Virus record (IMG/VR): IMGVR_UViG_3300042465_005479
Reading direction: 5' to 3' (one strand)
From: an uncultured virus (IMG/VR IMGVR_UViG_3300042465_005479)
Lineage: Duplodnaviria > Heunggongvirae > Uroviricota > Caudoviricetes
DNA: 64,000 nucleotides
Each line of letters opens with the position of its first letter. Within the stretch, counting starts at the first letter, position 1. Below the pieces are notes generated by a model that was not told the DNA's origin, did not search any database, and saw only the letters and a program-made list of their open reading frames with translations. Positions 1 through 64,000 of this stretch are shown here, in pieces. The position numbers and the translations under genes were made by a program.

Positions 1-84
1 TTGATTATCTACCTCACCCCCAAACTTATCAAAGTATTTGAATACGACGCTCTTATGTTTGGATTCCGTTATTATTAATTTCAT
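1..84 (-). CDS. 5' part of hypothetical protein with MKLIITES leader (runs off window)
   Basis: Manual translation from ATG at 84: MKLIITESKHKSVVFKYFDKFGGEVDNQ..., open to the edge; TATTTAT motif at 116-122 upstream. Confidence 0.7.
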   Translation of the reverse strand, partial: MKLIITESKHKSVVFKYFDKFGGEVDNQ

Positions 85-150
85 TCTTTTCTATGTGGTA
101 ATTTTAATTATAATTATAAATAGTTAATAACCAAATAAAATATCAAATTT

Positions 151-501
151 ATGGCACATTCAGTAATCCACGCAAAATCATCCGCAAAAAAATATGGCGG
201 ACTATACACCGACTATCTATTCCTTCACGAATGGCTAGACGAAAGCAAACTTTGGGTGCCACACTCAATACACAGAATGTTCAGACATCATAGTATGGGT
301 ATTCACGAAGCAGAACAAAGGTTTGGTAGTCACTTTACCAACTCAGATGGGAAAGTTGTTTATACACGATATATATTAACCGACCATATAAAAGAAGATT
401 GTTTCAATTACGTTCCAACACCTCGTGAATGGTTACAAGCAATAGAATCCAAAGAAAAACCTATGTGGATGATAAGAACACTAGACATTAATGTAGATTA
501 A
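151..501 (+). CDS. DUF6915-like His-rich protein
   Basis: MAHxxxHAKSSAKKYGG...H.WLDESK...HRMFRHH pattern recalled as DUF6915. Confidence 0.65.
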   Translation: MAHSVIHAKSSAKKYGGLYTDYLFLHEWLDESKLWVPHSIHRMFRHHSMGIHEAEQRFGSHFTNSDGKVVYTRYILTDHIKEDCFNYVPTPREWLQAIESKEKPMWMIRTLDINVD

Positions 502-523
502 TATATTTATAATAAAAAGATTT

Positions 524-1225
524 ATGCAACCACAAGTAACTGACGAACAATTAAAATCATTAAAACATTTCTCGTTTTATCTACAATCATATGGAGCTGA
601 AACCGCTTATAAAGAATACTATATAGAATCGTGTGGTTTAGATTGGGAAGATGAACAGTTTCACTCACCACAAACAAACATATCTATAGAAACTTACGCA
701 AAAATTGATGAAGTTCTTACTGAAATAATTGAATCTAATGAACTATTTGAAAACACTACCACAGATTGTGACCTTAGAGGACAATTAACCCTTGAAATTG
801 ATTGTATTGAAAGAACATTAACAGCGTCCGCAACTCAATGGGAATTTGAAAGTAACGGATTTGAGTTTTCAAAAACTTTAGAAGAAATTTCTGAAGATTA
901 TAGTGAAGAAACATATAACGAAGTTTTAAGGATATTTGAACTGATTGGTGAAAATGGTGAAGGTATGGTACAATTTCAAGGTGGAGGTGATGAGGGGTCT
1001 TTAGATGGTGATATGTCTATTAACGGGTCATCTGAAGATATGCCAAAACTTATTGAAGATATGTTATATCACTGGTTAGAAGAAACTGATGTAGATTGGT
1101 ATAACAACGAAGGTGGTCAAGGTAGTTTTATATTTAATCCATCAGATTCCCAAATTTATTTAAATTTAGAACAAAACTACGAAGAAAATGTTAACGTTCC
1201 GATAAACTTTGAAATAAAATTCTAA
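524..1225 (+). CDS. DUF6878-like acidic protein
   Basis: FQGGGDEG and DWYNNEGGQG motifs; follows DUF6915-like gene; TATTTAT at 504-510. Confidence 0.6.
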   Translation: MQPQVTDEQLKSLKHFSFYLQSYGAETAYKEYYIESCGLDWEDEQFHSPQTNISIETYAKIDEVLTEIIESNELFENTTTDCDLRGQLTLEIDCIERTLTASATQWEFESNGFEFSKTLEEISEDYSEETYNEVLRIFELIGENGEGMVQFQGGGDEGSLDGDMSINGSSEDMPKLIEDMLYHWLEETDVDWYNNEGGQGSFIFNPSDSQIYLNLEQNYEENVNVPINFEIKF

Positions 1226-1230
1226 AATAC

Positions 1231-1261
1231 AAAACCCCCTGATTTATCAAGGGGTTTTTTT
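1231..1261. terminator. bidirectional intrinsic terminator
   Basis: AAAACCCCCTGA-TTTA-TCAAGGGGTTTTTTT hairpin between convergent units. Confidence 0.85.
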
Positions 1262-1264
1262 ATA

Positions 1265-1445
1265 GTCAGGTTGGAAGTTCAATAAGTAAGTTAAAAAGAG
1301 TTTTAAGTTTTGACAAATTAATTTTGAACTGCTGAGTGTTGAGGTTTGAGTACTTAATCATCATCAAAACGTCGAGGACTCTGTTAATAGTTTGTATGTT
1401 GAATATTGATAGTCAATATTACATTACATTAAATCCCTCCCGGAC
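1265..1445 (-). ncRNA. putative structured ncRNA downstream of DIP1984-like gene
   Basis: ORF-free; nested helices 1445-1434/1276-1265, 1382-1378/1301-1297, 1370-1361/1316-1307; perfect 8-bp hairpin 1402-1420; loop with CTCAAAC/CTCAACA/CTCAGCA/GTTCAAA. Confidence 0.65.
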
Positions 1446-1451
1446 ACTGAA

Positions 1452-1889
1452 CTATATATTGGTGATTTGGTTATGGTTGTCCAAAATATCCTGAATTTCT
1501 TCAATTTGGTTTTCCATATGTTTAACCATCTCGTCTCTCTCAACAATTGAGATTTCCGTCACTTTTACTAATGGTGTCTCACGATTTCTTGAGTAGTAAT
1601 CTTGAACACTTCCTTCGTTACAATCCAAGTTTTTGATTCTTGTAATCATAGATTTCAATTCCGATAATCTAAAAATGTGATTATATACCGGACCATTTGC
1701 TCTGTGGATGTTTGTTTTAAGTTCCACCAACTCATTACTTTTTTGGTTGATTTGCTCCATACATTCTTTAGCCGAATATGGTCTAACATTACCAACCTCA
1801 ACTGAGTTGTATGTCGCCACTCTAACGTGCAAATCTTGAATCTCTTTAACCAATCGGTTTTTCTCTTTTAAAGCTTTCTTTATATTCAT
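1452..1889 (-). CDS. DIP1984/DUF6847-like coiled-coil protein
   Basis: MNIKKALKEKNRL...LVELKTNIHRAN...EIQDILDNHN matches recalled DIP1984 pattern (M+LAEAL..R..L / L...I..tN / LD..IQ..N). Confidence 0.6.
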   Translation of the reverse strand: MNIKKALKEKNRLVKEIQDLHVRVATYNSVEVGNVRPYSAKECMEQINQKSNELVELKTNIHRANGPVYNHIFRLSELKSMITRIKNLDCNEGSVQDYYSRNRETPLVKVTEISIVERDEMVKHMENQIEEIQDILDNHNQITNI

Positions 1890-1918
1890 AATAAAATTGT
1901 TTTGTTCTTTGTTTGTAT

Positions 1919-1946
1919 AGTATAATCATTTTTTACCGGAAGTCAA
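1919..1946 (-). promoter_or_regulatory. sigma70-like promoter TTGACT-N16-TATACT
   Basis: Upstream of 1889 start. Confidence 0.5.
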
Positions 1947-1947
1947 A

Positions 1948-2286
1948 TCACCAAACCTCGTATCCACAAGTTTTAAACTCACTACCCCTTAATTCTTTAA
2001 TGGAATCTTCAATGGGGGTTTTAATATATTTATCAAAATCATCCGGTTTCATTAAAACCCCCTCCACAAATCCAAATGTCTTAGCAAGACTATTAATTAT
2101 TGATACCATATTGTCACTTCCATAATCATCAGGTATTGAATTTGTTAAAACAATAAAATATTCCCTTTCATTAGGATATGACCAATACAAATAATACATA
2201 CGATAGTCCGGGTGTCTCCTTAATTCAGGAAACTCTTTATAAACTTCTTTTAAAAGTAGTTGTAATCGTTTAGGATATGGGTTCAT
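1948..2286 (-). CDS. hypothetical protein
   Basis: 112-aa ORF packed tightly with neighbours. Confidence 0.7.
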   Translation of the reverse strand: MNPYPKRLQLLLKEVYKEFPELRRHPDYRMYYLYWSYPNEREYFIVLTNSIPDDYGSDNMVSIINSLAKTFGFVEGVLMKPDDFDKYIKTPIEDSIKELRGSEFKTCGYEVW

Positions 2287-2287
2287 A

Positions 2288-3028
2288 TTACATTATGTAT
2301 TTCAAAACCCATTCACCATCCCACTTTTTAACTTGAGATTTAGGAACCCAAAATTCCATTTCACCAATCTCTTCAACTCTTCTCAAGTAATCCTCACGGA
2401 ATCTGTCGGCTTGATTTATGTCAGTGATGTAAGGGATTCTCATATGTTTAGCACAAGTCTTTCCAACACCTGTTAACATTGAAAACTCATCAGTCAATGT
2501 TTTAGCACAACATCTACAAACTTTACTTCTTCCTGTTGTCATTTTTCCTGAGAACTTGAACGCCTTTGGAGAAACTGCCAACAACTTAGTAATGTCAATA
2601 ACCATTGGATTAAATTCTAATCCGTAAGTCTCTTTCATTTGTTGACCAATTTTACGTCCAACAGTTACCGTATCACCCGGAGTAGGAATTTTGAAATTGC
2701 GAGTATCCTCTTTATCAATATCCTTTTGGATTTGAGTTAACGTAGCGTTTACTTGTTTGTCAGACAATGTTCCGTATTTAAGTAACTTACCTTTTATTTC
2801 ATTGACGAAACTATTTGGTCCATCATACTTAGCAATCTTTTGTAAGTTTTCAGACATTGTTTCAACATTAACGGTTTGAACACTTTTAAGTGCTTTCTCA
2901 GCGAATTCCACTTGTTTAGGTGTTAAGTTTCCCCATTTTTCCAAAGATGATTTAATACTTAATAAAAATTTGTTAGAACCTTGGTAATTTCTAACTTTTG
3001 ATGTCGTTGATGTGGTGGTAGTTGTCAT
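2288..3028 (-). CDS. DUF6011-like zinc-finger protein (start revised to 3028)
   Basis: CRCCAKTLTD..S...GVGKTCAK motif; internally repeated 'L.KyG.L+.KQV' unit; promoter at 3050-3080 lies inside the longer ORF call. Confidence 0.65.
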   Translation of the reverse strand: MTTTTTSTTSKVRNYQGSNKFLLSIKSSLEKWGNLTPKQVEFAEKALKSVQTVNVETMSENLQKIAKYDGPNSFVNEIKGKLLKYGTLSDKQVNATLTQIQKDIDKEDTRNFKIPTPGDTVTVGRKIGQQMKETYGLEFNPMVIDITKLLAVSPKAFKFSGKMTTGRSKVCRCCAKTLTDEFSMLTGVGKTCAKHMRIPYITDINQADRFREDYLRRVEEIGEMEFWVPKSQVKKWDGEWVLKYIM

Positions 3029-3049
3029 AGTATATCTGTTTTGTGAGTA

Positions 3050-3080
3050 CAAAGATAATACTATTTTTGATATAAACAAA
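3050..3080 (-). promoter_or_regulatory. Bacteroidota-type promoter TTTG-N19-TATCTTTG
   Basis: Exact match to the -33/-7 consensus. Confidence 0.85.
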
Positions 3081-3107
3081 AAAAAGGAACTAAATGTCCC
3101 TCTTTTT
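3078..3107 (-). terminator. intrinsic terminator
   Basis: GGGAC-ATTTA-GTTCC followed by T run on minus strand. Confidence 0.65.
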
Positions 3108-4030
3108 TAATTTAATAATTCTATTTCCGTGTTATCATCCGTTAAGTGAGTCGGATAAGTTCTCAGTATGTCTTGTTTAATAGTTTTCATAATGTTATTC
3201 AATAATTCGGGGTCATCTTTAAAATTGGAATCCGGAGACATTTTTCTACCAATCATTTTACCTGCCTTAAGAATTTCAACAGATATTTTAATTTTACCAT
3301 CAACATCTTCAATATCTTTAATCATAAAATTAACTCTATGAGCATTATCACCATAACCTCCACTAATTAATTTTGATTGATTAGTCTTATTATCTTTATG
3401 TGTTACAAAACTTGTTACCCTATCAGATTTAACTCTATCAATATTATAACTACCATTTATAAGACGTTCCATCTCACCTTTAGTTATACTCATAACATTT
3501 GCTCGTAAATTTGAATCGTATTTAACCGGGTCAATTTGACTCATTTGTTTTCTAGTAGAACTTGAATAGGTATCTAATGTTCTATACCATTGGTTATTAA
3601 TAAATAAAAATACCGGATACCAACCATATGACTCAATAACATAATACCAATCATTGTTATTGTTTACATTCCATTGTCCTTCAATGTTTGAACCTTTAAA
3701 CGGCATCTTAGCTGTCGCATATTCATAGGCGGTATTGTTGGTAACTTTTCTTTGTTTGAATTGTCTATAGTCTTTGAAATTGTCCTTTGTTAAACTTTTA
3801 TAGTCCCCGTCCGGTCTGAAGTTAGCGGTATATATTTCGTAATACATAGTGGCATCACTTTGTGGGAAACCAAAATATCCTAACATATCTTTAATAAGTC
3901 GAATCATTTCAGTTTTGGTTCCTGATTTCTGCTTATTATCGTTAATAAATTTAAACAACAAAATCTCCTTCTTACTTAAGACAGGTTCTTCTTCTTGTTC
4001 TTTTAATATACGTCTGATTAAATCTTTCAT
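3107..4030 (-). CDS. hypothetical protein with MKDLIRRILKEQ leader (start revised)
   Basis: ATG at 4030 abuts the ferritin stop; YSSSTRKQ motif. Confidence 0.75.
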   Translation of the reverse strand: MKDLIRRILKEQEEEPVLSKKEILLFKFINDNKQKSGTKTEMIRLIKDMLGYFGFPQSDATMYYEIYTANFRPDGDYKSLTKDNFKDYRQFKQRKVTNNTAYEYATAKMPFKGSNIEGQWNVNNNNDWYYVIESYGWYPVFLFINNQWYRTLDTYSSSTRKQMSQIDPVKYDSNLRANVMSITKGEMERLINGSYNIDRVKSDRVTSFVTHKDNKTNQSKLISGGYGDNAHRVNFMIKDIEDVDGKIKISVEILKAGKMIGRKMSPDSNFKDDPELLNNIMKTIKQDILRTYPTHLTDDNTEIELLN

Positions 4031-4031
4031 T

Positions 4032-4628
4032 TTAGAAATAAGTTTGTTCAAAGTATAACACTTGGAACTTATCTGTTTTATCAACCAAATCAATTGCGTT
4101 GATTAAATCATTATATTCTACAACAGCACTTTTTTGAAATTCTCTATACGCCTTTAAGAAATCATATGTAGTAATATCAGTACTAAATAAATCTTGAGAA
4201 TTTTTGTTATACTCTTTCATAAGAGCTAATTCAACTTTATACGCTCCGTAAATGATATCAACCAAACTATCAAAACTATGTGATGTTGGTGCTTGAGGTA
4301 TTACCGGAATGATATTAAAATCTGTCATATACTCTTGAATCCCTTTAGCGTGAACTAATTCATCATCAGCCTCATTATTAAAAAACTCAGCAGCCTTTTT
4401 ATAATTCTTATCTTGACACCAATTTGCCGCCGCTCTGTAATAGTAATGAGCAATATACTCATCTTTAATTCTGTCAGTCAATATTTGAATTGTCTTAGAA
4501 TCCAATTTATATAACTCAACACCACTTGTTTTTGTTTCAGTTGGTTTAGTTTCTTCTTTGGTTTCTTTTGATGAATCCATTTTTTTAATGTTGTCCATAA
4601 ATTTGTCTTTTAATGTATCTTCTGCCAT
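4032..4628 (-). CDS. ftnA: ferritin (non-heme)
   Basis: E..A.YYY..AANWC...Y..AAEFF..EA.DE..HA ferroxidase helices; E...EY and Q...V.E motifs. Confidence 0.85.
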   Translation of the reverse strand: MAEDTLKDKFMDNIKKMDSSKETKEETKPTETKTSGVELYKLDSKTIQILTDRIKDEYIAHYYYRAAANWCQDKNYKKAAEFFNNEADDELVHAKGIQEYMTDFNIIPVIPQAPTSHSFDSLVDIIYGAYKVELALMKEYNKNSQDLFSTDITTYDFLKAYREFQKSAVVEYNDLINAIDLVDKTDKFQVLYFEQTYF

Positions 4629-4629
4629 T

Positions 4630-4950
4630 TTATTTTCCTATTATCAGGTCGTCAAACCCTAGTTTATTCATTCCCCCAACTTCTTCATCATCTTTCAATT
4701 CGTCATACATATATGCTCTAACAACAGATGTAATACTTTGTTCTACCTGAGCTATTTTACTTTCCATCCAATCGTCAAGTTGGTCGTTTTCTTCTTCTTC
4801 CATCTTTTCCCACATCTTTTCAGCTAACTTAACAATAGTATATAATTGTTGTTTTGCCATATATGAACCACGACCTTCATCTTCTTTAATGGTTTTCATT
4901 TTGGTAACCAACTTTTCAAGTTGTTTTTCTGTTAATATAATATCCTTCAT
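4630..4950 (-). CDS. hypothetical late protein with MKDIILTEKQL leader (start revised)
   Basis: YMAKQQL...LDDWMESKIA motif; TATTTAT at 4964-4970; longer call crosses a terminator. Confidence 0.75.
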   Translation of the reverse strand: MKDIILTEKQLEKLVTKMKTIKEDEGRGSYMAKQQLYTIVKLAEKMWEKMEEEENDQLDDWMESKIAQVEQSITSVVRAYMYDELKDDEEVGGMNKLGFDDLIIGK

Positions 4951-4981
4951 ATTCAGTTTATTTATAAATATCATATAAAAC

Positions 4982-5007
4982 AAAAAACCCCCACTATTGT
5001 GAGGGTT
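4982..5007 (-). terminator. intrinsic terminator
   Basis: AACCCTCAC-AATA-GTGGGGGTT-TTTT. Confidence 0.8.
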
Positions 5008-5060
5008 AATTTTGGACCGACATAAAGTCGGCGACTCCACCATCCTATCTTTAAAGAGAA

Positions 5061-5561
5061 CTAGGAAAACTCAGCTGTTGATGATACTCTAAGTCCGTCA
5101 ACTTCTTTATCATAATACTTGGACATATCGGTGAAAGGTTTATAATGAGCCAACCTACTTTGTTCGTCCATATAATTCTTATCCAACACATAACCATCAG
5201 GTTGTCCCCACCCCAAAGCCATCTTAATGAACTCTTCGGTGTCTTGTAATTCACCATATTCGTCCACAACTCTACCTGAACGGATGAACTTAAAAAGTTC
5301 TTCCTTATTAGTGTAGAATTTATTATCCTGAAAGTTCCATAGGAATTTCCACCCTGAACTTCTTTTACCAATATGAATCTTCAATCCATCAATGAACACA
5401 TCCCACGGAGACCATCTCTCAAAACCTCTTTCAATGTCACTAAACTCATTCATTATGTTATCCGGACTCCATATATCCAAATCATTTATTCTTTCAACCA
5501 AGTCAAGGTATTTGATTCTAACCTCACTAGCTTTCGGTATTCTGTAGTAATTTGTACTCAT
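5061..5561 (-). CDS. hypothetical phage protein
   Basis: IHIGKRSSGWKFLW and VVDEYGE motifs. Confidence 0.75.
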   Translation of the reverse strand: MSTNYYRIPKASEVRIKYLDLVERINDLDIWSPDNIMNEFSDIERGFERWSPWDVFIDGLKIHIGKRSSGWKFLWNFQDNKFYTNKEELFKFIRSGRVVDEYGELQDTEEFIKMALGWGQPDGYVLDKNYMDEQSRLAHYKPFTDMSKYYDKEVDGLRVSSTAEFS

Positions 5562-5563
5562 TG

Positions 5564-5755
5564 TTATTGTTTATAAATGTATAATGTGTCTACCGTTTTT
5601 CCATCTGTTGTTAATCTTTTCTCCGGTTGAATTATTTTGTTTGATTGAATCTCTGTTGGTTTGTCTGAACATAACATAAGAAACACCATAAAAAATGTTA
5701 ACATCCCAATCCAAAACCCCACCATAAATACCCCAGCAAGTTTATCTATATTCAT
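5564..5755 (-). CDS. small membrane protein
   Basis: N-terminal hydrophobic helix; coupled to neighbours. Confidence 0.65.
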   Translation of the reverse strand: MNIDKLAGVFMVGFWIGMLTFFMVFLMLCSDKPTEIQSNKIIQPEKRLTTDGKTVDTLYIYKQ

Positions 5756-6006
5756 AACCCTAATTTATTAATTTCTTCATCACTAACCGATGATGTTTCT
5801 TTATTTATATTATCATTAATTTTATCAACCTGTTCGATACTATCTGTTTTAACATCATCTGTCGTTAAACCCGTAATGATTTTGTTAACTTCATTAACGG
5901 AAAATATAAATCCAAGAGCAACGACAATCATAATTATTAAAACAATCTTTTTCCACAGCTTATACACTATGTACCCAACAATAATCAGCGAAATTATTAA
6001 ACTCAT
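5752..6006 (-). CDS. small membrane protein
   Basis: Two hydrophobic segments; 4-bp overlap with next gene. Confidence 0.65.
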   Translation of the reverse strand: MSLIISLIIVGYIVYKLWKKIVLIIMIVVALGFIFSVNEVNKIITGLTTDDVKTDSIEQVDKINDNINKETSSVSDEEINKLGL

Positions 6007-6015
6007 AACTTAAAT

Positions 6016-6291
6016 TTACTTAGTTACTAATGCTTCTACTTTACTTCTCATATGGTCAGCCAACGACATTTCAAATGTTGATGTAACAATAAACGAATCC
6101 ACCAAGTATTTGTATGGAACGTGAATTAAGAAATCACTCCCGTTGAAGAAAGTCAAATCGTTTTTTAATTCAAGACAACCCTGAACCATCTTCAAGAATA
6201 ATTTGAATTGGATTGCGTCAGCAAATGTCTCACCTAATAGTTTTCCAAACTTCTCGTTCTCAATTCTGATTGTATAATTTGTTGTTGTCAT
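6016..6291 (-). CDS. hypothetical early protein
   Basis: Follows promoter 6312-6342. Confidence 0.75.
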   Translation of the reverse strand: MTTTNYTIRIENEKFGKLLGETFADAIQFKLFLKMVQGCLELKNDLTFFNGSDFLIHVPYKYLVDSFIVTSTFEMSLADHMRSKVEALVTK

Positions 6292-6311
6292 ATCTATATG
6301 TTTTGTGATTA

Positions 6312-6342
6312 CAAAGATAACACTATTTTTTTAATATAAAAA
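6312..6342 (-). promoter_or_regulatory. Bacteroidota-type promoter (TATCTTTG -7 box)
   Basis: Spacer and leader resemble those of the 3050 and 9035 promoters. Confidence 0.75.
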
Positions 6343-6348
6343 CTTTTT

Positions 6349-6993
6349 TTACTTTATCTCATCAATTTTTGTTAATTCTAATGTAATCTTATTCAACTTA
6401 TACACACCGAAAGGAATTTTAACTTCGTAATAGTCAAAATTATATCTACTGTCAAGGTATAGACATTCAACACCTACAATTACTGAAGATGGTCTGTAAC
6501 AAATCTTCTCGCCGGTAAGTAAATTATAGTAGTAATTACCAACCGAACCCACATTACCACCAACGTGATATGGATAATCAAGACCAGTACGAGATAAACA
6601 AATCTTACCTTTGGTATCGATAATTACCGAATCACCAAAACTAAATCCACTATCACTCTTCTTAGGTTCCTTTGTTCTTATATAATGAATTAATCCACAA
6701 TACCCCTCCTTAAATCCGTGACACAAACCACCTTTCCGGAATATTTCATCAGAAACCTTCACATCATCTTTATATAGATGCGAGTATTTTGACTCAACAA
6801 TCCTTGGATTTTCAGATTCTTTCTTTAACAACTTAATTGGTCTAAGTTCAAACCCATCATTTAAGGACTGATAAGGATTAACCGGTTTTGGTTTTTTAGT
6901 CAACCCACCAAATATACTATAAAGTCCTCCGTTGGAAATCATCTCTGATGCTAACGTCATTACGTCCAACATTTGTTTTGTTTCTTTATCCAT
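6349..6993 (-). CDS. hypothetical protein
   Basis: 214-aa ORF. Confidence 0.7.
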   Translation of the reverse strand: MDKETKQMLDVMTLASEMISNGGLYSIFGGLTKKPKPVNPYQSLNDGFELRPIKLLKKESENPRIVESKYSHLYKDDVKVSDEIFRKGGLCHGFKEGYCGLIHYIRTKEPKKSDSGFSFGDSVIIDTKGKICLSRTGLDYPYHVGGNVGSVGNYYYNLLTGEKICYRPSSVIVGVECLYLDSRYNFDYYEVKIPFGVYKLNKITLELTKIDEIK

Positions 6994-7000
6994 ACTAATA

Positions 7001-7738
7001 TTATTGTTCCATTGTTGGTTTTAACCACAACAGATTGTTTTTGAAAATGTATCTTTTTAATCTTGGAATGTTATCTAAAATTTCCAAAGTTTTTAATGTA
7101 TCATATTTGAAACACTTTAACAATTCTTCCCTGATTCTTTCAGTTGAAACCACCCCCATTTTAGATTCGTAATCGTATTCTTGAATGTCGTCCATAATGT
7201 AACCCATTCTAAACCCTTTTGTAATAGAGAAACGTACCGCTCTCAAAATTCTTAATGGGTCATCATCAAATGTTTTCTTTGTTTCCAATGGTGTAACTAA
7301 TCTACCATCCGCCAAATCTCTTAACCCTTCAAAGTAATCAATGATTGTTCCATCCTCATCTTTCGCTAACGCGTTTAATGTGAAGTCACGTCTTTCCAAA
7401 TCATCATATAAGGTCCCCGGTTTAACGATTGGTGTTCTTGTTCCCGGAATGTAGCCAATCTCCTTACGAGCCATTACAAAGTCAGCAACACCACTATACT
7501 TGTGGTTCTTTGGGAACTTAGCTCTGATAGTAAAACAATCTGCTGTGATTAAGAAAATTTCAAACTTCTCATCTTTTAAGTATTGTTCCAACATAGAGAA
7601 CATAGATTCCGCAGTATCAAAGTCCTGTAACAATTTTTTGTTGGGAACTGCAACGTAATCCACGTCCTTAGATTCAAGACCTAAAATCTCGTCTCTAACT
7701 TTTCCCCCGACCTCGTAAAACTTAAACATATTTTCCAT
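7001..7738 (-). CDS. cca: tRNA nucleotidyltransferase / poly(A) polymerase family (class II)
   Basis: VGGKVRD, DVDY, DLERRDFTLNALA, DDPLRILRAVRF, ERIREEL motifs. Confidence 0.9.
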   Translation of the reverse strand: MENMFKFYEVGGKVRDEILGLESKDVDYVAVPNKKLLQDFDTAESMFSMLEQYLKDEKFEIFLITADCFTIRAKFPKNHKYSGVADFVMARKEIGYIPGTRTPIVKPGTLYDDLERRDFTLNALAKDEDGTIIDYFEGLRDLADGRLVTPLETKKTFDDDPLRILRAVRFSITKGFRMGYIMDDIQEYDYESKMGVVSTERIREELLKCFKYDTLKTLEILDNIPRLKRYIFKNNLLWLKPTMEQ

Positions 7739-7756
7739 TTTTCCTAAATTATTCTA

Positions 7757-7800
7757 CAAAGATATAATAAAAAACCCCAAACAAAAAATTATTTGGGGTT
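7757..7800 (-). promoter_or_regulatory. terminator hairpin overlapping Bacteroidota-type promoter
   Basis: AACCCCAAA..TTTGGGGTT stem; TATCTTTG at 7757-7764. Confidence 0.7.
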
Positions 7801-7805
7801 AAATT

Positions 7806-8063
7806 TTATTTATTATTTCTCATCGGGATTAAAATTGTTTCTAAAGTTGATTTGTAAGCCGCAAAAGCAAATGGGTTATTCCTATTCGGAGTTTCCTTAC
7901 ATTCAATATAAGCATTTTCAAATAATTCAATTGCGTAATCAATCCCGTTATATTCCACAATCAATTTACCTGCGGATGGAACAGTTAAAGGTTGTTTTAA
8001 ATTGTTCTGTGCACAAATAATATCAACCGCTTGTTTAATTTTGTTGATGTGTGTTTTTTCCAT
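7806..8063 (-). CDS. hypothetical protein (start revised)
   Basis: ATG at 8063 follows the upstream stop at 8065. Confidence 0.65.
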   Translation of the reverse strand: MEKTHINKIKQAVDIICAQNNLKQPLTVPSAGKLIVEYNGIDYAIELFENAYIECKETPNRNNPFAFAAYKSTLETILIPMRNNK

Positions 8064-8064
8064 C

Positions 8065-8319
8065 TTAATACTCTGTAATGTTATACATACCACATATTCT
8101 ATGTGACCTACCAAACTCATCCTTGAATGTTATACACCCATCTTTCTCCACATACTTTTCAGTGTAGAAACTTGTCTCTTGACGTTTGTTACCCGGAATG
8201 GATATTTCATATAGGTGTCCACCTTTTTTTATTTCACCAATCAAATACCCTCTATAACCAACAATACCAATAACAACCGCAAAAACAACTATTACAAACA
8301 CAAATACCCAATTTCTCAT
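8065..8319 (-). CDS. membrane-anchored hypothetical protein
   Basis: N-terminal TM helix. Confidence 0.7.
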   Translation of the reverse strand: MRNWVFVFVIVVFAVVIGIVGYRGYLIGEIKKGGHLYEISIPGNKRQETSFYTEKYVEKDGCITFKDEFGRSHRICGMYNITEY

Positions 8320-8320
8320 C

Positions 8321-8503
8321 TTAATCTAATTTATTATTAATAATTGACGCTAAAACTCCACAACAAGCACCAACACCTATAAATACTCCGGTTGGAATCT
8401 GATGTATATTACCTCCACATACTATAACACTAACACACACTAAACCAATAACCACACTATAAATCAGTATGGACAAAAACATCCCTCTTAACATTTCTCT
8501 CAT
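8321..8503 (-). CDS. small two-TM membrane protein
   Basis: Two hydrophobic helices. Confidence 0.65.
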   Translation of the reverse strand: MREMLRGMFLSILIYSVVIGLVCVSVIVCGGNIHQIPTGVFIGVGACCGVLASIINNKLD

Positions 8504-8504
8504 A

Positions 8505-9011
8505 TTATCTAAATTTTTCCATTCTTTTTTTAATTAACTCAGCTGTATCATAATCTTCATTTTCTAATGATTGTTTCAAATACACCTCACACTCAATTTC
8601 ATTCATTAAGTCAATTGGTTTACCATCAACTTTTTTACCGGTAGATTTACTACCTTCTCCAACACCACCTGTAAATCCGGGTTCACAACCCATTACTTTC
8701 TTAGCATCTTCATAATTTTTTCTCCAAGTTGCTGATTTGTTAAAATTCATTACAGACCAATTAACTTGATATGTCATATTATTACCACAACTAATATAAA
8801 GATTATTCAAATCCCACCCTTCAAGGGTTGCAAACTCTTTACTGTTTTGTTCTAAAATTCTATGGTAATCACCTCTAATCAAAGATAATTTATCACCAAC
8901 TTTCCAATTTTTACATCTAGCCTTTCTGTTTTTGTTTTGGACAGAACTATAAACACCAATTAAAACAACTATTGCCAAAATAATACCTAAAATAATACCT
9001 AATACTTCCAT
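8505..9011 (-). CDS. membrane-anchored protein with C-terminal UVR-like motif (start revised)
   Basis: N-terminal TM; LKQSLENEDYDTAELIKKRM. Confidence 0.7.
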   Translation of the reverse strand: MEVLGIILGIILAIVVLIGVYSSVQNKNRKARCKNWKVGDKLSLIRGDYHRILEQNSKEFATLEGWDLNNLYISCGNNMTYQVNWSVMNFNKSATWRKNYEDAKKVMGCEPGFTGGVGEGSKSTGKKVDGKPIDLMNEIECEVYLKQSLENEDYDTAELIKKRMEKFR

Positions 9012-9034
9012 AATTTTATAAATTAAATTCCCGA

Positions 9035-9065
9035 CAAAGATAACACTATTTTTGATATAAACAAA
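9035..9065 (-). promoter_or_regulatory. Bacteroidota-type promoter TTTG-N19-TATCTTTG
   Basis: Exact consensus. Confidence 0.85.
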
Positions 9066-9143
9066 AAAAAACCTCAACAAAATTTACTCTGTTGAGGGTT
9101 TTAATAATACCAACCGTAGAAAGGGGTTGTTGGCTGAATGAGA
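9063..9143 (-). ncRNA. putative ~80-nt small RNA
   Basis: TATTTAT motif 9146-9152, hairpin 9109-9134, terminator 9063-9100, no ATG. Confidence 0.45.
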
Positions 9144-9171
9144 TTATAAATATATCGTAAAATTAGAAAAG

Positions 9172-9597
9172 TCAATCTTTTTTTAATATTCTTGTAATTA
9201 ATCTACATAATTGGTCACTTTTATCATCAAATGGTAGATTTTCAAGGTTAAAATAACCACATTCCGTATGTTCCTCACCATCTCTAGCATTTTCCAAGTC
9301 CGGATTTATCTTCTCGTCCGTCTCCATCATAAAGACATACATCAACCCTTTAACCTCAGAACCATCACGATTATATCGTTTAACAAACCCAACTAAATTT
9401 AATTTATTATCTAACGTATAATTTGTTTCTTCTTCAAATTCTCTTTGAATACCATCCAAAGGATGTTCATTTTTTTCCAAATTACCACCCGGTATACTCC
9501 ACTGCCCCGGTAAACTACCCGTAGCGTTTCTTTTACACAACAATACCTCATCACCACATTTGACAATTACACCGGAATATCGTTTTACTTTTTTCAT
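9172..9597 (-). CDS. NUDIX hydrolase
   Basis: WSIPGG.LE..E....GIQREFEEETN Nudix box. Confidence 0.9.
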   Translation of the reverse strand: MKKVKRYSGVIVKCGDEVLLCKRNATGSLPGQWSIPGGNLEKNEHPLDGIQREFEEETNYTLDNKLNLVGFVKRYNRDGSEVKGLMYVFMMETDEKINPDLENARDGEEHTECGYFNLENLPFDDKSDQLCRLITRILKKD

Positions 9598-9626
9598 TTT
9601 ATATTTTTTTGTGTATTTATAAGTAT

Positions 9627-9974
9627 ATGGAATTAACTATAAACAAAAATAAATTCAAAGTCAAAACTGTCATCTCATCCAAAGACACTAGTCAAGGTAT
9701 GATGAATAAAAGATTTGATGATACCTTTAATGGTATGTTATTTATTATGTCCGAAGGTCAACACTGTTTTTGGATGAAAAATTGTATAATACCATTGGAC
9801 ATCATTATGATTGAAGATGATATTATAACAAAAATTCACCACAACTGTCCCCCTTGTAAAACCAAAGATTGTAGAAACTATTGTGGTGAAGGTGATATGA
9901 TACTTGAACTTCAAGGTGGAACCTGTAAAAAATTAGGTGTTAAATCGGGTGATAAAGTTATTCACTACGATTGA
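9627..9974 (+). CDS. DUF192 family protein (start revised)
   Basis: GMM...GMLF...FWMKNCIIPLDII...ILELQGG. Confidence 0.85.
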   Translation: MELTINKNKFKVKTVISSKDTSQGMMNKRFDDTFNGMLFIMSEGQHCFWMKNCIIPLDIIMIEDDIITKIHHNCPPCKTKDCRNYCGEGDMILELQGGTCKKLGVKSGDKVIHYD

Positions 9975-11371
9975 TTTATCTTTTCCTGTAATAATTTCAC
10001 AAACTCATTCTGAATCATTTTAGTAAACTTAATGTAAGGAGCATCTTCCGATTCTCTATTATAACCACCGGTCCCTTTTGGTGGACGATTACTTCTACCC
10101 ATAAAATTTAACCCCGATATATTTGTAATACATTTGTGTCCCCCACTATTTGCCTGAATAAAATCCCAAGCATTTACCTTAATGTTATCTAACATTTGTC
10201 TATGTTCTTCAGGTAACTCAGAGAAAGGTTTTTCCATCATCTCACCGATGTGAATTAATTCCTCTTTACCATCTTCCTTATTTTTATATTCCTTACCATA
10301 CAACGCAACAAAATCTTTAAAGGTAAATCCTGTTGATTCCGAATTAAAATCTTTTGATGATTCTGAAATCCATTTAATTGTTGAAAGGGTTATCTCTCTT
10401 TGTTTTAATTGGTCCTCCCATTTTGATAATACCTCTTGGGCAATCTCACCTAAATTCACACCTTTTAATTGACGTTCTCCTTTGAATGGGTTACAAGACG
10501 CTTGAACTAACCCTAACGGCCAAGCAATAACAATAAAGTCAGCCTCAGGATTATTTTTGAATGGTGTGTATCTATCGTAAGAACCTGGCTTAAACATTGA
10601 ACCCCCACCATATTGAACAATAACATTACCTAATACTTTAACATTAGGGTTAGTTTGCATTGATGTGACATAGTCTTCTTTATTCTTTTCAAGTTGGTCC
10701 GGTTTCGCGTATCCTTTCTCAACCATTATTCGTTTAATGGTGTGAAGTATATTTAATAACGATGGAGAACATTCCATAACCAATGTCTCTAAGAACCCTG
10801 GTTTGTTTTTAAACGCTAATAATAGTTTGTTAACAACTAACCCCATTAACATTTTATTCTTTTCTAACGATTTCTCTTTATCTAATCTGAATAAGTAAGA
10901 GATTACTTGGTCCACTGAAATATCGTTAACCGCATAGTTTGCAGAATCTACAGTAGAAATAAGTAATATGTCTGAGGATGGGAATAATTCTTTTGGAGAA
11001 ACTACCTGAGAGATTGTCTCAACATTTGAACGGGAACTTCTAAATGATGTTGATTTAGTGTCTTCAGCTCCGGCTTGTCTATCGTGGTGGTCTGTGTGAA
11101 TCACAAACATTGGTTTTCCGTGAGCAAAATCAACTAAAACAGGCATCACGTCCCCTTTAGCGTCATTCTTCTTTACAGCGAACTCTTTATCACCATATTG
11201 GATGATATGAGAATCTATTACATCAATACCATTATTCTTAAGATATTCTTTCATCGCAATAGCCGTAGTTACACCATCTAAATCTTGGTGAAAATATATT
11301 TCAGCTTTAGGGTATCTTTTAGCAAGAGCGTTAATGTCTCTTAATCCACTTTCTTTTATAAGTTTTTTCAT
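9965..11371 (-). CDS. DHH-family phosphoesterase-like protein
   Basis: HQDLDG, VDF, TDHH, STVDS and late GGH motifs. Confidence 0.75.
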   Translation of the reverse strand: MKKLIKESGLRDINALAKRYPKAEIYFHQDLDGVTTAIAMKEYLKNNGIDVIDSHIIQYGDKEFAVKKNDAKGDVMPVLVDFAHGKPMFVIHTDHHDRQAGAEDTKSTSFRSSRSNVETISQVVSPKELFPSSDILLISTVDSANYAVNDISVDQVISYLFRLDKEKSLEKNKMLMGLVVNKLLLAFKNKPGFLETLVMECSPSLLNILHTIKRIMVEKGYAKPDQLEKNKEDYVTSMQTNPNVKVLGNVIVQYGGGSMFKPGSYDRYTPFKNNPEADFIVIAWPLGLVQASCNPFKGERQLKGVNLGEIAQEVLSKWEDQLKQREITLSTIKWISESSKDFNSESTGFTFKDFVALYGKEYKNKEDGKEELIHIGEMMEKPFSELPEEHRQMLDNIKVNAWDFIQANSGGHKCITNISGLNFMGRSNRPPKGTGGYNRESEDAPYIKFTKMIQNEFVKLLQEKINQS

Positions 11372-11727
11372 TAATCTAAACCAAACATATGTAAACCTTT
11401 ATCAATGAAACTACCTTCATCGGATACACATTGTTTAAAAAGTTGAACGTCTTTATCAGACATTTTATTTTGTGTTTCAGGACCCCAAACACCATCTGCG
11501 GTAACACCAATCTTAGATTGATATTTACTTAAAGCTTCCGCTGTTTTACCCGCTAGTAATCCGTCAACTTTTAATGGTTGATTCGCATCATCTTTATAAC
11601 CTTTTTTGTTAAGGAAACATTGTATCCCTTTTTTAAGTTCAAAACCATCATTTTGTTCATTAACTAAACCATATCTTGAACGGATATCTCTTTTTTCATC
11701 TTCCGAAATTATAAATCTTTTTGCCAT
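11371..11727 (-). CDS. peptidoglycan-binding domain protein
   Basis: IQCFLNKKGY...VDGLLAGKTAEALSKYQ...ADGVWGPET. Confidence 0.8.
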   Translation of the reverse strand: MAKRFIISEDEKRDIRSRYGLVNEQNDGFELKKGIQCFLNKKGYKDDANQPLKVDGLLAGKTAEALSKYQSKIGVTADGVWGPETQNKMSDKDVQLFKQCVSDEGSFIDKGLHMFGLD

Positions 11728-11773
11728 AGTAATTGTTTTAGTTATAAATATACAGAAAATAAAAAAGAGGTTA

Positions 11774-12634
11774 TTACACCTCTTCTTTTAATTCTAATTT
11801 TGTTTGTTTTCGTTCATCAATTAATGATTGAACTCTTTTCCTTGCAATTTCTGTATAATCCGGAGATAACTCAATTCCAATCCATCGTCTATCTAATAAC
11901 TCAGCCGCAAAAGCTGAAGTCCCACTTCCCATAAAAGGGTCAAGAACAATATCATTTTTATAAGACAATATCTTAATCGCCTTTGATGGAATGTCCATTG
12001 AGAATGTGGCTTTAGTTAATGACCTAGTATCCGCAAAATATTCCCATCTACCAAACACCAAATTCATAAATTCTTTTTTATCTTCGTCCTGATAAATCAT
12101 TTTGTTTTTAACCTTACCATCTTCAGTAGTAACCTCAGTTGATATTCCCATCCATTGTGAAACTCCTTTAGTTAATTTTTTACTACTTTTCTTATAAGCC
12201 AATATGATACACTCTTTAGGATTATAGATATAAGGTGCTGACGCACTCATCCAAGAACCCCAAGCCGTTTGTCGAACTCTATGTGGACTATCTTCCGTAA
12301 GGTCGACTAACCCACTAAATTTAAACCCAACTTCTTTCATTAACATCCAAAACTCGGCAACGAATAATATTCTCCCACCTCTTTCTTGGACATTCAATTC
12401 ATTTGGGACATTCACAGCAATTCGACCATCATCTTTTAATACTCGGAACGCCTCTCTCAACCAATCCTTTGACCACTCGTAATATTCCTCCATTGGTAAA
12501 TCATCCTTATGAACATCATACGAAATGTTTACATTATATGGTGGTGATGTTACTAGTAAATCAATTGAACCTTCAGGAAATGTTTTCATTACCTCAATAC
12601 AATCTCCATTAATTATCTTTCCTGTTTCTATCAT
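11774..12634 (-). CDS. DNA methyltransferase, beta class (N4-C/N6-A)
   Basis: TSPPY before VLDPFMGSGTS; no cognate REase nearby. Confidence 0.9.
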   Translation of the reverse strand: MIETGKIINGDCIEVMKTFPEGSIDLLVTSPPYNVNISYDVHKDDLPMEEYYEWSKDWLREAFRVLKDDGRIAVNVPNELNVQERGGRILFVAEFWMLMKEVGFKFSGLVDLTEDSPHRVRQTAWGSWMSASAPYIYNPKECIILAYKKSSKKLTKGVSQWMGISTEVTTEDGKVKNKMIYQDEDKKEFMNLVFGRWEYFADTRSLTKATFSMDIPSKAIKILSYKNDIVLDPFMGSGTSAFAAELLDRRWIGIELSPDYTEIARKRVQSLIDERKQTKLELKEEV

Positions 12635-12638
12635 TTTA

Positions 12639-12944
12639 TTATTTTACGTGGTATTCCCACTCGTTTTCTTCATTTTTAATTGGTTCTAAACCTTGGTCTA
12701 AAAACACTGCGTTCTGTTCACCAGCATATAATCCTAATATATTATAATCGTAAAACTCTTCCGCTTCACCCATAGTCATTAAGTCTCTTTCTTGTAAGAT
12801 GTTTAATATCTCTCGTTTTGAATATAATATCTTTCTTCCCGGAGAACCAAAGTCCTCAACAATACCAATAATTGCACTCTCTAAACCATCCAATAAAATC
12901 GCACCTTCCGCGTATTGGTCAATATCTACTGTTACTTTATACAT
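12639..12944 (-). CDS. conserved hypothetical phage protein
   Basis: LLDGLESAIIG...EAEEFYDYNILG motif. Confidence 0.75.
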   Translation of the reverse strand: MYKVTVDIDQYAEGAILLDGLESAIIGIVEDFGSPGRKILYSKREILNILQERDLMTMGEAEEFYDYNILGLYAGEQNAVFLDQGLEPIKNEENEWEYHVK

Positions 12945-13104
12945 CTACTTTATCTATTTTTATTGAAATGTTAATATATTTGGGTAATACCTTAGGTTTA
13001 ACTTTAACATTTATAATGTCTTCGTCGTCTATTAATTCCTCTACTTTGAAATCATCAATTTCAAGTCCTATTATTGATTCAATATATTCTTTATTGATTT
13101 CCAC
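12937..13104 (-). CDS. small hypothetical protein (not in ORF track)
   Basis: GTG start; MEINKEYIESIIGLEIDDFKVEEL...KVDV, 55 aa; fills the gap with overlaps at both ends. Confidence 0.55.
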   Translation of the reverse strand: MEINKEYIESIIGLEIDDFKVEELIDDEDIINVKVKPKVLPKYINISIKIDKVDV

Positions 13105-13324
13105 TTTCTAATCTTTCAATTTTACGATTTAAATACCACAACGCTTTCTTCATATCCTGAAGTTCTTTATCGGTATCTTTCTTACCCGCTCTTGCAACAT
13201 ATTTAACAACGTTGAAGATGTAAGCGTCTTTATCAAGACCCCAAGCTTCACAAACTTTTACAACCTCATAAGGATTGTCCTGACCTCCGTAATGTTCCGG
13301 GTGGTTCACCATTTCTTTATTCAT
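13091..13324 (-). CDS. DUF3310 (SaV-like) protein
   Basis: VNHPEHY...FNVVKYVARAGKK...DMKKALWYL. Confidence 0.85.
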   Translation of the reverse strand: MNKEMVNHPEHYGGQDNPYEVVKVCEAWGLDKDAYIFNVVKYVARAGKKDTDKELQDMKKALWYLNRKIERLESGNQ

Positions 13325-13703
13325 CTTTCTTAATATCTTGACATAATAGGTTAATATCTACCGGTTTAACAACAAATCTAAATTTAACAATTAATAATTC
13401 ACCATCACCATAATCACCCTCGATTTCCATATTGGAACCTTTAACTAACATATGTAACCCTCCAACTAAATCACCAACCGGACCTAAAAATTTAAGAATG
13501 ATATCCGTAATTTTTGTCAAATCAGATGGGTTAAATGTGTATTCCACGGTTTGATAAATTTCTGTTGTAAAAATAAAATCCTCACCAATATTTTCAATAT
13601 GGAATTTACGGAACAGATATTCCGGAATGTTAACATCCTCATTAACATTTATAGTGAACCTATTTTTAAACAGAGGTTCAATTGATTTAAATAATTCGTT
13701 CAT
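13317..13703 (-). CDS. tail-tube (gp19)-like fold protein, divergent
   Basis: EP..KNRF...IPEY and L..LGPVG.....L..G.....DY...L motifs. Confidence 0.4.
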   Translation of the reverse strand: MNELFKSIEPLFKNRFTINVNEDVNIPEYLFRKFHIENIGEDFIFTTEIYQTVEYTFNPSDLTKITDIILKFLGPVGDLVGGLHMLVKGSNMEIEGDYGDGELLIVKFRFVVKPVDINLLCQDIKKDE

Positions 13704-13921
13704 AATTTTACTAAATAATATCTACCCAATTTAATGGATTTTTTATACCCATTTCTAACCGAAAAGAGTGGTTTTGTGGTAACATTAATACCAACCCCAT
13801 CATTAATCCTAAGTGACCAACCTGATGGTGATTTACTAAACAATATTGATTGTTTAAATATTCTAATTACCGTTTGACTACACCCAATACCAATGTGATA
13901 AGTTTTTTTAGATAGCCACAT
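13700..13921 (-). CDS. hypothetical protein
   Basis: Basic ORF coupled to neighbours. Confidence 0.6.
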   Translation of the reverse strand: MWLSKKTYHIGIGCSQTVIRIFKQSILFSKSPSGWSLRINDGVGINVTTKPLFSVRNGYKKSIKLGRYYLVKL

Positions 13922-14090
13922 AGTAACCATCACTTAGTGAACTTTTCTGAATATATCCTTCTGAGATTAATACATCTAATTGTTTTTGTGACTCATCAAT
14001 ACTCTGTTTAAGAATGTATTTTGAGATGTAACTAATATGGATTGGTTGTCTTAACTTATCCATCAAATTTTTAATTTGTTTCTTGTCCAT
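13908..14090 (-). CDS. small winged-helix-like hypothetical protein
   Basis: 60 aa; L..LISEGYI...GYY wing-like end. Confidence 0.55.
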   Translation of the reverse strand: MDKKQIKNLMDKLRQPIHISYISKYILKQSIDESQKQLDVLISEGYIQKSSLSDGYYVAI

Positions 14091-14857
14091 TATGATATTA
14101 ATTTTCTTGTTATAATAACGTTTTGATTGACATACGATAATATTTTTCTTTTAAAGATTGGAACTAAAGTCTGCTCTAATGGAAATATATCACTACAAAA
14201 CACCTCAAAGATTGGATAACCAACTTCATTGTTTTTCTCGTATGTTTTTGAAAAAGTAGAGATAATTTCCGGGATAGTCAAATCATCTTGTTGACCTTTA
14301 AAAATTAATTTTAAAGATGTTTTTGTTTGGTTTTTAGTTTTATAGACTTTTCTTGTAGTATATTGCCAAACATATAAAATTTCCGGTGTCTTATATGAAA
14401 AAAAACCTGATTTACTTTGTAGATTGTTTTTATTTTTCTTTACAACAATATCTATGGAATCATAAACAATACTCCATATTGATTTTGCAAAGTTGAAATA
14501 GTCGTGTAATTGTGGTTGACTATTTTTTAATATTTTTTGATATTCAATTACTTCTTCATCGTCAAGTACCGGGATGTCCCTAACCTTTAAATCGTTTAAT
14601 ACCAATTCATCATCAGTAGATGTTAATTTTTTATCAACATATAAGATTTTGTTTTGGGTTAGTAAAGTTTGTATATTACCTAAATGTAATGAAAGCTCAA
14701 TAAACATTGGGTAGACCTCCATTCTCTCAAGATGTTTGTTCATCTTTTGAAAGTAATCTAATAACACGTATTGTTTTTGTTCAGCATCTAAAATACCGTC
14801 AAACAACCAATCCGTGTCCATTATAAATTTATTCTTATTTTTCTGTCTCATTTCCAT
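14090..14857 (-). CDS. conserved hypothetical protein
   Basis: W+.dG.+D.E.KqY.LL.Y motif, recalled from Bacteroidota hypothetical proteins. Confidence 0.7.
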   Translation of the reverse strand: MEMRQKNKNKFIMDTDWLFDGILDAEQKQYVLLDYFQKMNKHLERMEVYPMFIELSLHLGNIQTLLTQNKILYVDKKLTSTDDELVLNDLKVRDIPVLDDEEVIEYQKILKNSQPQLHDYFNFAKSIWSIVYDSIDIVVKKNKNNLQSKSGFFSYKTPEILYVWQYTTRKVYKTKNQTKTSLKLIFKGQQDDLTIPEIISTFSKTYEKNNEVGYPIFEVFCSDIFPLEQTLVPIFKRKILSYVNQNVIITRKLIS

Positions 14858-14905
14858 ATTCTATTATTTCAAATATACAGGAAAAGATTGGAAAAAGGAA
14901 TAGTT

Positions 14906-16273
14906 TTAGTTAACTCTCATTACGTAATAAGACTCACCACCTATATCAATACTGTCATAAGTACCGTCATAACTGTTCATAATACCCCACCCATCAGAAT
15001 CAACTAACCCTTGAGCTAAAGCATCTCCATCAATATATTCTTTAACGTCCATACCGTAATCATTAAGATATTGCATAGGGTCTCGTTTAACCCACCTAAC
15101 TAATTCTTCAACTTTATTATCAATCATATCCTCAGTTGGGTCAGTATCAACCTCAATATTGTCTAACTCTTCTTGAAGAGATTCAATCTGATTATCTAAA
15201 TCCTCTTCGTAGTCATAATAATTTTCATCATCTGAATCTAATTCAAGTTTTTGTTGTTCCAAATCCTCAATTTGAGATTCAATCTGTTCTATTCTTTCTT
15301 CTTGTTCTGAAGTCAATTCAAAATCATCATCATTAAAATAACTTTCCGGACTATCTCTTACTTGATATTCATAATCTTCTCTTGCAAAGTCAACAATTGC
15401 ATCTTCATCCAAATAATCCTCAATAAAACTTTTACTAAACCCATCAGCTCCAACATCATCAATATAATTTTTAGAATACTCTAAAGCCGCTCTATCCATT
15501 TCTTCCTCAGTTCCAACAGTATATTCTTCACCTTTAAAACCATCCACCAAAACTTCAAATTGAGTCAAACCATAATGAGTATAATTTGTTGGATACATAT
15601 CATAGATGTCACCAACGTCACCAGTTAAATCATCAATTCTTTCTTGAACTTCTTCAATTTTATTTAATATTTCCACATTCTCATCCGGGTCACCGTCTCT
15701 ATCTTCATCATCATAATCGGCATTAAGTTCTTCCAATTGTTGAGTCAATTCTTTTAACTCTTCTTTCTCATCATTATCCAATACTTTAACTTTACCTTGA
15801 CCCTCAAGATATTCTAATAAAGCCATAGCCTTTAATCCCTCTTCATCGTGATTTTGAAAATTCCATTCATCATCTTCTCGTTTGGAGTCCATCTCAGCTT
15901 GTTTACCCAAAAGTTCTTGTTTTTCTCTAATTCTTTCTCGAGGAGACCCCGAATCCCAAATATGTGACTTACTTCTTAAATTACCAATATCGGATACTTT
16001 AGTTCTGCTAATATCAAATCTACCGTCAACATAACCTATTGGTCCAATGTCTTTAACCGGTAAACCGCTTAAATCTAAATCACCTGTAATATATAATGGT
16101 TTTCCACCATATTTTTTCATTTTTCTAAACACATTACCATTATAACTGGCATATTGCATCATATCCAAGTAATCCTCAGGAGATATTCTATAATATTCGT
16201 CCTCAGTTTGCTCAACTATTTTTTTGATTACTTTATATAATTCGGATTCTGTAAGTCTTAATTTTCTACCCAT
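14906..16273 (-). CDS. highly acidic late protein with LTESEL leader and short LRR-like repeat
   Basis: GDLDLSGLPVKDIG / GRFDISRTKVSDIG; D/E-rich coiled coils; TATTTAT 16278-16284. Confidence 0.75.
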   Translation of the reverse strand: MGRKLRLTESELYKVIKKIVEQTEDEYYRISPEDYLDMMQYASYNGNVFRKMKKYGGKPLYITGDLDLSGLPVKDIGPIGYVDGRFDISRTKVSDIGNLRSKSHIWDSGSPRERIREKQELLGKQAEMDSKREDDEWNFQNHDEEGLKAMALLEYLEGQGKVKVLDNDEKEELKELTQQLEELNADYDDEDRDGDPDENVEILNKIEEVQERIDDLTGDVGDIYDMYPTNYTHYGLTQFEVLVDGFKGEEYTVGTEEEMDRAALEYSKNYIDDVGADGFSKSFIEDYLDEDAIVDFAREDYEYQVRDSPESYFNDDDFELTSEQEERIEQIESQIEDLEQQKLELDSDDENYYDYEEDLDNQIESLQEELDNIEVDTDPTEDMIDNKVEELVRWVKRDPMQYLNDYGMDVKEYIDGDALAQGLVDSDGWGIMNSYDGTYDSIDIGGESYYVMRVN

Positions 16274-16366
16274 AGTAATAAATATCCACGAAGATACAAA
16301 ATTTATTTACTTATTATGATTATTATTGATATTTATGGATATATAAACTTTAATACATATATTATC

Positions 16367-16516
16367 ATGGGATGCGGATGTAAAAACCAAGGAAATCAAA
16401 CTCCTCCACCACCACCAGCTCAACAAACGAATACTCCTGCGGGTCAAAGTCAACCACAGACTCAACCTATCCAAGAATCAATTCGTAAAGTTGTTGAGAA
16501 ATATTACAAGAGGTAG
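16367..16516 (+). CDS. small MGCGCK protein (start revised)
   Basis: ATG 16367 downstream of TATTTAT 16330-16336; P/Q-rich. Confidence 0.7.
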   Translation: MGCGCKNQGNQTPPPPPAQQTNTPAGQSQPQTQPIQESIRKVVEKYYKR

Positions 16517-16546
16517 TAACTAAACGTTAGGGGTGAAAAAAATTAC

Positions 16547-16572
16547 AGGGGACAATTTAGTTCCCTTTTTTT
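16547..16572 (+). terminator. intrinsic terminator
   Basis: AGGGGAC-AATTTA-GTTCCCT-TTTTTT. Confidence 0.75.
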
Positions 16573-16620
16573 ATTTATAATTAGAATTAATTTCTATATC
16601 ATTTCGTATAACTTAAAAAT

Positions 16621-17439
16621 ATGAAATATATTAATGAAAATTCAAACCGGGGTATAGTAAACCTATTCGCAGACTTTTTAATAAAAGAGATAAATAAAAC
16701 AATTAATTATGACTCCGTAATTGAAGTTACTGATTGTGGTAAATTCTTTGTTGTTAACGGTATGACAACATCAGATAAAATTTTAGATATAATTAAAGTA
16801 AGAGAGTCATTTGTTGAAACCTATAAATCTTTAATGACTAAATTTGGTTATGAGACGGTTAACATTATTGATTTAATTATGTATAATCGAGACTTAACTA
16901 AAAAAACAGAATACACGTTTGATTTTTATCATTCATCAAGACCGTTATATCACCGTAATCTTATTTTAGATATTGTTGAAAATCCTCAACCTAAATTTAA
17001 TTCAGTTTTTTATAATAGAAGATTGGAATATGAATTAGATTATTCTGAAGACGACACTACCAATTTGGAATATTATACTTATGCTCCGTTGAATATCTCA
17101 TCAGAGTTTCCACACGGATATAGTTTAGGTATGGGAAGACAAGAGTTATACTACTCAGAATACATCTCTAATCAGTTATTAGATGTTCTGTTAACAGATA
17201 AGTTAACTTTCAAATATTCGTCCATTAAAGTGGACGACGATAATCAAATAGACATTAATGCTAACACGGTGTTTCCTAAAAAAGATATTATCTCAATGAC
17301 ATTGGACGTGTTTGATTTTGATATGTTGGTATTCAATGATATGATAAAAGATTATGATATTATGGAAGACATAACAAAACCATTTGATAATAAACCTTGG
17401 TTAATTAGAGATAAAATTAAAGACCTAATATTATTTTAA
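16621..17439 (+). CDS. degenerate SAM synthetase (MetK)-like protein
   Basis: N-terminal pattern (N.FADFL...SVIEV...VVNGMTTS..ILDI.KV) parallels MetK, but GHPDK is absent. Confidence 0.4.
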   Translation: MKYINENSNRGIVNLFADFLIKEINKTINYDSVIEVTDCGKFFVVNGMTTSDKILDIIKVRESFVETYKSLMTKFGYETVNIIDLIMYNRDLTKKTEYTFDFYHSSRPLYHRNLILDIVENPQPKFNSVFYNRRLEYELDYSEDDTTNLEYYTYAPLNISSEFPHGYSLGMGRQELYYSEYISNQLLDVLLTDKLTFKYSSIKVDDDNQIDINANTVFPKKDIISMTLDVFDFDMLVFNDMIKDYDIMEDITKPFDNKPWLIRDKIKDLILF

Positions 17440-17443
17440 AAAT

Positions 17444-17468
17444 AAAATCCCCTAACTTGGGGATTTTT
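17444..17468. terminator. bidirectional terminator
   Basis: AAAATCCCC-TAACTT-GGGGATTTT between convergent genes. Confidence 0.85.
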
Positions 17469-17899
17469 TATTTTTTAGACCAATCACTTTTAGATTGTTT
17501 TGCCGCCGCTTTTGAAACACCACATTTTGTTGATTTGAATGATGGGTCTTGAGTTTCATAGGATGGTGAATCAGGTAATTTTTTTTGTTTCTCCAAATAC
17601 TTACTATAATCTTTTTCCGTTTTACCCGGATTAGCAGCTAACCAAGCATCAAGATATTTTTTATGTAATTCTTCAGCTTTCTTTAATTCAGGAGCTCTTT
17701 TTTCATCCCAAGCCTTTGCAATTGAATCCTTTTTTTGAATGGTTTTAAGTTTTAATTCCTCAGCAGCTTTCTTTTTAAGTTCAAGTTTTTCTTTATTTAA
17801 CTTAATTTGTTCTTCTCTACTTAATGGAACCGGTGTTGTTGATGGTGTAGTTTGTTCAACCAAAAAGTTATACTGAGATTCTTTAATTACTATTTTCAT
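17468..17899 (-). CDS. Lys-rich late protein with MKIVIKESQ leader
   Basis: TATTTAT 17904-17910. Confidence 0.75.
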   Translation of the reverse strand: MKIVIKESQYNFLVEQTTPSTTPVPLSREEQIKLNKEKLELKKKAAEELKLKTIQKKDSIAKAWDEKRAPELKKAEELHKKYLDAWLAANPGKTEKDYSKYLEKQKKLPDSPSYETQDPSFKSTKCGVSKAAAKQSKSDWSKK

Positions 17900-17946
17900 A
17901 ATAATAAATATCCCATAAATAAAAAACCCCCAATCAAGGGGATTCT

Positions 17947-18234
17947 TTATTTTCCAAAATGTTCTTTAATGATTGCAACACCTTCTTCAATCTCGTTGTA
18001 ATCTCTTTCCGGAGCAAACAGATAACTCTTGTGGTTATCTGTTAGAGGTGATTCAACAATCATAAATGCGGGAACAAATTCATTTTCCGTAATCTCAACA
18101 AACATCTCATATTCATCATTGTGTTCATCGATATCTCTAACCTCAAATGGGATATTTGATTTCGTTAGTTGTTCCTTCATCATATCACAATAAGGACAAC
18201 CTTCCATTGTGAAAAGAATTAGTAACTTATCCAT
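17947..18234 (-). CDS. glutaredoxin-like protein
   Basis: CPYC active site and VP motif. Confidence 0.85.
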   Translation of the reverse strand: MDKLLILFTMEGCPYCDMMKEQLTKSNIPFEVRDIDEHNDEYEMFVEITENEFVPAFMIVESPLTDNHKSYLFAPERDYNEIEEGVAIIKEHFGK

Positions 18235-18550
18235 TGATTAGGTTAGTCACCAATTGTTTAATTTGTCCTTCCATTTGCATTCCCGGTTGAGAATAAACTT
18301 CTTTACCTTCAGAAAATGTTTTAACTGTTGGGATTGCTCTAATACCTAATTTAGCCGCAAATTCTTTGTTTTCCTCAACATTCAATGTGAATAACTGAAC
18401 TTCCGAATTTTCATTTCTGTAATGTTCGGAAACTTTTTCAAATGCGGGTTTCATAACTTTACAAGGTCCACACCACGGAGCCCAAAAGTCAACCACTAAT
18501 TTTTCACCATTGTTAATTTTTTCCTGTAATAATTCTTGTGTAATTTCCAT
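18227..18550 (-). CDS. trxA: thioredoxin
   Basis: VDFWAPWCGPCK, IRAIPT. Confidence 0.95.
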   Translation of the reverse strand: MEITQELLQEKINNGEKLVVDFWAPWCGPCKVMKPAFEKVSEHYRNENSEVQLFTLNVEENKEFAAKLGIRAIPTVKTFSEGKEVYSQPGMQMEGQIKQLVTNLING

Positions 18551-18552
18551 TC

Positions 18553-18876
18553 TTAATCTTTTTTTGTTGTTAATCGTTTTAGTTGTAGTAACAAATACTC
18601 TACTACGTTTTGTTTATCCACTCTTGTTAAAATAAATATCTTAGTTTGTGACTTCCGTAAAATTAAAATTCCCGTAGCATCATATTCGTATAATCTATCT
18701 TTATAAACTATGTCGTGTTCGTTATTTACAAAATAATCAAACCATAATAAAAGTGATTTATTTAATAATTTGTCCGTGTCTTCATTAGACAGGTTTGGAT
18801 ACACTTCAATAATACTTGGTTGTGTTAAGAACCTAGATTTAAACGTATCTATACAATTTTGAGGTATTTCTTTCAT
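18553..18876 (-). CDS. hypothetical protein
   Basis: 107-aa ORF in operon. Confidence 0.7.
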   Translation of the reverse strand: MKEIPQNCIDTFKSRFLTQPSIIEVYPNLSNEDTDKLLNKSLLLWFDYFVNNEHDIVYKDRLYEYDATGILILRKSQTKIFILTRVDKQNVVEYLLLQLKRLTTKKD

Positions 18877-18877
18877 T

Positions 18878-20638
18878 TTAAAAATCTAATGCGTCCGGGT
18901 CATTAAAGACGGGAACAATGTTATAATTATACGAATTTAATTTCATAATTGAATCGTTTTCCCATTCTAATTGAACCCCTTTTGTTATATTTGGAAAAGT
19001 ACCATAATTGTCTCTACTATATTCCCCAATTTTATAATCAGAAAACACTTTTCTCCCCCCAAATTCACCATCAATCTGTAATGTATCAAACAATTTCTCA
19101 CGAACAATATATTCAATTCTATCATCTAATTTACCCAAAACATCATCCCAACTATTATCTAACCTACTGTTACGTTTTCCCAAGGTTTGAACTCGTCTTA
19201 AATTAAAATACATTTCATCCAGCCACACAAGCGGAGTTACTTCAATTTCAATTGACGCTCTTTCTTCAGTTTCTCCCTCACCACGTCTTAGTGATATCAA
19301 CACAGAACCCACACGTTTAACATATGTCTTAACACAATTGTTTTGGAAGAACGACTCGTTGTTATATCGTTTGGATGTTGTTAACACCTCCGGGAAATAT
19401 GGACCATCTTTGGTTAAGATAACCTCATTTATTTTATCTACAAACCCTCGGTTGTAAATTCTATTGAAATCTCCGTTTGTGTAATGGTTATATTTTTCCG
19501 ACCAATCATAATGTTCTTGAACAAACTCATCGTGAGTCCTTGAAGTCCATTTAACCGGTTCCATTTCGTCCAATAAACGATAAAATCTAAAGTGGTCTTC
19601 AATCACATTATTATTAACTAATCCTTTTTGAAATAATTTATATATTTCAAAGAAATTAGAGAATTCTTTTTTGGTTAACAATCCTTTTCCAATATTATTA
19701 TGAAATCCGGGTTGAGACTTCTCCAGTAACAATTGAACAAACTCGTCCGGTTGATTTAAAATAAACTTATCTCCAAATATTGAACAAGCATTGGTTAAAT
19801 TATTTACACCCTCAAATGATTTAACGTTATGTAATACCCTTTTAACTTTATCCCCCTTTAAATTATGAACCCTCATTAGAGCATCAATATACTTATACTC
19901 ACACTTCACCAAATCTTTCTTCTTTGGTTGGGGATAAACATTCATAAGCTCAAACCAATTGTTTGGGACTTTAATTCCTTGAACGTCCAAATATCTTTTA
20001 TAGATTCTTTGTTCAGGAAGTAAATCAGAGTATAGTTCAGTTCCGGGAATGGCGTTAACAAAGGTTGAGATAACCTGATTAACTATTGTTGGGATATCAA
20101 CTTTATCTTTATCAACTATTGAGTTGAATGACTCTCTCAAATATCGTCTCATATTATTGATAGGGTCATTATTAAAAAGGACTCTTCTAATATTTTTACG
20201 ACATTTTCTCTTCAAATGGTAATTATCTAATGAACCGGTATATAACGCATTTGTTTTATAGTTAAAAGTAATGAACCTACAATTAGTTCTTAATTTAAAC
20301 CATTTACCAGCAACACGTCTTGTTTTACTATAATCAAATATCTTGAAGGAAACTTTATCATTCTCTTTAGTCACACAGATAATCGCCCTACTCAAATATA
20401 ATTGAGCAAGTGGGTTTCCGTAATGTTCCACAAATTTTTCTTCTGTATCATAATCCTCCTTAAAAGTAAAGTCACCCCAAGGCGTATAACTTGAGTTTTT
20501 AGTTGAACTCATAGTAGTTTCAATTACCCCCCAAAAATCATCCTGAACCTCTTTTTTAAGAGGTCGAATAGGATTGGTATCCAAGTATTCCGATACTTGA
20601 TATTTCTTTACGGTATAATTAAATAATTCTTCTTTCAT
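18878..20638 (-). CDS. PcfJ-like domain protein (start revised)
   Basis: C-terminal E...QNNCVKTY...ISLR...RASIE; promoter TACTTTTG at 20657-20664. Confidence 0.65.
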   Translation of the reverse strand: MKEELFNYTVKKYQVSEYLDTNPIRPLKKEVQDDFWGVIETTMSSTKNSSYTPWGDFTFKEDYDTEEKFVEHYGNPLAQLYLSRAIICVTKENDKVSFKIFDYSKTRRVAGKWFKLRTNCRFITFNYKTNALYTGSLDNYHLKRKCRKNIRRVLFNNDPINNMRRYLRESFNSIVDKDKVDIPTIVNQVISTFVNAIPGTELYSDLLPEQRIYKRYLDVQGIKVPNNWFELMNVYPQPKKKDLVKCEYKYIDALMRVHNLKGDKVKRVLHNVKSFEGVNNLTNACSIFGDKFILNQPDEFVQLLLEKSQPGFHNNIGKGLLTKKEFSNFFEIYKLFQKGLVNNNVIEDHFRFYRLLDEMEPVKWTSRTHDEFVQEHYDWSEKYNHYTNGDFNRIYNRGFVDKINEVILTKDGPYFPEVLTTSKRYNNESFFQNNCVKTYVKRVGSVLISLRRGEGETEERASIEIEVTPLVWLDEMYFNLRRVQTLGKRNSRLDNSWDDVLGKLDDRIEYIVREKLFDTLQIDGEFGGRKVFSDYKIGEYSRDNYGTFPNITKGVQLEWENDSIMKLNSYNYNIVPVFNDPDALDF

Positions 20639-20688
20639 CAGGTTTATTTTGAACCACAAAAGTAAGATATTAAATTTGAATATACAAA

Positions 20689-20979
20689 TTAATTAAGGGA
20701 AAAATGTCCGAATTGTGTGTGATAAATTATGGACTTAATCTTATCCATATCAACCTCATCATTTTGAGATTGTTTAAGAGCCACAACAATAGATATAATT
20801 TGTTTTTGGGTTAAGGAAACATCCTCACCGTTATTAACATTATCCAAAGATTGTTGTTTAACTCTGTCGTAGAAGTCGTCCTTCAAAACATCCCCAATTA
20901 ACTCAAGTAAGTCATTGGGGTTGTTATTAAAGAAAGTTATAAATTGATTAATGTAGATTTCAACGTCAACATTTTTCAT
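20689..20979 (-). CDS. hypothetical protein
   Basis: 96-aa ORF. Confidence 0.7.
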   Translation of the reverse strand: MKNVDVEIYINQFITFFNNNPNDLLELIGDVLKDDFYDRVKQQSLDNVNNGEDVSLTQKQIISIVVALKQSQNDEVDMDKIKSIIYHTQFGHFSLN

Positions 20980-20997
20980 AGTAGTATTTTTTTTAAA

Positions 20998-22389
20998 TTA
21001 TTCTTCCATATGGTAGAAACCTTCACCCGTATTGTATTGTTCTAACGCTTTTGGCACTTGAACATTAGGACATCTACTTACATTCACAAATGTAAGGTTT
21101 GGTAAATTCATAATACATTCCGGAATTGTTTTCAATTCTTTGTTACCCGGAACAGCGATAAACACCAAGTTCTTTAATTCACAGATTGAGTTTGGAAGTT
21201 TACTAATCATATTCTCAAACAATATTGCTGTTAATGATTGGAATCTACTGATTGACTCAGGAACATCAATTGTAACACTTTCTGTTGAAGTGTTAATAAT
21301 GTTCAATCTTTTAATTGTTATAGGTAATGATGTAAATAATTCATCAAATCCGTATAAAGCCACGAACTTACCTGTAGCAGAGTCCGGGTATTTAATTTCA
21401 ACATTATCAGAATTTGGTTTAACAAATCCAGCCGCAAACTCAGGTTTGAATATTTCTTTAAACTCAGACCATTTACCATTCAAATACTCAACAACCGGAA
21501 TGTTACCACCGTGTTGGTTAGCAAATTTAAATTGGTTAGATGGGAAGTGGAATTGATATCTTTCTGATGGTAACCCCGTAACTTGACCAACCTTACCTTT
21601 ATCATCATTAGCAATAAAGATATATAATGGACCTTGTTGTCTGTAAGTGTTTGAATAACTTGAATTTTCTGCTGCCGTACACCAGTTAGTTTCACCTCTA
21701 TCAAGTCCTCCACTATAACCACCGAAATAAGATGCCGCTTTAGAACCTAAAGCACCTTTGTCAGCAATTTTAATTAGTGTGTATTCAGAACCAACTTTTA
21801 AAATTTCAGCTCCGGGAATATTAAAGTTTGTGTTAGCAGCAACACCTTCTTCTTTCTTAATTTTTTTACCACGATACATATTTAAATCAACCGTTTCATC
21901 ACCCACTTTAACTTTCAAGTGAGATAAATCATTAAGTGATTTAACATTGTTAATGTCTTTTTTAGCGGCATCCTCTAAACTACCTTTAAATCTATCATAT
22001 TTCACTAATAATTCAGTGAATTGAGATAAATCTTCTAAGAAAAGTCGTCTGTATTCAGTCGCCTTTGATTTATACTCATCAGTCCCAACCTCAATTGGTT
22101 CATTAGAACCTTCTCTAGTTATGTATGGTTTAACAAATAGATTCAACAACCATTGGGTATATTTACCAACTTTAATTTTGTCACTTGTCATATCCTCAAT
22201 AGACGCACCTTCCTTATCGTAGTTCTCAGGAACTCTCGTTGTTGGGTCAGCGAAAACAATTTGTTTAACAACCTCAAATGGTAGTAAACCTTTTTTTCTA
22301 TCACCACTAGGTAACACATATTTTTTGTATAAAATTTGAAAACGAGCGTCTTCAGTAACTAAGTTCGATAATACTTTTGTAATCTTCAT
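20998..22389 (-). CDS. LRR-containing late protein, paralog 1
   Basis: NWCTAA domain; C-terminal LPNSICELKNL / IPECIMNLPNL repeats. Confidence 0.8.
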   Translation of the reverse strand: MKITKVLSNLVTEDARFQILYKKYVLPSGDRKKGLLPFEVVKQIVFADPTTRVPENYDKEGASIEDMTSDKIKVGKYTQWLLNLFVKPYITREGSNEPIEVGTDEYKSKATEYRRLFLEDLSQFTELLVKYDRFKGSLEDAAKKDINNVKSLNDLSHLKVKVGDETVDLNMYRGKKIKKEEGVAANTNFNIPGAEILKVGSEYTLIKIADKGALGSKAASYFGGYSGGLDRGETNWCTAAENSSYSNTYRQQGPLYIFIANDDKGKVGQVTGLPSERYQFHFPSNQFKFANQHGGNIPVVEYLNGKWSEFKEIFKPEFAAGFVKPNSDNVEIKYPDSATGKFVALYGFDELFTSLPITIKRLNIINTSTESVTIDVPESISRFQSLTAILFENMISKLPNSICELKNLVFIAVPGNKELKTIPECIMNLPNLTFVNVSRCPNVQVPKALEQYNTGEGFYHMEE

Positions 22390-22424
22390 TTTAATTGTTT
22401 TTTTGTTATAAATATTTTCTTTAT

Positions 22425-23822
22425 CTATTCTTCCATATGGTAATAACCATTACCTTCATTATATTTTTCCAATTCTTTTGGTACTTGAACATTAGGACAT
22501 CCGTTTACATTTAAAAATGTAAAGTTTTTTAATGACAGTATACAATCCGGAACTGATTTTAATTCTTTATTATCAGGGAAAGCCAATAACGTCAAGTTCT
22601 TCAACTCACAGATGTTATCAGGAATTGAACTAATCATATTCTGAAACATCACCGCCACTAACGATTTAAACCTAACAATTGACTTAGGAAGTGCTACACT
22701 AATGTTTTCATTTGAAGTGTTAACAATATTTAATTTTTTAATCGTGTCCGGTAACGCCTCAAATAATTCTTCAAACCCATATAACGCAACAAATCTACCT
22801 GTTTCATCAGATGGATATCTAATGTTAACGTTTTCACTATTTGGTGTAACAAACCCTTTAGCAAATTCAGGTTTCAATATTTCTTTAAATTCACTCCATT
22901 TACCATTTAAAAATTCAACAATTGGGACATTACCCTCAGCAGAATATTGGTCACGAGATTTAAATTGACTCGGTGCTGGAAAGTGAAGTTGATATCTTTC
23001 TGTAGGTAATCCTGTTACCTCACCTACTTTACCTTTATCGTCATTAGCCATAATAATATATAATGGACCTTTTTGTCTATATCTATGTGAGTGGTCAGAA
23101 CCTGTTGCTGCCGTACACCAATTAGACTCACCTCTTGCTAATCCTCCTTCGTAACCTCCAAAATAAGAAGCCGCCTTAGAACCTAAGTCACCTTTATCAG
23201 AAATTCTAATCAAGGTATATTCTGAACCAACCTTTAATATTTCCGCACCGGGAAAATTAAAGTTTGTTTTAACGTCAGCACCTTTTTCGTTTTTAACTTT
23301 TTTACCACGATACACAGCCAAATCAACTGTTGTATCACCATACTCAACTTGTAATTGAGATAATTCGTTAATAGATTTAACATTATTAATATCTTTCTTA
23401 GACGCATCTACTAAACTACCTTTGAATCTTTCAAATTTTGTTAGTAATTCAGTAAAGTAATGTAAATCTTCTAAAAAAAGTTTTCTATATTGATTTGCCT
23501 TTGATTTATATTCGTCAGTATTAACTTCTATAACATCATTATTGTCATTAGTTAAATGTGGTTTAATAAACATATTTAACATCCATTGACTATATTTCCC
23601 AACCTTAATTTGATTACTTAACATATCTTCAACGGACGCACCATTTTTGTCATAGTTAACCGGAACTCTTGTTGTTGGGTCAGCAAAAACTATTTGCTTA
23701 ACAATTTCAAAAGGAAGTAATCCTTTTTTTCTATCACCACTAGGTAGTATATATTTATTATAAAATACCTGAAAACGAGCGTCTTCAGTTATTAAATTTG
23801 AAAGTACTTGGATAATCTTCAT
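22425..23822 (-). CDS. LRR-containing late protein, paralog 2
   Basis: Colinear with 20998-22389 along its whole length. Confidence 0.8.
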   Translation of the reverse strand: MKIIQVLSNLITEDARFQVFYNKYILPSGDRKKGLLPFEIVKQIVFADPTTRVPVNYDKNGASVEDMLSNQIKVGKYSQWMLNMFIKPHLTNDNNDVIEVNTDEYKSKANQYRKLFLEDLHYFTELLTKFERFKGSLVDASKKDINNVKSINELSQLQVEYGDTTVDLAVYRGKKVKNEKGADVKTNFNFPGAEILKVGSEYTLIRISDKGDLGSKAASYFGGYEGGLARGESNWCTAATGSDHSHRYRQKGPLYIIMANDDKGKVGEVTGLPTERYQLHFPAPSQFKSRDQYSAEGNVPIVEFLNGKWSEFKEILKPEFAKGFVTPNSENVNIRYPSDETGRFVALYGFEELFEALPDTIKKLNIVNTSNENISVALPKSIVRFKSLVAVMFQNMISSIPDNICELKNLTLLAFPDNKELKSVPDCILSLKNFTFLNVNGCPNVQVPKELEKYNEGNGYYHMEE

Positions 23823-23895
23823 TTAATTGTTTTTATTATAAATATTTGTTTTTTGTAAATAATCTAACAAACGTTATTTTCTTTATTCAACGGGA

Positions 23896-23926
23896 CAAAG
23901 ATAAGACATATTTTTAATTATCCAAA
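23896..23926 (-). promoter_or_regulatory. Bacteroidota-type promoter TTTG-N19-TATCTTTG
   Basis: Exact consensus; a TATTTAT motif also lies at 23838-23844. Confidence 0.8.
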
Positions 23927-24775
23927 CTATTTTCGGTAATTCATAATAAGAAGTTCTTCCCCCATATTTTGAGTCTTACCTTTCTTAGCCGCAGCCGCCT
24001 TAGCAAATTCTTTCTTTTCCCACACATATTGAGTCTGAGGGAACCAAGTATGTAACTGAGGAAAATCATAGTAAGATAAAGAGAACTTCCCTTGAATACC
24101 TTTTAAACAATCTGCAAGTCTCTCGTGGTCAGCACTATCAAAGTCGTGGTTGTTATAATAGTTCTCTGTTTTCCAATATGGTGGGTCAGCATAAACATAT
24201 GTAGATGGGTTATCATACTTTTGAATAACCTCTTCAAAGTCCATATTCTCAACCTTAGTAATTTTTAAGAAATGTTCCACCCAATCAGGTTTAGATAACT
24301 TATCTCTGAATGTTAGATACTTTGATTTGTATTTCCCTTTCAAGTCAATAAACGAACTTGTTTCAGGTTTAGAGCCCGAGAATACCTGAGCCAACACATA
24401 AGCGTATTTAGCCGCAACTACATAATCGTAAGCCTGTACGCTGAAATTGGTTTCAAATATTTCAGCCTGAAACCTGATAAATTGTTCTTTATAGATGTCC
24501 GGTGTCGGAAACTCATTTCTTTGTTGACAAGGAATTGAGTTAACAACTTCCAATAATCTCTCAGGATTCTGAAGACACTGAAATAAATTGTAGTTAAGTG
24601 GATTGAAGTCATTGTAGACAACTTCTTTTAGATTTGGGTATTTGGATAAGTCCATATTAAAGAATACCCAAAACATACCTGAAAATGGTTCCACGTATGT
24701 TTCAATGTCTTGAGGTATAAACGGAACAATCCATTTACCTATCTTTGATTTACCCCCGATGTATGATAATGCCAT
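23927..24775 (-). CDS. dam: DNA adenine methyltransferase (Dam/D12 class)
   Basis: YIGGKS, YVEPFSG, YNDFN, DPPY. Confidence 0.9.
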   Translation of the reverse strand: MALSYIGGKSKIGKWIVPFIPQDIETYVEPFSGMFWVFFNMDLSKYPNLKEVVYNDFNPLNYNLFQCLQNPERLLEVVNSIPCQQRNEFPTPDIYKEQFIRFQAEIFETNFSVQAYDYVVAAKYAYVLAQVFSGSKPETSSFIDLKGKYKSKYLTFRDKLSKPDWVEHFLKITKVENMDFEEVIQKYDNPSTYVYADPPYWKTENYYNNHDFDSADHERLADCLKGIQGKFSLSYYDFPQLHTWFPQTQYVWEKKEFAKAAAAKKGKTQNMGEELLIMNYRK

Positions 24776-24874
24776 AATTTTTCTTTTTTTAAAGTATAAG
24801 AAATAAAAAGTGAAAAAGCAAGTTTCTCTTTTAAAAAATTTTTACTATATTTGTTTTAAATTAATATTATTACT

Positions 24875-25090
24875 ATGGAAACAGTTGAAGGACAAATTAT
24901 TGAAGAAAGAGACATCATAGATGTTACACCTGAACAACCTGAACAACCTGAAGAGGAATGTAAAACCTGTAAACAAAGAGGTTTAACTAAAGGGCAGTGG
25001 ATTATGTTATCAGCATCATTTTACATATTGTTCTCCGCGATATACGGAACAATAAAAATAATCCAAGAATTACTTCAATATATCCCATAA
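24875..25090 (+). CDS. small membrane protein with CxxC
   Basis: CKTC followed by TM helix; TATATTTG at 24846-24853. Confidence 0.7.
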   Translation: METVEGQIIEERDIIDVTPEQPEQPEEECKTCKQRGLTKGQWIMLSASFYILFSAIYGTIKIIQELLQYIP

Positions 25091-25109
25091 AAAAACCCCT
25101 TTATAGGGG

Positions 25110-26030
25110 TTATCTTTTAAACTTAACAAATAGTTTTATATATAAATCACCTCTACCGTGATATCCTTTACCTTTAACTCGTAATGGTTTTGACGTGTCA
25201 AACTCCTGTGGTAGTTTAATTGAAATGTCCCCTAAAGGATGGGGAACTTTAACACTACCTAATTTAATAGTATTTAAATCAAAATAAGCATTATAGATTA
25301 AATCCTCCATTGATTTTTCAAAATTATTTTCCGGGATAATGTTAACTTTAATTACTAAATTACCGTACATCCCATCTCTAAAATCTCCTTTACCTTGAAC
25401 TCTTAAAAATTGACCCTCATCAATTCCGTGTGGTAATTTAATTGATATGGTTTCCTTTGAGGATGTTGTTGTGGTTCCGTGACAAGTACCACAAGTTGTT
25501 CTATATGTAAAACCTCTACCACTACAACTACCACAATGTGTTCTAATTATTTGTGTAAATAATCCGGTTCCAATTTGTTGAGTAATCATTCCTTGTCCAT
25601 TACAAGTAGAACAAGTTATTTTTTCACCACCTGTTCCATTACACCCACCACAATTATGGTTTCGCTCATATGTAATGTTTTTTTCACCTCCCAAGAAAGA
25701 TTCAACAGCATTAACAACCACCTCAATTATCTTATCCGGGACAGCACGTTTTCTTTGAGTGTGCATTTGGTTAAACATCTCCTCAAACGGATTAAATCCT
25801 CCTCCACCACCACCACCCATATTAGCAAAGGGGTTTCTTTTTTGGTTATCGTATTGACTTCGTTTATTTTCGTCGCCTATCGTATCATACGCCTCTGAAA
25901 TCTTTTTAAACTTATTTTCATCACCACCTTTATCCGGGTGATGTTCTACAGCTAACTTCCTATAAGCCTTCTTTATTTCGTCCTGTGTGGCATTTTGGTT
26001 AACACCTAATATTTGATAAAAATCTTCCAT
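25110..26030 (-). CDS. dnaJ: DnaJ chaperone
   Basis: J-domain with HPD, G/F region, four CxxCxGxG-type motifs. Confidence 0.95.
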   Translation of the reverse strand: MEDFYQILGVNQNATQDEIKKAYRKLAVEHHPDKGGDENKFKKISEAYDTIGDENKRSQYDNQKRNPFANMGGGGGGGFNPFEEMFNQMHTQRKRAVPDKIIEVVVNAVESFLGGEKNITYERNHNCGGCNGTGGEKITCSTCNGQGMITQQIGTGLFTQIIRTHCGSCSGRGFTYRTTCGTCHGTTTTSSKETISIKLPHGIDEGQFLRVQGKGDFRDGMYGNLVIKVNIIPENNFEKSMEDLIYNAYFDLNTIKLGSVKVPHPLGDISIKLPQEFDTSKPLRVKGKGYHGRGDLYIKLFVKFKR

Positions 26031-26068
26031 TCTTTACTTCTACTATATTTAAAGTTAAATTATTTATT

Positions 26069-26713
26069 ATGAATTATTTAATTGTTCTATTTAAAAATAA
26101 AGTAAAAAAGAAAATAATCAAGAAGTTTAAGACCTCAAATAGAGCAAATAACTTCTACGAATCTTTATTGGATAATAGTAACAACGTATTGTTTAACAAA
26201 CAATATGAAAATGGATTTTCTTTTAATTATGAAATTGCCATCCTCGAAAAGGTATCGGGAACTTTTCTACCTGTATTTTTAAAAGATGAGTTAGGAAGAA
26301 ATGTAAAAGTGAATTTAGATGATGAAGATTTTTCAATTAAAAAAATCACCACATACCATACTGAAGAAAATATTTTAGACACTACTTTAAATAAAAAAAT
26401 AAACTCAAAAGAGTTTATTAAATTATATTTGGACCCACCGGGACTTAAATTAGTATCAAAATTAAATAATAAAATTATTGTTCAAAATGACGATAAATTT
26501 AATTTATTTACATTGAAGAATGATTACGACTCAAGTAGATTTATTGATGTGATATCTGAATTCTTTATAGAACAAAAAAGATATGACACTATGTTTGTTA
26601 AAGATTATTCTAACGCTCAAAGAAAATACTTATACAATTTATTAATTGAGAATGGGTTTTCTAAGAATTACTTACAGCGTCAGACAACGACCCATCCTTC
26701 AATAAAAACATAA
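26069..26713 (+). CDS. hypothetical protein
   Basis: 214-aa ORF. Confidence 0.7.
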   Translation: MNYLIVLFKNKVKKKIIKKFKTSNRANNFYESLLDNSNNVLFNKQYENGFSFNYEIAILEKVSGTFLPVFLKDELGRNVKVNLDDEDFSIKKITTYHTEENILDTTLNKKINSKEFIKLYLDPPGLKLVSKLNNKIIVQNDDKFNLFTLKNDYDSSRFIDVISEFFIEQKRYDTMFVKDYSNAQRKYLYNLLIENGFSKNYLQRQTTTHPSIKT

Positions 26714-26912
26714 ATTCAACACCGGACATATCAATCTTAAATTGTTTGAAATCTCTATCAACATCTCTAAAGTTTTTTTGAACTTTCTTATAATCATCGT
26801 AGTTAAGTTCCATCGCAATCGCCATAGTCCCATCCGGAAATAATGTTTGTAATCCATCTGCAACAAGCGCCAACTTTTCAATTATCCCATCAATACTTTT
26901 ATTCTCTGCCAT
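26661..26912 (-). CDS. hypothetical protein
   Basis: 83-aa ORF. Confidence 0.6.
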   Translation of the reverse strand: MAENKSIDGIIEKLALVADGLQTLFPDGTMAIAMELNYDDYKKVQKNFRDVDRDFKQFKIDMSGVEFMFLLKDGSLSDAVSNS

Positions 26913-27076
26913 AATGTTAATTTTTTAGGTGGTTCAGGTTGTTTTGGTACAACATCTTCTTTACGAATTTGTTTAATTTTATCAATTAAAATTTCCTTAT
27001 CTCGTTTTAAGATAAGGTCATTTTTAATTATATCACGATTCAGTAACTCCAATTCCTTTAACGCTTTCTTCCCCAT
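26882..27076 (-). CDS. hypothetical protein
   Basis: 64-aa ORF ending KKLTLWQRIK. Confidence 0.55.
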   Translation of the reverse strand: MGKKALKELELLNRDIIKNDLILKRDKEILIDKIKQIRKEDVVPKQPEPPKKLTLWQRIKVLMG

Positions 27077-27467
27077 CGTCTAATTTTATTTTTTTTGTCT
27101 TTGGTCTCATCTCAAAACTTAAATCTTTTAAATTTGTTAAATTTTGTCTCTCAAATATTGACTTTAATTCGTTAACTTTATTTTGGAATAACCTATCTTT
27201 TTCTTCTAACTCAAGATTGTATTGTATAATACTTTTTAAATTACTAGAAATAATCCCCACATTTTCTTCAGATATTTCCGAAACAAATGAAAAAAATCGA
27301 TGTTCTTCAATTTTACTAGTTTGTTCCATTACCTTTTCTTCATCTACATATTTTTTAGGTAACTTCCAAGATGTTGGGAAACTAACGTCAAAACTTAAAT
27401 AGTTTTCTAATTTTCTAACAGACTGTAAATAAGGTAATAGAGATGAAAATTCTTTATATAAACTCAT
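27033..27467 (-). CDS. hypothetical protein (start revised)
   Basis: ATG at 27467 follows the upstream stop. Confidence 0.7.
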   Translation of the reverse strand: MSLYKEFSSLLPYLQSVRKLENYLSFDVSFPTSWKLPKKYVDEEKVMEQTSKIEEHRFFSFVSEISEENVGIISSNLKSIIQYNLELEEKDRLFQNKVNELKSIFERQNLTNLKDLSFEMRPKTKKIKLDDGEESVKGIGVTES

Positions 27468-27469
27468 AA

Positions 27470-27658
27470 TTAATTTTTTATAATATATGTTAAGCAATAT
27501 GTAATTGCCAATCCAAGAAAGATAAGTTCCCATTTCCCCCATACAATTGGTTTTGGTGGGTTTGAAAATAGGGAACTCATTATTCTACCAACTGTCTTAA
27601 CAACAGTTAACGTTGAAAAGATAAATACAAATAAATAAATTGTATTAATATCCGTCAT
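27470..27658 (-). CDS. small two-TM membrane protein
   Basis: Two hydrophobic helices; TAATG coupling with upstream gene. Confidence 0.7.
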   Translation of the reverse strand: MTDINTIYLFVFIFSTLTVVKTVGRIMSSLFSNPPKPIVWGKWELIFLGLAITYCLTYIIKN

Positions 27659-27834
27659 TATTCTCCCCCTTTTCTTTCAGATAAAATCTCTTTTCTTAGA
27701 CCATCTAATAATTTTTTTAAATCTTGTGCTGATTTTCTAGCTCTTGTTCCGGCGCTATTATTACCACCGAAAAATTTTGTTGTGTCTACTGATAGTTCTT
27801 CTACCAATGACTTAATTTGTTCTAACGTTTCCAT
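27658..27834 (-). CDS. histone H1-like (Hc1 family) protein (not in ORF track)
   Basis: 58 aa METLEQIKSLVEELSVDTTKFFGGNNSAGTRARKSAQDLKKLLDGLRKEILSERKGGE; GN.sAGTRARK motif. Confidence 0.8.
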   Translation of the reverse strand: METLEQIKSLVEELSVDTTKFFGGNNSAGTRARKSAQDLKKLLDGLRKEILSERKGGE

Positions 27835-27913
27835 CTGAATAATTTTAATTTATTTATTTTTTATAATAGTAAAAGTAATTTTTTTTACCCTATAGTAAAT
27901 ACTATCACCCTTT

Positions 27914-28378
27914 TTAATGTTTTAAATACTTATCCAACAATTTATAAATGGTTGTTATCATATCTAAATCTGATTTAGTAAATAGTTTTTCATTGTTAAA
28001 TAGGTCCGTAAAAAAGAACCCTATTGAGGATTTTACTTTAGTGTCTTTTTGATTGTAAAATGTCTCCCCAAAAAAAGATTCAAAATAATCAAAGTGTTCA
28101 CCTTTTTTATTAAATTTAATGTTTTCTTTATCAAAATTATCTATGGTTTTATTCCAACACCACTCGAAGTGATTTTTATCATCAGATTCACTTAAAACAA
28201 TTTTAGTTTCGTTAACATCATTCTCACCTAAATAAGTATTTAAAATCAGACTATTGAGTGAATGCGTGAAATCAGAATATAATTCCAATTTTTCAGAAAT
28301 TATATTATTACCTCGGAACCAAACGTCAACGTCTTCCGGTAATAAAGGTTTTGATATGTAGTTAAAAAAATTCTCCAT
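27914..28378 (-). CDS. hypothetical protein
   Basis: 154-aa ORF; start codon lies inside a hairpin. Confidence 0.75.
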   Translation of the reverse strand: MENFFNYISKPLLPEDVDVWFRGNNIISEKLELYSDFTHSLNSLILNTYLGENDVNETKIVLSESDDKNHFEWCWNKTIDNFDKENIKFNKKGEHFDYFESFFGETFYNQKDTKVKSSIGFFFTDLFNNEKLFTKSDLDMITTIYKLLDKYLKH

Positions 28379-28397
28379 AGAGTTCGTCTATGGAGAA
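28364..28397 (-). terminator. 10-bp perfect hairpin plus T7 overlapping a start codon
   Basis: TTCTCCATAG-ACGAACT-CTATGGAGAA-TTTTTTT. Confidence 0.75.
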
Positions 28398-28425
28398 ATT
28401 ATAAGTTAAAATATTTGTTTGTAAA

Positions 28426-29742
28426 TTATTGTGTTTTTCGGTCGTAACTAATTAACGATTTCATTCTGTCAAACTCTTCGTTGATTTGTTTTGTTTTCTT
28501 TTCAGTAGATTCCAATTTAAGGTTAATACCTTTACCACTATCCTCACCTGTCGCATCTTTAATAGGTTGAGCAGATTTTTGATAAGCCATATTTCTTACT
28601 TTAGCAAATTTATTAGCTTTACGTTTGGCATTAATCTTTTTGTTAACATCTGTTTCAACAGCATTACCCCATTCAGAGTTATTACCTGTTTTAGAAGAAC
28701 CTTCAATGTTATTAGTTATTTGTTCTTCATTCGGTTCTATTTGGTCATAGTCTAAATTTTCCATACCAGGACTCATAAAATCATCAATAAATTCTTGACC
28801 CGCATCTGACATAGTATAAGCCTTTTTCTTCATCTTTTCTATTTCACCATTTCCTTTAGGAAACATTTTAGGGTTCATTTCATAATCACCTTTAGAACCA
28901 TCTTTAAGATAATCTTTCATTTTTTTGGTAACCGCTTTAATGTTATCATCATTTTCCTTTCCGGAACCATTGTGAGCTTTTTTATAAACCTCTAATCCTC
29001 TTGGAGAACCTCCAAAACCTTTAATGTTATTTTTTTCCGCAGGGTCTTTAACTTCTTTATTTTTTTGTTCTAACACAATTTTCTCAATTAACCCAACCAT
29101 TTCATTTTCAGTCAATCTATACGATTCTTTAACCGGATATTTTTTACCATCTACTTCAAAAGAATCTTTACCACTTTTTTTAGCGTTAGATAACGCTCCT
29201 GAGAAAGCATTACCTTCTTCCGTTTCTTGTTCTTCCATTCCGTGTGTTGTAGAAATTTTGTTAATTCTTTTAATGGCTTTACTATTTTTTGATTTATTTC
29301 TTAACATTTCAAAGTCTTCAGCATCAATCTTATTGTTTTTGTTTTTATCCAATTTTCTTTGACGACCTTTTAATGCCTCGGTAATATTAATACCTTGACA
29401 CATTTCTTTAGTAACAGGGTCTTCTTTACCAAAATTTTCAATATGGTATCTACAAGTTTTTTCTCTATCTTCGTCAGTGTTTTCTTCATCACCAACAAAG
29501 TCTTCACTTTCTCCAACATAATCAAACTCATCATCTAATGTGTTATCAACATCGTAAATTCCTTCACTCATATCCTCATACATACCACCACATTCATTAC
29601 ATTCACCTTCATACATTTGACCCCCACATTCGCAAACGTCACCTTTAATCTTTGAAACAAGAGTGTCCGCCTTTTCTTCTAAAGTTTCTTTTAAAATTTT
29701 AGACACTAAATTATCTAAATAAGTTGTATTTAATTTTTTCAT
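28426..29742 (-). CDS. putative prohead core / internal head protein
   Basis: Multiple (I/L)xE sites, EF-hand-like DKNKNNKIDAEDF, C-terminal INEEFDRMKSL; TATTTAT 29757-29763. Confidence 0.55.
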   Translation of the reverse strand: MKKLNTTYLDNLVSKILKETLEEKADTLVSKIKGDVCECGGQMYEGECNECGGMYEDMSEGIYDVDNTLDDEFDYVGESEDFVGDEENTDEDREKTCRYHIENFGKEDPVTKEMCQGINITEALKGRQRKLDKNKNNKIDAEDFEMLRNKSKNSKAIKRINKISTTHGMEEQETEEGNAFSGALSNAKKSGKDSFEVDGKKYPVKESYRLTENEMVGLIEKIVLEQKNKEVKDPAEKNNIKGFGGSPRGLEVYKKAHNGSGKENDDNIKAVTKKMKDYLKDGSKGDYEMNPKMFPKGNGEIEKMKKKAYTMSDAGQEFIDDFMSPGMENLDYDQIEPNEEQITNNIEGSSKTGNNSEWGNAVETDVNKKINAKRKANKFAKVRNMAYQKSAQPIKDATGEDSGKGINLKLESTEKKTKQINEEFDRMKSLISYDRKTQ

Positions 29743-29781
29743 TTTTAGTTTTTATTATAAATATATTAGTTTTTAACTTTA

Positions 29782-30540
29782 TTACTTTGAAAAGGTATTT
29801 TCATACTCATAAGCGATAATTGTTTTAATAACATTCTCACTTATATTATGTCTCTCACTAATATTTTGAATAGCTTTCTTAACCTTTTCATTTTCAAATA
29901 TTTTTAGAGCTTTAATATCTCCTTGATTACAATATGGAAATTTTTGACATTTCTTTTTAACTTGAACAAACTTTCCTCCGGGTATTTGTGTCTTAGACTT
30001 TCCTCTCCAATCTTTTTTACTTTGAGATTTAGCCCAAGCGGCGGTAGTTTCATAAGAACCGGAAGAACCTGAACCTGTTGATTCAGTAGCCTCAACTTTT
30101 TTAATATCACCCTCGTCACCTTCTCTTACACAATTAGGGACCATTCGTGTACCTTTCTTTTTCATACCCTTTTGTTCAAAACCTGTCCAACATTTTTCTT
30201 GCATCTCTTGTTTAGTTTCAGAGAATAATGGAGCCTCAAACCCTCCTGCGGAACCTGAACCGGTAGATTCAGATGTTTCACTATCTTCACCCATTATTGG
30301 TAGTCCCATTGTTAATTTACCTGTTGGTGTTTTAAGTTTACTCTTACCCACTAATTTGCCGATATCAACCTTTTTCATTGGTTTTTTAATTATTTTATTA
30401 TTATTTTCCGGGATTTCATTTTTAAATTCGTTAGCTGCAACCGCCGCATCAATACCACCACTAGTAATTGTAGACAATTTTCCCATTTCAGTTGACATAG
30501 CGCTTTTCAAATCAGTCCCAATACTTTCTTTTAGTCTCAT
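29782..30540 (-). CDS. putative internal head protein
   Basis: CWTGFEQKGMKKKGTRMVPNCV motif; two ESTGSGS repeats. Confidence 0.55.
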   Translation of the reverse strand: MRLKESIGTDLKSAMSTEMGKLSTITSGGIDAAVAANEFKNEIPENNNKIIKKPMKKVDIGKLVGKSKLKTPTGKLTMGLPIMGEDSETSESTGSGSAGGFEAPLFSETKQEMQEKCWTGFEQKGMKKKGTRMVPNCVREGDEGDIKKVEATESTGSGSSGSYETTAAWAKSQSKKDWRGKSKTQIPGGKFVQVKKKCQKFPYCNQGDIKALKIFENEKVKKAIQNISERHNISENVIKTIIAYEYENTFSK

Positions 30541-30543
30541 ATG

Positions 30544-30789
30544 TTATGCGTTTTTAAGTCTTGGTTCCCAATAACTTCTATTCATCCACATAAATTGGTA
30601 GAACTCACGGAACATTCTTAATGTAATATCTTTAACATCCCCCTCAAGTTTACCTCGTTTAAGTTCTTTGGAAATAACATCTATTAGTTTATTTTCATAT
30701 TGTTGCATAGTATTACTCCCAAAGAAATCTTTAATTTCTTTACGAACTAACGTTTCAATCTCCTTTTTATCTGTTGTAGTTAGTGACAT
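30544..30789 (-). CDS. hypothetical protein
   Basis: 81-aa ORF in operon. Confidence 0.7.
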   Translation of the reverse strand: MSLTTTDKKEIETLVRKEIKDFFGSNTMQQYENKLIDVISKELKRGKLEGDVKDITLRMFREFYQFMWMNRSYWEPRLKNA

Positions 30790-30790
30790 A

Positions 30791-31231
30791 TTATCTTACA
30801 ATTAATAAATACGAAGTTGTTAATATACCAACAAATGTTCCCACTTTGTATAAAAAAGTTTTAACCCTCATTTGTTTTATTTCTTTTTTCAAATCATTAG
30901 TCATATTTCTAAATTCATCAACCTGTAATCCTTGTTGACTAATAATAAATTGATTATTCTTATCTTTGGATTCTAATAAAGAAATGATAGTATCCTTTTG
31001 AGATTCTCTAGATTCTAACTTTATAACTTTTTCTTGAGTTAATTTTAACTCTAATTCACAACCTTCACCTCTAACAATATCTTTTATCGCTAGTCTAGCT
31101 GTCGATGGTTTTAACTTAACTCTTGTTGTATCACTAATTACCTGATTTTGGGGTTGGTTGTTCGTATTTGTTTGTGAAAAACAACTCAAGCTCACTGTCA
31201 GGAATATTATCAACGTTATTAACTTTCTCAT
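30791..31231 (-). CDS. exported coiled-coil protein, possible spanin component
   Basis: Signal-peptide-like N-terminus with Cys, coiled coil, C-terminal hydrophobic helix; overlaps upstream gene. Confidence 0.5.
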   Translation of the reverse strand: MRKLITLIIFLTVSLSCFSQTNTNNQPQNQVISDTTRVKLKPSTARLAIKDIVRGEGCELELKLTQEKVIKLESRESQKDTIISLLESKDKNNQFIISQQGLQVDEFRNMTNDLKKEIKQMRVKTFLYKVGTFVGILTTSYLLIVR

Positions 31232-31505
31232 TTGTTTGTTTTTTAATTACTGTTATGTTTTTATCAATGTGATGGATTTCATTACTGATAGTTGTTACAT
31301 TTTCTTTTACCTCACCAATTTTAGTGTTAATTTGTTTATTAACAACTTGTGAGGAATCAATTTTTGTTTGGATATTTTCAATTTTTTTCCCATAACCTTT
31401 AACATCCGTTTTTATTGTATTGGTTGTGAAAATATTCCACCCTACCAAACAGGCAATAATTACCAATAAAATAATACCATCTTTATTTTTACTAATATCT
31501 TCCAT
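31134..31505 (-). CDS. TM plus coiled-coil protein, possible i-spanin
   Basis: N-terminal TM followed by heptads. Confidence 0.5.
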   Translation of the reverse strand: MEDISKNKDGIILLVIIACLVGWNIFTTNTIKTDVKGYGKKIENIQTKIDSSQVVNKQINTKIGEVKENVTTISNEIHHIDKNITVIKKQTNEKVNNVDNIPDSELELFFTNKYEQPTPKSGN

Positions 31506-32122
31506 TATTCTTCAGTTTTAATTGTTTTCTTTCTTGATGATAATACAGCCGCCCATTTTGATTTGAATTTCTCGTAATAAGTTTTTAATTTAGTAATTAA
31601 CGCGATGAATTCATTATCAGCGTTTAACATTTCTCCATTGATGTAAACACCATTTTCTTCACCTATCGAAAAGAAAAATTCAATATCAAATTCAATAAGT
31701 TTCCCGGACCATTCAACATTATTGGAATATACGTTTAATTTATTAAAATCAACCATATCAGAAACGTTAGAAACAAACTCATCCATTGTTTCTTGAAACG
31801 CTATCTTCTCATCTGTCGTTAACTCTAAATCTGTTTGTTCTTTTCCGTGTAAAACCAATAATCCACCGGAAATTCTATACGCTTGCTTTTTATCATCCTC
31901 AGATTCAAGTTCTTCTTCAGTATCAGCGGTATCATAATCAATTTTGTCCTCAACAGATTTAGTCACATTAACTTTTGATGTAACATTATTATCTGTCAAA
32001 TCAACACCCTGTTCTGTCAATAACCCATATTGTCTACGGATATCTTCATTTACATTATTATCCCCCAATAATCTTCGAGAAACATTTAATAATTGTTTAA
32101 TTTCGTCGTGTGAATTATTCAT
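31505..32122 (-). CDS. hypothetical late protein
   Basis: DIRRQYGLLTEQ resembles DIRSRYGLVNEQ of the 11727 gene. Confidence 0.7.
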   Translation of the reverse strand: MNNSHDEIKQLLNVSRRLLGDNNVNEDIRRQYGLLTEQGVDLTDNNVTSKVNVTKSVEDKIDYDTADTEEELESEDDKKQAYRISGGLLVLHGKEQTDLELTTDEKIAFQETMDEFVSNVSDMVDFNKLNVYSNNVEWSGKLIEFDIEFFFSIGEENGVYINGEMLNADNEFIALITKLKTYYEKFKSKWAAVLSSRKKTIKTEE

Positions 32123-32711
32123 TTTCTATTTTTTTTAAAAGTTCATTAAATTTAAATGCCGGACTAACATCGGTATAATCAACACCAAAATTACTTTTAG
32201 TTACAATCCCACAATATTTTTCAATCCCGCTTATTTTTGTGTTATGTTCAACAATTTGTGATTTAATCTTTACACTTTCAAACAATTCCTTACATAATAA
32301 CCCAAGATTATCAACTTGAGTTTCAGTATATGGTTGCCAAAAAAAGTAATCTCTCCACTTTTTTTCAAACACGCTACCCTTATAAATATCCCCAATCCAG
32401 TTAATGTAATGGTCAGTTAGTGGTTCTTTTTGTAACCACCCTAAATTTTCTAATGATATGATAATTGAATTACGATTTATATTGGGGTCTTTGAAGTATT
32501 CCGAGTGTTCGGTGTTTCCCAATAATTGTATAATTTTACCCTCCCGGGTAATAATGTAGTTAGGAATTCTTTTAAAACCCCCGTTAAAACGAAACTTCAA
32601 CGACTGAAGATAGTCGTTGATGTTTCTTGATGTGTGTGTAAGTATTATTTGGTGTTTCTTTTTTTGTTTTCCAACAGGTTTGAATTCACCATATTTAATT
32701 ATGTCTATCAT
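32115..32711 (-). CDS. N-acetylmuramoyl-L-alanine amidase (Amidase_2-like), putative endolysin
   Basis: IILTHT, YIITREGKI, NRNSIII.LEN, YTETQV..L, TDVSP. Confidence 0.7.
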   Translation of the reverse strand: MIDIIKYGEFKPVGKQKKKHQIILTHTSRNINDYLQSLKFRFNGGFKRIPNYIITREGKIIQLLGNTEHSEYFKDPNINRNSIIISLENLGWLQKEPLTDHYINWIGDIYKGSVFEKKWRDYFFWQPYTETQVDNLGLLCKELFESVKIKSQIVEHNTKISGIEKYCGIVTKSNFGVDYTDVSPAFKFNELLKKIENE

Positions 32712-32729
32712 TCCATATAGATTAATGTT

Positions 32730-33491
32730 TTATGGTTTAACGTAACTTAACCTATTTGGACGTGGTGGTTCGTGTGTGTCCATTCCCGGACTAACATATT
32801 CATCTTTTATATCAATAGATTCTGATTGATAAACTGGAATTTCAACTATTTTCTCAACCTCAACTATTTTCTCAACCTCAACTATTTTTTCAACCTCAAC
32901 AATTTTTTCAACCTCAACAATTTTTTCAACCTCAACAATTTTTTCAACTTCTACCGGAACTTCTTTAATTACCTCTTTTTCTACAATAACTTCTTTAATT
33001 ATCTCTTTTACCTCTTCCTTATCAGTTTTACCATCATCGTATTTGGTGAAGAAATGTAAAGAAGTCAATGAAATAATTGGAAGTAACCCACCTTCTAAAA
33101 ACGCTAACCATCTTTTCATCGTAATAACATCATTAGCTTTTGAACCTAACATTTCCCATACCGGTCCGGTTAATTCCATCCAAGATTTAAATAATTCACC
33201 TGTTTCATCAATTTCTTTATAACAGAAAAAGATATTACCAATCATTTGGATGAATGTTATTAATCCAAACATAAACCACACACCACCTTTAATTTTGTTG
33301 GTAGCGGCAACCAATGCTGTCATAGCACCAATCTCAATAGCTATCGATAAGTAAATTGCCCAACTTATTGGGTTGGCTAAATTATACCAAGAAACAACGT
33401 GTGATATTGATATTCCCGCAACCAATAAAATTGGGACTAAGAACATTGCTCTATTTGGGTGTTCAATAACCCAATTCCATATTTTCTTCAT
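32730..33491 (-). CDS. multi-TM membrane protein with VEKIVE repeats
   Basis: About 4 TM helices, then tandem EKIVEV. Confidence 0.75.
   Translation of the reverse strand: MKKIWNWVIEHPNRAMFLVPILLVAGISISHVVSWYNLANPISWAIYLSIAIEIGAMTALVAATNKIKGGVWFMFGLITFIQMIGNIFFCYKEIDETGELFKSWMELTGPVWEMLGSKANDVITMKRWLAFLEGGLLPIISLTSLHFFTKYDDGKTDKEEVKEIIKEVIVEKEVIKEVPVEVEKIVEVEKIVEVEKIVEVEKIVEVEKIVEVEKIVEIPVYQSESIDIKDEYVSPGMDTHEPPRPNRLSYVKP
32841..32951. repeat. 18-bp tandem repeat (~6 copies) encoding VEKIVE
   Basis: tcaacctcaac(a/t)att(t)tt units. Confidence 0.9.
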
Positions 33492-33784
33492 TATTTTTCT
33501 AATTTAGATATTTCTTGGTCAATCTCAGTTTGTCTATTAACATCTAATATTTTTCTATCTGACGCTTGAATAGCTCTTTTCTCTGATTTAAGACCTTCAA
33601 TCTTTATTTCTTTAATAAGTTTAACCGATAATGAATCAACACTATCGTTAACATTTTGAATTTTTGTGTTAGTTGTACAGGTTTTGAAGAAAATGATTAC
33701 CACAAGTAAAAACATTATTCTAACACCCCAAGCATCAATAAAATTTAATATTGCTTTCATAATTTTTTGTATTAGTTTTATCAT
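33491..33784 (-). CDS. TM plus coiled-coil protein
   Basis: Single TM helix; TATTTAT 33809-33815. Confidence 0.7.
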   Translation of the reverse strand: MIKLIQKIMKAILNFIDAWGVRIMFLLVVIIFFKTCTTNTKIQNVNDSVDSLSVKLIKEIKIEGLKSEKRAIQASDRKILDVNRQTEIDQEISKLEK

Positions 33785-33831
33785 AAAAGTAAAAAACCTT
33801 CTATCATAATAAATAGAAGGTTGTAAAGTTT

Positions 33832-34632
33832 TTACATATAATCGTATAATATTGAACTATCATTCCTTAATTTCCGTAAGGCTTTCTCTTTAATTTGTCT
33901 AACACGTTCTTTTGTTAGGTTAAAGTCACCACCAATGTCTTCAAGAGTTCTTGGTGTCCCGGTAAGCCCATAATAGTCTCCCACAATAACTTTTTCTCTA
34001 TCATCCAAAACATTCAACAGTGAATGTAATTGTCTTTTTAATTCATCCTTGGTATCAAAAACTTCGTCAGGCATATCTGCTTGGTCGTTTCTAACAATAT
34101 CAACAAGAGTGTCCCCATCTTCATTAATACTCATATCTAACCAAACCATTGATGGTAGATTTTGAAACTTGTCCTCCAACTTACCACCGTTGGATTCAAT
34201 CGCTTTCTTGGCTCTATGTAAATCCTGAACCACATTAACAGGTAGTCGGATGGTTCTCGCATTATCATTTAATGACTGAAGGATTGATTGTTTAACCCAC
34301 CATACCGCGTAAGATATAAATCTAAGGTTCTTAGACCAATCAAAATTTTGGATGGCTTTCATTAATCCTAAATTACCCTCAGCAATTAAGTCAGGAAAGT
34401 CTAATCCTTGATTTTGATATTGTTTTGCCACGGTAATAACAAAACGTAAGTTACCTTCCAATAGTTCTTGGTTTACCTCATCAATCTCCCTTGGGGATAA
34501 AGTACCGGATGTAATCATCTTAGATAATTCTTTCTCTCTTTCCGGTGTCATTACCTTAATTTTACGGATGTCCTTTAAATACAGGTTTATTTCTTCTTGA
34601 TTAATTGGAATACCTGAGCTCTTTTCTTTCAT
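33832..34632 (-). CDS. rpoD: RNA polymerase sigma-70 factor, Bacteroidota RpoD-like
   Basis: NLRFVITVAKQYQNQG, DLIAEGNLGL, FISYAVWW, TLEDIG..FNLTKERVRQIKEKALRKL; no region 1.1. Confidence 0.9.
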   Translation of the reverse strand: MKEKSSGIPINQEEINLYLKDIRKIKVMTPEREKELSKMITSGTLSPREIDEVNQELLEGNLRFVITVAKQYQNQGLDFPDLIAEGNLGLMKAIQNFDWSKNLRFISYAVWWVKQSILQSLNDNARTIRLPVNVVQDLHRAKKAIESNGGKLEDKFQNLPSMVWLDMSINEDGDTLVDIVRNDQADMPDEVFDTKDELKRQLHSLLNVLDDREKVIVGDYYGLTGTPRTLEDIGGDFNLTKERVRQIKEKALRKLRNDSSILYDYM

Positions 34633-34633
34633 A

Positions 34634-35203
34634 TTAATTTGAGTATTTGTTTAATTGTGTTAATTCTTTTTCTGTTAGCGAATTTAAACCTTTTTCTTTA
34701 ATTTTATCTAACAATTGGTCTAAAGATGGATTACGTGTTTTATTTTTAATTTTTTCAATATCATCTTCCTCATCGTAATCAAAGTCAAAGTCGTCAATGT
34801 TTAACATAAAACTTTCTTTAATCTCATCTTGTATCATTTTTCGCACCTCAAATTCAGTTTTATCAGAAAGTTTAGATTTTTCTGACATAAAGTCACTAAT
34901 CCCATCGTTAAAAAGGTGTTCGGATATTTTTTTAGGTAAACCATATGACAAATTGTCAGACGTATAAGGTAGTAAGACATACATAATGTCCCCTACACCT
35001 AAAATCATATCAATGTAGTCTTTCACATCCTGATGAGAATCCAATGTTGAGATTGTGAACACAGACGATTCCGGTCCAAAATAAAAATTAAGATTTGGTG
35101 TGTCAGAAATAACACACAATTCTTCCGCGATTTGTTCTGTAAATTCTTTTGGGTTGTCGTTTTTTGCAAAGACAAATAAAATGTATTTGGTTAAACCATT
35201 CAT
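34634..35203 (-). CDS. hypothetical protein with C-terminal DUF6576-like motif
   Basis: LDQLLDKIKEKGLNSLTEKE. Confidence 0.7.
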   Translation of the reverse strand: MNGLTKYILFVFAKNDNPKEFTEQIAEELCVISDTPNLNFYFGPESSVFTISTLDSHQDVKDYIDMILGVGDIMYVLLPYTSDNLSYGLPKKISEHLFNDGISDFMSEKSKLSDKTEFEVRKMIQDEIKESFMLNIDDFDFDYDEEDDIEKIKNKTRNPSLDQLLDKIKEKGLNSLTEKELTQLNKYSN

Positions 35204-35234
35204 ACTTTATACGTTTAAGTTATGTATTATGTTA

Positions 35235-35265
35235 CAAAGATAATAATAAAATTATGTTTCCCAAA
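35235..35265 (-). promoter_or_regulatory. Bacteroidota-type promoter TTTG-N19-TATCTTTG
   Basis: Exact consensus; upstream of the sigma-factor operon. Confidence 0.85.
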
Positions 35266-35268
35266 CTT

Positions 35269-37638
35269 TTATTGGGAAACATAACTAATATTTTCTTCTT
35301 TTCTAATTCTCACTACATTATCCGCCCAATTTGTTACTAATGGGTTGTGTGTGATTACAAATATTTTCTCAAAATATTCTTTAATCTTATTAAAGAATTC
35401 TGACACCATCTCCAAGTTGTCGTTGGACATCTTTCCGAACACCTCATCAAATACAACAACATTTGCTCTTGGTAATGAACATATCTTACTCAACACGGCT
35501 CTCAACGCTAGTGAAGCGATACTTCTCTCATACCCGGAACCGGATGCCATCGGTTTCTCAACCTGAGTGTTGTTGTCTATCATAAGGAAGTCAACCTCAT
35601 TCTTATCATTAATCTTAACCTCTAATCTAAAGTGACAACTATCTTCCAATAGTCTTTGAAGTTCGCTATTAATAAGTGGCATCATCGTCTTCATTATAAG
35701 TTTGGTCACACCATTCTTACCAAAGATTTCCAAATAGATTTTGTAGACTCTTTCTCTCTCCGCCTCTTCCGCAATCTTTCTAATTGTTTCCAAGTTAGAA
35801 GTTATCTTGGTAGTCAGGTTAGTCATTGTAAACTTATTGTTTGAGATACTAGTTTCAATAGTTTTCTTCTCACCCTCAAGTTCATCAATTCTAATCCCCG
35901 CTTTAATTAACAATCCATCTGTCTTGTTGTTTTCAATAATCTTATCCTGAACTTCAGAGTATCTTTCCAATTTGGTTTTTAACGCATCAATCATCAATTG
36001 GAAACGTTCTACACTTAATTCATATTTCTCTTTGATAAGTTTGTTTTTCTCATACTCATCAAACTCTTTTTTAAGATTAACAAAACTTAACTCTTTGATG
36101 GTTAAATCCTGCATTAACCCCTCTAATTCGACTTTGTGCGTGATAAAACCGGCAAGTCCACCAATTTTTGCGTTGGTAATTGCCGCATTCATTAGTTCAA
36201 TACCACAATGTTCACATTTGATTCCACCATCAACCGAACTCTTAAGTTCTTCAATATTTTTAATCTTGGCGTTGTTCTCCGCTTGTTTGGTAATCAAGTC
36301 CTTAATCTCTTGTTTTACCTCATCGTGTTTATCCTCGTGATAAAATTTGGATGGTTCAACAACCTTAACCCCATCTCTGTCAGAAATGGCTTTGGATTTC
36401 TGTAGGTCCAACCCATTAATTTCCTCTTGGACTTTATCCGGTGATACCAATGTTAAATCTCTATCAATATTGTGTTTGGATTTTAACAATCCATCACGAT
36501 ACTCCTGACCCTTAAGGATTCTTGCTTTAGCATCTTCCAATTGAGTATCTAACGTAAGATTACTCTCCGTTAGAGTATCAATCGTTTCTTGACTAGTTTG
36601 GTTATCTGTTTTAAGTTCTTCAGAGTTATAGATGTTTGATAACATTCCTTTGGAGAAGTCACTATAAATTTCTTTGGCAGCTTCTTCCTTTCGTTTAAGA
36701 AAATCCAACCCCATAAACCTTGAAAGAACTTGACCCCTCGCCGTAGGTTTGGCATCTATTAGTTCTTCCAAGTTGGTGGCAGTTGTTAGGATGGTCATTA
36801 AGAAGTCCTCTTTGGTCCCGATAGATGTTTTGATAAACGCCTCGGTCTCTCTTCGTTGTTCTCCGGTGAAGTTCTGCAAACTACCATCAGACAATCTTTT
36901 ATAGAAGTCCAACTCGGTCTTAACCGTCCATTCATTTTTCTTTGATAACTTTCTCTCAATATTTCTCAATATGATATACTCCTCACCATCGATTGTAATC
37001 TCACCTTTTACGGCGACTTTGTTTCTCTCTGTAAACCTGTTGAATATTTCCTCCGCCTTTGATGTCTTGGTTGTCTCATTAAAGAATAAGAACATAAGTA
37101 AATCAACAGTAAGAACTGTCTTACCCCCAAAGTTAGGTGGGTTTGACTCCACAACCGTAATCCCATCACACTTCTCAAAATCTATCTTCTGATTCTCACC
37201 ATAGGATAAAAAGTTTGAGAACTCAATGTTTTTGATATACCATCTCTTAAACGGAGTGGCATCGGTTTGGTCCTGTAACAATTTGTTATCCACAATACTA
37301 TTAAGTTGGTAGATATCATCGTAGTGTTCCATATTCCCTTTTGACTCCAAGAATGAACGAACTAACTCTAATTGATAGTTCTCATCCAAGATGTTAAAGG
37401 ATATGTCTACGGTATGTGTGGTGTCGTCAGCAACCTTTGTCTTTGTAATAACATTAACATTGGTTGTGTTGTACTTTTTTTGAAAGTAATGACGAACACT
37501 TTTTATTTTTTCTTGTGTAAAGTTTTCAGCATAGTCCTCCCATACAATCTGTAGGTAAGGATTATCAAAACTTGTGATATCTAAATCTTTTATCATTATT
37601 GTGTAATTAAATTCTATTTGGGGATTGAATAAATCCAT
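35269..37638 (-). CDS. sbcC: SbcC/Rad50/gp46-like ATPase
   Basis: FSNFLSYG, GGKT Walker A, CEHC hook, SGYE signature, VVFDE Walker B, ITH. Confidence 0.9.
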   Translation of the reverse strand: MDLFNPQIEFNYTIMIKDLDITSFDNPYLQIVWEDYAENFTQEKIKSVRHYFQKKYNTTNVNVITKTKVADDTTHTVDISFNILDENYQLELVRSFLESKGNMEHYDDIYQLNSIVDNKLLQDQTDATPFKRWYIKNIEFSNFLSYGENQKIDFEKCDGITVVESNPPNFGGKTVLTVDLLMFLFFNETTKTSKAEEIFNRFTERNKVAVKGEITIDGEEYIILRNIERKLSKKNEWTVKTELDFYKRLSDGSLQNFTGEQRRETEAFIKTSIGTKEDFLMTILTTATNLEELIDAKPTARGQVLSRFMGLDFLKRKEEAAKEIYSDFSKGMLSNIYNSEELKTDNQTSQETIDTLTESNLTLDTQLEDAKARILKGQEYRDGLLKSKHNIDRDLTLVSPDKVQEEINGLDLQKSKAISDRDGVKVVEPSKFYHEDKHDEVKQEIKDLITKQAENNAKIKNIEELKSSVDGGIKCEHCGIELMNAAITNAKIGGLAGFITHKVELEGLMQDLTIKELSFVNLKKEFDEYEKNKLIKEKYELSVERFQLMIDALKTKLERYSEVQDKIIENNKTDGLLIKAGIRIDELEGEKKTIETSISNNKFTMTNLTTKITSNLETIRKIAEEAERERVYKIYLEIFGKNGVTKLIMKTMMPLINSELQRLLEDSCHFRLEVKINDKNEVDFLMIDNNTQVEKPMASGSGYERSIASLALRAVLSKICSLPRANVVVFDEVFGKMSNDNLEMVSEFFNKIKEYFEKIFVITHNPLVTNWADNVVRIRKEENISYVSQ

Positions 37639-37643
37639 TTGTT

Positions 37644-38159
37644 TTAATTCAGTTCTTCTACTTCTTCTTGAATTACTTCACCACCGTCTCTTCTATCTTG
37701 AGATTCCAACACAGTATCTAAATTCCAACCATCATACGCTGTTAGTTTCTCACAACCTCTATCCATCCAATAGTATTCTGACATCCATTCATCCCATTTA
37801 GAATCAACTAACTTAATAAAGTTCTCGTCGTTACCTCTATCTCGGTATCGTTGGATGAACTCCTCTTTTCGATTATCATCCGGGTAAACCAAATAGAAGT
37901 ATAGACAGTTGTCTAACAAAGCATCTCTCACTTCTTTATGTGAAGAAACAAAGATGTGTTTGTATTTTCCAATATTCTCTTTGATATGGGTAATATAGTT
38001 CTGTGGAAACTCAGGGTTTCTTACCTTTTCACCATTCTCATTAATAACCCAACTAAAACCACTTGAATCAGAATCCAAAGTGGTGTCAGGATTATTTTTA
38101 TGATAGGTAGTTTTTCCCACTCCGGGAAACGCAGATACTATCTTAGTTCTCAACTTCAA
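37644..38159 (-). CDS. P-loop kinase-like protein
   Basis: SAFPGVGKT, LDSDSS. Confidence 0.7.
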   Translation of the reverse strand: MKLRTKIVSAFPGVGKTTYHKNNPDTTLDSDSSGFSWVINENGEKVRNPEFPQNYITHIKENIGKYKHIFVSSHKEVRDALLDNCLYFYLVYPDDNRKEEFIQRYRDRGNDENFIKLVDSKWDEWMSEYYWMDRGCEKLTAYDGWNLDTVLESQDRRDGGEVIQEEVEELN

Positions 38160-38406
38160 CTTCTGTTGTTACAACCTCAGCATCGGTTACGTTAATTTCA
38201 TTTACATCACCCACAACCTCAGCATTTAATTCAGTTGTCTCACCATTTTCATTTTGGTATTGGGCTTTCAACTCTTCCATTTGTTTTTCAAACATTTCTT
38301 GATACTCCGCTTGAGCTTTTTTTCTTAATCCTCTAAGAGAGTTGTTTCTTGTTGCAACTCTTGCTTTGTGAGCCTTTGCTCCACCACGTAATTTTGACTT
38401 TGGCAT
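38143..38406 (-). CDS. hypothetical protein (basic N-terminus, acidic C-terminus)
   Basis: 87-aa ORF. Confidence 0.7.
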   Translation of the reverse strand: MPKSKLRGGAKAHKARVATRNNSLRGLRKKAQAEYQEMFEKQMEELKAQYQNENGETTELNAEVVGDVNEINVTDAEVVTTEVEVEN

Positions 38407-38418
38407 AATTGTTTTTAT

Positions 38419-38946
38419 TTAATTGTTGTTTATTTCGTTATTCATTTGTTCTCGTATTTCTTCTAAAGTTATTCCCGGTTCATTCTCAACTTGTTCTTTA
38501 ACTTTTTGAGTTAATTTATCAATAATGTTTTGAGCCAAATTATTATCTCTTTCGGAAGTCGCCTTACTACCAGGAGTTGTTTCATCCTCGTCGTCTTCAT
38601 TTCTATAATAATCTAACCAATCCGGTCTCTCTTGAACTTTAATACTTTCAACCTTCTTAATCATTTTTTGAACTTCAGTTTCAGACCCTTTTAACATTTT
38701 AGATATCTGAACTTTTCGTTCAATATTTCTAAACCTATTGTAATAATCTTGAGTCTTTGCTCCGTGAAAGTTAATATCGGTTTTATTATCTTCTAAGTAA
38801 TATATGATATCAACGATTTCATCACTGTCGTCATTAATTCCCATATCATTTACCAACTGAAAAAAATCATCACATTTAATAATCTTTCTCGTCTCTGTTT
38901 TATCTCTCAAAAACTTAATTACAAAGTCACCTAATTTATTTTCCAT
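38419..38946 (-). CDS. hypothetical protein
   Basis: 175-aa ORF. Confidence 0.7.
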   Translation of the reverse strand: MENKLGDFVIKFLRDKTETRKIIKCDDFFQLVNDMGINDDSDEIVDIIYYLEDNKTDINFHGAKTQDYYNRFRNIERKVQISKMLKGSETEVQKMIKKVESIKVQERPDWLDYYRNEDDEDETTPGSKATSERDNNLAQNIIDKLTQKVKEQVENEPGITLEEIREQMNNEINNN

Positions 38947-38949
38947 ATC

Positions 38950-39294
38950 TTAATTTTTTGTTGGTCTATTTTCTTCAAACCATTCTACCATCCCATTGAA
39001 CGCCCACACAAATCCGGAAGCAATCAGTCCATCAAAGAACCAACTAACCCAACCCGGTGTTCCAATCAAAGACGTTGATGGTGAATAATACACAATTGAA
39101 AGGAAAAAACCAACCCACGTGCTAGTACACATCATACAAGTTAATAAATCCCCAAAGAATTTTGCAAGCCCATTAAAAGGTAACACACTATTACCCCAAT
39201 CTTTTAATCCATTTCTAAATCCTAGGAATATAGACCCGTAGACTAAGATGTTTGACATTCCGTATGCCGCTAATAACCAAATTAATATTATCAT
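38950..39294 (-). CDS. DUF1360-like membrane protein
   Basis: LLTCMMCTSTWVG with flanking TM helices. Confidence 0.65.
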   Translation of the reverse strand: MIILIWLLAAYGMSNILVYGSIFLGFRNGLKDWGNSVLPFNGLAKFFGDLLTCMMCTSTWVGFFLSIVYYSPSTSLIGTPGWVSWFFDGLIASGFVWAFNGMVEWFEENRPTKN

Positions 39295-39295
39295 A

Positions 39296-39967
39296 TTACA
39301 TTGTTTCACTTATATTGGAACCTTTTAAATAGACAGCACCCTGTTCTACTCTTATGGATTCCAATTGTTTATTTATTTTTTCAAGGTCCTCAATCCTTGT
39401 GTTCTTTAAAGATAGTTCTTTTCTAAGTTTCTGTAAAGTTTCTTGGAGAAGTAATGATTTGTCATTTGATTTTTCAACTTCAACAATTCTTTCCACAATC
39501 GTTTCAACCGGAACTTCTTTGATAACCTCAACTATTTTTTCAATAATTATTGGTTCAGGTTTGTCACAAATATTGTCTAAATTTGGGACAGGAACTTCTT
39601 GAATAACATTTACAATCTTCTCTTTTATTATTTCAACAGTCACCTCCTTAATCACCTCTCTATCAACATATTGGATGACTTCCACTTCTTTAATTATTTC
39701 AACGGGGATTTCAACATATTTAACAACCTCTTTGATAACTTCAACAGGGACTTCCACTCGTATTTCACGGATTACCTCAATTTCCACCTGTTTTTCTTCA
39801 ATCCCACTCGTTTTTTCTGAATCATCACCAAGTAAACCATATTTGTTAATGTTAAACCCTTCAGTATAACATTTGGATATGAACTTATCCACATCCTCAA
39901 TATTGTTTAACTTACAATAATCTTTGACGCTATTTAATTGACTATGTGTTAGTTTTATTTGTGACAC
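39296..39967 (-). CDS. protein with V/E/I/K/P-rich (alveolin-like) repeats
   Basis: EVPVEVIKEV / IEKIVEVIKEVPVE repeats plus coiled coil; GTG start. Confidence 0.7.
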   Translation of the reverse strand: MSQIKLTHSQLNSVKDYCKLNNIEDVDKFISKCYTEGFNINKYGLLGDDSEKTSGIEEKQVEIEVIREIRVEVPVEVIKEVVKYVEIPVEIIKEVEVIQYVDREVIKEVTVEIIKEKIVNVIQEVPVPNLDNICDKPEPIIIEKIVEVIKEVPVETIVERIVEVEKSNDKSLLLQETLQKLRKELSLKNTRIEDLEKINKQLESIRVEQGAVYLKGSNISETM

Positions 39968-40150
39968 CTATTTAATTTTTAACCCACTAAAATACTCAAA
40001 ATCATTAATACTAAACTCTTCAGTTCTTCCTGGTGTCGAACGATTATAATCAACAATTACTTTGGTATCAGTTATTTCTTTTATGGTCACATTGACCGGT
40101 GTAGAGCCTAAATCTAAATCAAGTGTTCTACCTATTAAATTAATTTCCAC
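39968..40150 (-). CDS. hypothetical protein
   Basis: 60-aa ORF. Confidence 0.6.
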   Translation of the reverse strand: MEINLIGRTLDLDLGSTPVNVTIKEITDTKVIVDYNRSTPGRTEEFSINDFEYFSGLKIK

Positions 40151-40925
40151 TATTAACTAGTTTCTCGGTTCCGTTTATAATATCATCAAATGATTTCATC
40201 TTAAATGATAAGAAAGGTTTTGGATTATCCAAATCAACAAATGAATACTCATCTGTTTCTAAATCATAAATCCCAAATCCGTGTTTGGTTATTGTCTCAC
40301 CATAATTCTGTTGAATTGTTGAACCCACCATATACGCTTTCTTTCCACCCGGGATGTTGAATATTTGTCTTTTGTGAATATCCCCACATAATACCAAATC
40401 ACAACCATCAAACTTATCGGTTTCAAATCCGGTCTCAAATTTATATCCGATGTCGGTTGTTAACCCCTGAACCGGTCCGTGGAATAAACCAATTTTTAAT
40501 CTACCTGTTTTTTCAATCTCAGGTGGAATGTTATGGTCAAGTAATGAATACACCACCCAATCAACATTATCATCCTCGTATTCACCTCTATTCTTCAAAT
40601 AAACAATGTTGTCATTCTTTAATGAATCAATCACAGGTGTAAGAGCATCCAATCTTGAGGAGTTGGACTCCAAGAAGTCGTGGTTCCCAATTATAACTAT
40701 GGTTTTAGCAATCTGAGAACACTCCGTAAGAATCCAAGCGACGAACTCAATAAGTTCAGGTGTCATTTGGTTTTTGGAATGAACCAAGTCTCCGGTGAAT
40801 ACAATCCTATCCGGAGCAATCTCTTTGAATTGTTCTAACATATTATTTAAGATTCCACGATATAAGTCGTGGTCTTTGAATAATCGTATGTGTAAGTCAC
40901 TAAAGTGAACTAATTTTTTAATCAT
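40140..40925 (-). CDS. sbcD: SbcD/Mre11/gp47-like metallophosphoesterase nuclease
   Basis: SDLH, GDLVH, GNHD, FHG, GDIH motifs. Confidence 0.9.
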   Translation of the reverse strand: MIKKLVHFSDLHIRLFKDHDLYRGILNNMLEQFKEIAPDRIVFTGDLVHSKNQMTPELIEFVAWILTECSQIAKTIVIIGNHDFLESNSSRLDALTPVIDSLKNDNIVYLKNRGEYEDDNVDWVVYSLLDHNIPPEIEKTGRLKIGLFHGPVQGLTTDIGYKFETGFETDKFDGCDLVLCGDIHKRQIFNIPGGKKAYMVGSTIQQNYGETITKHGFGIYDLETDEYSFVDLDNPKPFLSFKMKSFDDIINGTEKLVNSGN

Positions 40926-40935
40926 ATTTTTTTTA

Positions 40936-41157
40936 TTAGTGAGTCCCATTTGTTAATGAAATTCCGTGTTTAATACCTGAAATAAAATCTTGAGTTTCAT
41001 CTTCAGTCATATTCTTATATTTCTCTCCAATTATAATTCCAATCTCATTACCACAGTCACTCAAGTCACCGGTATAGTTCATTCTCCCAACATTTTCTTT
41101 TAATGAGTTGGCAATCCAATTTAAATCATTTGTATCAAAAGTTCTTTCAGTAATCAT
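40936..41157 (-). CDS. hypothetical protein
   Basis: 73-aa ORF. Confidence 0.65.
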   Translation of the reverse strand: MITERTFDTNDLNWIANSLKENVGRMNYTGDLSDCGNEIGIIIGEKYKNMTEDETQDFISGIKHGISLTNGTH

Positions 41158-41372
41158 TACTTATCAAATAATTTAAATTCCACATTTACGTGACCACAAT
41201 CATCACATCTGTATGTTGGGAACGGAACTATAGTGTCTTCCGAACTTCCTGTTAACAATTTGTTAACTTTTTTTATCATAACAACTTCTTTGAAGTAGAT
41301 ACTGTCACACTCCTCACATACTAATGTAGGTTGTTTTTTTAAATCAATCTTTGGTTGTAATAAATCGTCCAT
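41157..41372 (-). CDS. small zinc-ribbon protein
   Basis: CEEC...CDDCGH. Confidence 0.75.
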   Translation of the reverse strand: MDDLLQPKIDLKKQPTLVCEECDSIYFKEVVMIKKVNKLLTGSSEDTIVPFPTYRCDDCGHVNVEFKLFDK

Positions 41373-41400
41373 ATGTTTTTCTTTTAAATTTAGTTATTTT

Positions 41401-42264
41401 TTACTTCTTTGTCAAATATTTTGTCACATCCATCTTCAAGATTGTTTCTTGAACTTCTTTAGGAACACGGAACTCTTCATACTGACCAATTTCTTTTACA
41501 AGAACAATTACACATCCATACAATTTAATGTTTTCGTATTTGGTTCCTTGTAACATTTTAATAAGAAGTTTCCCGTAAAATGGTAATTGGGTAAAATAGT
41601 GACCCAACGCATTGTTTGGTAACTTATCAAACGGGTAATACATCTTTTTGGTAAAGAACGATTCTTCAAAGTTCTTCGGCTTATTACTTTTCCAGTCTGT
41701 TATCACCAAACCAAACTCAGTTTGTTCCTTATTCATAATCAACCACACCTTATCCGGTTGTCCTGTATATTTCAACTCGGGGTCACCCAATACAATCTCC
41801 GTGTCCAATAACACAGCACCCCTCTCAACCATAAGGTCCAAGTAAGCCGTTCCCGCAGATATCATACTATCCCCCTTTAATATTTGGGTGAAGTCACATT
41901 CAAATATGGGTTGTCTTACTTCTTTGTAATCCCCAAACATCTCAATGGTTTTCTTCTCCAACATATAGTGAACTCTACTCCCCATATTGGTTGAATAGTC
42001 ACCCGCCGCTTTCCACTCATCTAATAGTTGTTGTTGAACCTCAGGGTCTCCTTTGGCTTTCTTTAGTGAGATACCTTCCGTATCAAACTCCTCGTAGAAA
42101 TATTTCATTACCTTACTAACAGACGGATAATCACTTCGGATTACACCGGTTTCATCCTTCATATAATAAGTGTGGGTATCCTCAACGAATGTTAACCCAA
42201 GGTCCTCTCTTCGTTTATCTAACAACCCCCTTATTTCTTTTGCAACCTCATTTAAATCTATCAT
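41401..42264 (-). CDS. PD-(D/E)xK exonuclease
   Basis: HTYY, SVS, GSRVH..LE, TE, GQPD, DWKSNK, QL..Y. Confidence 0.8.
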   Translation of the reverse strand: MIDLNEVAKEIRGLLDKRREDLGLTFVEDTHTYYMKDETGVIRSDYPSVSKVMKYFYEEFDTEGISLKKAKGDPEVQQQLLDEWKAAGDYSTNMGSRVHYMLEKKTIEMFGDYKEVRQPIFECDFTQILKGDSMISAGTAYLDLMVERGAVLLDTEIVLGDPELKYTGQPDKVWLIMNKEQTEFGLVITDWKSNKPKNFEESFFTKKMYYPFDKLPNNALGHYFTQLPFYGKLLIKMLQGTKYENIKLYGCVIVLVKEIGQYEEFRVPKEVQETILKMDVTKYLTKK

Positions 42265-43164
42265 CTATTTCATTGTATAAAAATGATTATCTATATCACC
42301 TCTTAAATCAGCAACATCGGCATCACCCGTTAGTTTTATTATTTTAACCTTACCATATAGTCTACCCCCATTTAAGTTGTGGTATAGTTTTACGGCATCT
42401 TGCCACGCATCAGCATCAAGACATATAATTATATTCCCATTTGCCTTCTCATATAATGTATTAAGTAACAACTCCGACATATGTTTTCCCAACATAGCAA
42501 TACTATTTGGTAGGAAGATAGCATCAAACGCTCCTTCACAAAGATAGATATCGGCATTCCAATTAATTGTACTTTCAAAGAAGATTATCTCATCTTTTGC
42601 CGCCTCCGGGTTCTTATACTTAGCACGACTATTTGGGTCCCAACTTCGGGCGATAAAATAGTTTAATTCGTCCTTACTATCATAAGAAGGAATTATTATC
42701 CTACCCGAGAACGCACCCCTATCACAGAATCCAATTCCATATTTCTCAACAATCTTATCTGTAATACCACGTTGGGTTAAGTAATTATATGCCTGACGAC
42801 GAACCGGATAAACTAAACTACTATCTTTGAATTTGGTAAATCCATCAGGTAGTTTTAGTTTGTCAACACGTTTCTCTTTTGGTTTGTGATTTTCCGGTTG
42901 AAGTAGGTTGTAGATTTTTTTCTGTTTCTTATTACCAAAAGTATCTATAAGTTTTCCAAGAGGTCCTTTGGTATTGTTTTCATCCCCACAACTCCAACAC
43001 TTGTAGACGTGTTCAAAGTAGTTCACCTCCATATTTCCCTTATGTTGGTCTTCATCGCATATTGGACAGTCAAAAGATATCTGACCCTTTGACTCATAGT
43101 GAAGTTTCTCATCCCCTAAGATATCGTGTAATATCTCCAATAAAATTTCCGCATCATCTGACAT
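42265..43164 (-). CDS. dnaG: DNA primase (Zn finger plus TOPRIM)
   Basis: CPIC...CWSC, YL..RGI, RIIIP, CEGAFDA, LDAD. Confidence 0.9.
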   Translation of the reverse strand: MSDDAEILLEILHDILGDEKLHYESKGQISFDCPICDEDQHKGNMEVNYFEHVYKCWSCGDENNTKGPLGKLIDTFGNKKQKKIYNLLQPENHKPKEKRVDKLKLPDGFTKFKDSSLVYPVRRQAYNYLTQRGITDKIVEKYGIGFCDRGAFSGRIIIPSYDSKDELNYFIARSWDPNSRAKYKNPEAAKDEIIFFESTINWNADIYLCEGAFDAIFLPNSIAMLGKHMSELLLNTLYEKANGNIIICLDADAWQDAVKLYHNLNGGRLYGKVKIIKLTGDADVADLRGDIDNHFYTMK

Positions 43165-43168
43165 ACAG

Positions 43169-43199
43169 CAAAGATACGAATAAAATTATTATTATCAAA
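43169..43199 (-). promoter_or_regulatory. Bacteroidota-type promoter TTTG-N19-TATCTTTG
   Basis: Exact consensus, 4 nt upstream of the primase ATG. Confidence 0.85.
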
Positions 43200-43251
43200 A
43201 CTTTATTAGTTTTTTAATCCCCCTATATTTATGATAATAACTTTTAAGCAA

Positions 43252-43473
43252 ATGCCAACGAATATTTTAATTAACGACATATCAGGAGCAACACCGTTCA
43301 ATGTCTATCTATGTGACCAAACAAACGTCACTTGCGTTTATATTGATACAATCCCCGCATTGTCGTTACCATACGATTTTCAGGTCCCATCAATAATGGA
43401 AAATCAACCATCATATAATTTAAAAGTTGTCGATAATAATGGTTGCGTATCAATCTCAAATATCTTAATTTAA
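43252..43473 (+). CDS. small virion-associated protein (start revised)
   Basis: Paralog of the N-terminus of 46757-47329; TATTTAT 43226-43232. Confidence 0.7.
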   Translation: MPTNILINDISGATPFNVYLCDQTNVTCVYIDTIPALSLPYDFQVPSIMENQPSYNLKVVDNNGCVSISNILI

Positions 43474-43474
43474 T

Positions 43475-44536
43475 ATGCCTTGTAATTCAACATACTGTAT
43501 AAGCAATACCGGATTAGTAGGTGCCGACGATAATTACATTACAGGAGGAACCTATAATGGTGACACCTATTGGTCAGGACAAACAAGTGGTTGGACCATT
43601 TATTACTCAACCGGAACAACTAGTCAATGGTGTTTATCAGATACTTTAGGAGGACCTTGTTACTTGACAGGTAAATCACCTTGTAGTAGTCTATGTCCTG
43701 ATTTATCAAGTATTTATGTTTTTAGTGGTATATGTTTAACACCTACCCCAACACCTACACAGAATTGTGATGTGTTAGATTTTTCCGCAATGTTTAATTG
43801 TGATTTTATTCAGACACAAACACCCACACCTACCGCTAGTGTTACTCCAACTCCGACAATAACACCATCACCAACTAATTTCTGTTCAATTATTGGTATT
43901 GACGCTAGTGGATATACCTACACACCAACTCCAACACCAACACCTACCGTAACACCCACAATGTATTACGTAAATAATAGAAAAGCTCGATTACCTTTCT
44001 ATTCATCCTTAATTGCTAGAAATTGTGACGCGTCCGGATTGGCTATCTTTACAACAATAGAAGGACAAATTATATGTCCCGGCACTCAAAAATTCCAAGA
44101 TTGTTTTGATAATAAACAATATTATTACGCTAACGAAATAACTGGTGTTCCAACGGGAACTCAATTTGAGTTATATTCGGTTTATTTAGCACTTGTATAT
44201 TACAATGGTGTGAATGAATTAAAATGTGTCTCATATTATGGTTATGATTATAATCACGGAAACGATTCCATAATTCAAATTACAAACCCGGTTTCGTATG
44301 GTCTTTCAACAGAAGGTGATTGTATATACTGTCAACCAGATACTGTGCCAACACCTACACCAACACGAACTCCAACAATGACACCTACCCAAACAATGAC
44401 AATGACACCAACACAAACGCCAACACAAACACACACACCAACACCAACTAATACTCCAACATCAACATTACCAATTGTTTGTTTAGATAGTGGTATGTCA
44501 GGGTATTCATTTTCAAATACTGTGTGTCTTAGTTAA
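43475..44536 (+). CDS. Cys-rich PT-repeat putative virion protein
   Basis: TPTPT linkers between Cys-rich modules. Confidence 0.65.
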   Translation: MPCNSTYCISNTGLVGADDNYITGGTYNGDTYWSGQTSGWTIYYSTGTTSQWCLSDTLGGPCYLTGKSPCSSLCPDLSSIYVFSGICLTPTPTPTQNCDVLDFSAMFNCDFIQTQTPTPTASVTPTPTITPSPTNFCSIIGIDASGYTYTPTPTPTPTVTPTMYYVNNRKARLPFYSSLIARNCDASGLAIFTTIEGQIICPGTQKFQDCFDNKQYYYANEITGVPTGTQFELYSVYLALVYYNGVNELKCVSYYGYDYNHGNDSIIQITNPVSYGLSTEGDCIYCQPDTVPTPTPTRTPTMTPTQTMTMTPTQTPTQTHTPTPTNTPTSTLPIVCLDSGMSGYSFSNTVCLS

Positions 44537-44566
44537 TAGTAATAAAATAAAATAAAATAAAATAAT

Positions 44567-46753
44567 ATGTCATTTTCAGCATCGACTTGTTTATCATATA
44601 CAGGAACAACAACTTTAACGGAACCAATATCAATTTACACTTTTAGTGATGTGTTTATTACCGCAGTTACATTAAACCAAATAACAAATTGTCCGTTAGT
44701 TTTAACAGGAATACCTGATGGGACATCAACAATAAAGTTAAAATCAGCAAACTTTTATTGTTGTGATGTTCCTCTTACTTGTAATGACTTATGTACGACG
44801 TGTGATTTATCTTTTGATTCGTATTCAACAAGTTTAATTAGTAGAATAGTTGCAGGAAATTTAACAGGGTCTTGTCAACCAAGTATTGCTCAATATAGAA
44901 TAAATTGGTTTAAAAGTCCTGATTTTACAACACCTGTATTTACATCAGGATATGGAACAGAATTTATCCCATACAATTATACACATCCATTAACCGGTGC
45001 AACCTCACCAATGACAATCGCGGGGACTTATACACCAATTATCGATAAAATAAAATTAAACGGGTTAAATTACTCACAAACAGGTGGAACAGGATTTATT
45101 CAAGCAAACTTAGAATGTTTTAACTCCACAACCGTTGTGGTTCAAGCGTATAGATGTGATAATGGTACCGAATCCGGGGATTATACACATAGAGTTCAGT
45201 TTTCAGGAGCATCTGCGGGAGTACAACCATTAATAATGTCATCAACTTTTGAAATTTCTGCCGCAACCACAAATTATTTTGCATGGAAATTTGCAGGTTT
45301 TACAGTTCCTGACACTCTTACATTAACATATTATGGGTCACACTATAGTTATAACCCAATTATTTTAGAAAAGTGGGTTGTAGGTATTAATACAGAAACC
45401 AATATTGACTTATTAACTCTCCCAAAATCAGGTAAAACACCTACTTATTTTTCAAAAGTAACGTCATTAACCTCATTAACTCGAAATACAGGTGATTATA
45501 TAAAATTAGAAGTAACCCCAAATCCAAATAACAATCAAACAAATTGGGATTTTTATTTTACGTGTAAAAATACTTTTAACTGTAACATATGTGCATACGA
45601 TTATTTAAACACCCCATATAAAATAAAAGCATCATCTATCACAGGAACCACAGGTTCTTGTTCATCAATCAGTATTTCTTTTAACGTATCTGGATGTACA
45701 ACAAATTCAATAGAAACTAATGATATTACACGATATCAAGCATCAGGTTTATATAGTGTTAATAATACACAATATTATAATATATCAACAGACAATACCA
45801 CACAACTACTACAAAATACTACGAGTCCATTGAAGTGGGTCTCAAATAGTTGTGGGGGAGGGTATCAAAAATACATAGAGCCACCTACTTGTTTATCACC
45901 CGCAAATACAAATACAATATCATTTCAAAAATCTAACACTGGTCCATTTGGTCAAGGGTTTGTTCAAATGAGTTTTAATAATTTAAGTGATTTTTCCGCA
46001 TACTATTCATCATTTCTAAGTATTTTACCATATTCAGGAACACCATCAACACCTTCCCTTACAACTTATTATAGATGGTATGAATTATCAATACCGGAAA
46101 GAAGTGGTAGTCAAGTATGTGGGGATGGAACTAATATATTAAGATATCAATTTCATTATTCTAGTGTATTAACAACCGGTTTTACCTCAGGAAACTATAC
46201 TATAACGATAACAATGCCAACAATAACAAATGGTATGCCACCATATAATATTTGTGATGATAATTGTCAATCATATCACAATGGTGCAATCAATGATATT
46301 AATAATAGTTCGACCGGAACAACAAATGTTACAGCATTTACTTCAAATACCGGTTCTAGATACTTAGACCCTTTTGGGCGTGTATTCGTCTATTACCAAA
46401 ACGCACCCGTAGTTGCTTCAGCATCAACCGCTTATGGATATTTTATGTATAGTGATTGGTTAAACACAACAATGCCGTTTTCAGGTAATACATTACCTTA
46501 TACACCAATCCCCACATTATCAGCATCAACGTGTAATAATTATACATCAGCAGGGACAAATGTTAGTTGGGGTGCCAGACAAATGTTCATGTATTATTAT
46601 GACATAAAATTAACAGACCCTCTTAATGTCGAATCATATCAAATTTTGGCAAGACCAATTATTAATGGAGTGTATAGTTTGACATACGATACAGTTGCAA
46701 CGGTAATTAATGGTGTTCTCCAATTACCTACAAACCCATTATACACATATTAA
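44567..46753 (+). CDS. putative tail fibre / receptor-binding protein, paralog A
   Basis: Thr/Ser/Cys-rich; colinear with 48942-51197. Confidence 0.55.
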   Translation: MSFSASTCLSYTGTTTLTEPISIYTFSDVFITAVTLNQITNCPLVLTGIPDGTSTIKLKSANFYCCDVPLTCNDLCTTCDLSFDSYSTSLISRIVAGNLTGSCQPSIAQYRINWFKSPDFTTPVFTSGYGTEFIPYNYTHPLTGATSPMTIAGTYTPIIDKIKLNGLNYSQTGGTGFIQANLECFNSTTVVVQAYRCDNGTESGDYTHRVQFSGASAGVQPLIMSSTFEISAATTNYFAWKFAGFTVPDTLTLTYYGSHYSYNPIILEKWVVGINTETNIDLLTLPKSGKTPTYFSKVTSLTSLTRNTGDYIKLEVTPNPNNNQTNWDFYFTCKNTFNCNICAYDYLNTPYKIKASSITGTTGSCSSISISFNVSGCTTNSIETNDITRYQASGLYSVNNTQYYNISTDNTTQLLQNTTSPLKWVSNSCGGGYQKYIEPPTCLSPANTNTISFQKSNTGPFGQGFVQMSFNNLSDFSAYYSSFLSILPYSGTPSTPSLTTYYRWYELSIPERSGSQVCGDGTNILRYQFHYSSVLTTGFTSGNYTITITMPTITNGMPPYNICDDNCQSYHNGAINDINNSSTGTTNVTAFTSNTGSRYLDPFGRVFVYYQNAPVVASASTAYGYFMYSDWLNTTMPFSGNTLPYTPIPTLSASTCNNYTSAGTNVSWGARQMFMYYYDIKLTDPLNVESYQILARPIINGVYSLTYDTVATVINGVLQLPTNPLYTY

Positions 46754-46756
46754 TTT

Positions 46757-47329
46757 ATGACATCAATAATCCTAAATAGTATCACAGGGTTAACTTACCC
46801 ATACGATGTTTACGTATGTGATGTCTATGGGAATAATTGTGGATATATTGTTCAAATTAACACACCTGTACCAGCATCTGTAGAAATTGTATTACCAATT
46901 CCATTTGATATGGCACCCGCTGTCGGTATTAAAATTATAACCTCGGATGGGTGTGAACGATTTAATATTATTAATTGTAACTCTTTATACCCAACGCCAA
47001 CCCCAACAATGACTCAAACCCCAACAAACACTCTTACTCCAACACCGACACCAACTATAACTCCAACAAACACTCTTACTCCAACACCGACACCAACTAT
47101 AACTCCAACCCACACACAAACCCCAACAAACACTCTTACTCCAACACCGACACCAACTATAACTCCAACCCACACACAAACCCCAACAAACACTCTTACT
47201 CCAACACCGACACCAACTATAACTCCAACCCACACACAAACACCTACACCGACTCCAATATATTATTTAGAACAAGCCAACGGGTTTTACATTTTACAAG
47301 CCAATGGGTCAAAAATTATTATAACATAA
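46757..47329 (+). CDS. PT-repeat putative virion protein
   Basis: Long PT tract; C-terminal [14 protein letters not shown]. Confidence 0.65.
47021..47241 (+). repeat. perfect 60-bp tandem repeat (~3 copies plus a 42-bp variant)
   Basis: 47101-47160 identical to 47161-47220. Confidence 0.95.
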
Positions 47330-47350
47330 ACTATTTATAAATAAAAAGAT

Positions 47351-47989
47351 ATGCCAGATTTACCAATATCAGGATTACCCGAATTAACCGCTACAACCTC
47401 AAATGCAGAATATGCTGTTGAACTTTCGGGAACAACATATAAAATAAAACAATCAACATTAACACCGTTTCCGTTGGCATATGGTTTATTTGCCCAAACA
47501 GGTGATAGCGCTACGGTATCCGCAACCACTGTCGAGACTAGTGTAATAGGACCGGGTGTTGGGACTTTGTCTGTTCCTGCAAATAGTTTCAGAGTTGGTG
47601 ATTCGTTTCAAGCATCATTCGATGGCGTTTTGTCTTGCATTAACACCGCAACAATCCACGTTCACGTTAGAACAACTGGTGGGACATTACTCATTGATAC
47701 AGGAGTAATAGATTTGGATACCTCAACCTCAAAGCCTTGGTTATTAACACTATATTTCACGATAAGACAAATCGGGGGAACCACCGTTGCTTCAATATCA
47801 TCCGGTGGACTATTCTCCTACCTTAAAGATTCTGGACTTACCTATGAAGGATATCCATTAAGTGAGATTAATAATACGACATTTGACACCACAATAATCA
47901 ACACATTATCGGTGAATGTCCAATGGAATACCACTAATGCGGGAAATCAAATATTTTCAAGAAATTTTACACTTACTAAAATTTATTAA
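47351..47989 (+). CDS. putative tail fibre / virion protein
   Basis: MPDLPISGLP...GTTYKI N-terminal motif typical of fibre proteins; TATTTAT 47332-47338. Confidence 0.55.
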   Translation: MPDLPISGLPELTATTSNAEYAVELSGTTYKIKQSTLTPFPLAYGLFAQTGDSATVSATTVETSVIGPGVGTLSVPANSFRVGDSFQASFDGVLSCINTATIHVHVRTTGGTLLIDTGVIDLDTSTSKPWLLTLYFTIRQIGGTTVASISSGGLFSYLKDSGLTYEGYPLSEINNTTFDTTIINTLSVNVQWNTTNAGNQIFSRNFTLTKIY

Positions 47990-48168
47990 TCAATAGGTTT
48001 ATTTTCTCTCTTACCTAAATTTTCATATATCCTTAGAAGTTTTAAGGATTCGTAGTAATTTTTTTCTAATCTATCAAGTTCCTTCTCAGGAACACCTTTG
48101 TCACAAGCCGTTTCGTAGACATTTTTAGCCTCAGTAACAACATTTGATATTGTGTCTATAAGTTTCAT
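47986..48168 (-). CDS. small late protein with MKLIDTISNVVTE leader (start revised)
   Basis: TATTTAT 48173-48179. Confidence 0.65.
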   Translation of the reverse strand: MKLIDTISNVVTEAKNVYETACDKGVPEKELDRLEKNYYESLKLLRIYENLGKRENKPID

Positions 48169-48271
48169 ATCTATAAATATCAACTACCTCACCATTTATT
48201 AACAACAAATGTCAATTATATTTTAATAAAATCAAACTTTAGATTATTTATAGTAAAATAAAACTTGTATA

Positions 48272-48934
48272 ATGATATATTACTTTACTTCTTGCTGTGA
48301 TAGAACAAAGGTTTTTGGGGTTCCAAATAACTCTAACCCGTTTGTGCCTTGGAATGGTTTCACAGATACTGTTGGAACAACATACGGACTTGTTATTGGT
48401 TCATACTCAGGATGCGTAACATATAGTGGTAGTTCAAACACCGTTATCACAAACCCGCCTATACCATTAAAAAACGTATCCTCAACTCCTCCAATATTTA
48501 TTTCATATAGTTGTAATCAATGTATTATTTTATTTCCTTGTTATACACCACCCGTTGTTGTACCCCCTACAATCATAGGATATCAAAACGAATGTGGAAT
48601 TGTAACAATTTTACCAATGAGTGTAGTATGTGAAAGTTCTCCACCATCAGTTTGGGGTCTCGAAGATGGCGAAGTCTCGGTATCAATATCGGGAGGAACC
48701 GCCCCATATACCGTCACTTGGTTGAATAACGGAAATGTCTCACCAGCACTTGAAATGGTTGGAAATGGTTCATACACCGCAACTACGGTTGATTTTTATG
48801 GTGATTACACGGCAACAACAGTTTGTGAAATATTCACACCAAAAATTTGCACGTTTGGTGCTAGTATAGAAGAAACTTTTGTGGAAGAATGTCTTCCTAC
48901 GGTAATGTCCGGATACACATTTGATATAACTTAA
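48272..48934 (+). CDS. Cys-rich protein with SprB-like repeat
   Basis: DGEVSVSISGGTAPYTVTW; TATTTAT 48245-48251. Confidence 0.65.
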   Translation: MIYYFTSCCDRTKVFGVPNNSNPFVPWNGFTDTVGTTYGLVIGSYSGCVTYSGSSNTVITNPPIPLKNVSSTPPIFISYSCNQCIILFPCYTPPVVVPPTIIGYQNECGIVTILPMSVVCESSPPSVWGLEDGEVSVSISGGTAPYTVTWLNNGNVSPALEMVGNGSYTATTVDFYGDYTATTVCEIFTPKICTFGASIEETFVEECLPTVMSGYTFDIT

Positions 48935-48941
48935 AACATAT

Positions 48942-51197
48942 ATGCCAACAACATTTTCAGCAGCAACCTGTCTAACATCAAGTTTCGTTTCACCGGGACC
49001 ATTTAACATCTATTTAACCGATGATTATAGTTCAACACCCTTTAGTTCTGTAACAAAAAATCAACTTACAATTGGATGTCCATTTATTTTTAGTAATATT
49101 CCTACCGGAACAACCACCCTTTACTTAAAAGATGTTAACTTACTTTATTGTTTTACAATACCTGTTAGAGATAACAACATATGTCAAACTTGTAATTTAG
49201 GATTATCTAACTATTCTGCAACAACAATAACAAGATTGTCTTGTGGTTTTTTAACAGGGTCTTGTCAAAATATTACGGACTATGTTATTCATTGGTATGG
49301 TCCAAACGATACAACAACATTACAAAAAAGAACCGGATTTGGTTCAGTTTTTTCAGGACAATACGATATTCCCCACCCATTTTTGGGCATATCTTCTATA
49401 CCTTTACCCGAAGGTATTTACACCCCTATTATTCAAAAAGTAATTGTAAGTGGGTTAACTTTTTCAAACACAGGTGGGACCAATAGTATATTGTTTGATG
49501 GTAATTGTCTTCCAACAACAACAATACAACCATTAACTTGTTTTAATCAAACTAACACAAAAACTGAATATTGGGCTAGCGGTTATAATCATAACATTAC
49601 ATTTAGTTCACAAAGTCAAGGAATACCTCAACCAGTTTCATCAACATATGTGTTGTCTCCAACCACAAATTTTATTGCTTGGAAATTTCAAGGTAAAGCG
49701 AATCCGGATACAATTAAATTATCATTTAGAGGTAGTAGTTATCTTAATGATATTGGATTGGAAAATTGGGTAATTGGTACAAATAGTTCCAACGCATATA
49801 CTCCATCTTTAATCTCTAAATCAGCCGCAACCGCAAGTTATTTTACAAAAATAACTTGTTTAACAGGATTAACAAGAAATCCCGGTGATGAAATAATTAT
49901 TGATGTAATCCCCGCAGAAGCAAATACTGATTGGGACTTACTTATAACGTGTTTAGATAACTTTAATTGTAATAGTTGTGCATATACTAACCCATACAAA
50001 ATTATTGGTTCAACAATAACAGGAATTACAAATAATTGTAAAATAAACGTAAAGTTTACAGTGTCCGGATGTTCTTCAAATACTTTATTTAGTGAGGATT
50101 ATTTTAAGTATTACGATACCACCGAACTGAATGGTGTTAGTACATTATTTCAAGACGCTCAACGTATTTTATCACAACAACAATTTGGAGGTACATTTAA
50201 CAATATTAGATACGCAGACACAAATGGTAATTTACCATATGATAGTGCCGATTTTTATTATAATAATAAAGTTTGTACTTATGATTTTCAATATCCTCAA
50301 GGTGCCCTAACTAGTTGTAAAACAGACCCAAATGATATAACTTACAAAAAAACATTTTTAACTGATGGTAGCAATAGAGGAGTGTTTAGCATTACCGGTT
50401 CATCAACCGTAATATCAACATTTTACGATTCTTGGATAGCCGCCATCAACCTTTCAAACTCATTAGGATATAACCCTAATAACACAAATTTGGGGTATTA
50501 TAGATATTTTGGTTGGTATTTTCCAAAAACGAATCACCCACATGCTTGTGGTGACCAAAGTGGTACAAACGCGGCACTAATTCACCCATCATCAACGGTA
50601 TTAACCGGGACAACATCAGGCGGAAATTACTTTTTTAATATAACCGCAAATACAATCACAAGCGGATATACCATTTCTACTTGTGATATCGATTGTGTAT
50701 CACGTATTAGTGGGGTATTATCGGTTGTTAACGATTCTTCAACCGGGAATACACAATTTAATCAATACTTTTCTGCCAATACAAGTTTTGGTTGGTATGG
50801 TATCTATTATGCCCCCGTATTTGAATTTTTATATTATATCACAGCACTCACAACCACATTTTCAGCACAAACAATAGGAGAAAAAATATTTACCAATGAT
50901 TGGTCAACAAGTACATACCCATATTCAGGAACATCACCTTCAATAATACCATCATTATCCGGTTCTGTATGTAACTTTAATAATCTTGGTTCTGAAGGGT
51001 CTTTTCAAGGGGGTTTCTACAACAACACATTATTATGTCAATATACAACATTATACCCTAATTCTGCCGATACTAGTAGTTTTGAAATATGGGCAACCCC
51101 AATTATTAATTATGTTCCAACACCGCCAGATGTATTAGCATACAGATATTCAGGTGGAAATGTTACATATTCATCATCAACATATATAATCGGATAA
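48942..51197 (+). CDS. putative tail fibre / receptor-binding protein, paralog B
   Basis: Shares LTGSCQ, YTPII.K, AWKF.G...PDT, TNWD/TDWD and YYR motifs with 44567-46753. Confidence 0.55.
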   Translation: MPTTFSAATCLTSSFVSPGPFNIYLTDDYSSTPFSSVTKNQLTIGCPFIFSNIPTGTTTLYLKDVNLLYCFTIPVRDNNICQTCNLGLSNYSATTITRLSCGFLTGSCQNITDYVIHWYGPNDTTTLQKRTGFGSVFSGQYDIPHPFLGISSIPLPEGIYTPIIQKVIVSGLTFSNTGGTNSILFDGNCLPTTTIQPLTCFNQTNTKTEYWASGYNHNITFSSQSQGIPQPVSSTYVLSPTTNFIAWKFQGKANPDTIKLSFRGSSYLNDIGLENWVIGTNSSNAYTPSLISKSAATASYFTKITCLTGLTRNPGDEIIIDVIPAEANTDWDLLITCLDNFNCNSCAYTNPYKIIGSTITGITNNCKINVKFTVSGCSSNTLFSEDYFKYYDTTELNGVSTLFQDAQRILSQQQFGGTFNNIRYADTNGNLPYDSADFYYNNKVCTYDFQYPQGALTSCKTDPNDITYKKTFLTDGSNRGVFSITGSSTVISTFYDSWIAAINLSNSLGYNPNNTNLGYYRYFGWYFPKTNHPHACGDQSGTNAALIHPSSTVLTGTTSGGNYFFNITANTITSGYTISTCDIDCVSRISGVLSVVNDSSTGNTQFNQYFSANTSFGWYGIYYAPVFEFLYYITALTTTFSAQTIGEKIFTNDWSTSTYPYSGTSPSIIPSLSGSVCNFNNLGSEGSFQGGFYNNTLLCQYTTLYPNSADTSSFEIWATPIINYVPTPPDVLAYRYSGGNVTYSSSTYIIG

Positions 51198-51200
51198 TTT

Positions 51201-52496
51201 ATGAGCACAGAAAAATATTACACAATAAAAATAACGGGGACAACGTCATCACCGGGACCATACACAATTTATCTTGATAGTGTCTTTGGAACCGTTGCAA
51301 CACTTTATCCTGTTGCCGCCCCAGCAACAGGTTTATCATTACCTTTATTACAAGCGGGCGTAACAATAAAAACTAACACCACACCAAACTCAATTTTCCT
51401 TTACAATACGTATTGTGGTAACAATTTATCATTATTACCACCGGTGAATATTACTTATAATCCATTCTGTTTATCATTTGAATCTAGTTATTTAGGAACT
51501 GTTGTACATAAAACTTTCATACCAAATGGTTTAGTTGGTGGATACCCTTCTTGGAAGGATAATGAATTGAATTCAACAATTACAATCACTTGGGACGCAA
51601 CTCTGAACCCCGCTAGATTTGTAATAAATAATTATCAACCGGGGGGAACAGGTAATGTTATCTCATCAAAATATCCAACTAACTCAACATCAAACCCACC
51701 AAGTAATTGGCAGAGTGTTGGGGGGGTTTCAGTATACTTTACCCAAACTTTAGGTAATTGTCCCGTAATACAACAAGGTAATTTTAGAAGAAGTGTAAAC
51801 CAACCTACGTGTATATGTGACGGTAGTATTATTTTTAATGTTGATTTAGATAACCCACCTTTCAGTTATTCAATTGATAATGGTGTAACCTATTCATCAT
51901 CTCCAATATTTACAAACCTTTGTAGTGGAACTTATATTTTAGCAGTTCTTGATTCAATTGGGAATGTTCATTTAAGTACGGAAATAGTAAAAACTGAAAT
52001 CCCATCAACAACGTATACAATATCTCTTTACACAACTAATACAAAACCGGTTAACAATAATGTGTCGTTAGCAAATTCATATCAAACAACAGTAGTAGTG
52101 AACCCACCGTTACCTAACGGAGCAACAATAACTTTTGATTTAATACATAACAATAATTTCTATTCATCACCTAATAGTGGAACATCAATACTAACCACTT
52201 CAACATTATTATATAAAAATGGTGATGAAGTATTATTAACAAGCACTTCAAATAGTGTTAATCAATCTGTTAATACCGCCGCAGGATGTCAAACGGATTA
52301 TGTTTACCAATCAAATATTAGTGATGTTTGGAGTTCATTAACAATCTCTAATAGTGATACAATAACAATCTCTACATCATCAAGAGTTGACAAAACAACA
52401 ACAGGAAAATGTGTTGTTGGATATAGTAACGATAACTACTCAATTAGTAATCCGGTTATTAGTGGATGCGATTGTTGTTCAATAATTATTAACTAA
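51201..52496 (+). CDS. putative virion protein with SprB-like module
   Basis: QPTCICDGSI...PPFSYSIDNG...FTNLCSGTY. Confidence 0.55.
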   Translation: MSTEKYYTIKITGTTSSPGPYTIYLDSVFGTVATLYPVAAPATGLSLPLLQAGVTIKTNTTPNSIFLYNTYCGNNLSLLPPVNITYNPFCLSFESSYLGTVVHKTFIPNGLVGGYPSWKDNELNSTITITWDATLNPARFVINNYQPGGTGNVISSKYPTNSTSNPPSNWQSVGGVSVYFTQTLGNCPVIQQGNFRRSVNQPTCICDGSIIFNVDLDNPPFSYSIDNGVTYSSSPIFTNLCSGTYILAVLDSIGNVHLSTEIVKTEIPSTTYTISLYTTNTKPVNNNVSLANSYQTTVVVNPPLPNGATITFDLIHNNNFYSSPNSGTSILTTSTLLYKNGDEVLLTSTSNSVNQSVNTAAGCQTDYVYQSNISDVWSSLTISNSDTITISTSSRVDKTTTGKCVVGYSNDNYSISNPVISGCDCCSIIIN

Positions 52497-52523
52497 TAAT
52501 AAAACACAGAATATTTATACAGT

Positions 52524-54947
52524 ATGGCATATATAATTAAAAACACATCAGCGTTAATTAGTACAAGATTAACCGACACAGCTAGACAAAAACTATCTGA
52601 AGGTAATTTTAACATTTCGTATTTCCAAGTTGGAGATAGTGAAGTGTCTTATAATACACTAACCGGAACATCTTACAATCAATCTAGTAACAATATATTA
52701 GAACCTAATTTTAATTCACAAAATTCCGCTCCGGGACAAAGTAATAAACAAAATGTAAAATATCCAATTTACGTTGACCCTGATGACAGTAATACGTTTG
52801 GTATTCCATTTTCAGACCCAGCGGTTTCTCCAATATATAATAGAGCAACAATGAGAGGTTTTTTTAGTGGAGATTCATCCACATCTAATTGGAGTGCATT
52901 AACCGATACTAACTATGTGATTGATTCTAACTACGTTGTTGATATTTCAACATTTACCGGAGGAACAAACATTAAAATAATATACTCAGCTTGCGGTGAT
53001 TCAACCATTGTTAGATTACCAGCTAAAGGTGATTTAATAACAATTTATTTTGACGGTAATTCAAGTTCTTGTACCACTGAACCAATTTCTGTTACCCCAA
53101 CACCGACACCAACACCGACACCAACACCATCATACGACGCTTGTATCATATATCCAACACCAACACCGTCATCATCTTGTTGCGTTACAACACCAACAGG
53201 TTGTACTCCAACACCAATTATTAATAGTTTTGTAAATGTTAATAGTTGTTACAATATATTAACATACAGAATTGTCGATATTTGTTTAAATGTTGTAACA
53301 TTAGATAGAGTAACACCAAACTATTCATATATTGCCTCCGGATGTTCTTATGTTAGAACATTAGTGTATCCGCCAAATATGACTGATTTATATGACAGTA
53401 TTACACCGTCACCACATTGGAACACTGATGTAATTAATTATGAATCTGTTTGTAATACAGACGAATTTGACGTTAAAGTTTGGAATATGAATATTCCTTG
53501 GTCGGAGAATCCTGCGGGATTAATTGACACTATTTCTCAAGATTATAAAACATTTAACTCTAAATCATACATTGGAACTAAAGAATATTTAGGATATATG
53601 TCCGATAGTGGACAAACTTTTGTTAATATGGCGGGCGATGTTGAAGATTCAGTTTATTACTACGACTCATTTTACAATAAAATAACAGTCGCACCTAAAG
53701 AACAAAAAGCTATCGCAATTATTCATTACACAAACCAATCTATTGATTTCTTTTATGGTGAAAAATTTGCATTAGAACAACCTATTAGTGGAACAATCCC
53801 TGAAGATATTACAGGAGACGCTAGAAACTTTAAACTACATTTACCTTGGTTAATGTGGCATAAAAACCCTGAATGTTGTTTTGGTGAAACATTTTATGTT
53901 AGTCCACCTGAAGACAAGGTATTAATTAACGTTTTTGAACCTCACTATATTAAATCAACAAAAAGTAGTGATATGAATAATCCGGGTATTCGATATTATT
54001 TTTTATGGGACACTCACCAAAATAGTAGTAGTGGATTACCAAATAGAGTTGGTAAAGTATTCCCTGACCAAAAAATAATAATTATAGATGATGAAGAATT
54101 GATTGCGGCGTTATCATATAAATCAAACCGTAACTGGACTTTACCGGCAGCAACAACATCACTAATCGTTCCAAATAGTTGTAGTTCAAAAGAAGGGTCA
54201 TTTAATGGTGTATTAACAAGTGCTAATCAAACTATGTATGTTAGTTATTTATTAACAAATACAACCTCAGGAGCAACTAATTCATTACATTGTAATTACT
54301 ACTCAACCATATCCGGACCAAACGTTGACTGTGGAACTCCGGGTAGTCAAAACGTTGCTGTTAGATTTGGTGGAGAATTTAATTGTTTAAATCAAATAAC
54401 AAATAATTCACTTTTTGGTGGTTATATTGCAAATAAATTTCAAATTATTTGTCAAATAGTTGAGGACGGTAGTAGACCTTTGTCAAACGCTTGGACAATA
54501 ATTAACTTTACAAACCAATTAAGTGCGTCAACAGTAAATGGTTATATAACTCAAAGCGGATTAACAGGGAACACATTTGTTATAACTAGCGATATGCTTA
54601 ACTCTACTGTCGCAACAAAATACAACTTAAATAATTACATTTCATTACCACCTAAAACACCAATAAATCTTACAACACCTACTCTTAATTTTGGTGACGA
54701 ATATTATTTCTATGGTTCATTAGAAACCGACATCCAAGCAACTATCTATGAAATGAGATATAAGATAAACCTTGGTCAAGCAGAATTTCAACGTTCATCA
54801 AACCCAACTTGGTCACAAGGTGTCTCACCATATATTTCAGAAATTGGGCTTTACGATGACAAAATGAATCTTATGATTGTATCAAAGCTACAATCACCTA
54901 TTCTTAGACAGGGGATTCAACAGTTTTTAGTAAAATTTGATTTTTAA
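52524..54947 (+). CDS. tail-collar/baseplate-associated fibre protein
   Basis: N-terminal LTDTARQKL...F.VGDSE and C-terminal ISEIGLYD...LMIVSKL..PI motifs; TATTTAT 52512-52518. Confidence 0.65.
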   Translation: MAYIIKNTSALISTRLTDTARQKLSEGNFNISYFQVGDSEVSYNTLTGTSYNQSSNNILEPNFNSQNSAPGQSNKQNVKYPIYVDPDDSNTFGIPFSDPAVSPIYNRATMRGFFSGDSSTSNWSALTDTNYVIDSNYVVDISTFTGGTNIKIIYSACGDSTIVRLPAKGDLITIYFDGNSSSCTTEPISVTPTPTPTPTPTPSYDACIIYPTPTPSSSCCVTTPTGCTPTPIINSFVNVNSCYNILTYRIVDICLNVVTLDRVTPNYSYIASGCSYVRTLVYPPNMTDLYDSITPSPHWNTDVINYESVCNTDEFDVKVWNMNIPWSENPAGLIDTISQDYKTFNSKSYIGTKEYLGYMSDSGQTFVNMAGDVEDSVYYYDSFYNKITVAPKEQKAIAIIHYTNQSIDFFYGEKFALEQPISGTIPEDITGDARNFKLHLPWLMWHKNPECCFGETFYVSPPEDKVLINVFEPHYIKSTKSSDMNNPGIRYYFLWDTHQNSSSGLPNRVGKVFPDQKIIIIDDEELIAALSYKSNRNWTLPAATTSLIVPNSCSSKEGSFNGVLTSANQTMYVSYLLTNTTSGATNSLHCNYYSTISGPNVDCGTPGSQNVAVRFGGEFNCLNQITNNSLFGGYIANKFQIICQIVEDGSRPLSNAWTIINFTNQLSASTVNGYITQSGLTGNTFVITSDMLNSTVATKYNLNNYISLPPKTPINLTTPTLNFGDEYYFYGSLETDIQATIYEMRYKINLGQAEFQRSSNPTWSQGVSPYISEIGLYDDKMNLMIVSKLQSPILRQGIQQFLVKFDF

Positions 54948-54950
54948 CAT

Positions 54951-55550
54951 ATGAAAAAAACATTAAAAGAAAGCCCTAAAGTTTTAGGGCTTGATGTATC
55001 AACCAAAACTATTGGTTGGGCATTATTTGACATACAAAGTAGAGAATTATTAGAACTAACCCACGTATCACCAACACCAAAACCAAAGGAAGATAATAAA
55101 ATAAAAGAACTACTTCTTAAAGGTGAAATCTTTAGAACCAAACTTTTAGAGTACAAAGATATGGGTATCACTAAAGTTATTATTGAGGAACCTCTATTAA
55201 ACTCAAATAACGTCTATACAGTCCAAACTTTATTAAGGTTTAACACATTAGTCACAAAAGAAATTTACGACGTTTTAGGGGTAGTTCCTGACTTCATATC
55301 AACATATAACTCTCGTAAGTTCGCCTTCCCCGAATTAGTTAAAGAAAATGATAAAGGTAAGTTTGTTTTATTTGGTGGTCTACCAAAAGACATTGATAAA
55401 AAACAAATCATATGGGAATTAATAGCCAAAAAAGAACCCCAAATCACTTGGCAATACACAAGAAACAACACTCTTAAAAAAGAGAACTTCGACCAAACAG
55501 ACGCTTATTGTTGTGTCTTAGGTCATATGAATCAAGAAAATTTATGGTAA
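54951..55550 (+). CDS. ruvC: RuvC-like Holliday junction resolvase
   Basis: VLGLDVSTKTIGWA, VIIEE, DQTDAY. Confidence 0.8.
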   Translation: MKKTLKESPKVLGLDVSTKTIGWALFDIQSRELLELTHVSPTPKPKEDNKIKELLLKGEIFRTKLLEYKDMGITKVIIEEPLLNSNNVYTVQTLLRFNTLVTKEIYDVLGVVPDFISTYNSRKFAFPELVKENDKGKFVLFGGLPKDIDKKQIIWELIAKKEPQITWQYTRNNTLKKENFDQTDAYCCVLGHMNQENLW

Positions 55551-55551
55551 T

Positions 55552-55581
55552 AAAAAAACCCCCAATTAAGGGGGTTTTTTT
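55552..55581. terminator. bidirectional terminator
   Basis: AAAAAAACCCCC-AATTAA-GGGGGTTTTTTT. Confidence 0.9.
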
Positions 55582-55586
55582 ATTTA

Positions 55587-58500
55587 TTAACAGAATGGGT
55601 ATATACAACCTGCAGTAAATGTTGAGTAGTTACTATCAATAACATTACCATTTAATAATGTTGCCGATATTCTTATTCTATAATTATGAACCGGATTTGA
55701 AGGTGGACAAGGTCCATTCCATCCATTAAAATTATCACCTGAACCATAATCTGTTGGTTGAACATTACCACTATTCCAATTACCATTTATAGGTATGTTT
55801 AATTGGGTCGGGTCAATATCCGTCACCCACCAATGGATGAAATATCCATCAGGACTACTACCTGAAGCATCTATATCTTCACAAAGTATTTCATAACTCA
55901 CAACATTTGAAACATCGAACGAATTTAAAATCCAATTCATCTCAGGAGAGTCATTAAATTGGTAACAAAACGATGAATAATACGCTGTTGGAATAACATT
56001 TCCTTCAGTATATGTGTTACTGTATAATGTTATTGATGGTTCTCCCTTTTTACAAGTTGAAAAGATATCAATGTTGTATTGAGTGGTTGATTTTTTATCA
56101 CACCTAACCGTATACACAAAACCAATTTCACTATTACTACTTGTTTGAGAAAATACTGATGCTCCATTATACGTAACATTTAAAGTAACCACACTATTAG
56201 TTACATTTGGTGTTAATACAATTTTTACAACGTCACCCTCATTTGTACCTAAAGTACTAATAAATACATTAGCGTCAAAGGTTGAATCAAATGAATAGAT
56301 TAAAATATCATTAATATATATATTACCACTTGCGTTAGACCTAGCACAATCACTCCAATTTCTTAATTTAGTAGGACAGTTTGATTTAACAGGAACAATA
56401 ACAGTATCTAACAGTTTAACACATTCTTCACAAGGTTTAACCCCATCACTACCTGTATATATTGTTGGCGACACATCGTCAAACCAATTATAATCATAAG
56501 TTGTTCCACCCCAATTGTTCTCTAATTGAGCTAAATCACTAGAAATCTCTTTCAATTCCCAACAAAGTTTATTTGTAAAGTCCAAAATAACACCACCAAC
56601 AACGTTACCCGGAACCGCAGGAACCGGTTGAATAACTACAGTAGTTTTATTCGGTCTTTCTCCGCATATTAAATAAGCGTAATACGTTTTCTTAGAAGAC
56701 GGTGTTGGAGTCATTGTCATTGTTTGAGTTGGGGTTTGAGTTTGAGTTGGAGTATTTGTCGGAGTTTTAGTTGGAGTCTGAGTAGGAGTTTTAGTTTGAG
56801 TAGGGGTTTGAGTATTTGTAGGCGTAACTGTAGCCGTATTTGTTGGTGTTGGTGTTGGAGTTGGAGGTATAGACCCAATTGTTGGTGTTTGACTTGGAGT
56901 ATGAGTTGGTGTTTGTGTTTGAGTTGGCGTATTTGTCGGAGTTTTAGTTGGTGTTTGAGTTTGGGTAGGCGTAACTGTCGTAGTATTTGTAGGAGTAGGT
57001 GTTGGTGTAAGACAACCAAATTCACATTCAATATCGTAATCAATTCTCATTTTAATTAAAACATTAGAATTATGTAACGATTCCGGTTCACAATTTGTTG
57101 AGATTGTTATTTCATTTGTTAATGGATTAATATCAACATTTCCCGGACCAATTTGAGGGCACGATTCAATCAATGATGCGATTGTTGAGTACCATAAATT
57201 ATCTGAAGGGTAATCCTGCAATGTAGACCCTGTATAGAATGTTGCGGAATTAACACAGTCACCAATGACTGTTGACGCTGAGAATATTGTTTGAGTTAAA
57301 AGACAATTTTCATTCCCTATAATTAATTCGGCATATCCCTCATTTAAATATTGTCTAGGACCTGAGTAAATTTTCATAGGTTTGTTTAATTCACCTAAAC
57401 AAACATTAGAATAACCTACTTGGTTTTCGTAGACTTTATCTCCCCTAATACCCATTCTTTTCGCTTTTGAACACCCTGAACTATCTACAATTCTAACCTC
57501 ATAATCACCCGGAGGTAAATCAGTTATTTCCATAACAGTAGTTCCAACAGTATCTCCATCAAAATATAATGTAAACGGTGGTGTCCCGTTTGTTATATAA
57601 GATGTTAACGAACCATTACTATTAATAGAGTCAGTACTTAATAAATGAAAATCAATAGTATTTGAACCATCAATGGTAAACGGAGATGATTGATTACATA
57701 ACAATGCGTCTGTCACATTTGCAATATAATTACCTGAAAATAAATTAGTAAAAGTGTATGACGTAAATGAAGTTGATATAGATTTACCATTAATTGTATA
57801 CAAATAAGGTGGAGTTCCACCTGAAGTTATTTCCAATTTAACCGACCCATCTTTTCCGTTACAAGTTGTTCCGGTTGTGGTAACTGTTAAATCATACACA
57901 ACATCATTATTAATGACGTAAGTCCCCATAAATACACATAAAGCAGAACCTGAATCAGATACTGTTAATGAATATGTTCCTGACGATAAAAAATCAAAAA
58001 TCCAAGTACCACTATCTGATGGTGTTTGACTGTCTGAATTACCGTCAGAATCTGTTAAAGTAAATGTATAAGGAGCAACCCCACCAAAAACTTGAATAGG
58101 ACCTATTGCTCCTGATGAATCATTACACTTTGAGTTTCTTGTATTAACAGAAACTGTAGATATCCCCATAGGAACTTGTAGAGTAACTGTTGCTGTAAAC
58201 GTACATAACCCGGCATCAGTAACTTGAATTGTAAATCCTCCAGCACCCAATCCACTAAAGACAACAGTTCTGTCAAAAGTAATATTTGTTACACCATTTG
58301 ACCCTAAGTAATAAAATGGTGGTGTACCGCCGGTTATAGTTATACTAACTTCACCATCACTACTAAAACAAGTCGGTTGTGTTAAATAAGCAACACCAAA
58401 ACCAACGGGTTCTATTTTACCAACAAACCCACTTTTACTTATACTACATCCTGTATTATCTGTAACTGTCACAGAGTATGTCCCTGTCGATAAATTAGAA

Positions 58501-59159
58501 ATAGAATCCCCAACACTACCGTCAGACCATAAATACGTATATGGTGGGTTACCTGTTAATCCTGAAATAAACATTTTTCCGGAATTAACTGCACATCCCG
58601 CATCGTTTACAATGTAGAAACCATAATCAATTGTTGTTGAATTTTTAATAATACAAGTCTCAGACTTCCCGGTACAACCACCTCCGTCATCAGCAATCAC
58701 ATAATAAGTTCCATAAGGTATTGTTGTGAATTCAAATGTGTTTGAATATGATGCCCCTGAGGATACAAACCCTGTTGTATTATTATATAAACTAAAAGTT
58801 GATATATCATACGCATTAATTGTTGACGCAATTAGAGAACCATTATTGAACCCACATAATGTGTTGGTTGCTGATGTTATTGTAACACAGGTTCCACTAG
58901 ATATAATAATATTTACCGGTAATATTGTATTGGTTGGAGCACAACTATCAATAATGTTGAATGAATACGTTCCTGCGGATAAACTTGTTGCGTTATATGT
59001 TGTCGCGCTTGGACCTAATGAAATAGTTGTTGCCGATGGTGATAACCATTGGATGGTATAATCAGGAGCTTCACCAATAATATCAATGGTGAACGAACCT
59101 GAATTAGTATTAGCACAATCTCCTGTTATACTAGCGTTATATGTTAAATTACAAGGCAT
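55587..59159 (-). CDS. large fibre/adhesin-like protein: SprB-like repeats, PT linker, C-terminal PEBP (YbhB/YbcL) domain
   Basis: About 7 G(G)xPP(Y/F) modules; PT tract ~56700-57010; EDIDA...FIHWWVTDI...GPCPP...HNY. Confidence 0.7.
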
Positions 59160-59162
59160 TTT

Positions 59163-62100
59163 TTATTGTGGACAAGTTATATTAAAGTTTATTCCTACAT
59201 TTATACTTATAGTTGTATTTAGTGGAGAAACAGAACAATTTATGTTCCATATCTTAACTTTTGTTGGTGGTGAACCTATTTCATCATTAACTGAACGTTC
59301 ATAACGATAATCATACCCCATTAATATTAAAGTAGAAAGACTATTATTTAACGCTGTTTCCCATGCAGATACACAAGGCATCGCATCACTACAAAGGTAA
59401 CCAACCGGGTTTGAGTATCCTACCCCATCAAAGAACACATCTTGAATAATATTAGTTCCATTTATACTTATGTCAACAAACCATTCACTAACAATTGTTC
59501 CGTCTCTATAACACGACCCAACATCTATTCCATTATCGGTTTCCCACTGATTAATAACATCACTAAAAACACCACTAAAACTATCAAATTCCATTACATT
59601 TTCCGGATATCGATTACATAAGGTATACCAAACATCACAATTAAGTTGATAAACACTACCCGTGAATTTACAAGGTTTACAAATAATTGGTACCAACGCA
59701 CACCCTCTTTGTCTTCTCCAAACAAATTTTTGTCTATGAAAAATAGAATTCTCTAATTTAACACCCGTATTCCAAATTGTAGTTGCCGGAATCATTTGTT
59801 CAACTAATCTAATCCAATAATCACCCATACCTTCAACATACTCAATCATTGTTTTGTATGTGAAGTTATCATTTGGAATTCCAGCTAAAGATTCTGATTG
59901 TAAATAATTCCAATATATTGATGATAACGTTGGATATCCACTTGTTCCACCATCTGTTGCAAATTGTCTATTTCTAACATTAATTGTGTTTTTCCAAAAT
60001 GTTTGAGCAAACTCAAAAAAGGTTTCTTTCCTTGGTTGGGGATTAATAAGGGTTGAGTCAACACCACCGTTATGTGGATAAGACGATACCGGATTAGGGT
60101 TACATCTTGTTGGTGCAACATAACCCAAACCTTGATTATTAATTGGGAAGTTGTATTGTCTTGACATATACCAAACATCGTAAGATAATCCTTGAGAGGG
60201 GTTTAAGTATAAATCAATATTTTTAACATTAATAACTAAACCTTCTGCCCCAACATTATATAATGCGTTATACCCACCATCTAAATTATTTCTATCCCCA
60301 ATTTCACTATCAACCCACGTTTTATTGTTATCTACGGCTGTTCTTATGTTATAACCTAAATCAGTAAATGGGAATGATTTATATACATTCAAATATTCTT
60401 GCCCATAAGTAAATGGAGCTAATTTTGTTTGATAATTAGGATTTGAACCTGTGAACACACTATTAGTTAAATCCGGTTGTTCTAATGACCTATGTTTTGG
60501 TGTTGATTCAAACCAACCAGCACCCATCTGATAAAAATATGTTTCAGAATTACCCGGTGACATAGGATATCCACTATCACTAATTGGATAATCTCCTTTA
60601 CTTAAATCAACTTCTTGAAGAACTGATGTTGTTGTAAAACCAGAATATTGAACCCCTTGTATATTGAATGTATATCCACTCTCTAATGTCGGTAATGTTT
60701 TAGAATATGTTCCACCCGATATTTTAGCATATTGAGAGTCGAACTCTGACATATTAATTCTTTGGTCAGCTAAACAAACATACTCATTAAAATCAATTAA
60801 AGCGTCCGGAGCACCAATTAACCTCATTAAAGTTTCTATGGATTTTCTAGTCCCTTTTGATTTAAACAAATAGGCGGAATTAAGAACTAAATTCTTATAA
60901 TATTGGTAGTTTAACTCGTCAGGCGTTTGAGACTGTCCTACACCACTAAAAGCGGATTTATCAACATTCTTTTGACCAAATACCGAACCTAAAAAGTCCT
61001 CGTTAGTAATTGGGGACATATTTGTCGCCCAACCTAATGTTTGTGATAAATTTTTTAGTAATTGAGACGGAATATCGTTTCCGGTGTTATAATTCACCGA
61101 ATTCATATAAGCTAAACCATTAATGAATTTCTTAGTTTCATCAAAACTTCTACCGTAAATTTGTAATATTTTTTCAATTTTTTGGTCAGAGGTGTCAAAT
61201 TCTTTAAGTGAATCAGTTGTTAAAAATCTTGAAACAAGATTTGTTTGATATCCATCAAAAGACAAACTAATCTCATTTAATGTTGTTAAATATATTGTAA
61301 AGGAATTGGTTAATATATCCAAATTCCAATTACCATATAACGGCCAAGTCACTAACTTATTTTGAATATAAAAAGTTCCATCATCGTTTTCATTTGGAAC
61401 TTGGAAAGTTGCTGTATAAATAGGAACAACATTTCTATTTAATAAAAATCGTTGAACTTCATCCAAATCCTCATTAAGAACTCTATTAACCTGATAATCA
61501 TTTGGTCTAATAACTAAATCATCTTGTGTCTGAGTTTGACCCGGAAAAACATCACCTTTAAGGTATATTCTAAGGGTTCCTGTAGTTGATGACGTTGTTG
61601 GCTCAATATGAGTAACATCAAATCCAACACCACCATAATATAAGGAGTATTTGGCAAATTGATTTGTCATATTTCTTAAAGGAGAAACTTGAATCTCTCT
61701 TAGTTCTAAATTTCTAGTTGCGTTAACAGTAAAATCAATATCAAAAGGGTTTCTAATTCTTGAAATATCTAAATCAATACTTGTTTCATTAACTATTGGA
61801 TTATATGAAATGTTTGTCGCAGTAGCTCCGGTTAAATAGTTTTCATCCATAAAAGTAACCTCCAACGCTGCCGGAAATTTACTAATAATCATTTCAACCG
61901 ATGTTGAAATTCTTTTAACCATTGAACCGTATGATGTAAAATTAGTTACTTCAGTTAAATCAAAATTAGGATAAACTTTAAAATTGTTTTCAAATATCAC
62001 CTTTGATTGAACAACACTATTAACCCCCATACTATCTAAGTTAATAGGGTTTGAGAATGCTCCTGTTGTAAAAGTTCTATTTGATTTTTCCTTAACTCCT

Positions 62101-62228
62101 CTAGTGAACTCAAAATTTCCTTGCGTCAATCCACCCCCCGCAACAAGTTGGAATCCAACTAAATTATCGGAGAATGTACCTGCACCGGATGCTGTCTGTG
62201 GTGGACACGTAAATTTTTCTATTGCCAT
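59163..62228 (-). CDS. baseplate wedge/tail-associated structural protein
   Basis: L.NL..TLGW...YLFKSKGTRKSIETLMRLIG motif. Confidence 0.6.
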   Translation of the reverse strand: MAIEKFTCPPQTASGAGTFSDNLVGFQLVAGGGLTQGNFEFTRGVKEKSNRTFTTGAFSNPINLDSMGVNSVVQSKVIFENNFKVYPNFDLTEVTNFTSYGSMVKRISTSVEMIISKFPAALEVTFMDENYLTGATATNISYNPIVNETSIDLDISRIRNPFDIDFTVNATRNLELREIQVSPLRNMTNQFAKYSLYYGGVGFDVTHIEPTTSSTTGTLRIYLKGDVFPGQTQTQDDLVIRPNDYQVNRVLNEDLDEVQRFLLNRNVVPIYTATFQVPNENDDGTFYIQNKLVTWPLYGNWNLDILTNSFTIYLTTLNEISLSFDGYQTNLVSRFLTTDSLKEFDTSDQKIEKILQIYGRSFDETKKFINGLAYMNSVNYNTGNDIPSQLLKNLSQTLGWATNMSPITNEDFLGSVFGQKNVDKSAFSGVGQSQTPDELNYQYYKNLVLNSAYLFKSKGTRKSIETLMRLIGAPDALIDFNEYVCLADQRINMSEFDSQYAKISGGTYSKTLPTLESGYTFNIQGVQYSGFTTTSVLQEVDLSKGDYPISDSGYPMSPGNSETYFYQMGAGWFESTPKHRSLEQPDLTNSVFTGSNPNYQTKLAPFTYGQEYLNVYKSFPFTDLGYNIRTAVDNNKTWVDSEIGDRNNLDGGYNALYNVGAEGLVINVKNIDLYLNPSQGLSYDVWYMSRQYNFPINNQGLGYVAPTRCNPNPVSSYPHNGGVDSTLINPQPRKETFFEFAQTFWKNTINVRNRQFATDGGTSGYPTLSSIYWNYLQSESLAGIPNDNFTYKTMIEYVEGMGDYWIRLVEQMIPATTIWNTGVKLENSIFHRQKFVWRRQRGCALVPIICKPCKFTGSVYQLNCDVWYTLCNRYPENVMEFDSFSGVFSDVINQWETDNGIDVGSCYRDGTIVSEWFVDISINGTNIIQDVFFDGVGYSNPVGYLCSDAMPCVSAWETALNNSLSTLILMGYDYRYERSVNDEIGSPPTKVKIWNINCSVSPLNTTISINVGINFNITCPQ

Positions 62229-63136
62229 TATTGGGTTATATTTGTAAAGTTTTTACTAAAATCTATGTTATTCCCTCTGTCTTGTCTAACTTCATATAAT
62301 AACTCGTTAAATTGGTCTCTAATCTCATATAAGTTGTATTGTTTGTATATGTTATTAGCATTATCGTATAGTGTATACACACCATCATCAATAGATTTAG
62401 TTTGATTACCATATAAAGCAATAGCCAATGTTGAGAAATCGTGTTCTCCAATTTCAATATCCAAAGTTATTGGATTAAAGAAAGTATTTGTTATAATAAC
62501 ATTTTGATTTGGTTGACCAATATATGGTGTGGCGTTTGGCTTATTTGTTGGTGCCGAAGATGGTGTTAATGTACAAAACAATAAATTAGTGTTATTATCT
62601 GTATATCGATATCTAATAGCCTTTTGAGATGAATTTGTTAAGTTTTGAACAACCGGTTCACAAAAGAATGATGAGGTAATAATTCTAAAGAAATTAGGTA
62701 TCTTTGTCCCATCAGCATTTAGATATTCAATTCTAAAACCAACTAACCCTTGACTAACAAATTTGTTTCTATAAGTAGATGGAACAGAATTTAAATCAAA
62801 AATTAATCCTTTAACATTAGGAAGTGCCGATAAAACACCACAATCTAATATTGTTGTTCTTATTTGAGCAGGTCTAATAAAAATCGTATAAATCCCAATT
62901 TGATTAAATTGTTCAGCAGGTAATTTTAAATTATATAAACCACCTAATATCTCAATACCATTATTCACACCTGTAGTATCATTATTATAATAAGGTCTTA
63001 AAATAGACTTCGCATCCAATTTTGTTAAAACAAAATTATCTGTTTCATCTCTTGATGGAGTATAATTTAAAATTATCTCAACATCTTCCGGACTTACGTC
63101 AGCCGGTCTTATTGTCCCATATGTTCCTGTAGCCAT
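62228..63136 (-). CDS. conserved putative structural protein
   Basis: 302-aa ORF coupled within the structural operon. Confidence 0.6.
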   Translation of the reverse strand: MATGTYGTIRPADVSPEDVEIILNYTPSRDETDNFVLTKLDAKSILRPYYNNDTTGVNNGIEILGGLYNLKLPAEQFNQIGIYTIFIRPAQIRTTILDCGVLSALPNVKGLIFDLNSVPSTYRNKFVSQGLVGFRIEYLNADGTKIPNFFRIITSSFFCEPVVQNLTNSSQKAIRYRYTDNNTNLLFCTLTPSSAPTNKPNATPYIGQPNQNVIITNTFFNPITLDIEIGEHDFSTLAIALYGNQTKSIDDGVYTLYDNANNIYKQYNLYEIRDQFNELLYEVRQDRGNNIDFSKNFTNITQ

Positions 63137-63137
63137 A

Positions 63138-64000
63138 TTATATACTATTATTTACATTAAAAAATTTATATCCGTATTTGACTAAATCACCTACGTTGTC
63201 AACCTCACCCAATCTTTCAACTCTCTCAAGTGCTGAGTTCTTCCCTCGTTCTATAAATATGTTGGATTGTACTTCTGCTTCATCAATTATATTCATTAAT
63301 AAATCATTTTTTACTATTTTTTCACAAACTAACATATCAGAAGTTAAACCCGAAGATTTTACAACAAAAATTGTTGTCCCATTTGAATAATCATAGTAAT
63401 CAATATCATTAATTGTATAGGCGGTATATAAACCATTTGAACTTACTCCTGAATATTTACCAATCGTACCAGTATTACCCGTCACCCATTGATTAGGTAT
63501 ATATTGAGTCGTTCCATATTGTTTTAAATCACTTAACGATGACATTGTATATCCCGTTATTAAAAATGGAATTGATGTTATTGGGTTAAATAAATTAATA
63601 TCATTTAATGTTGCACCACAACTTGAATCTCCACTGAATATATAATCATACGATAATAACGTATTTGACCAATTACCACCCGCAGGTTTAAAATAAGCAA
63701 CCCCTTTAGGATTTGTTATTGTTACACCCGTGAATGGTGTGTTAACCGTTTTTGTTATTACATTTGTCCCCCAAGGGCTCATACCTGACATAGTGATTGT
63801 ATATGCCGTATTATTAGCATAATCATGGTACATTGATGTTGATGTTACCGCACTAACTTGCCCATCACCCCAATCAATCTTGTATGTAGAAAACTCCAAA
63901 TACTTTTTAAACTCAATATCCGATGTATTATAAACATAACACCTTTTTGAGTTTGAACTATTGCCCGAAAAGATAAAATTCGTCATAGTTTCTTGTTGTA
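63138..64000 (-). CDS. PKD-like domain structural protein (probably 5'-truncated by window)
   Basis: YKIDWGDG..H.Y motif; frame open to the window edge. Confidence 0.6.
   Translation of the reverse strand, partial: QQETMTNFIFSGNSSNSKRCYVYNTSDIEFKKYLEFSTYKIDWGDGQVSAVTSTSMYHDYANNTAYTITMSGMSPWGTNVITKTVNTPFTGVTITNPKGVAYFKPAGGNWSNTLLSYDYIFSGDSSCGATLNDINLFNPITSIPFLITGYTMSSLSDLKQYGTTQYIPNQWVTGNTGTIGKYSGVSSNGLYTAYTINDIDYYDYSNGTTIFVVKSSGLTSDMLVCEKIVKNDLLMNIIDEAEVQSNIFIERGKNSALERVERLGEVDNVGDLVKYGYKFFNVNNSI

Follow-up and report, generated by a model that had tools for sequence, protein, structure and literature searches.

The locus at 1231–1946 on the minus strand of an uncultured virus (IMG/VR record IMGVR_UViG_3300042465_005479) raises the question of what the long ORF-free stretch behind a small gene encodes, and whether it yields an RNA that works with the protein. 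In the following, the window refers to the whole stretch of 64,000 nucleotides (64 kb) that was analysed.

Organization of the transcription unit

The locus was found to form a single transcription unit, consisting of a promoter, a 145-aa gene, an ORF-free element of ~190 nt and an intrinsic terminator (Table 1). The promoter, the ORF and the terminator had all been called in an earlier reading made from the letters alone (hereafter the sequence-only reading), and each was recovered on the minus strand. Additionally, a TTGAC(T/A)...TATAnT promoter lies ~30 nt 5' of the ATG in most of the clades listed, among them some whose upstream gene is not the same, in agreement with the description of the gene as self-contained. 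On the opposite side, a DUF6878 gene (524–1225, plus strand; family assigned by Pfam search) converges on the unit.

The spacing had also been described as unusually long, and indeed the ORF-free stretch (1226–1451) measures 226 nt and ranks second among the 53 gaps of the window, which have a median of 23 nt. The sole longer gap (27659–27913) is accounted for by a 58-aa ORF inside it. A hidden small ORF within the RNA element was rejected because the stop-free stretches shift in frame and length from clade to clade, and a search of the 64-kb window for tRNA and tmRNA returned none. Our reading of the stretch is that a large freshwater phage carries a moron-like unit here, in which a host-type promoter would drive, as a single transcript, the protein and a non-coding RNA of ~190 nt that stops short of the intrinsic terminator. 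Jointly with the RNA–protein reading developed below, this interpretation is given a probability of about 0.55.

Table 1. Coordinates of the features assigned to the unit and to its RNA element in the window.
Feature	Position	Strand	Basis or remark
Sigma-70-type promoter, TTGACT-16 nt-TATACT	1919..1946	-	10/12 consensus matches
145-aa DIP1984/DUF6847-like helical protein gene	1452..1889	-	ORF; stop codon UAG at 1454-1452
Conserved structured RNA element (whole)	1262..1455	-	Model R1, 193 bits; no second match in the 64 kb
P1 5' arm	1424..1454	-	Begins on the stop codon
Variable hairpin P2 (AAUAUUGA-CUA-UCAAUAUU)	1402..1420	-	Different complementary stems in relatives; some clades only
Conserved unpaired motif AUACAAAC (family consensus yUACAA)	1390..1397	-	Alignments
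GAU-repeat block (GACGUUUUGAUGAUGAUUAAG)	1353..1373	-	Alignment; pairing with the GUCAAAAC block weakly supported
Periodic block, about seven UCAA-type units, near-invariant GUCAAAACUUAAAACUC at its end	1298..1350	-	UCAA counts and spacing
P1 3' arm	1262..1289	-	Carries the recurrent UUGAAC/UGAA motif at 1282-1277
End point of RNA-library contigs from three runs	1265	-	Pairs with the G of the stop codon; base of the helix; weak hint
Intrinsic terminator	1231..1258	-	12-pair stem followed by a T run; the convergent DUF6878 gene shares it

A conserved RNA element linked to the gene

A folded RNA of ~190 nt lies behind the gene of a small helical protein in many large freshwater phages, and it is absent from the RNA catalogues searched. 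The element was located behind the gene in all 29 close loci, two of them truncated by the contig end, and the nearest virus record (272 kb) carries a single copy. With model R1 at E ≤ 1, all 54 viral loci tested had a match immediately after the gene, and 51 of them were also detected at E ≤ 0.01. Among the loci from freshwater MAGs, the match stood at the expected place in 6 of 15, and the others showed similar arms and motifs by eye. Two proposals of the sequence-only reading are borne out by these counts, namely a conserved RNA downstream of the homologs and its tie to the gene. Protein identity over the element-bearing loci extends from 100% down to 36%. Furthermore, an exact 17-mer from the periodic block was found in 40 viral loci, in 32 of which it lies 120–140 nt behind a DIP-like gene; the remaining loci comprise one 3' partial copy and seven chance matches within other sequence. 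In 14 of the 29 close loci a Cys-rich ORF of 62 aa sits between gene and RNA, so that direct adjacency of the two is not required. Since the RNA always occurs behind the gene, the two probably act together, and they are probably an undescribed RNA–protein unit, as judged from the sequences.

No Rfam family was found to match the element. With Rfam 15, the whole window had 0 matches at the gathering threshold, the 25 weak matches between 1200 and 1500 at E up to 10 were all far under gathering, and in 10 diverse loci, searched at E ≤ 0.5, the element drew no match.

The closing helix P1

The pairing of the two ends of the RNA, already claimed from the letters, was seen in the sequence and is supported by covariation. 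P1 starts at most 13 nt from the stop codon in 25 of 25 clade representatives, and at most 3 nt from it in about half. The arm sequences vary among about 19 clades with complementarity kept. In an alignment fitted to the structure, in which sequences of one clade are not independent, 88.9% of the pairing cells were filled by pairs, compared with 63.8% after shuffling (0/500) and 36–51% with slid partners, and double changes occurred at all 21 P1 pairs. An alignment-free comparison of the arms gave -20.9 kcal/mol for cognate and -13.5 kcal/mol for non-cognate combinations, the cognate arms winning in 55 of 56 elements and in 18 of 19 clade representatives. Relative to shuffles, the arm duplex reached a median z of -2.8, with 38 of 56 elements below -2 and the window's own duplex at only -1.07.

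The sense strand is stabler than the antisense strand in 48 of 56 elements and in 14 of 19 clade representatives. G.U pairs are common in P1 (one pair, for instance, is GU in 20 cases and AU in 26); they favour the sense strand, and the element is therefore an RNA. Within the 3' arm, UGAA is present in 11 of 24 clade representatives (3.1 expected), and an enrichment of GGAU in the 5' arm was not significant (8 of 24, 5.1 expected).

The conserved interior

The interior of ~100 nt is conserved in sequence and not in helices. The nested inner helices drawn in the sequence-only reading were not upheld as conserved structure, as RNAalifold found no consensus helix in the interior. For AGAGU/ACUCU, cognate strands gave -3.5 kcal/mol against -3.3 for non-cognate strands and were better in 32 of 56 elements, and for GUUUUGAUGA/UUGUCAAAAC with UGAUU/AAUUA the values were -5.5 and -4.7 (35 of 56). 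On the latter figures, a conserved pairing of the GAU block with the GUCAAAAC block was not found either, and this candidate was dropped. The hairpin AAUAUUGA/UCAAUAUU fared better in part: it is present in the window, and close relatives carry different yet complementary stems, but many clades lack it, and taken as a class it falls short of significance (median z -0.2, with 2 of 25 below -2). P2 was consequently rejected as a family-wide feature. The stability of the window copy was also discarded as support, since its z of -2.63 is due to the terminator included in the fold; without the terminator, z is -0.48 and 64 of 200 shuffles are equally good.

The periodicity, on the other hand, was retained. 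The run CUCAAAC-CUCAACA-CUCAGCA-GUUCAAA is present as claimed, and its UCAA period of 7–8 nt is kept across clades, with six to seven UCAA-type units per element. In 19 clade representatives, UCAA was counted 70 times against 16.6 expected, and spacings of 7–8 nt and 14–16 nt were observed 24 and 20 times, respectively. The 17-mer of this block is exact across loci whose proteins are just 50–59% identical. No conserved helix was detected over the periodic block, either by RNAalifold or by the cognate/non-cognate test. The repeats do lie in what had been called an apical loop, but a long, mostly unpaired conserved core is the better description.

Occurrence in RNA libraries

Part of the stretch was found in 23 RNA runs from 23 metatranscriptome studies. 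In the 4 runs examined, contigs fall within 1265–1899, and one of them (1265–1538) bridges the boundary between ORF and RNA. Contig depth over the RNA and over the ORF was 34.8 vs 3, 9.85 vs 4, 5.1–7.6 vs 2–3.1 and 3.8 vs 2.1, respectively, figures to be read with the caution that strand, ends and level of such contigs are not reliable and that DNA carry-over in RNA libraries is not excluded. The contig X1 has an 18-letter loose end at 1265, which we take to be sequencing adapter. The flanks 1100–1235 and 1916–2100 had no cover by RNA-library contigs, which is not evidence of silence.

The DIP1984/DUF6847-like protein

The likeness to the DIP1984/DUF6847 family, suggested in the sequence-only reading, proved weak by HMM and clear by fold. 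The window protein scores below the cut-offs of both NCBIfam DIP1984_fam (NF038048; E 6.2e-8, 32.9 bits, cut-off 70) and Pfam DUF6847 (PF20935; 19.9 bits, cut-off 27). A relative with 39% identity (L153) scores 36.7, above the Pfam DUF6847 cut-off, and the canonical member L170 scores 163.4. For the predicted model (pLDDT 92.1), the top fold match was 3kdq_A (E 1.2e-2, probability 1.00, TM 0.67/0.64), all other matches having a TM of 0.37 or less. On the evidence of this model, whose fold matches 3KDQ and nothing else, the window protein is a distant member of the family with HMM scores below the cut-offs. It shares 15–18% identity with canonical members. L7, L78 and N140 are the only invariant residues over 55 family sequences, and no catalytic motif is conserved. 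A search of one viral collection yielded 219 relatives of the gene.

According to structure prediction, the protein associates with itself as a homodimer, which bears out in part the oligomer proposed earlier. The homodimer model scored 0.60 against 0.00 for the best control, with at least 96% of contacts shared between runs and a partner pLDDT of at least 88; this mark is passed by 20 of 30 proteins solved as one-chain pairs, compared with 1 of the 23 whose structure holds a single chain. As 3KDQ is a solved relative with 4 chains, the pass may reflect a structure already familiar to the predictor.

PADLOC models at E ≤ 0.1 gave no match to the protein, PHROGs yielded chance-level rows only (E ~0.006–0.009), and a PDB sequence search with the phage profile returned uL29 only (E 0.047). 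No cultured phage was matched by the gene, its only matches in that comparison being two unannotated records of uncultured megaphages at 31–32% identity. The structure 3KDQ comes from Corynebacterium diphtheriae and was solved in 2009. Members of the DIP1984 family are often annotated as "septicolysin" on Acinetobacter plasmids; PMC5559437 cites this annotation, and the name is not known to rest on a test. A literature search for DIP1984, DUF6847, PF20935, NF038048 and WP_000761346 found none of them; "septicolysin" alone appears, never together with "sRNA", and a search on 3KDQ returned unrelated papers only.

Helix-closed RNAs at canonical DIP1984 loci

All eight canonical DIP1984 loci (8/8) carry a closing-helix RNA downstream of the gene, starting 20–62 nt after the stop. 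Its order is an outer helix of 6–12 bp, an RGCGA loop and an inner helix of 4–6 bp, followed 118–172 nt on by a 3' side that runs from the inner strand through UGA (UGG at one locus) to the outer strand. Each locus has its own helix sequences. We propose that a helix-closed non-coding RNA behind the gene is a trait shared across DIP1984/DUF6847; it stands outside the curated definition of the family. Model R1 recovered 0 of 4 canonical loci at E ≤ 1 and thus gives no evidence that the phage-type and canonical RNAs descend from one ancestor. In the canonical loci, Rfam identified nothing but tRNAs. Canonical members were present on 369 plasmid records, 340 of which belong to Acinetobacter, and L170 adjoins tRNA genes.

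Proposed mode of action and alternatives

The transcription unit itself and, for the RNA, its conservation, its closing helix, its periodic motif, its linkage to the gene and its presence in RNA libraries are the observations from which our model starts. We infer processing, binding and a role as a particle. In the reading that we prefer, with the probability given above, the RNA would be stable and processed and would partner the predicted dimeric protein. After the last ribosome leaves, P1, which starts on the stop codon, would form, and the RNA, once trimmed or cleaved where the helix has its base, would outlive the coding part. The helix encloses ~100 nt of conserved, mostly unpaired RNA with the UCAA units, yUACAA, the GAU run and UUGAAC. 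Protein dimers would read either the single-stranded repeats or the internal loop rich in purines. The RNA would act with the protein, most likely as an RNA–protein particle. It is also conceivable, although we would wager somewhat against it, that the DIP1984/DUF6847 proteins and the helix-closed RNAs directly behind their genes represent one ancient mobile RNA–protein system that has reached giant phages as well as the plasmids, islands and chromosomes of many phyla. The dimer may then polymerise on, or count, the 7–8-nt repeats of its own RNA and form a defined particle of new function, for example in defence, counter-defence or the control of host RNA metabolism.

The strongest competitor, which we regard as unlikely, holds that the RNA works apart from the protein, as a sponge or decoy that occupies an RNA-binding protein or a ribonuclease of the host, for example in host takeover or counter-defence, with the protein merely co-expressed or acting at another step. 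The long, unpaired and sequence-conserved core with its six to seven repeated units resembles known protein sponges such as CsrB/RsmZ and CrcZ; the host-type promoter looks strong, contig depth is greater over the RNA than over the ORF, and an ORF can intervene between gene and RNA. However, the gene–RNA linkage holds across 36–100% protein identity and at canonical bacterial and plasmid loci, which is hard to explain without a shared function, and we know of no host factor that reads UCAA units.

Less probable still is a purely cis-acting 3' untranslated element, in which the stop-codon helix, together with the terminator, would shield the mRNA of the DIP1984-like gene or set its timing, and nothing would act in trans. 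Its placement between stop codon and terminator, the start of P1 within 13 nt of the stop codon in 25/25 clade representatives and the one RNA-library contig covering both ORF and element are all consistent with this explanation. Yet a stabiliser needs a helix and not ~100 nt of conserved unpaired RNA with a fixed period of 7–8 nt, the 17-mer is invariant where the proteins are only 50% identical, and the contigs of three runs end at the helix base, before the terminator (a weak point).

The RNA-antitoxin suggested in the sequence-only reading, i.e. a toxin–antitoxin or abortive-infection-like pair in which the RNA would neutralise the protein, is considered improbable. A self-contained unit on phages, plasmids and islands, whose RNA always accompanies the protein, would fit such a pair, as would the 369 plasmid records (340 from Acinetobacter) and the position of L170 beside tRNA genes, but the defining features of type III systems are lacking: the RNA lies 3' and not 5' of the gene with no terminator between them, the repeats measure 7–8 nt and are not processing units of at least 34 nt, the fold is helical and 3KDQ-like and not ToxN-like, PADLOC has no match, and no catalytic motif is kept across the family, in which L7, L78 and N140 alone are invariant. 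Finally, a DNA element, with heptad iterons between inverted repeats serving as operator, partition site or origin bound by the protein, is very improbable: its short direct repeats of 7–8 bp do resemble the heptad arrays of ribbon-helix-helix proteins, such as those bound by omega of pSM19035, and canonical members sit on plasmids, but arm complementarity is kept through G.U pairs, which are mismatches in DNA, the sense strand is favoured in 48/56, the arm sequences are free with pairing kept, and the element lies inside a transcript seen in RNA libraries.

If the RNA–protein reading is true, a dedicated RNA partner would be the first functional clue for a family with a structure from 2009 and no known role. 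The label "septicolysin" on hospital Acinetobacter plasmids is misleading for the DIP1984 family. The RNA itself is a new family, widespread in freshwater phages and of unusual design, in that a long closing helix with covariation surrounds a core that is conserved, unpaired and periodic. At ~720 bp and self-contained, the unit can be moved into a laboratory strain for direct testing.

Comparison with known systems

In type III toxin–antitoxin systems (ToxIN, CptIN, TenpIN), a repeat RNA with repeats of at least 34 nt is located upstream of the toxin gene, with a terminator between the two. The present unit shares with them a protein gene tied to a repeat-bearing RNA on phages and plasmids, and differs in how gene and RNA are ordered, in the length of the repeats, in the fold of the protein and in having no terminator between its parts. 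The TnpB reRNA and omega RNA are guide or scaffold RNAs made from the 3' end of the gene of their partner, and 6S RNA and Y RNA are stable RNAs with paired ends. Similarly, the window RNA is made behind its putative partner gene and has 5' and 3' ends paired in a long helix around a large interior, but it has no nuclease or transposon context and no Rfam match to any of these under either gathering or E-value thresholds.

A standard kink-turn consists of a canonical helix, a 3-nt bulge, tandem G.A/A.G pairs and a non-canonical helix. In the canonical loci, RGCGA lies opposite UGA by the outer helix in 8/8 (UGG in one), between covarying helices, and about half of the phage clades carry UGAA in their 3' arm, opposite GGAU or GAU by eye; in the window, GAU lies opposite UGAA by eye. 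Unlike the standard motif, the canonical loop has one extra U, and the phage loop is symmetric, with no 3-nt bulge. With the DIP1984/DUF6847 family, the window protein shares its length, its helix order and 3KDQ as the sole clear fold match, and its relatives pass the Pfam cut-off; the window RNA is set apart by its UCAA-periodic core, and R1 links it in neither direction with the canonical RNA.

In the HutP–hut and TRAP–trp leader RNAs, oligomeric proteins read short repeats on single-stranded RNA, HutP recognising UAG-N4 with a period of 7. Those RNAs are 5' leaders that switch a terminator, whereas the window RNA follows its gene and has its ends joined in a long helix; the protein folds are unrelated, and the model obtained here is that of a dimer. 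Like them, the window element presents a short motif at a fixed small spacing on unpaired RNA (70 UCAA vs 16.6 expected), and its putative partner is a small protein predicted to self-associate.

Transcription unit and genomic context

The promoter, 145-aa ORF, ORF-free stretch and terminator described in the sequence-only reading were all located on the minus strand at 1231–1946 (see table). The unusually long spacing claimed after the gene also holds, as the ORF-free gap (1226–1451) ranks second by length among the 53 gaps of the window (median, 23 nt), and the single longer gap contains a 58-aa ORF. The neighboring genes (151–501, 524–1225 and 2288–3079) all carry domains of unknown function, DUF6915 (E 2.1e-33), DUF6878 and DUF6011, and locus L044 keeps the gene order DUF6011 gene, 112-aa gene, DIP-like gene. 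Additionally, 94% of the sampled words of the window are common to a 272-kb virus record (91% complete), and its likeness to cultured phages is only faint.

Features of the unit and of an additional ORF found in related loci
Feature	Location	Strand	Remarks
Promoter, TTGACT-16 nt-TATACT	1946–1919	-	heads the unit
ORF, 145 aa	1889–1452	-	after the promoter; stop codon UAG at 1454–1452
Stretch without conserved ORF, 190 nt	between ORF and terminator	-	
Intrinsic terminator	1258–1231	-	common to the unit and the convergent DUF6878 gene
62-aa Cys-rich ORF	L003:3440–3628	+	same place in L004–L007, L009–L011, L016, L020, L023, L025, L026, L028

The promoters of the unit, in the window and in the compared loci, are of the TTGACA/TATAAT type, and the MAG bins with relatives are mostly Bacteroidota, whose house-keeping promoters differ from this type; this leaves the host, or else the binning, uncertain. 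An 8-mer in the gene's 5' leader (1890–1918), AUACAAAC, is identical to the conserved yUACAA motif of the RNA (1390–1397), and this leader copy is retained in close clades only.

The 145-aa protein

The proposed likeness to DIP1984/DUF6847 proved correct, the protein being a distant superfamily member. The protein scored below the curated cut-offs of both NCBIfam DIP1984_fam (E 6.2e-8, 32.9 bits; cut-off 70) and Pfam DUF6847 (19.9 bits; cut-off 27), the latter being passed by a relative at 39% identity. The structure model, made from 55 relatives, reached a pLDDT of 92.1, and its sole clear fold match was 3KDQ (TM 0.67/0.64; every other match ≤0.37), a functionally unknown C. diphtheriae protein that a canonical family member matches by sequence (E 1.6e-26). 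A homodimer model scored 0.60, compared with 0.00 for the best control; among proteins of solved structure, the mark was passed by 20 of 30 one-chain pairs and by 1 of 23 single chains. This pass may reflect memorization, since the solved 3KDQ structure has four chains. The homodimer runs had at least 96% of contacts in common, with a partner pLDDT of at least 88.

Linkage of the RNA element to the gene

A profile search of the viral collection yielded 219 relatives, and the 80 best matches were retained. The element was present behind the gene in all 29 close viral loci, two of them cut by the contig end. In diverged loci (48–59% identity), the 170–200 nt past the stop codon again contained two arms able to pair, the shared core motifs and a terminator. 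R1, the covariance model of the element built from the close clade, matched directly behind the gene in 54/54 viral loci at E≤1 and in 51/54 at E≤0.01, with one match each in the 64-kb window and the 272-kb record. Fifteen MAG contigs, mostly from freshwater Bacteroidota bins, encode relatives at 36–53% identity; R1 matched the expected place in six, and the rest show similar arms and motifs by eye. The exact 17-mer GUCAAAACUUAAAACUC was found in 40 viral loci, comprising 32 copies 120–140 nt behind a DIP-like gene, one partial copy and seven chance matches inside other sequence.

Among the 29 close loci, 14 have a 62-aa Cys-rich ORF with two CxxC pairs between the gene and the element. The start of this ORF overlaps the stop of the gene, and the element then begins on the ORF's stop codon; the ORF had no match in Pfam or PADLOC. 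Just beyond the terminator of the RNA, L044 (1605–2600) and L061 have a 280-aa lipoprotein-like gene on the minus strand. Behind this gene, the last ~75 nt of the RNA and the terminator occur a second time, in a copy with the sequence variant of another clade. This gene looks like a moron acquired via recombination at the conserved RNA end.

Conserved motifs and structure of the element

A core of about 100 nt retains its sequence across elements and includes a yUACAA motif, a run of GAU, and UCAA-type units in a block that ends in UUAAAACUC. Across 19 clade representatives, UCAA occurs 70 times against 16.6 expected (0/1000 shuffles), with spacings clustering at 7–8 nt (24 times) and 14–16 nt (20 times); the proposed heptamer periodicity is therefore real and conserved. 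UGAA (inside UUGAAC) is found in the 3' arm of 11 of 24 representatives (3.1 expected), opposite GGAU or GAU in an internal loop as judged by eye. GGAU itself showed no enrichment.

The ends of the element pair, as had been claimed, in 88.9% of cells on a model-fitted alignment biased towards structure, compared with 63.8% in shuffles (0/500) and 36–51% with slid partners, and both-side changes were seen at all 21 pairs. Because this alignment leans to structure, alignment-free tests were added. In 56 distinct elements, pairing of the 50 nt at the 5' end with the 62 nt at the 3' end gave a median z of -2.8 (38/56 below -2), and cognate arms paired at -20.9 kcal/mol compared with -13.5 with arms of other clades, the 5' arm preferring its own 3' arm in 55/56 elements and 18/19 representatives. 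In the window itself, the arm duplex is weak (z -1.07), and the fold of the complete element is no better than that of its shuffles (z -0.48). Among the inner helices of the sequence-only reading, the hairpin 1420–1402 exists and shows compensatory substitutions among close clades, but is absent elsewhere, and the others are not conserved across relatives. Overall, the element is very probably a real, conserved, structured RNA.

Possible function

Parts of the stretch are contained in 23 RNA runs from 23 studies (lake, river, estuary and one marine metatranscriptome). In the four runs mapped, contigs fall inside 1265–1899, and one (1265–1538) spans the ORF-element boundary. Contigs from three runs end at 1265, one of them with an 18-letter loose end, presumably sequencing adapter. 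The element contig was deeper in every run (34.8 vs 3; 9.85 vs 4; 5.1–7.6 vs 2–3.1; 3.8 vs 2.1); because these contigs give neither strand information nor a reliable level, they hint only weakly at an RNA that is processed and stable, with its 3' end at the helix base, upstream of the terminator stem.

We favor, with a probability of about 0.55, a reading in which a stable RNA, which would derive from the 3' end of the gene's own transcript, works with the predicted dimeric protein, most likely as a putative particle in which the protein would read the repeated units or the purine-rich loop. Next to the constant linkage of element and gene, an RNA acting alone on host factors is rather unlikely. 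The closing helix begins no more than 13 nt from the stop codon in 25/25 representatives (no more than 3 nt in about half), a position that would suit a purely cis-acting 3' element; we consider this reading improbable. A PADLOC search with the protein matched no family, and a type III-like toxin-antitoxin pair is very doubtful. The sense strand outdoes the antisense in stability in 48/56 elements and 14/19 representatives, which, together with the common G.U pairs of the closing helix, points to an RNA of the gene's own sense rather than to a DNA cruciform; a DNA iteron site built on the repeats is highly improbable.

Comparison with canonical DIP1984 loci

Our literature search found no paper mentioning DIP1984, DUF6847, PF20935 or NF038048, nothing linking septicolysin with sRNA, and, for 3KDQ, only papers unrelated by listing; a passage of PMC5559437 only repeats the septicolysin annotation. 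Canonical DIP1984 genes are rare in sampled genomes (over the cut-off in 1/201 and 4/401); they are frequent on plasmids (369 records, 340 from Acinetobacter), where members are annotated 'DIP1984 family protein' or 'septicolysin'. Two plasmid loci come with annotation, which shows no feature for 322 and 371 nt behind the gene. In L170, two tRNA genes (1211–1420) lie directly upstream of the canonical gene, and the non-coding region downstream of it contains a T-arm-like hairpin, GUGGGUUCGAUCCCCAC; this may be a remnant of integration at a tRNA gene.

Rfam matched no family in the downstream region of the canonical loci. All eight (L170–L177) possess a helix-closed architecture beginning 20–62 nt past the stop codon. 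Its 5' side consists of an outer helix of 6–12 bp, an RGCGA loop and an inner helix of 4–6 bp; the matching strand of the inner helix returns 118–172 nt further on, followed by UGA (UGG in one locus) and the matching outer strand. The helices covary, each locus having helix sequences of its own, and shuffles average at most 1.5 bp. Helix closure is an architecture shared by the window-type and canonical RNAs; their common descent is unsupported because R1 reached no match at the canonical loci. The canonical loop has a signature similar to that of the kink-turn, but with one unmatched U.
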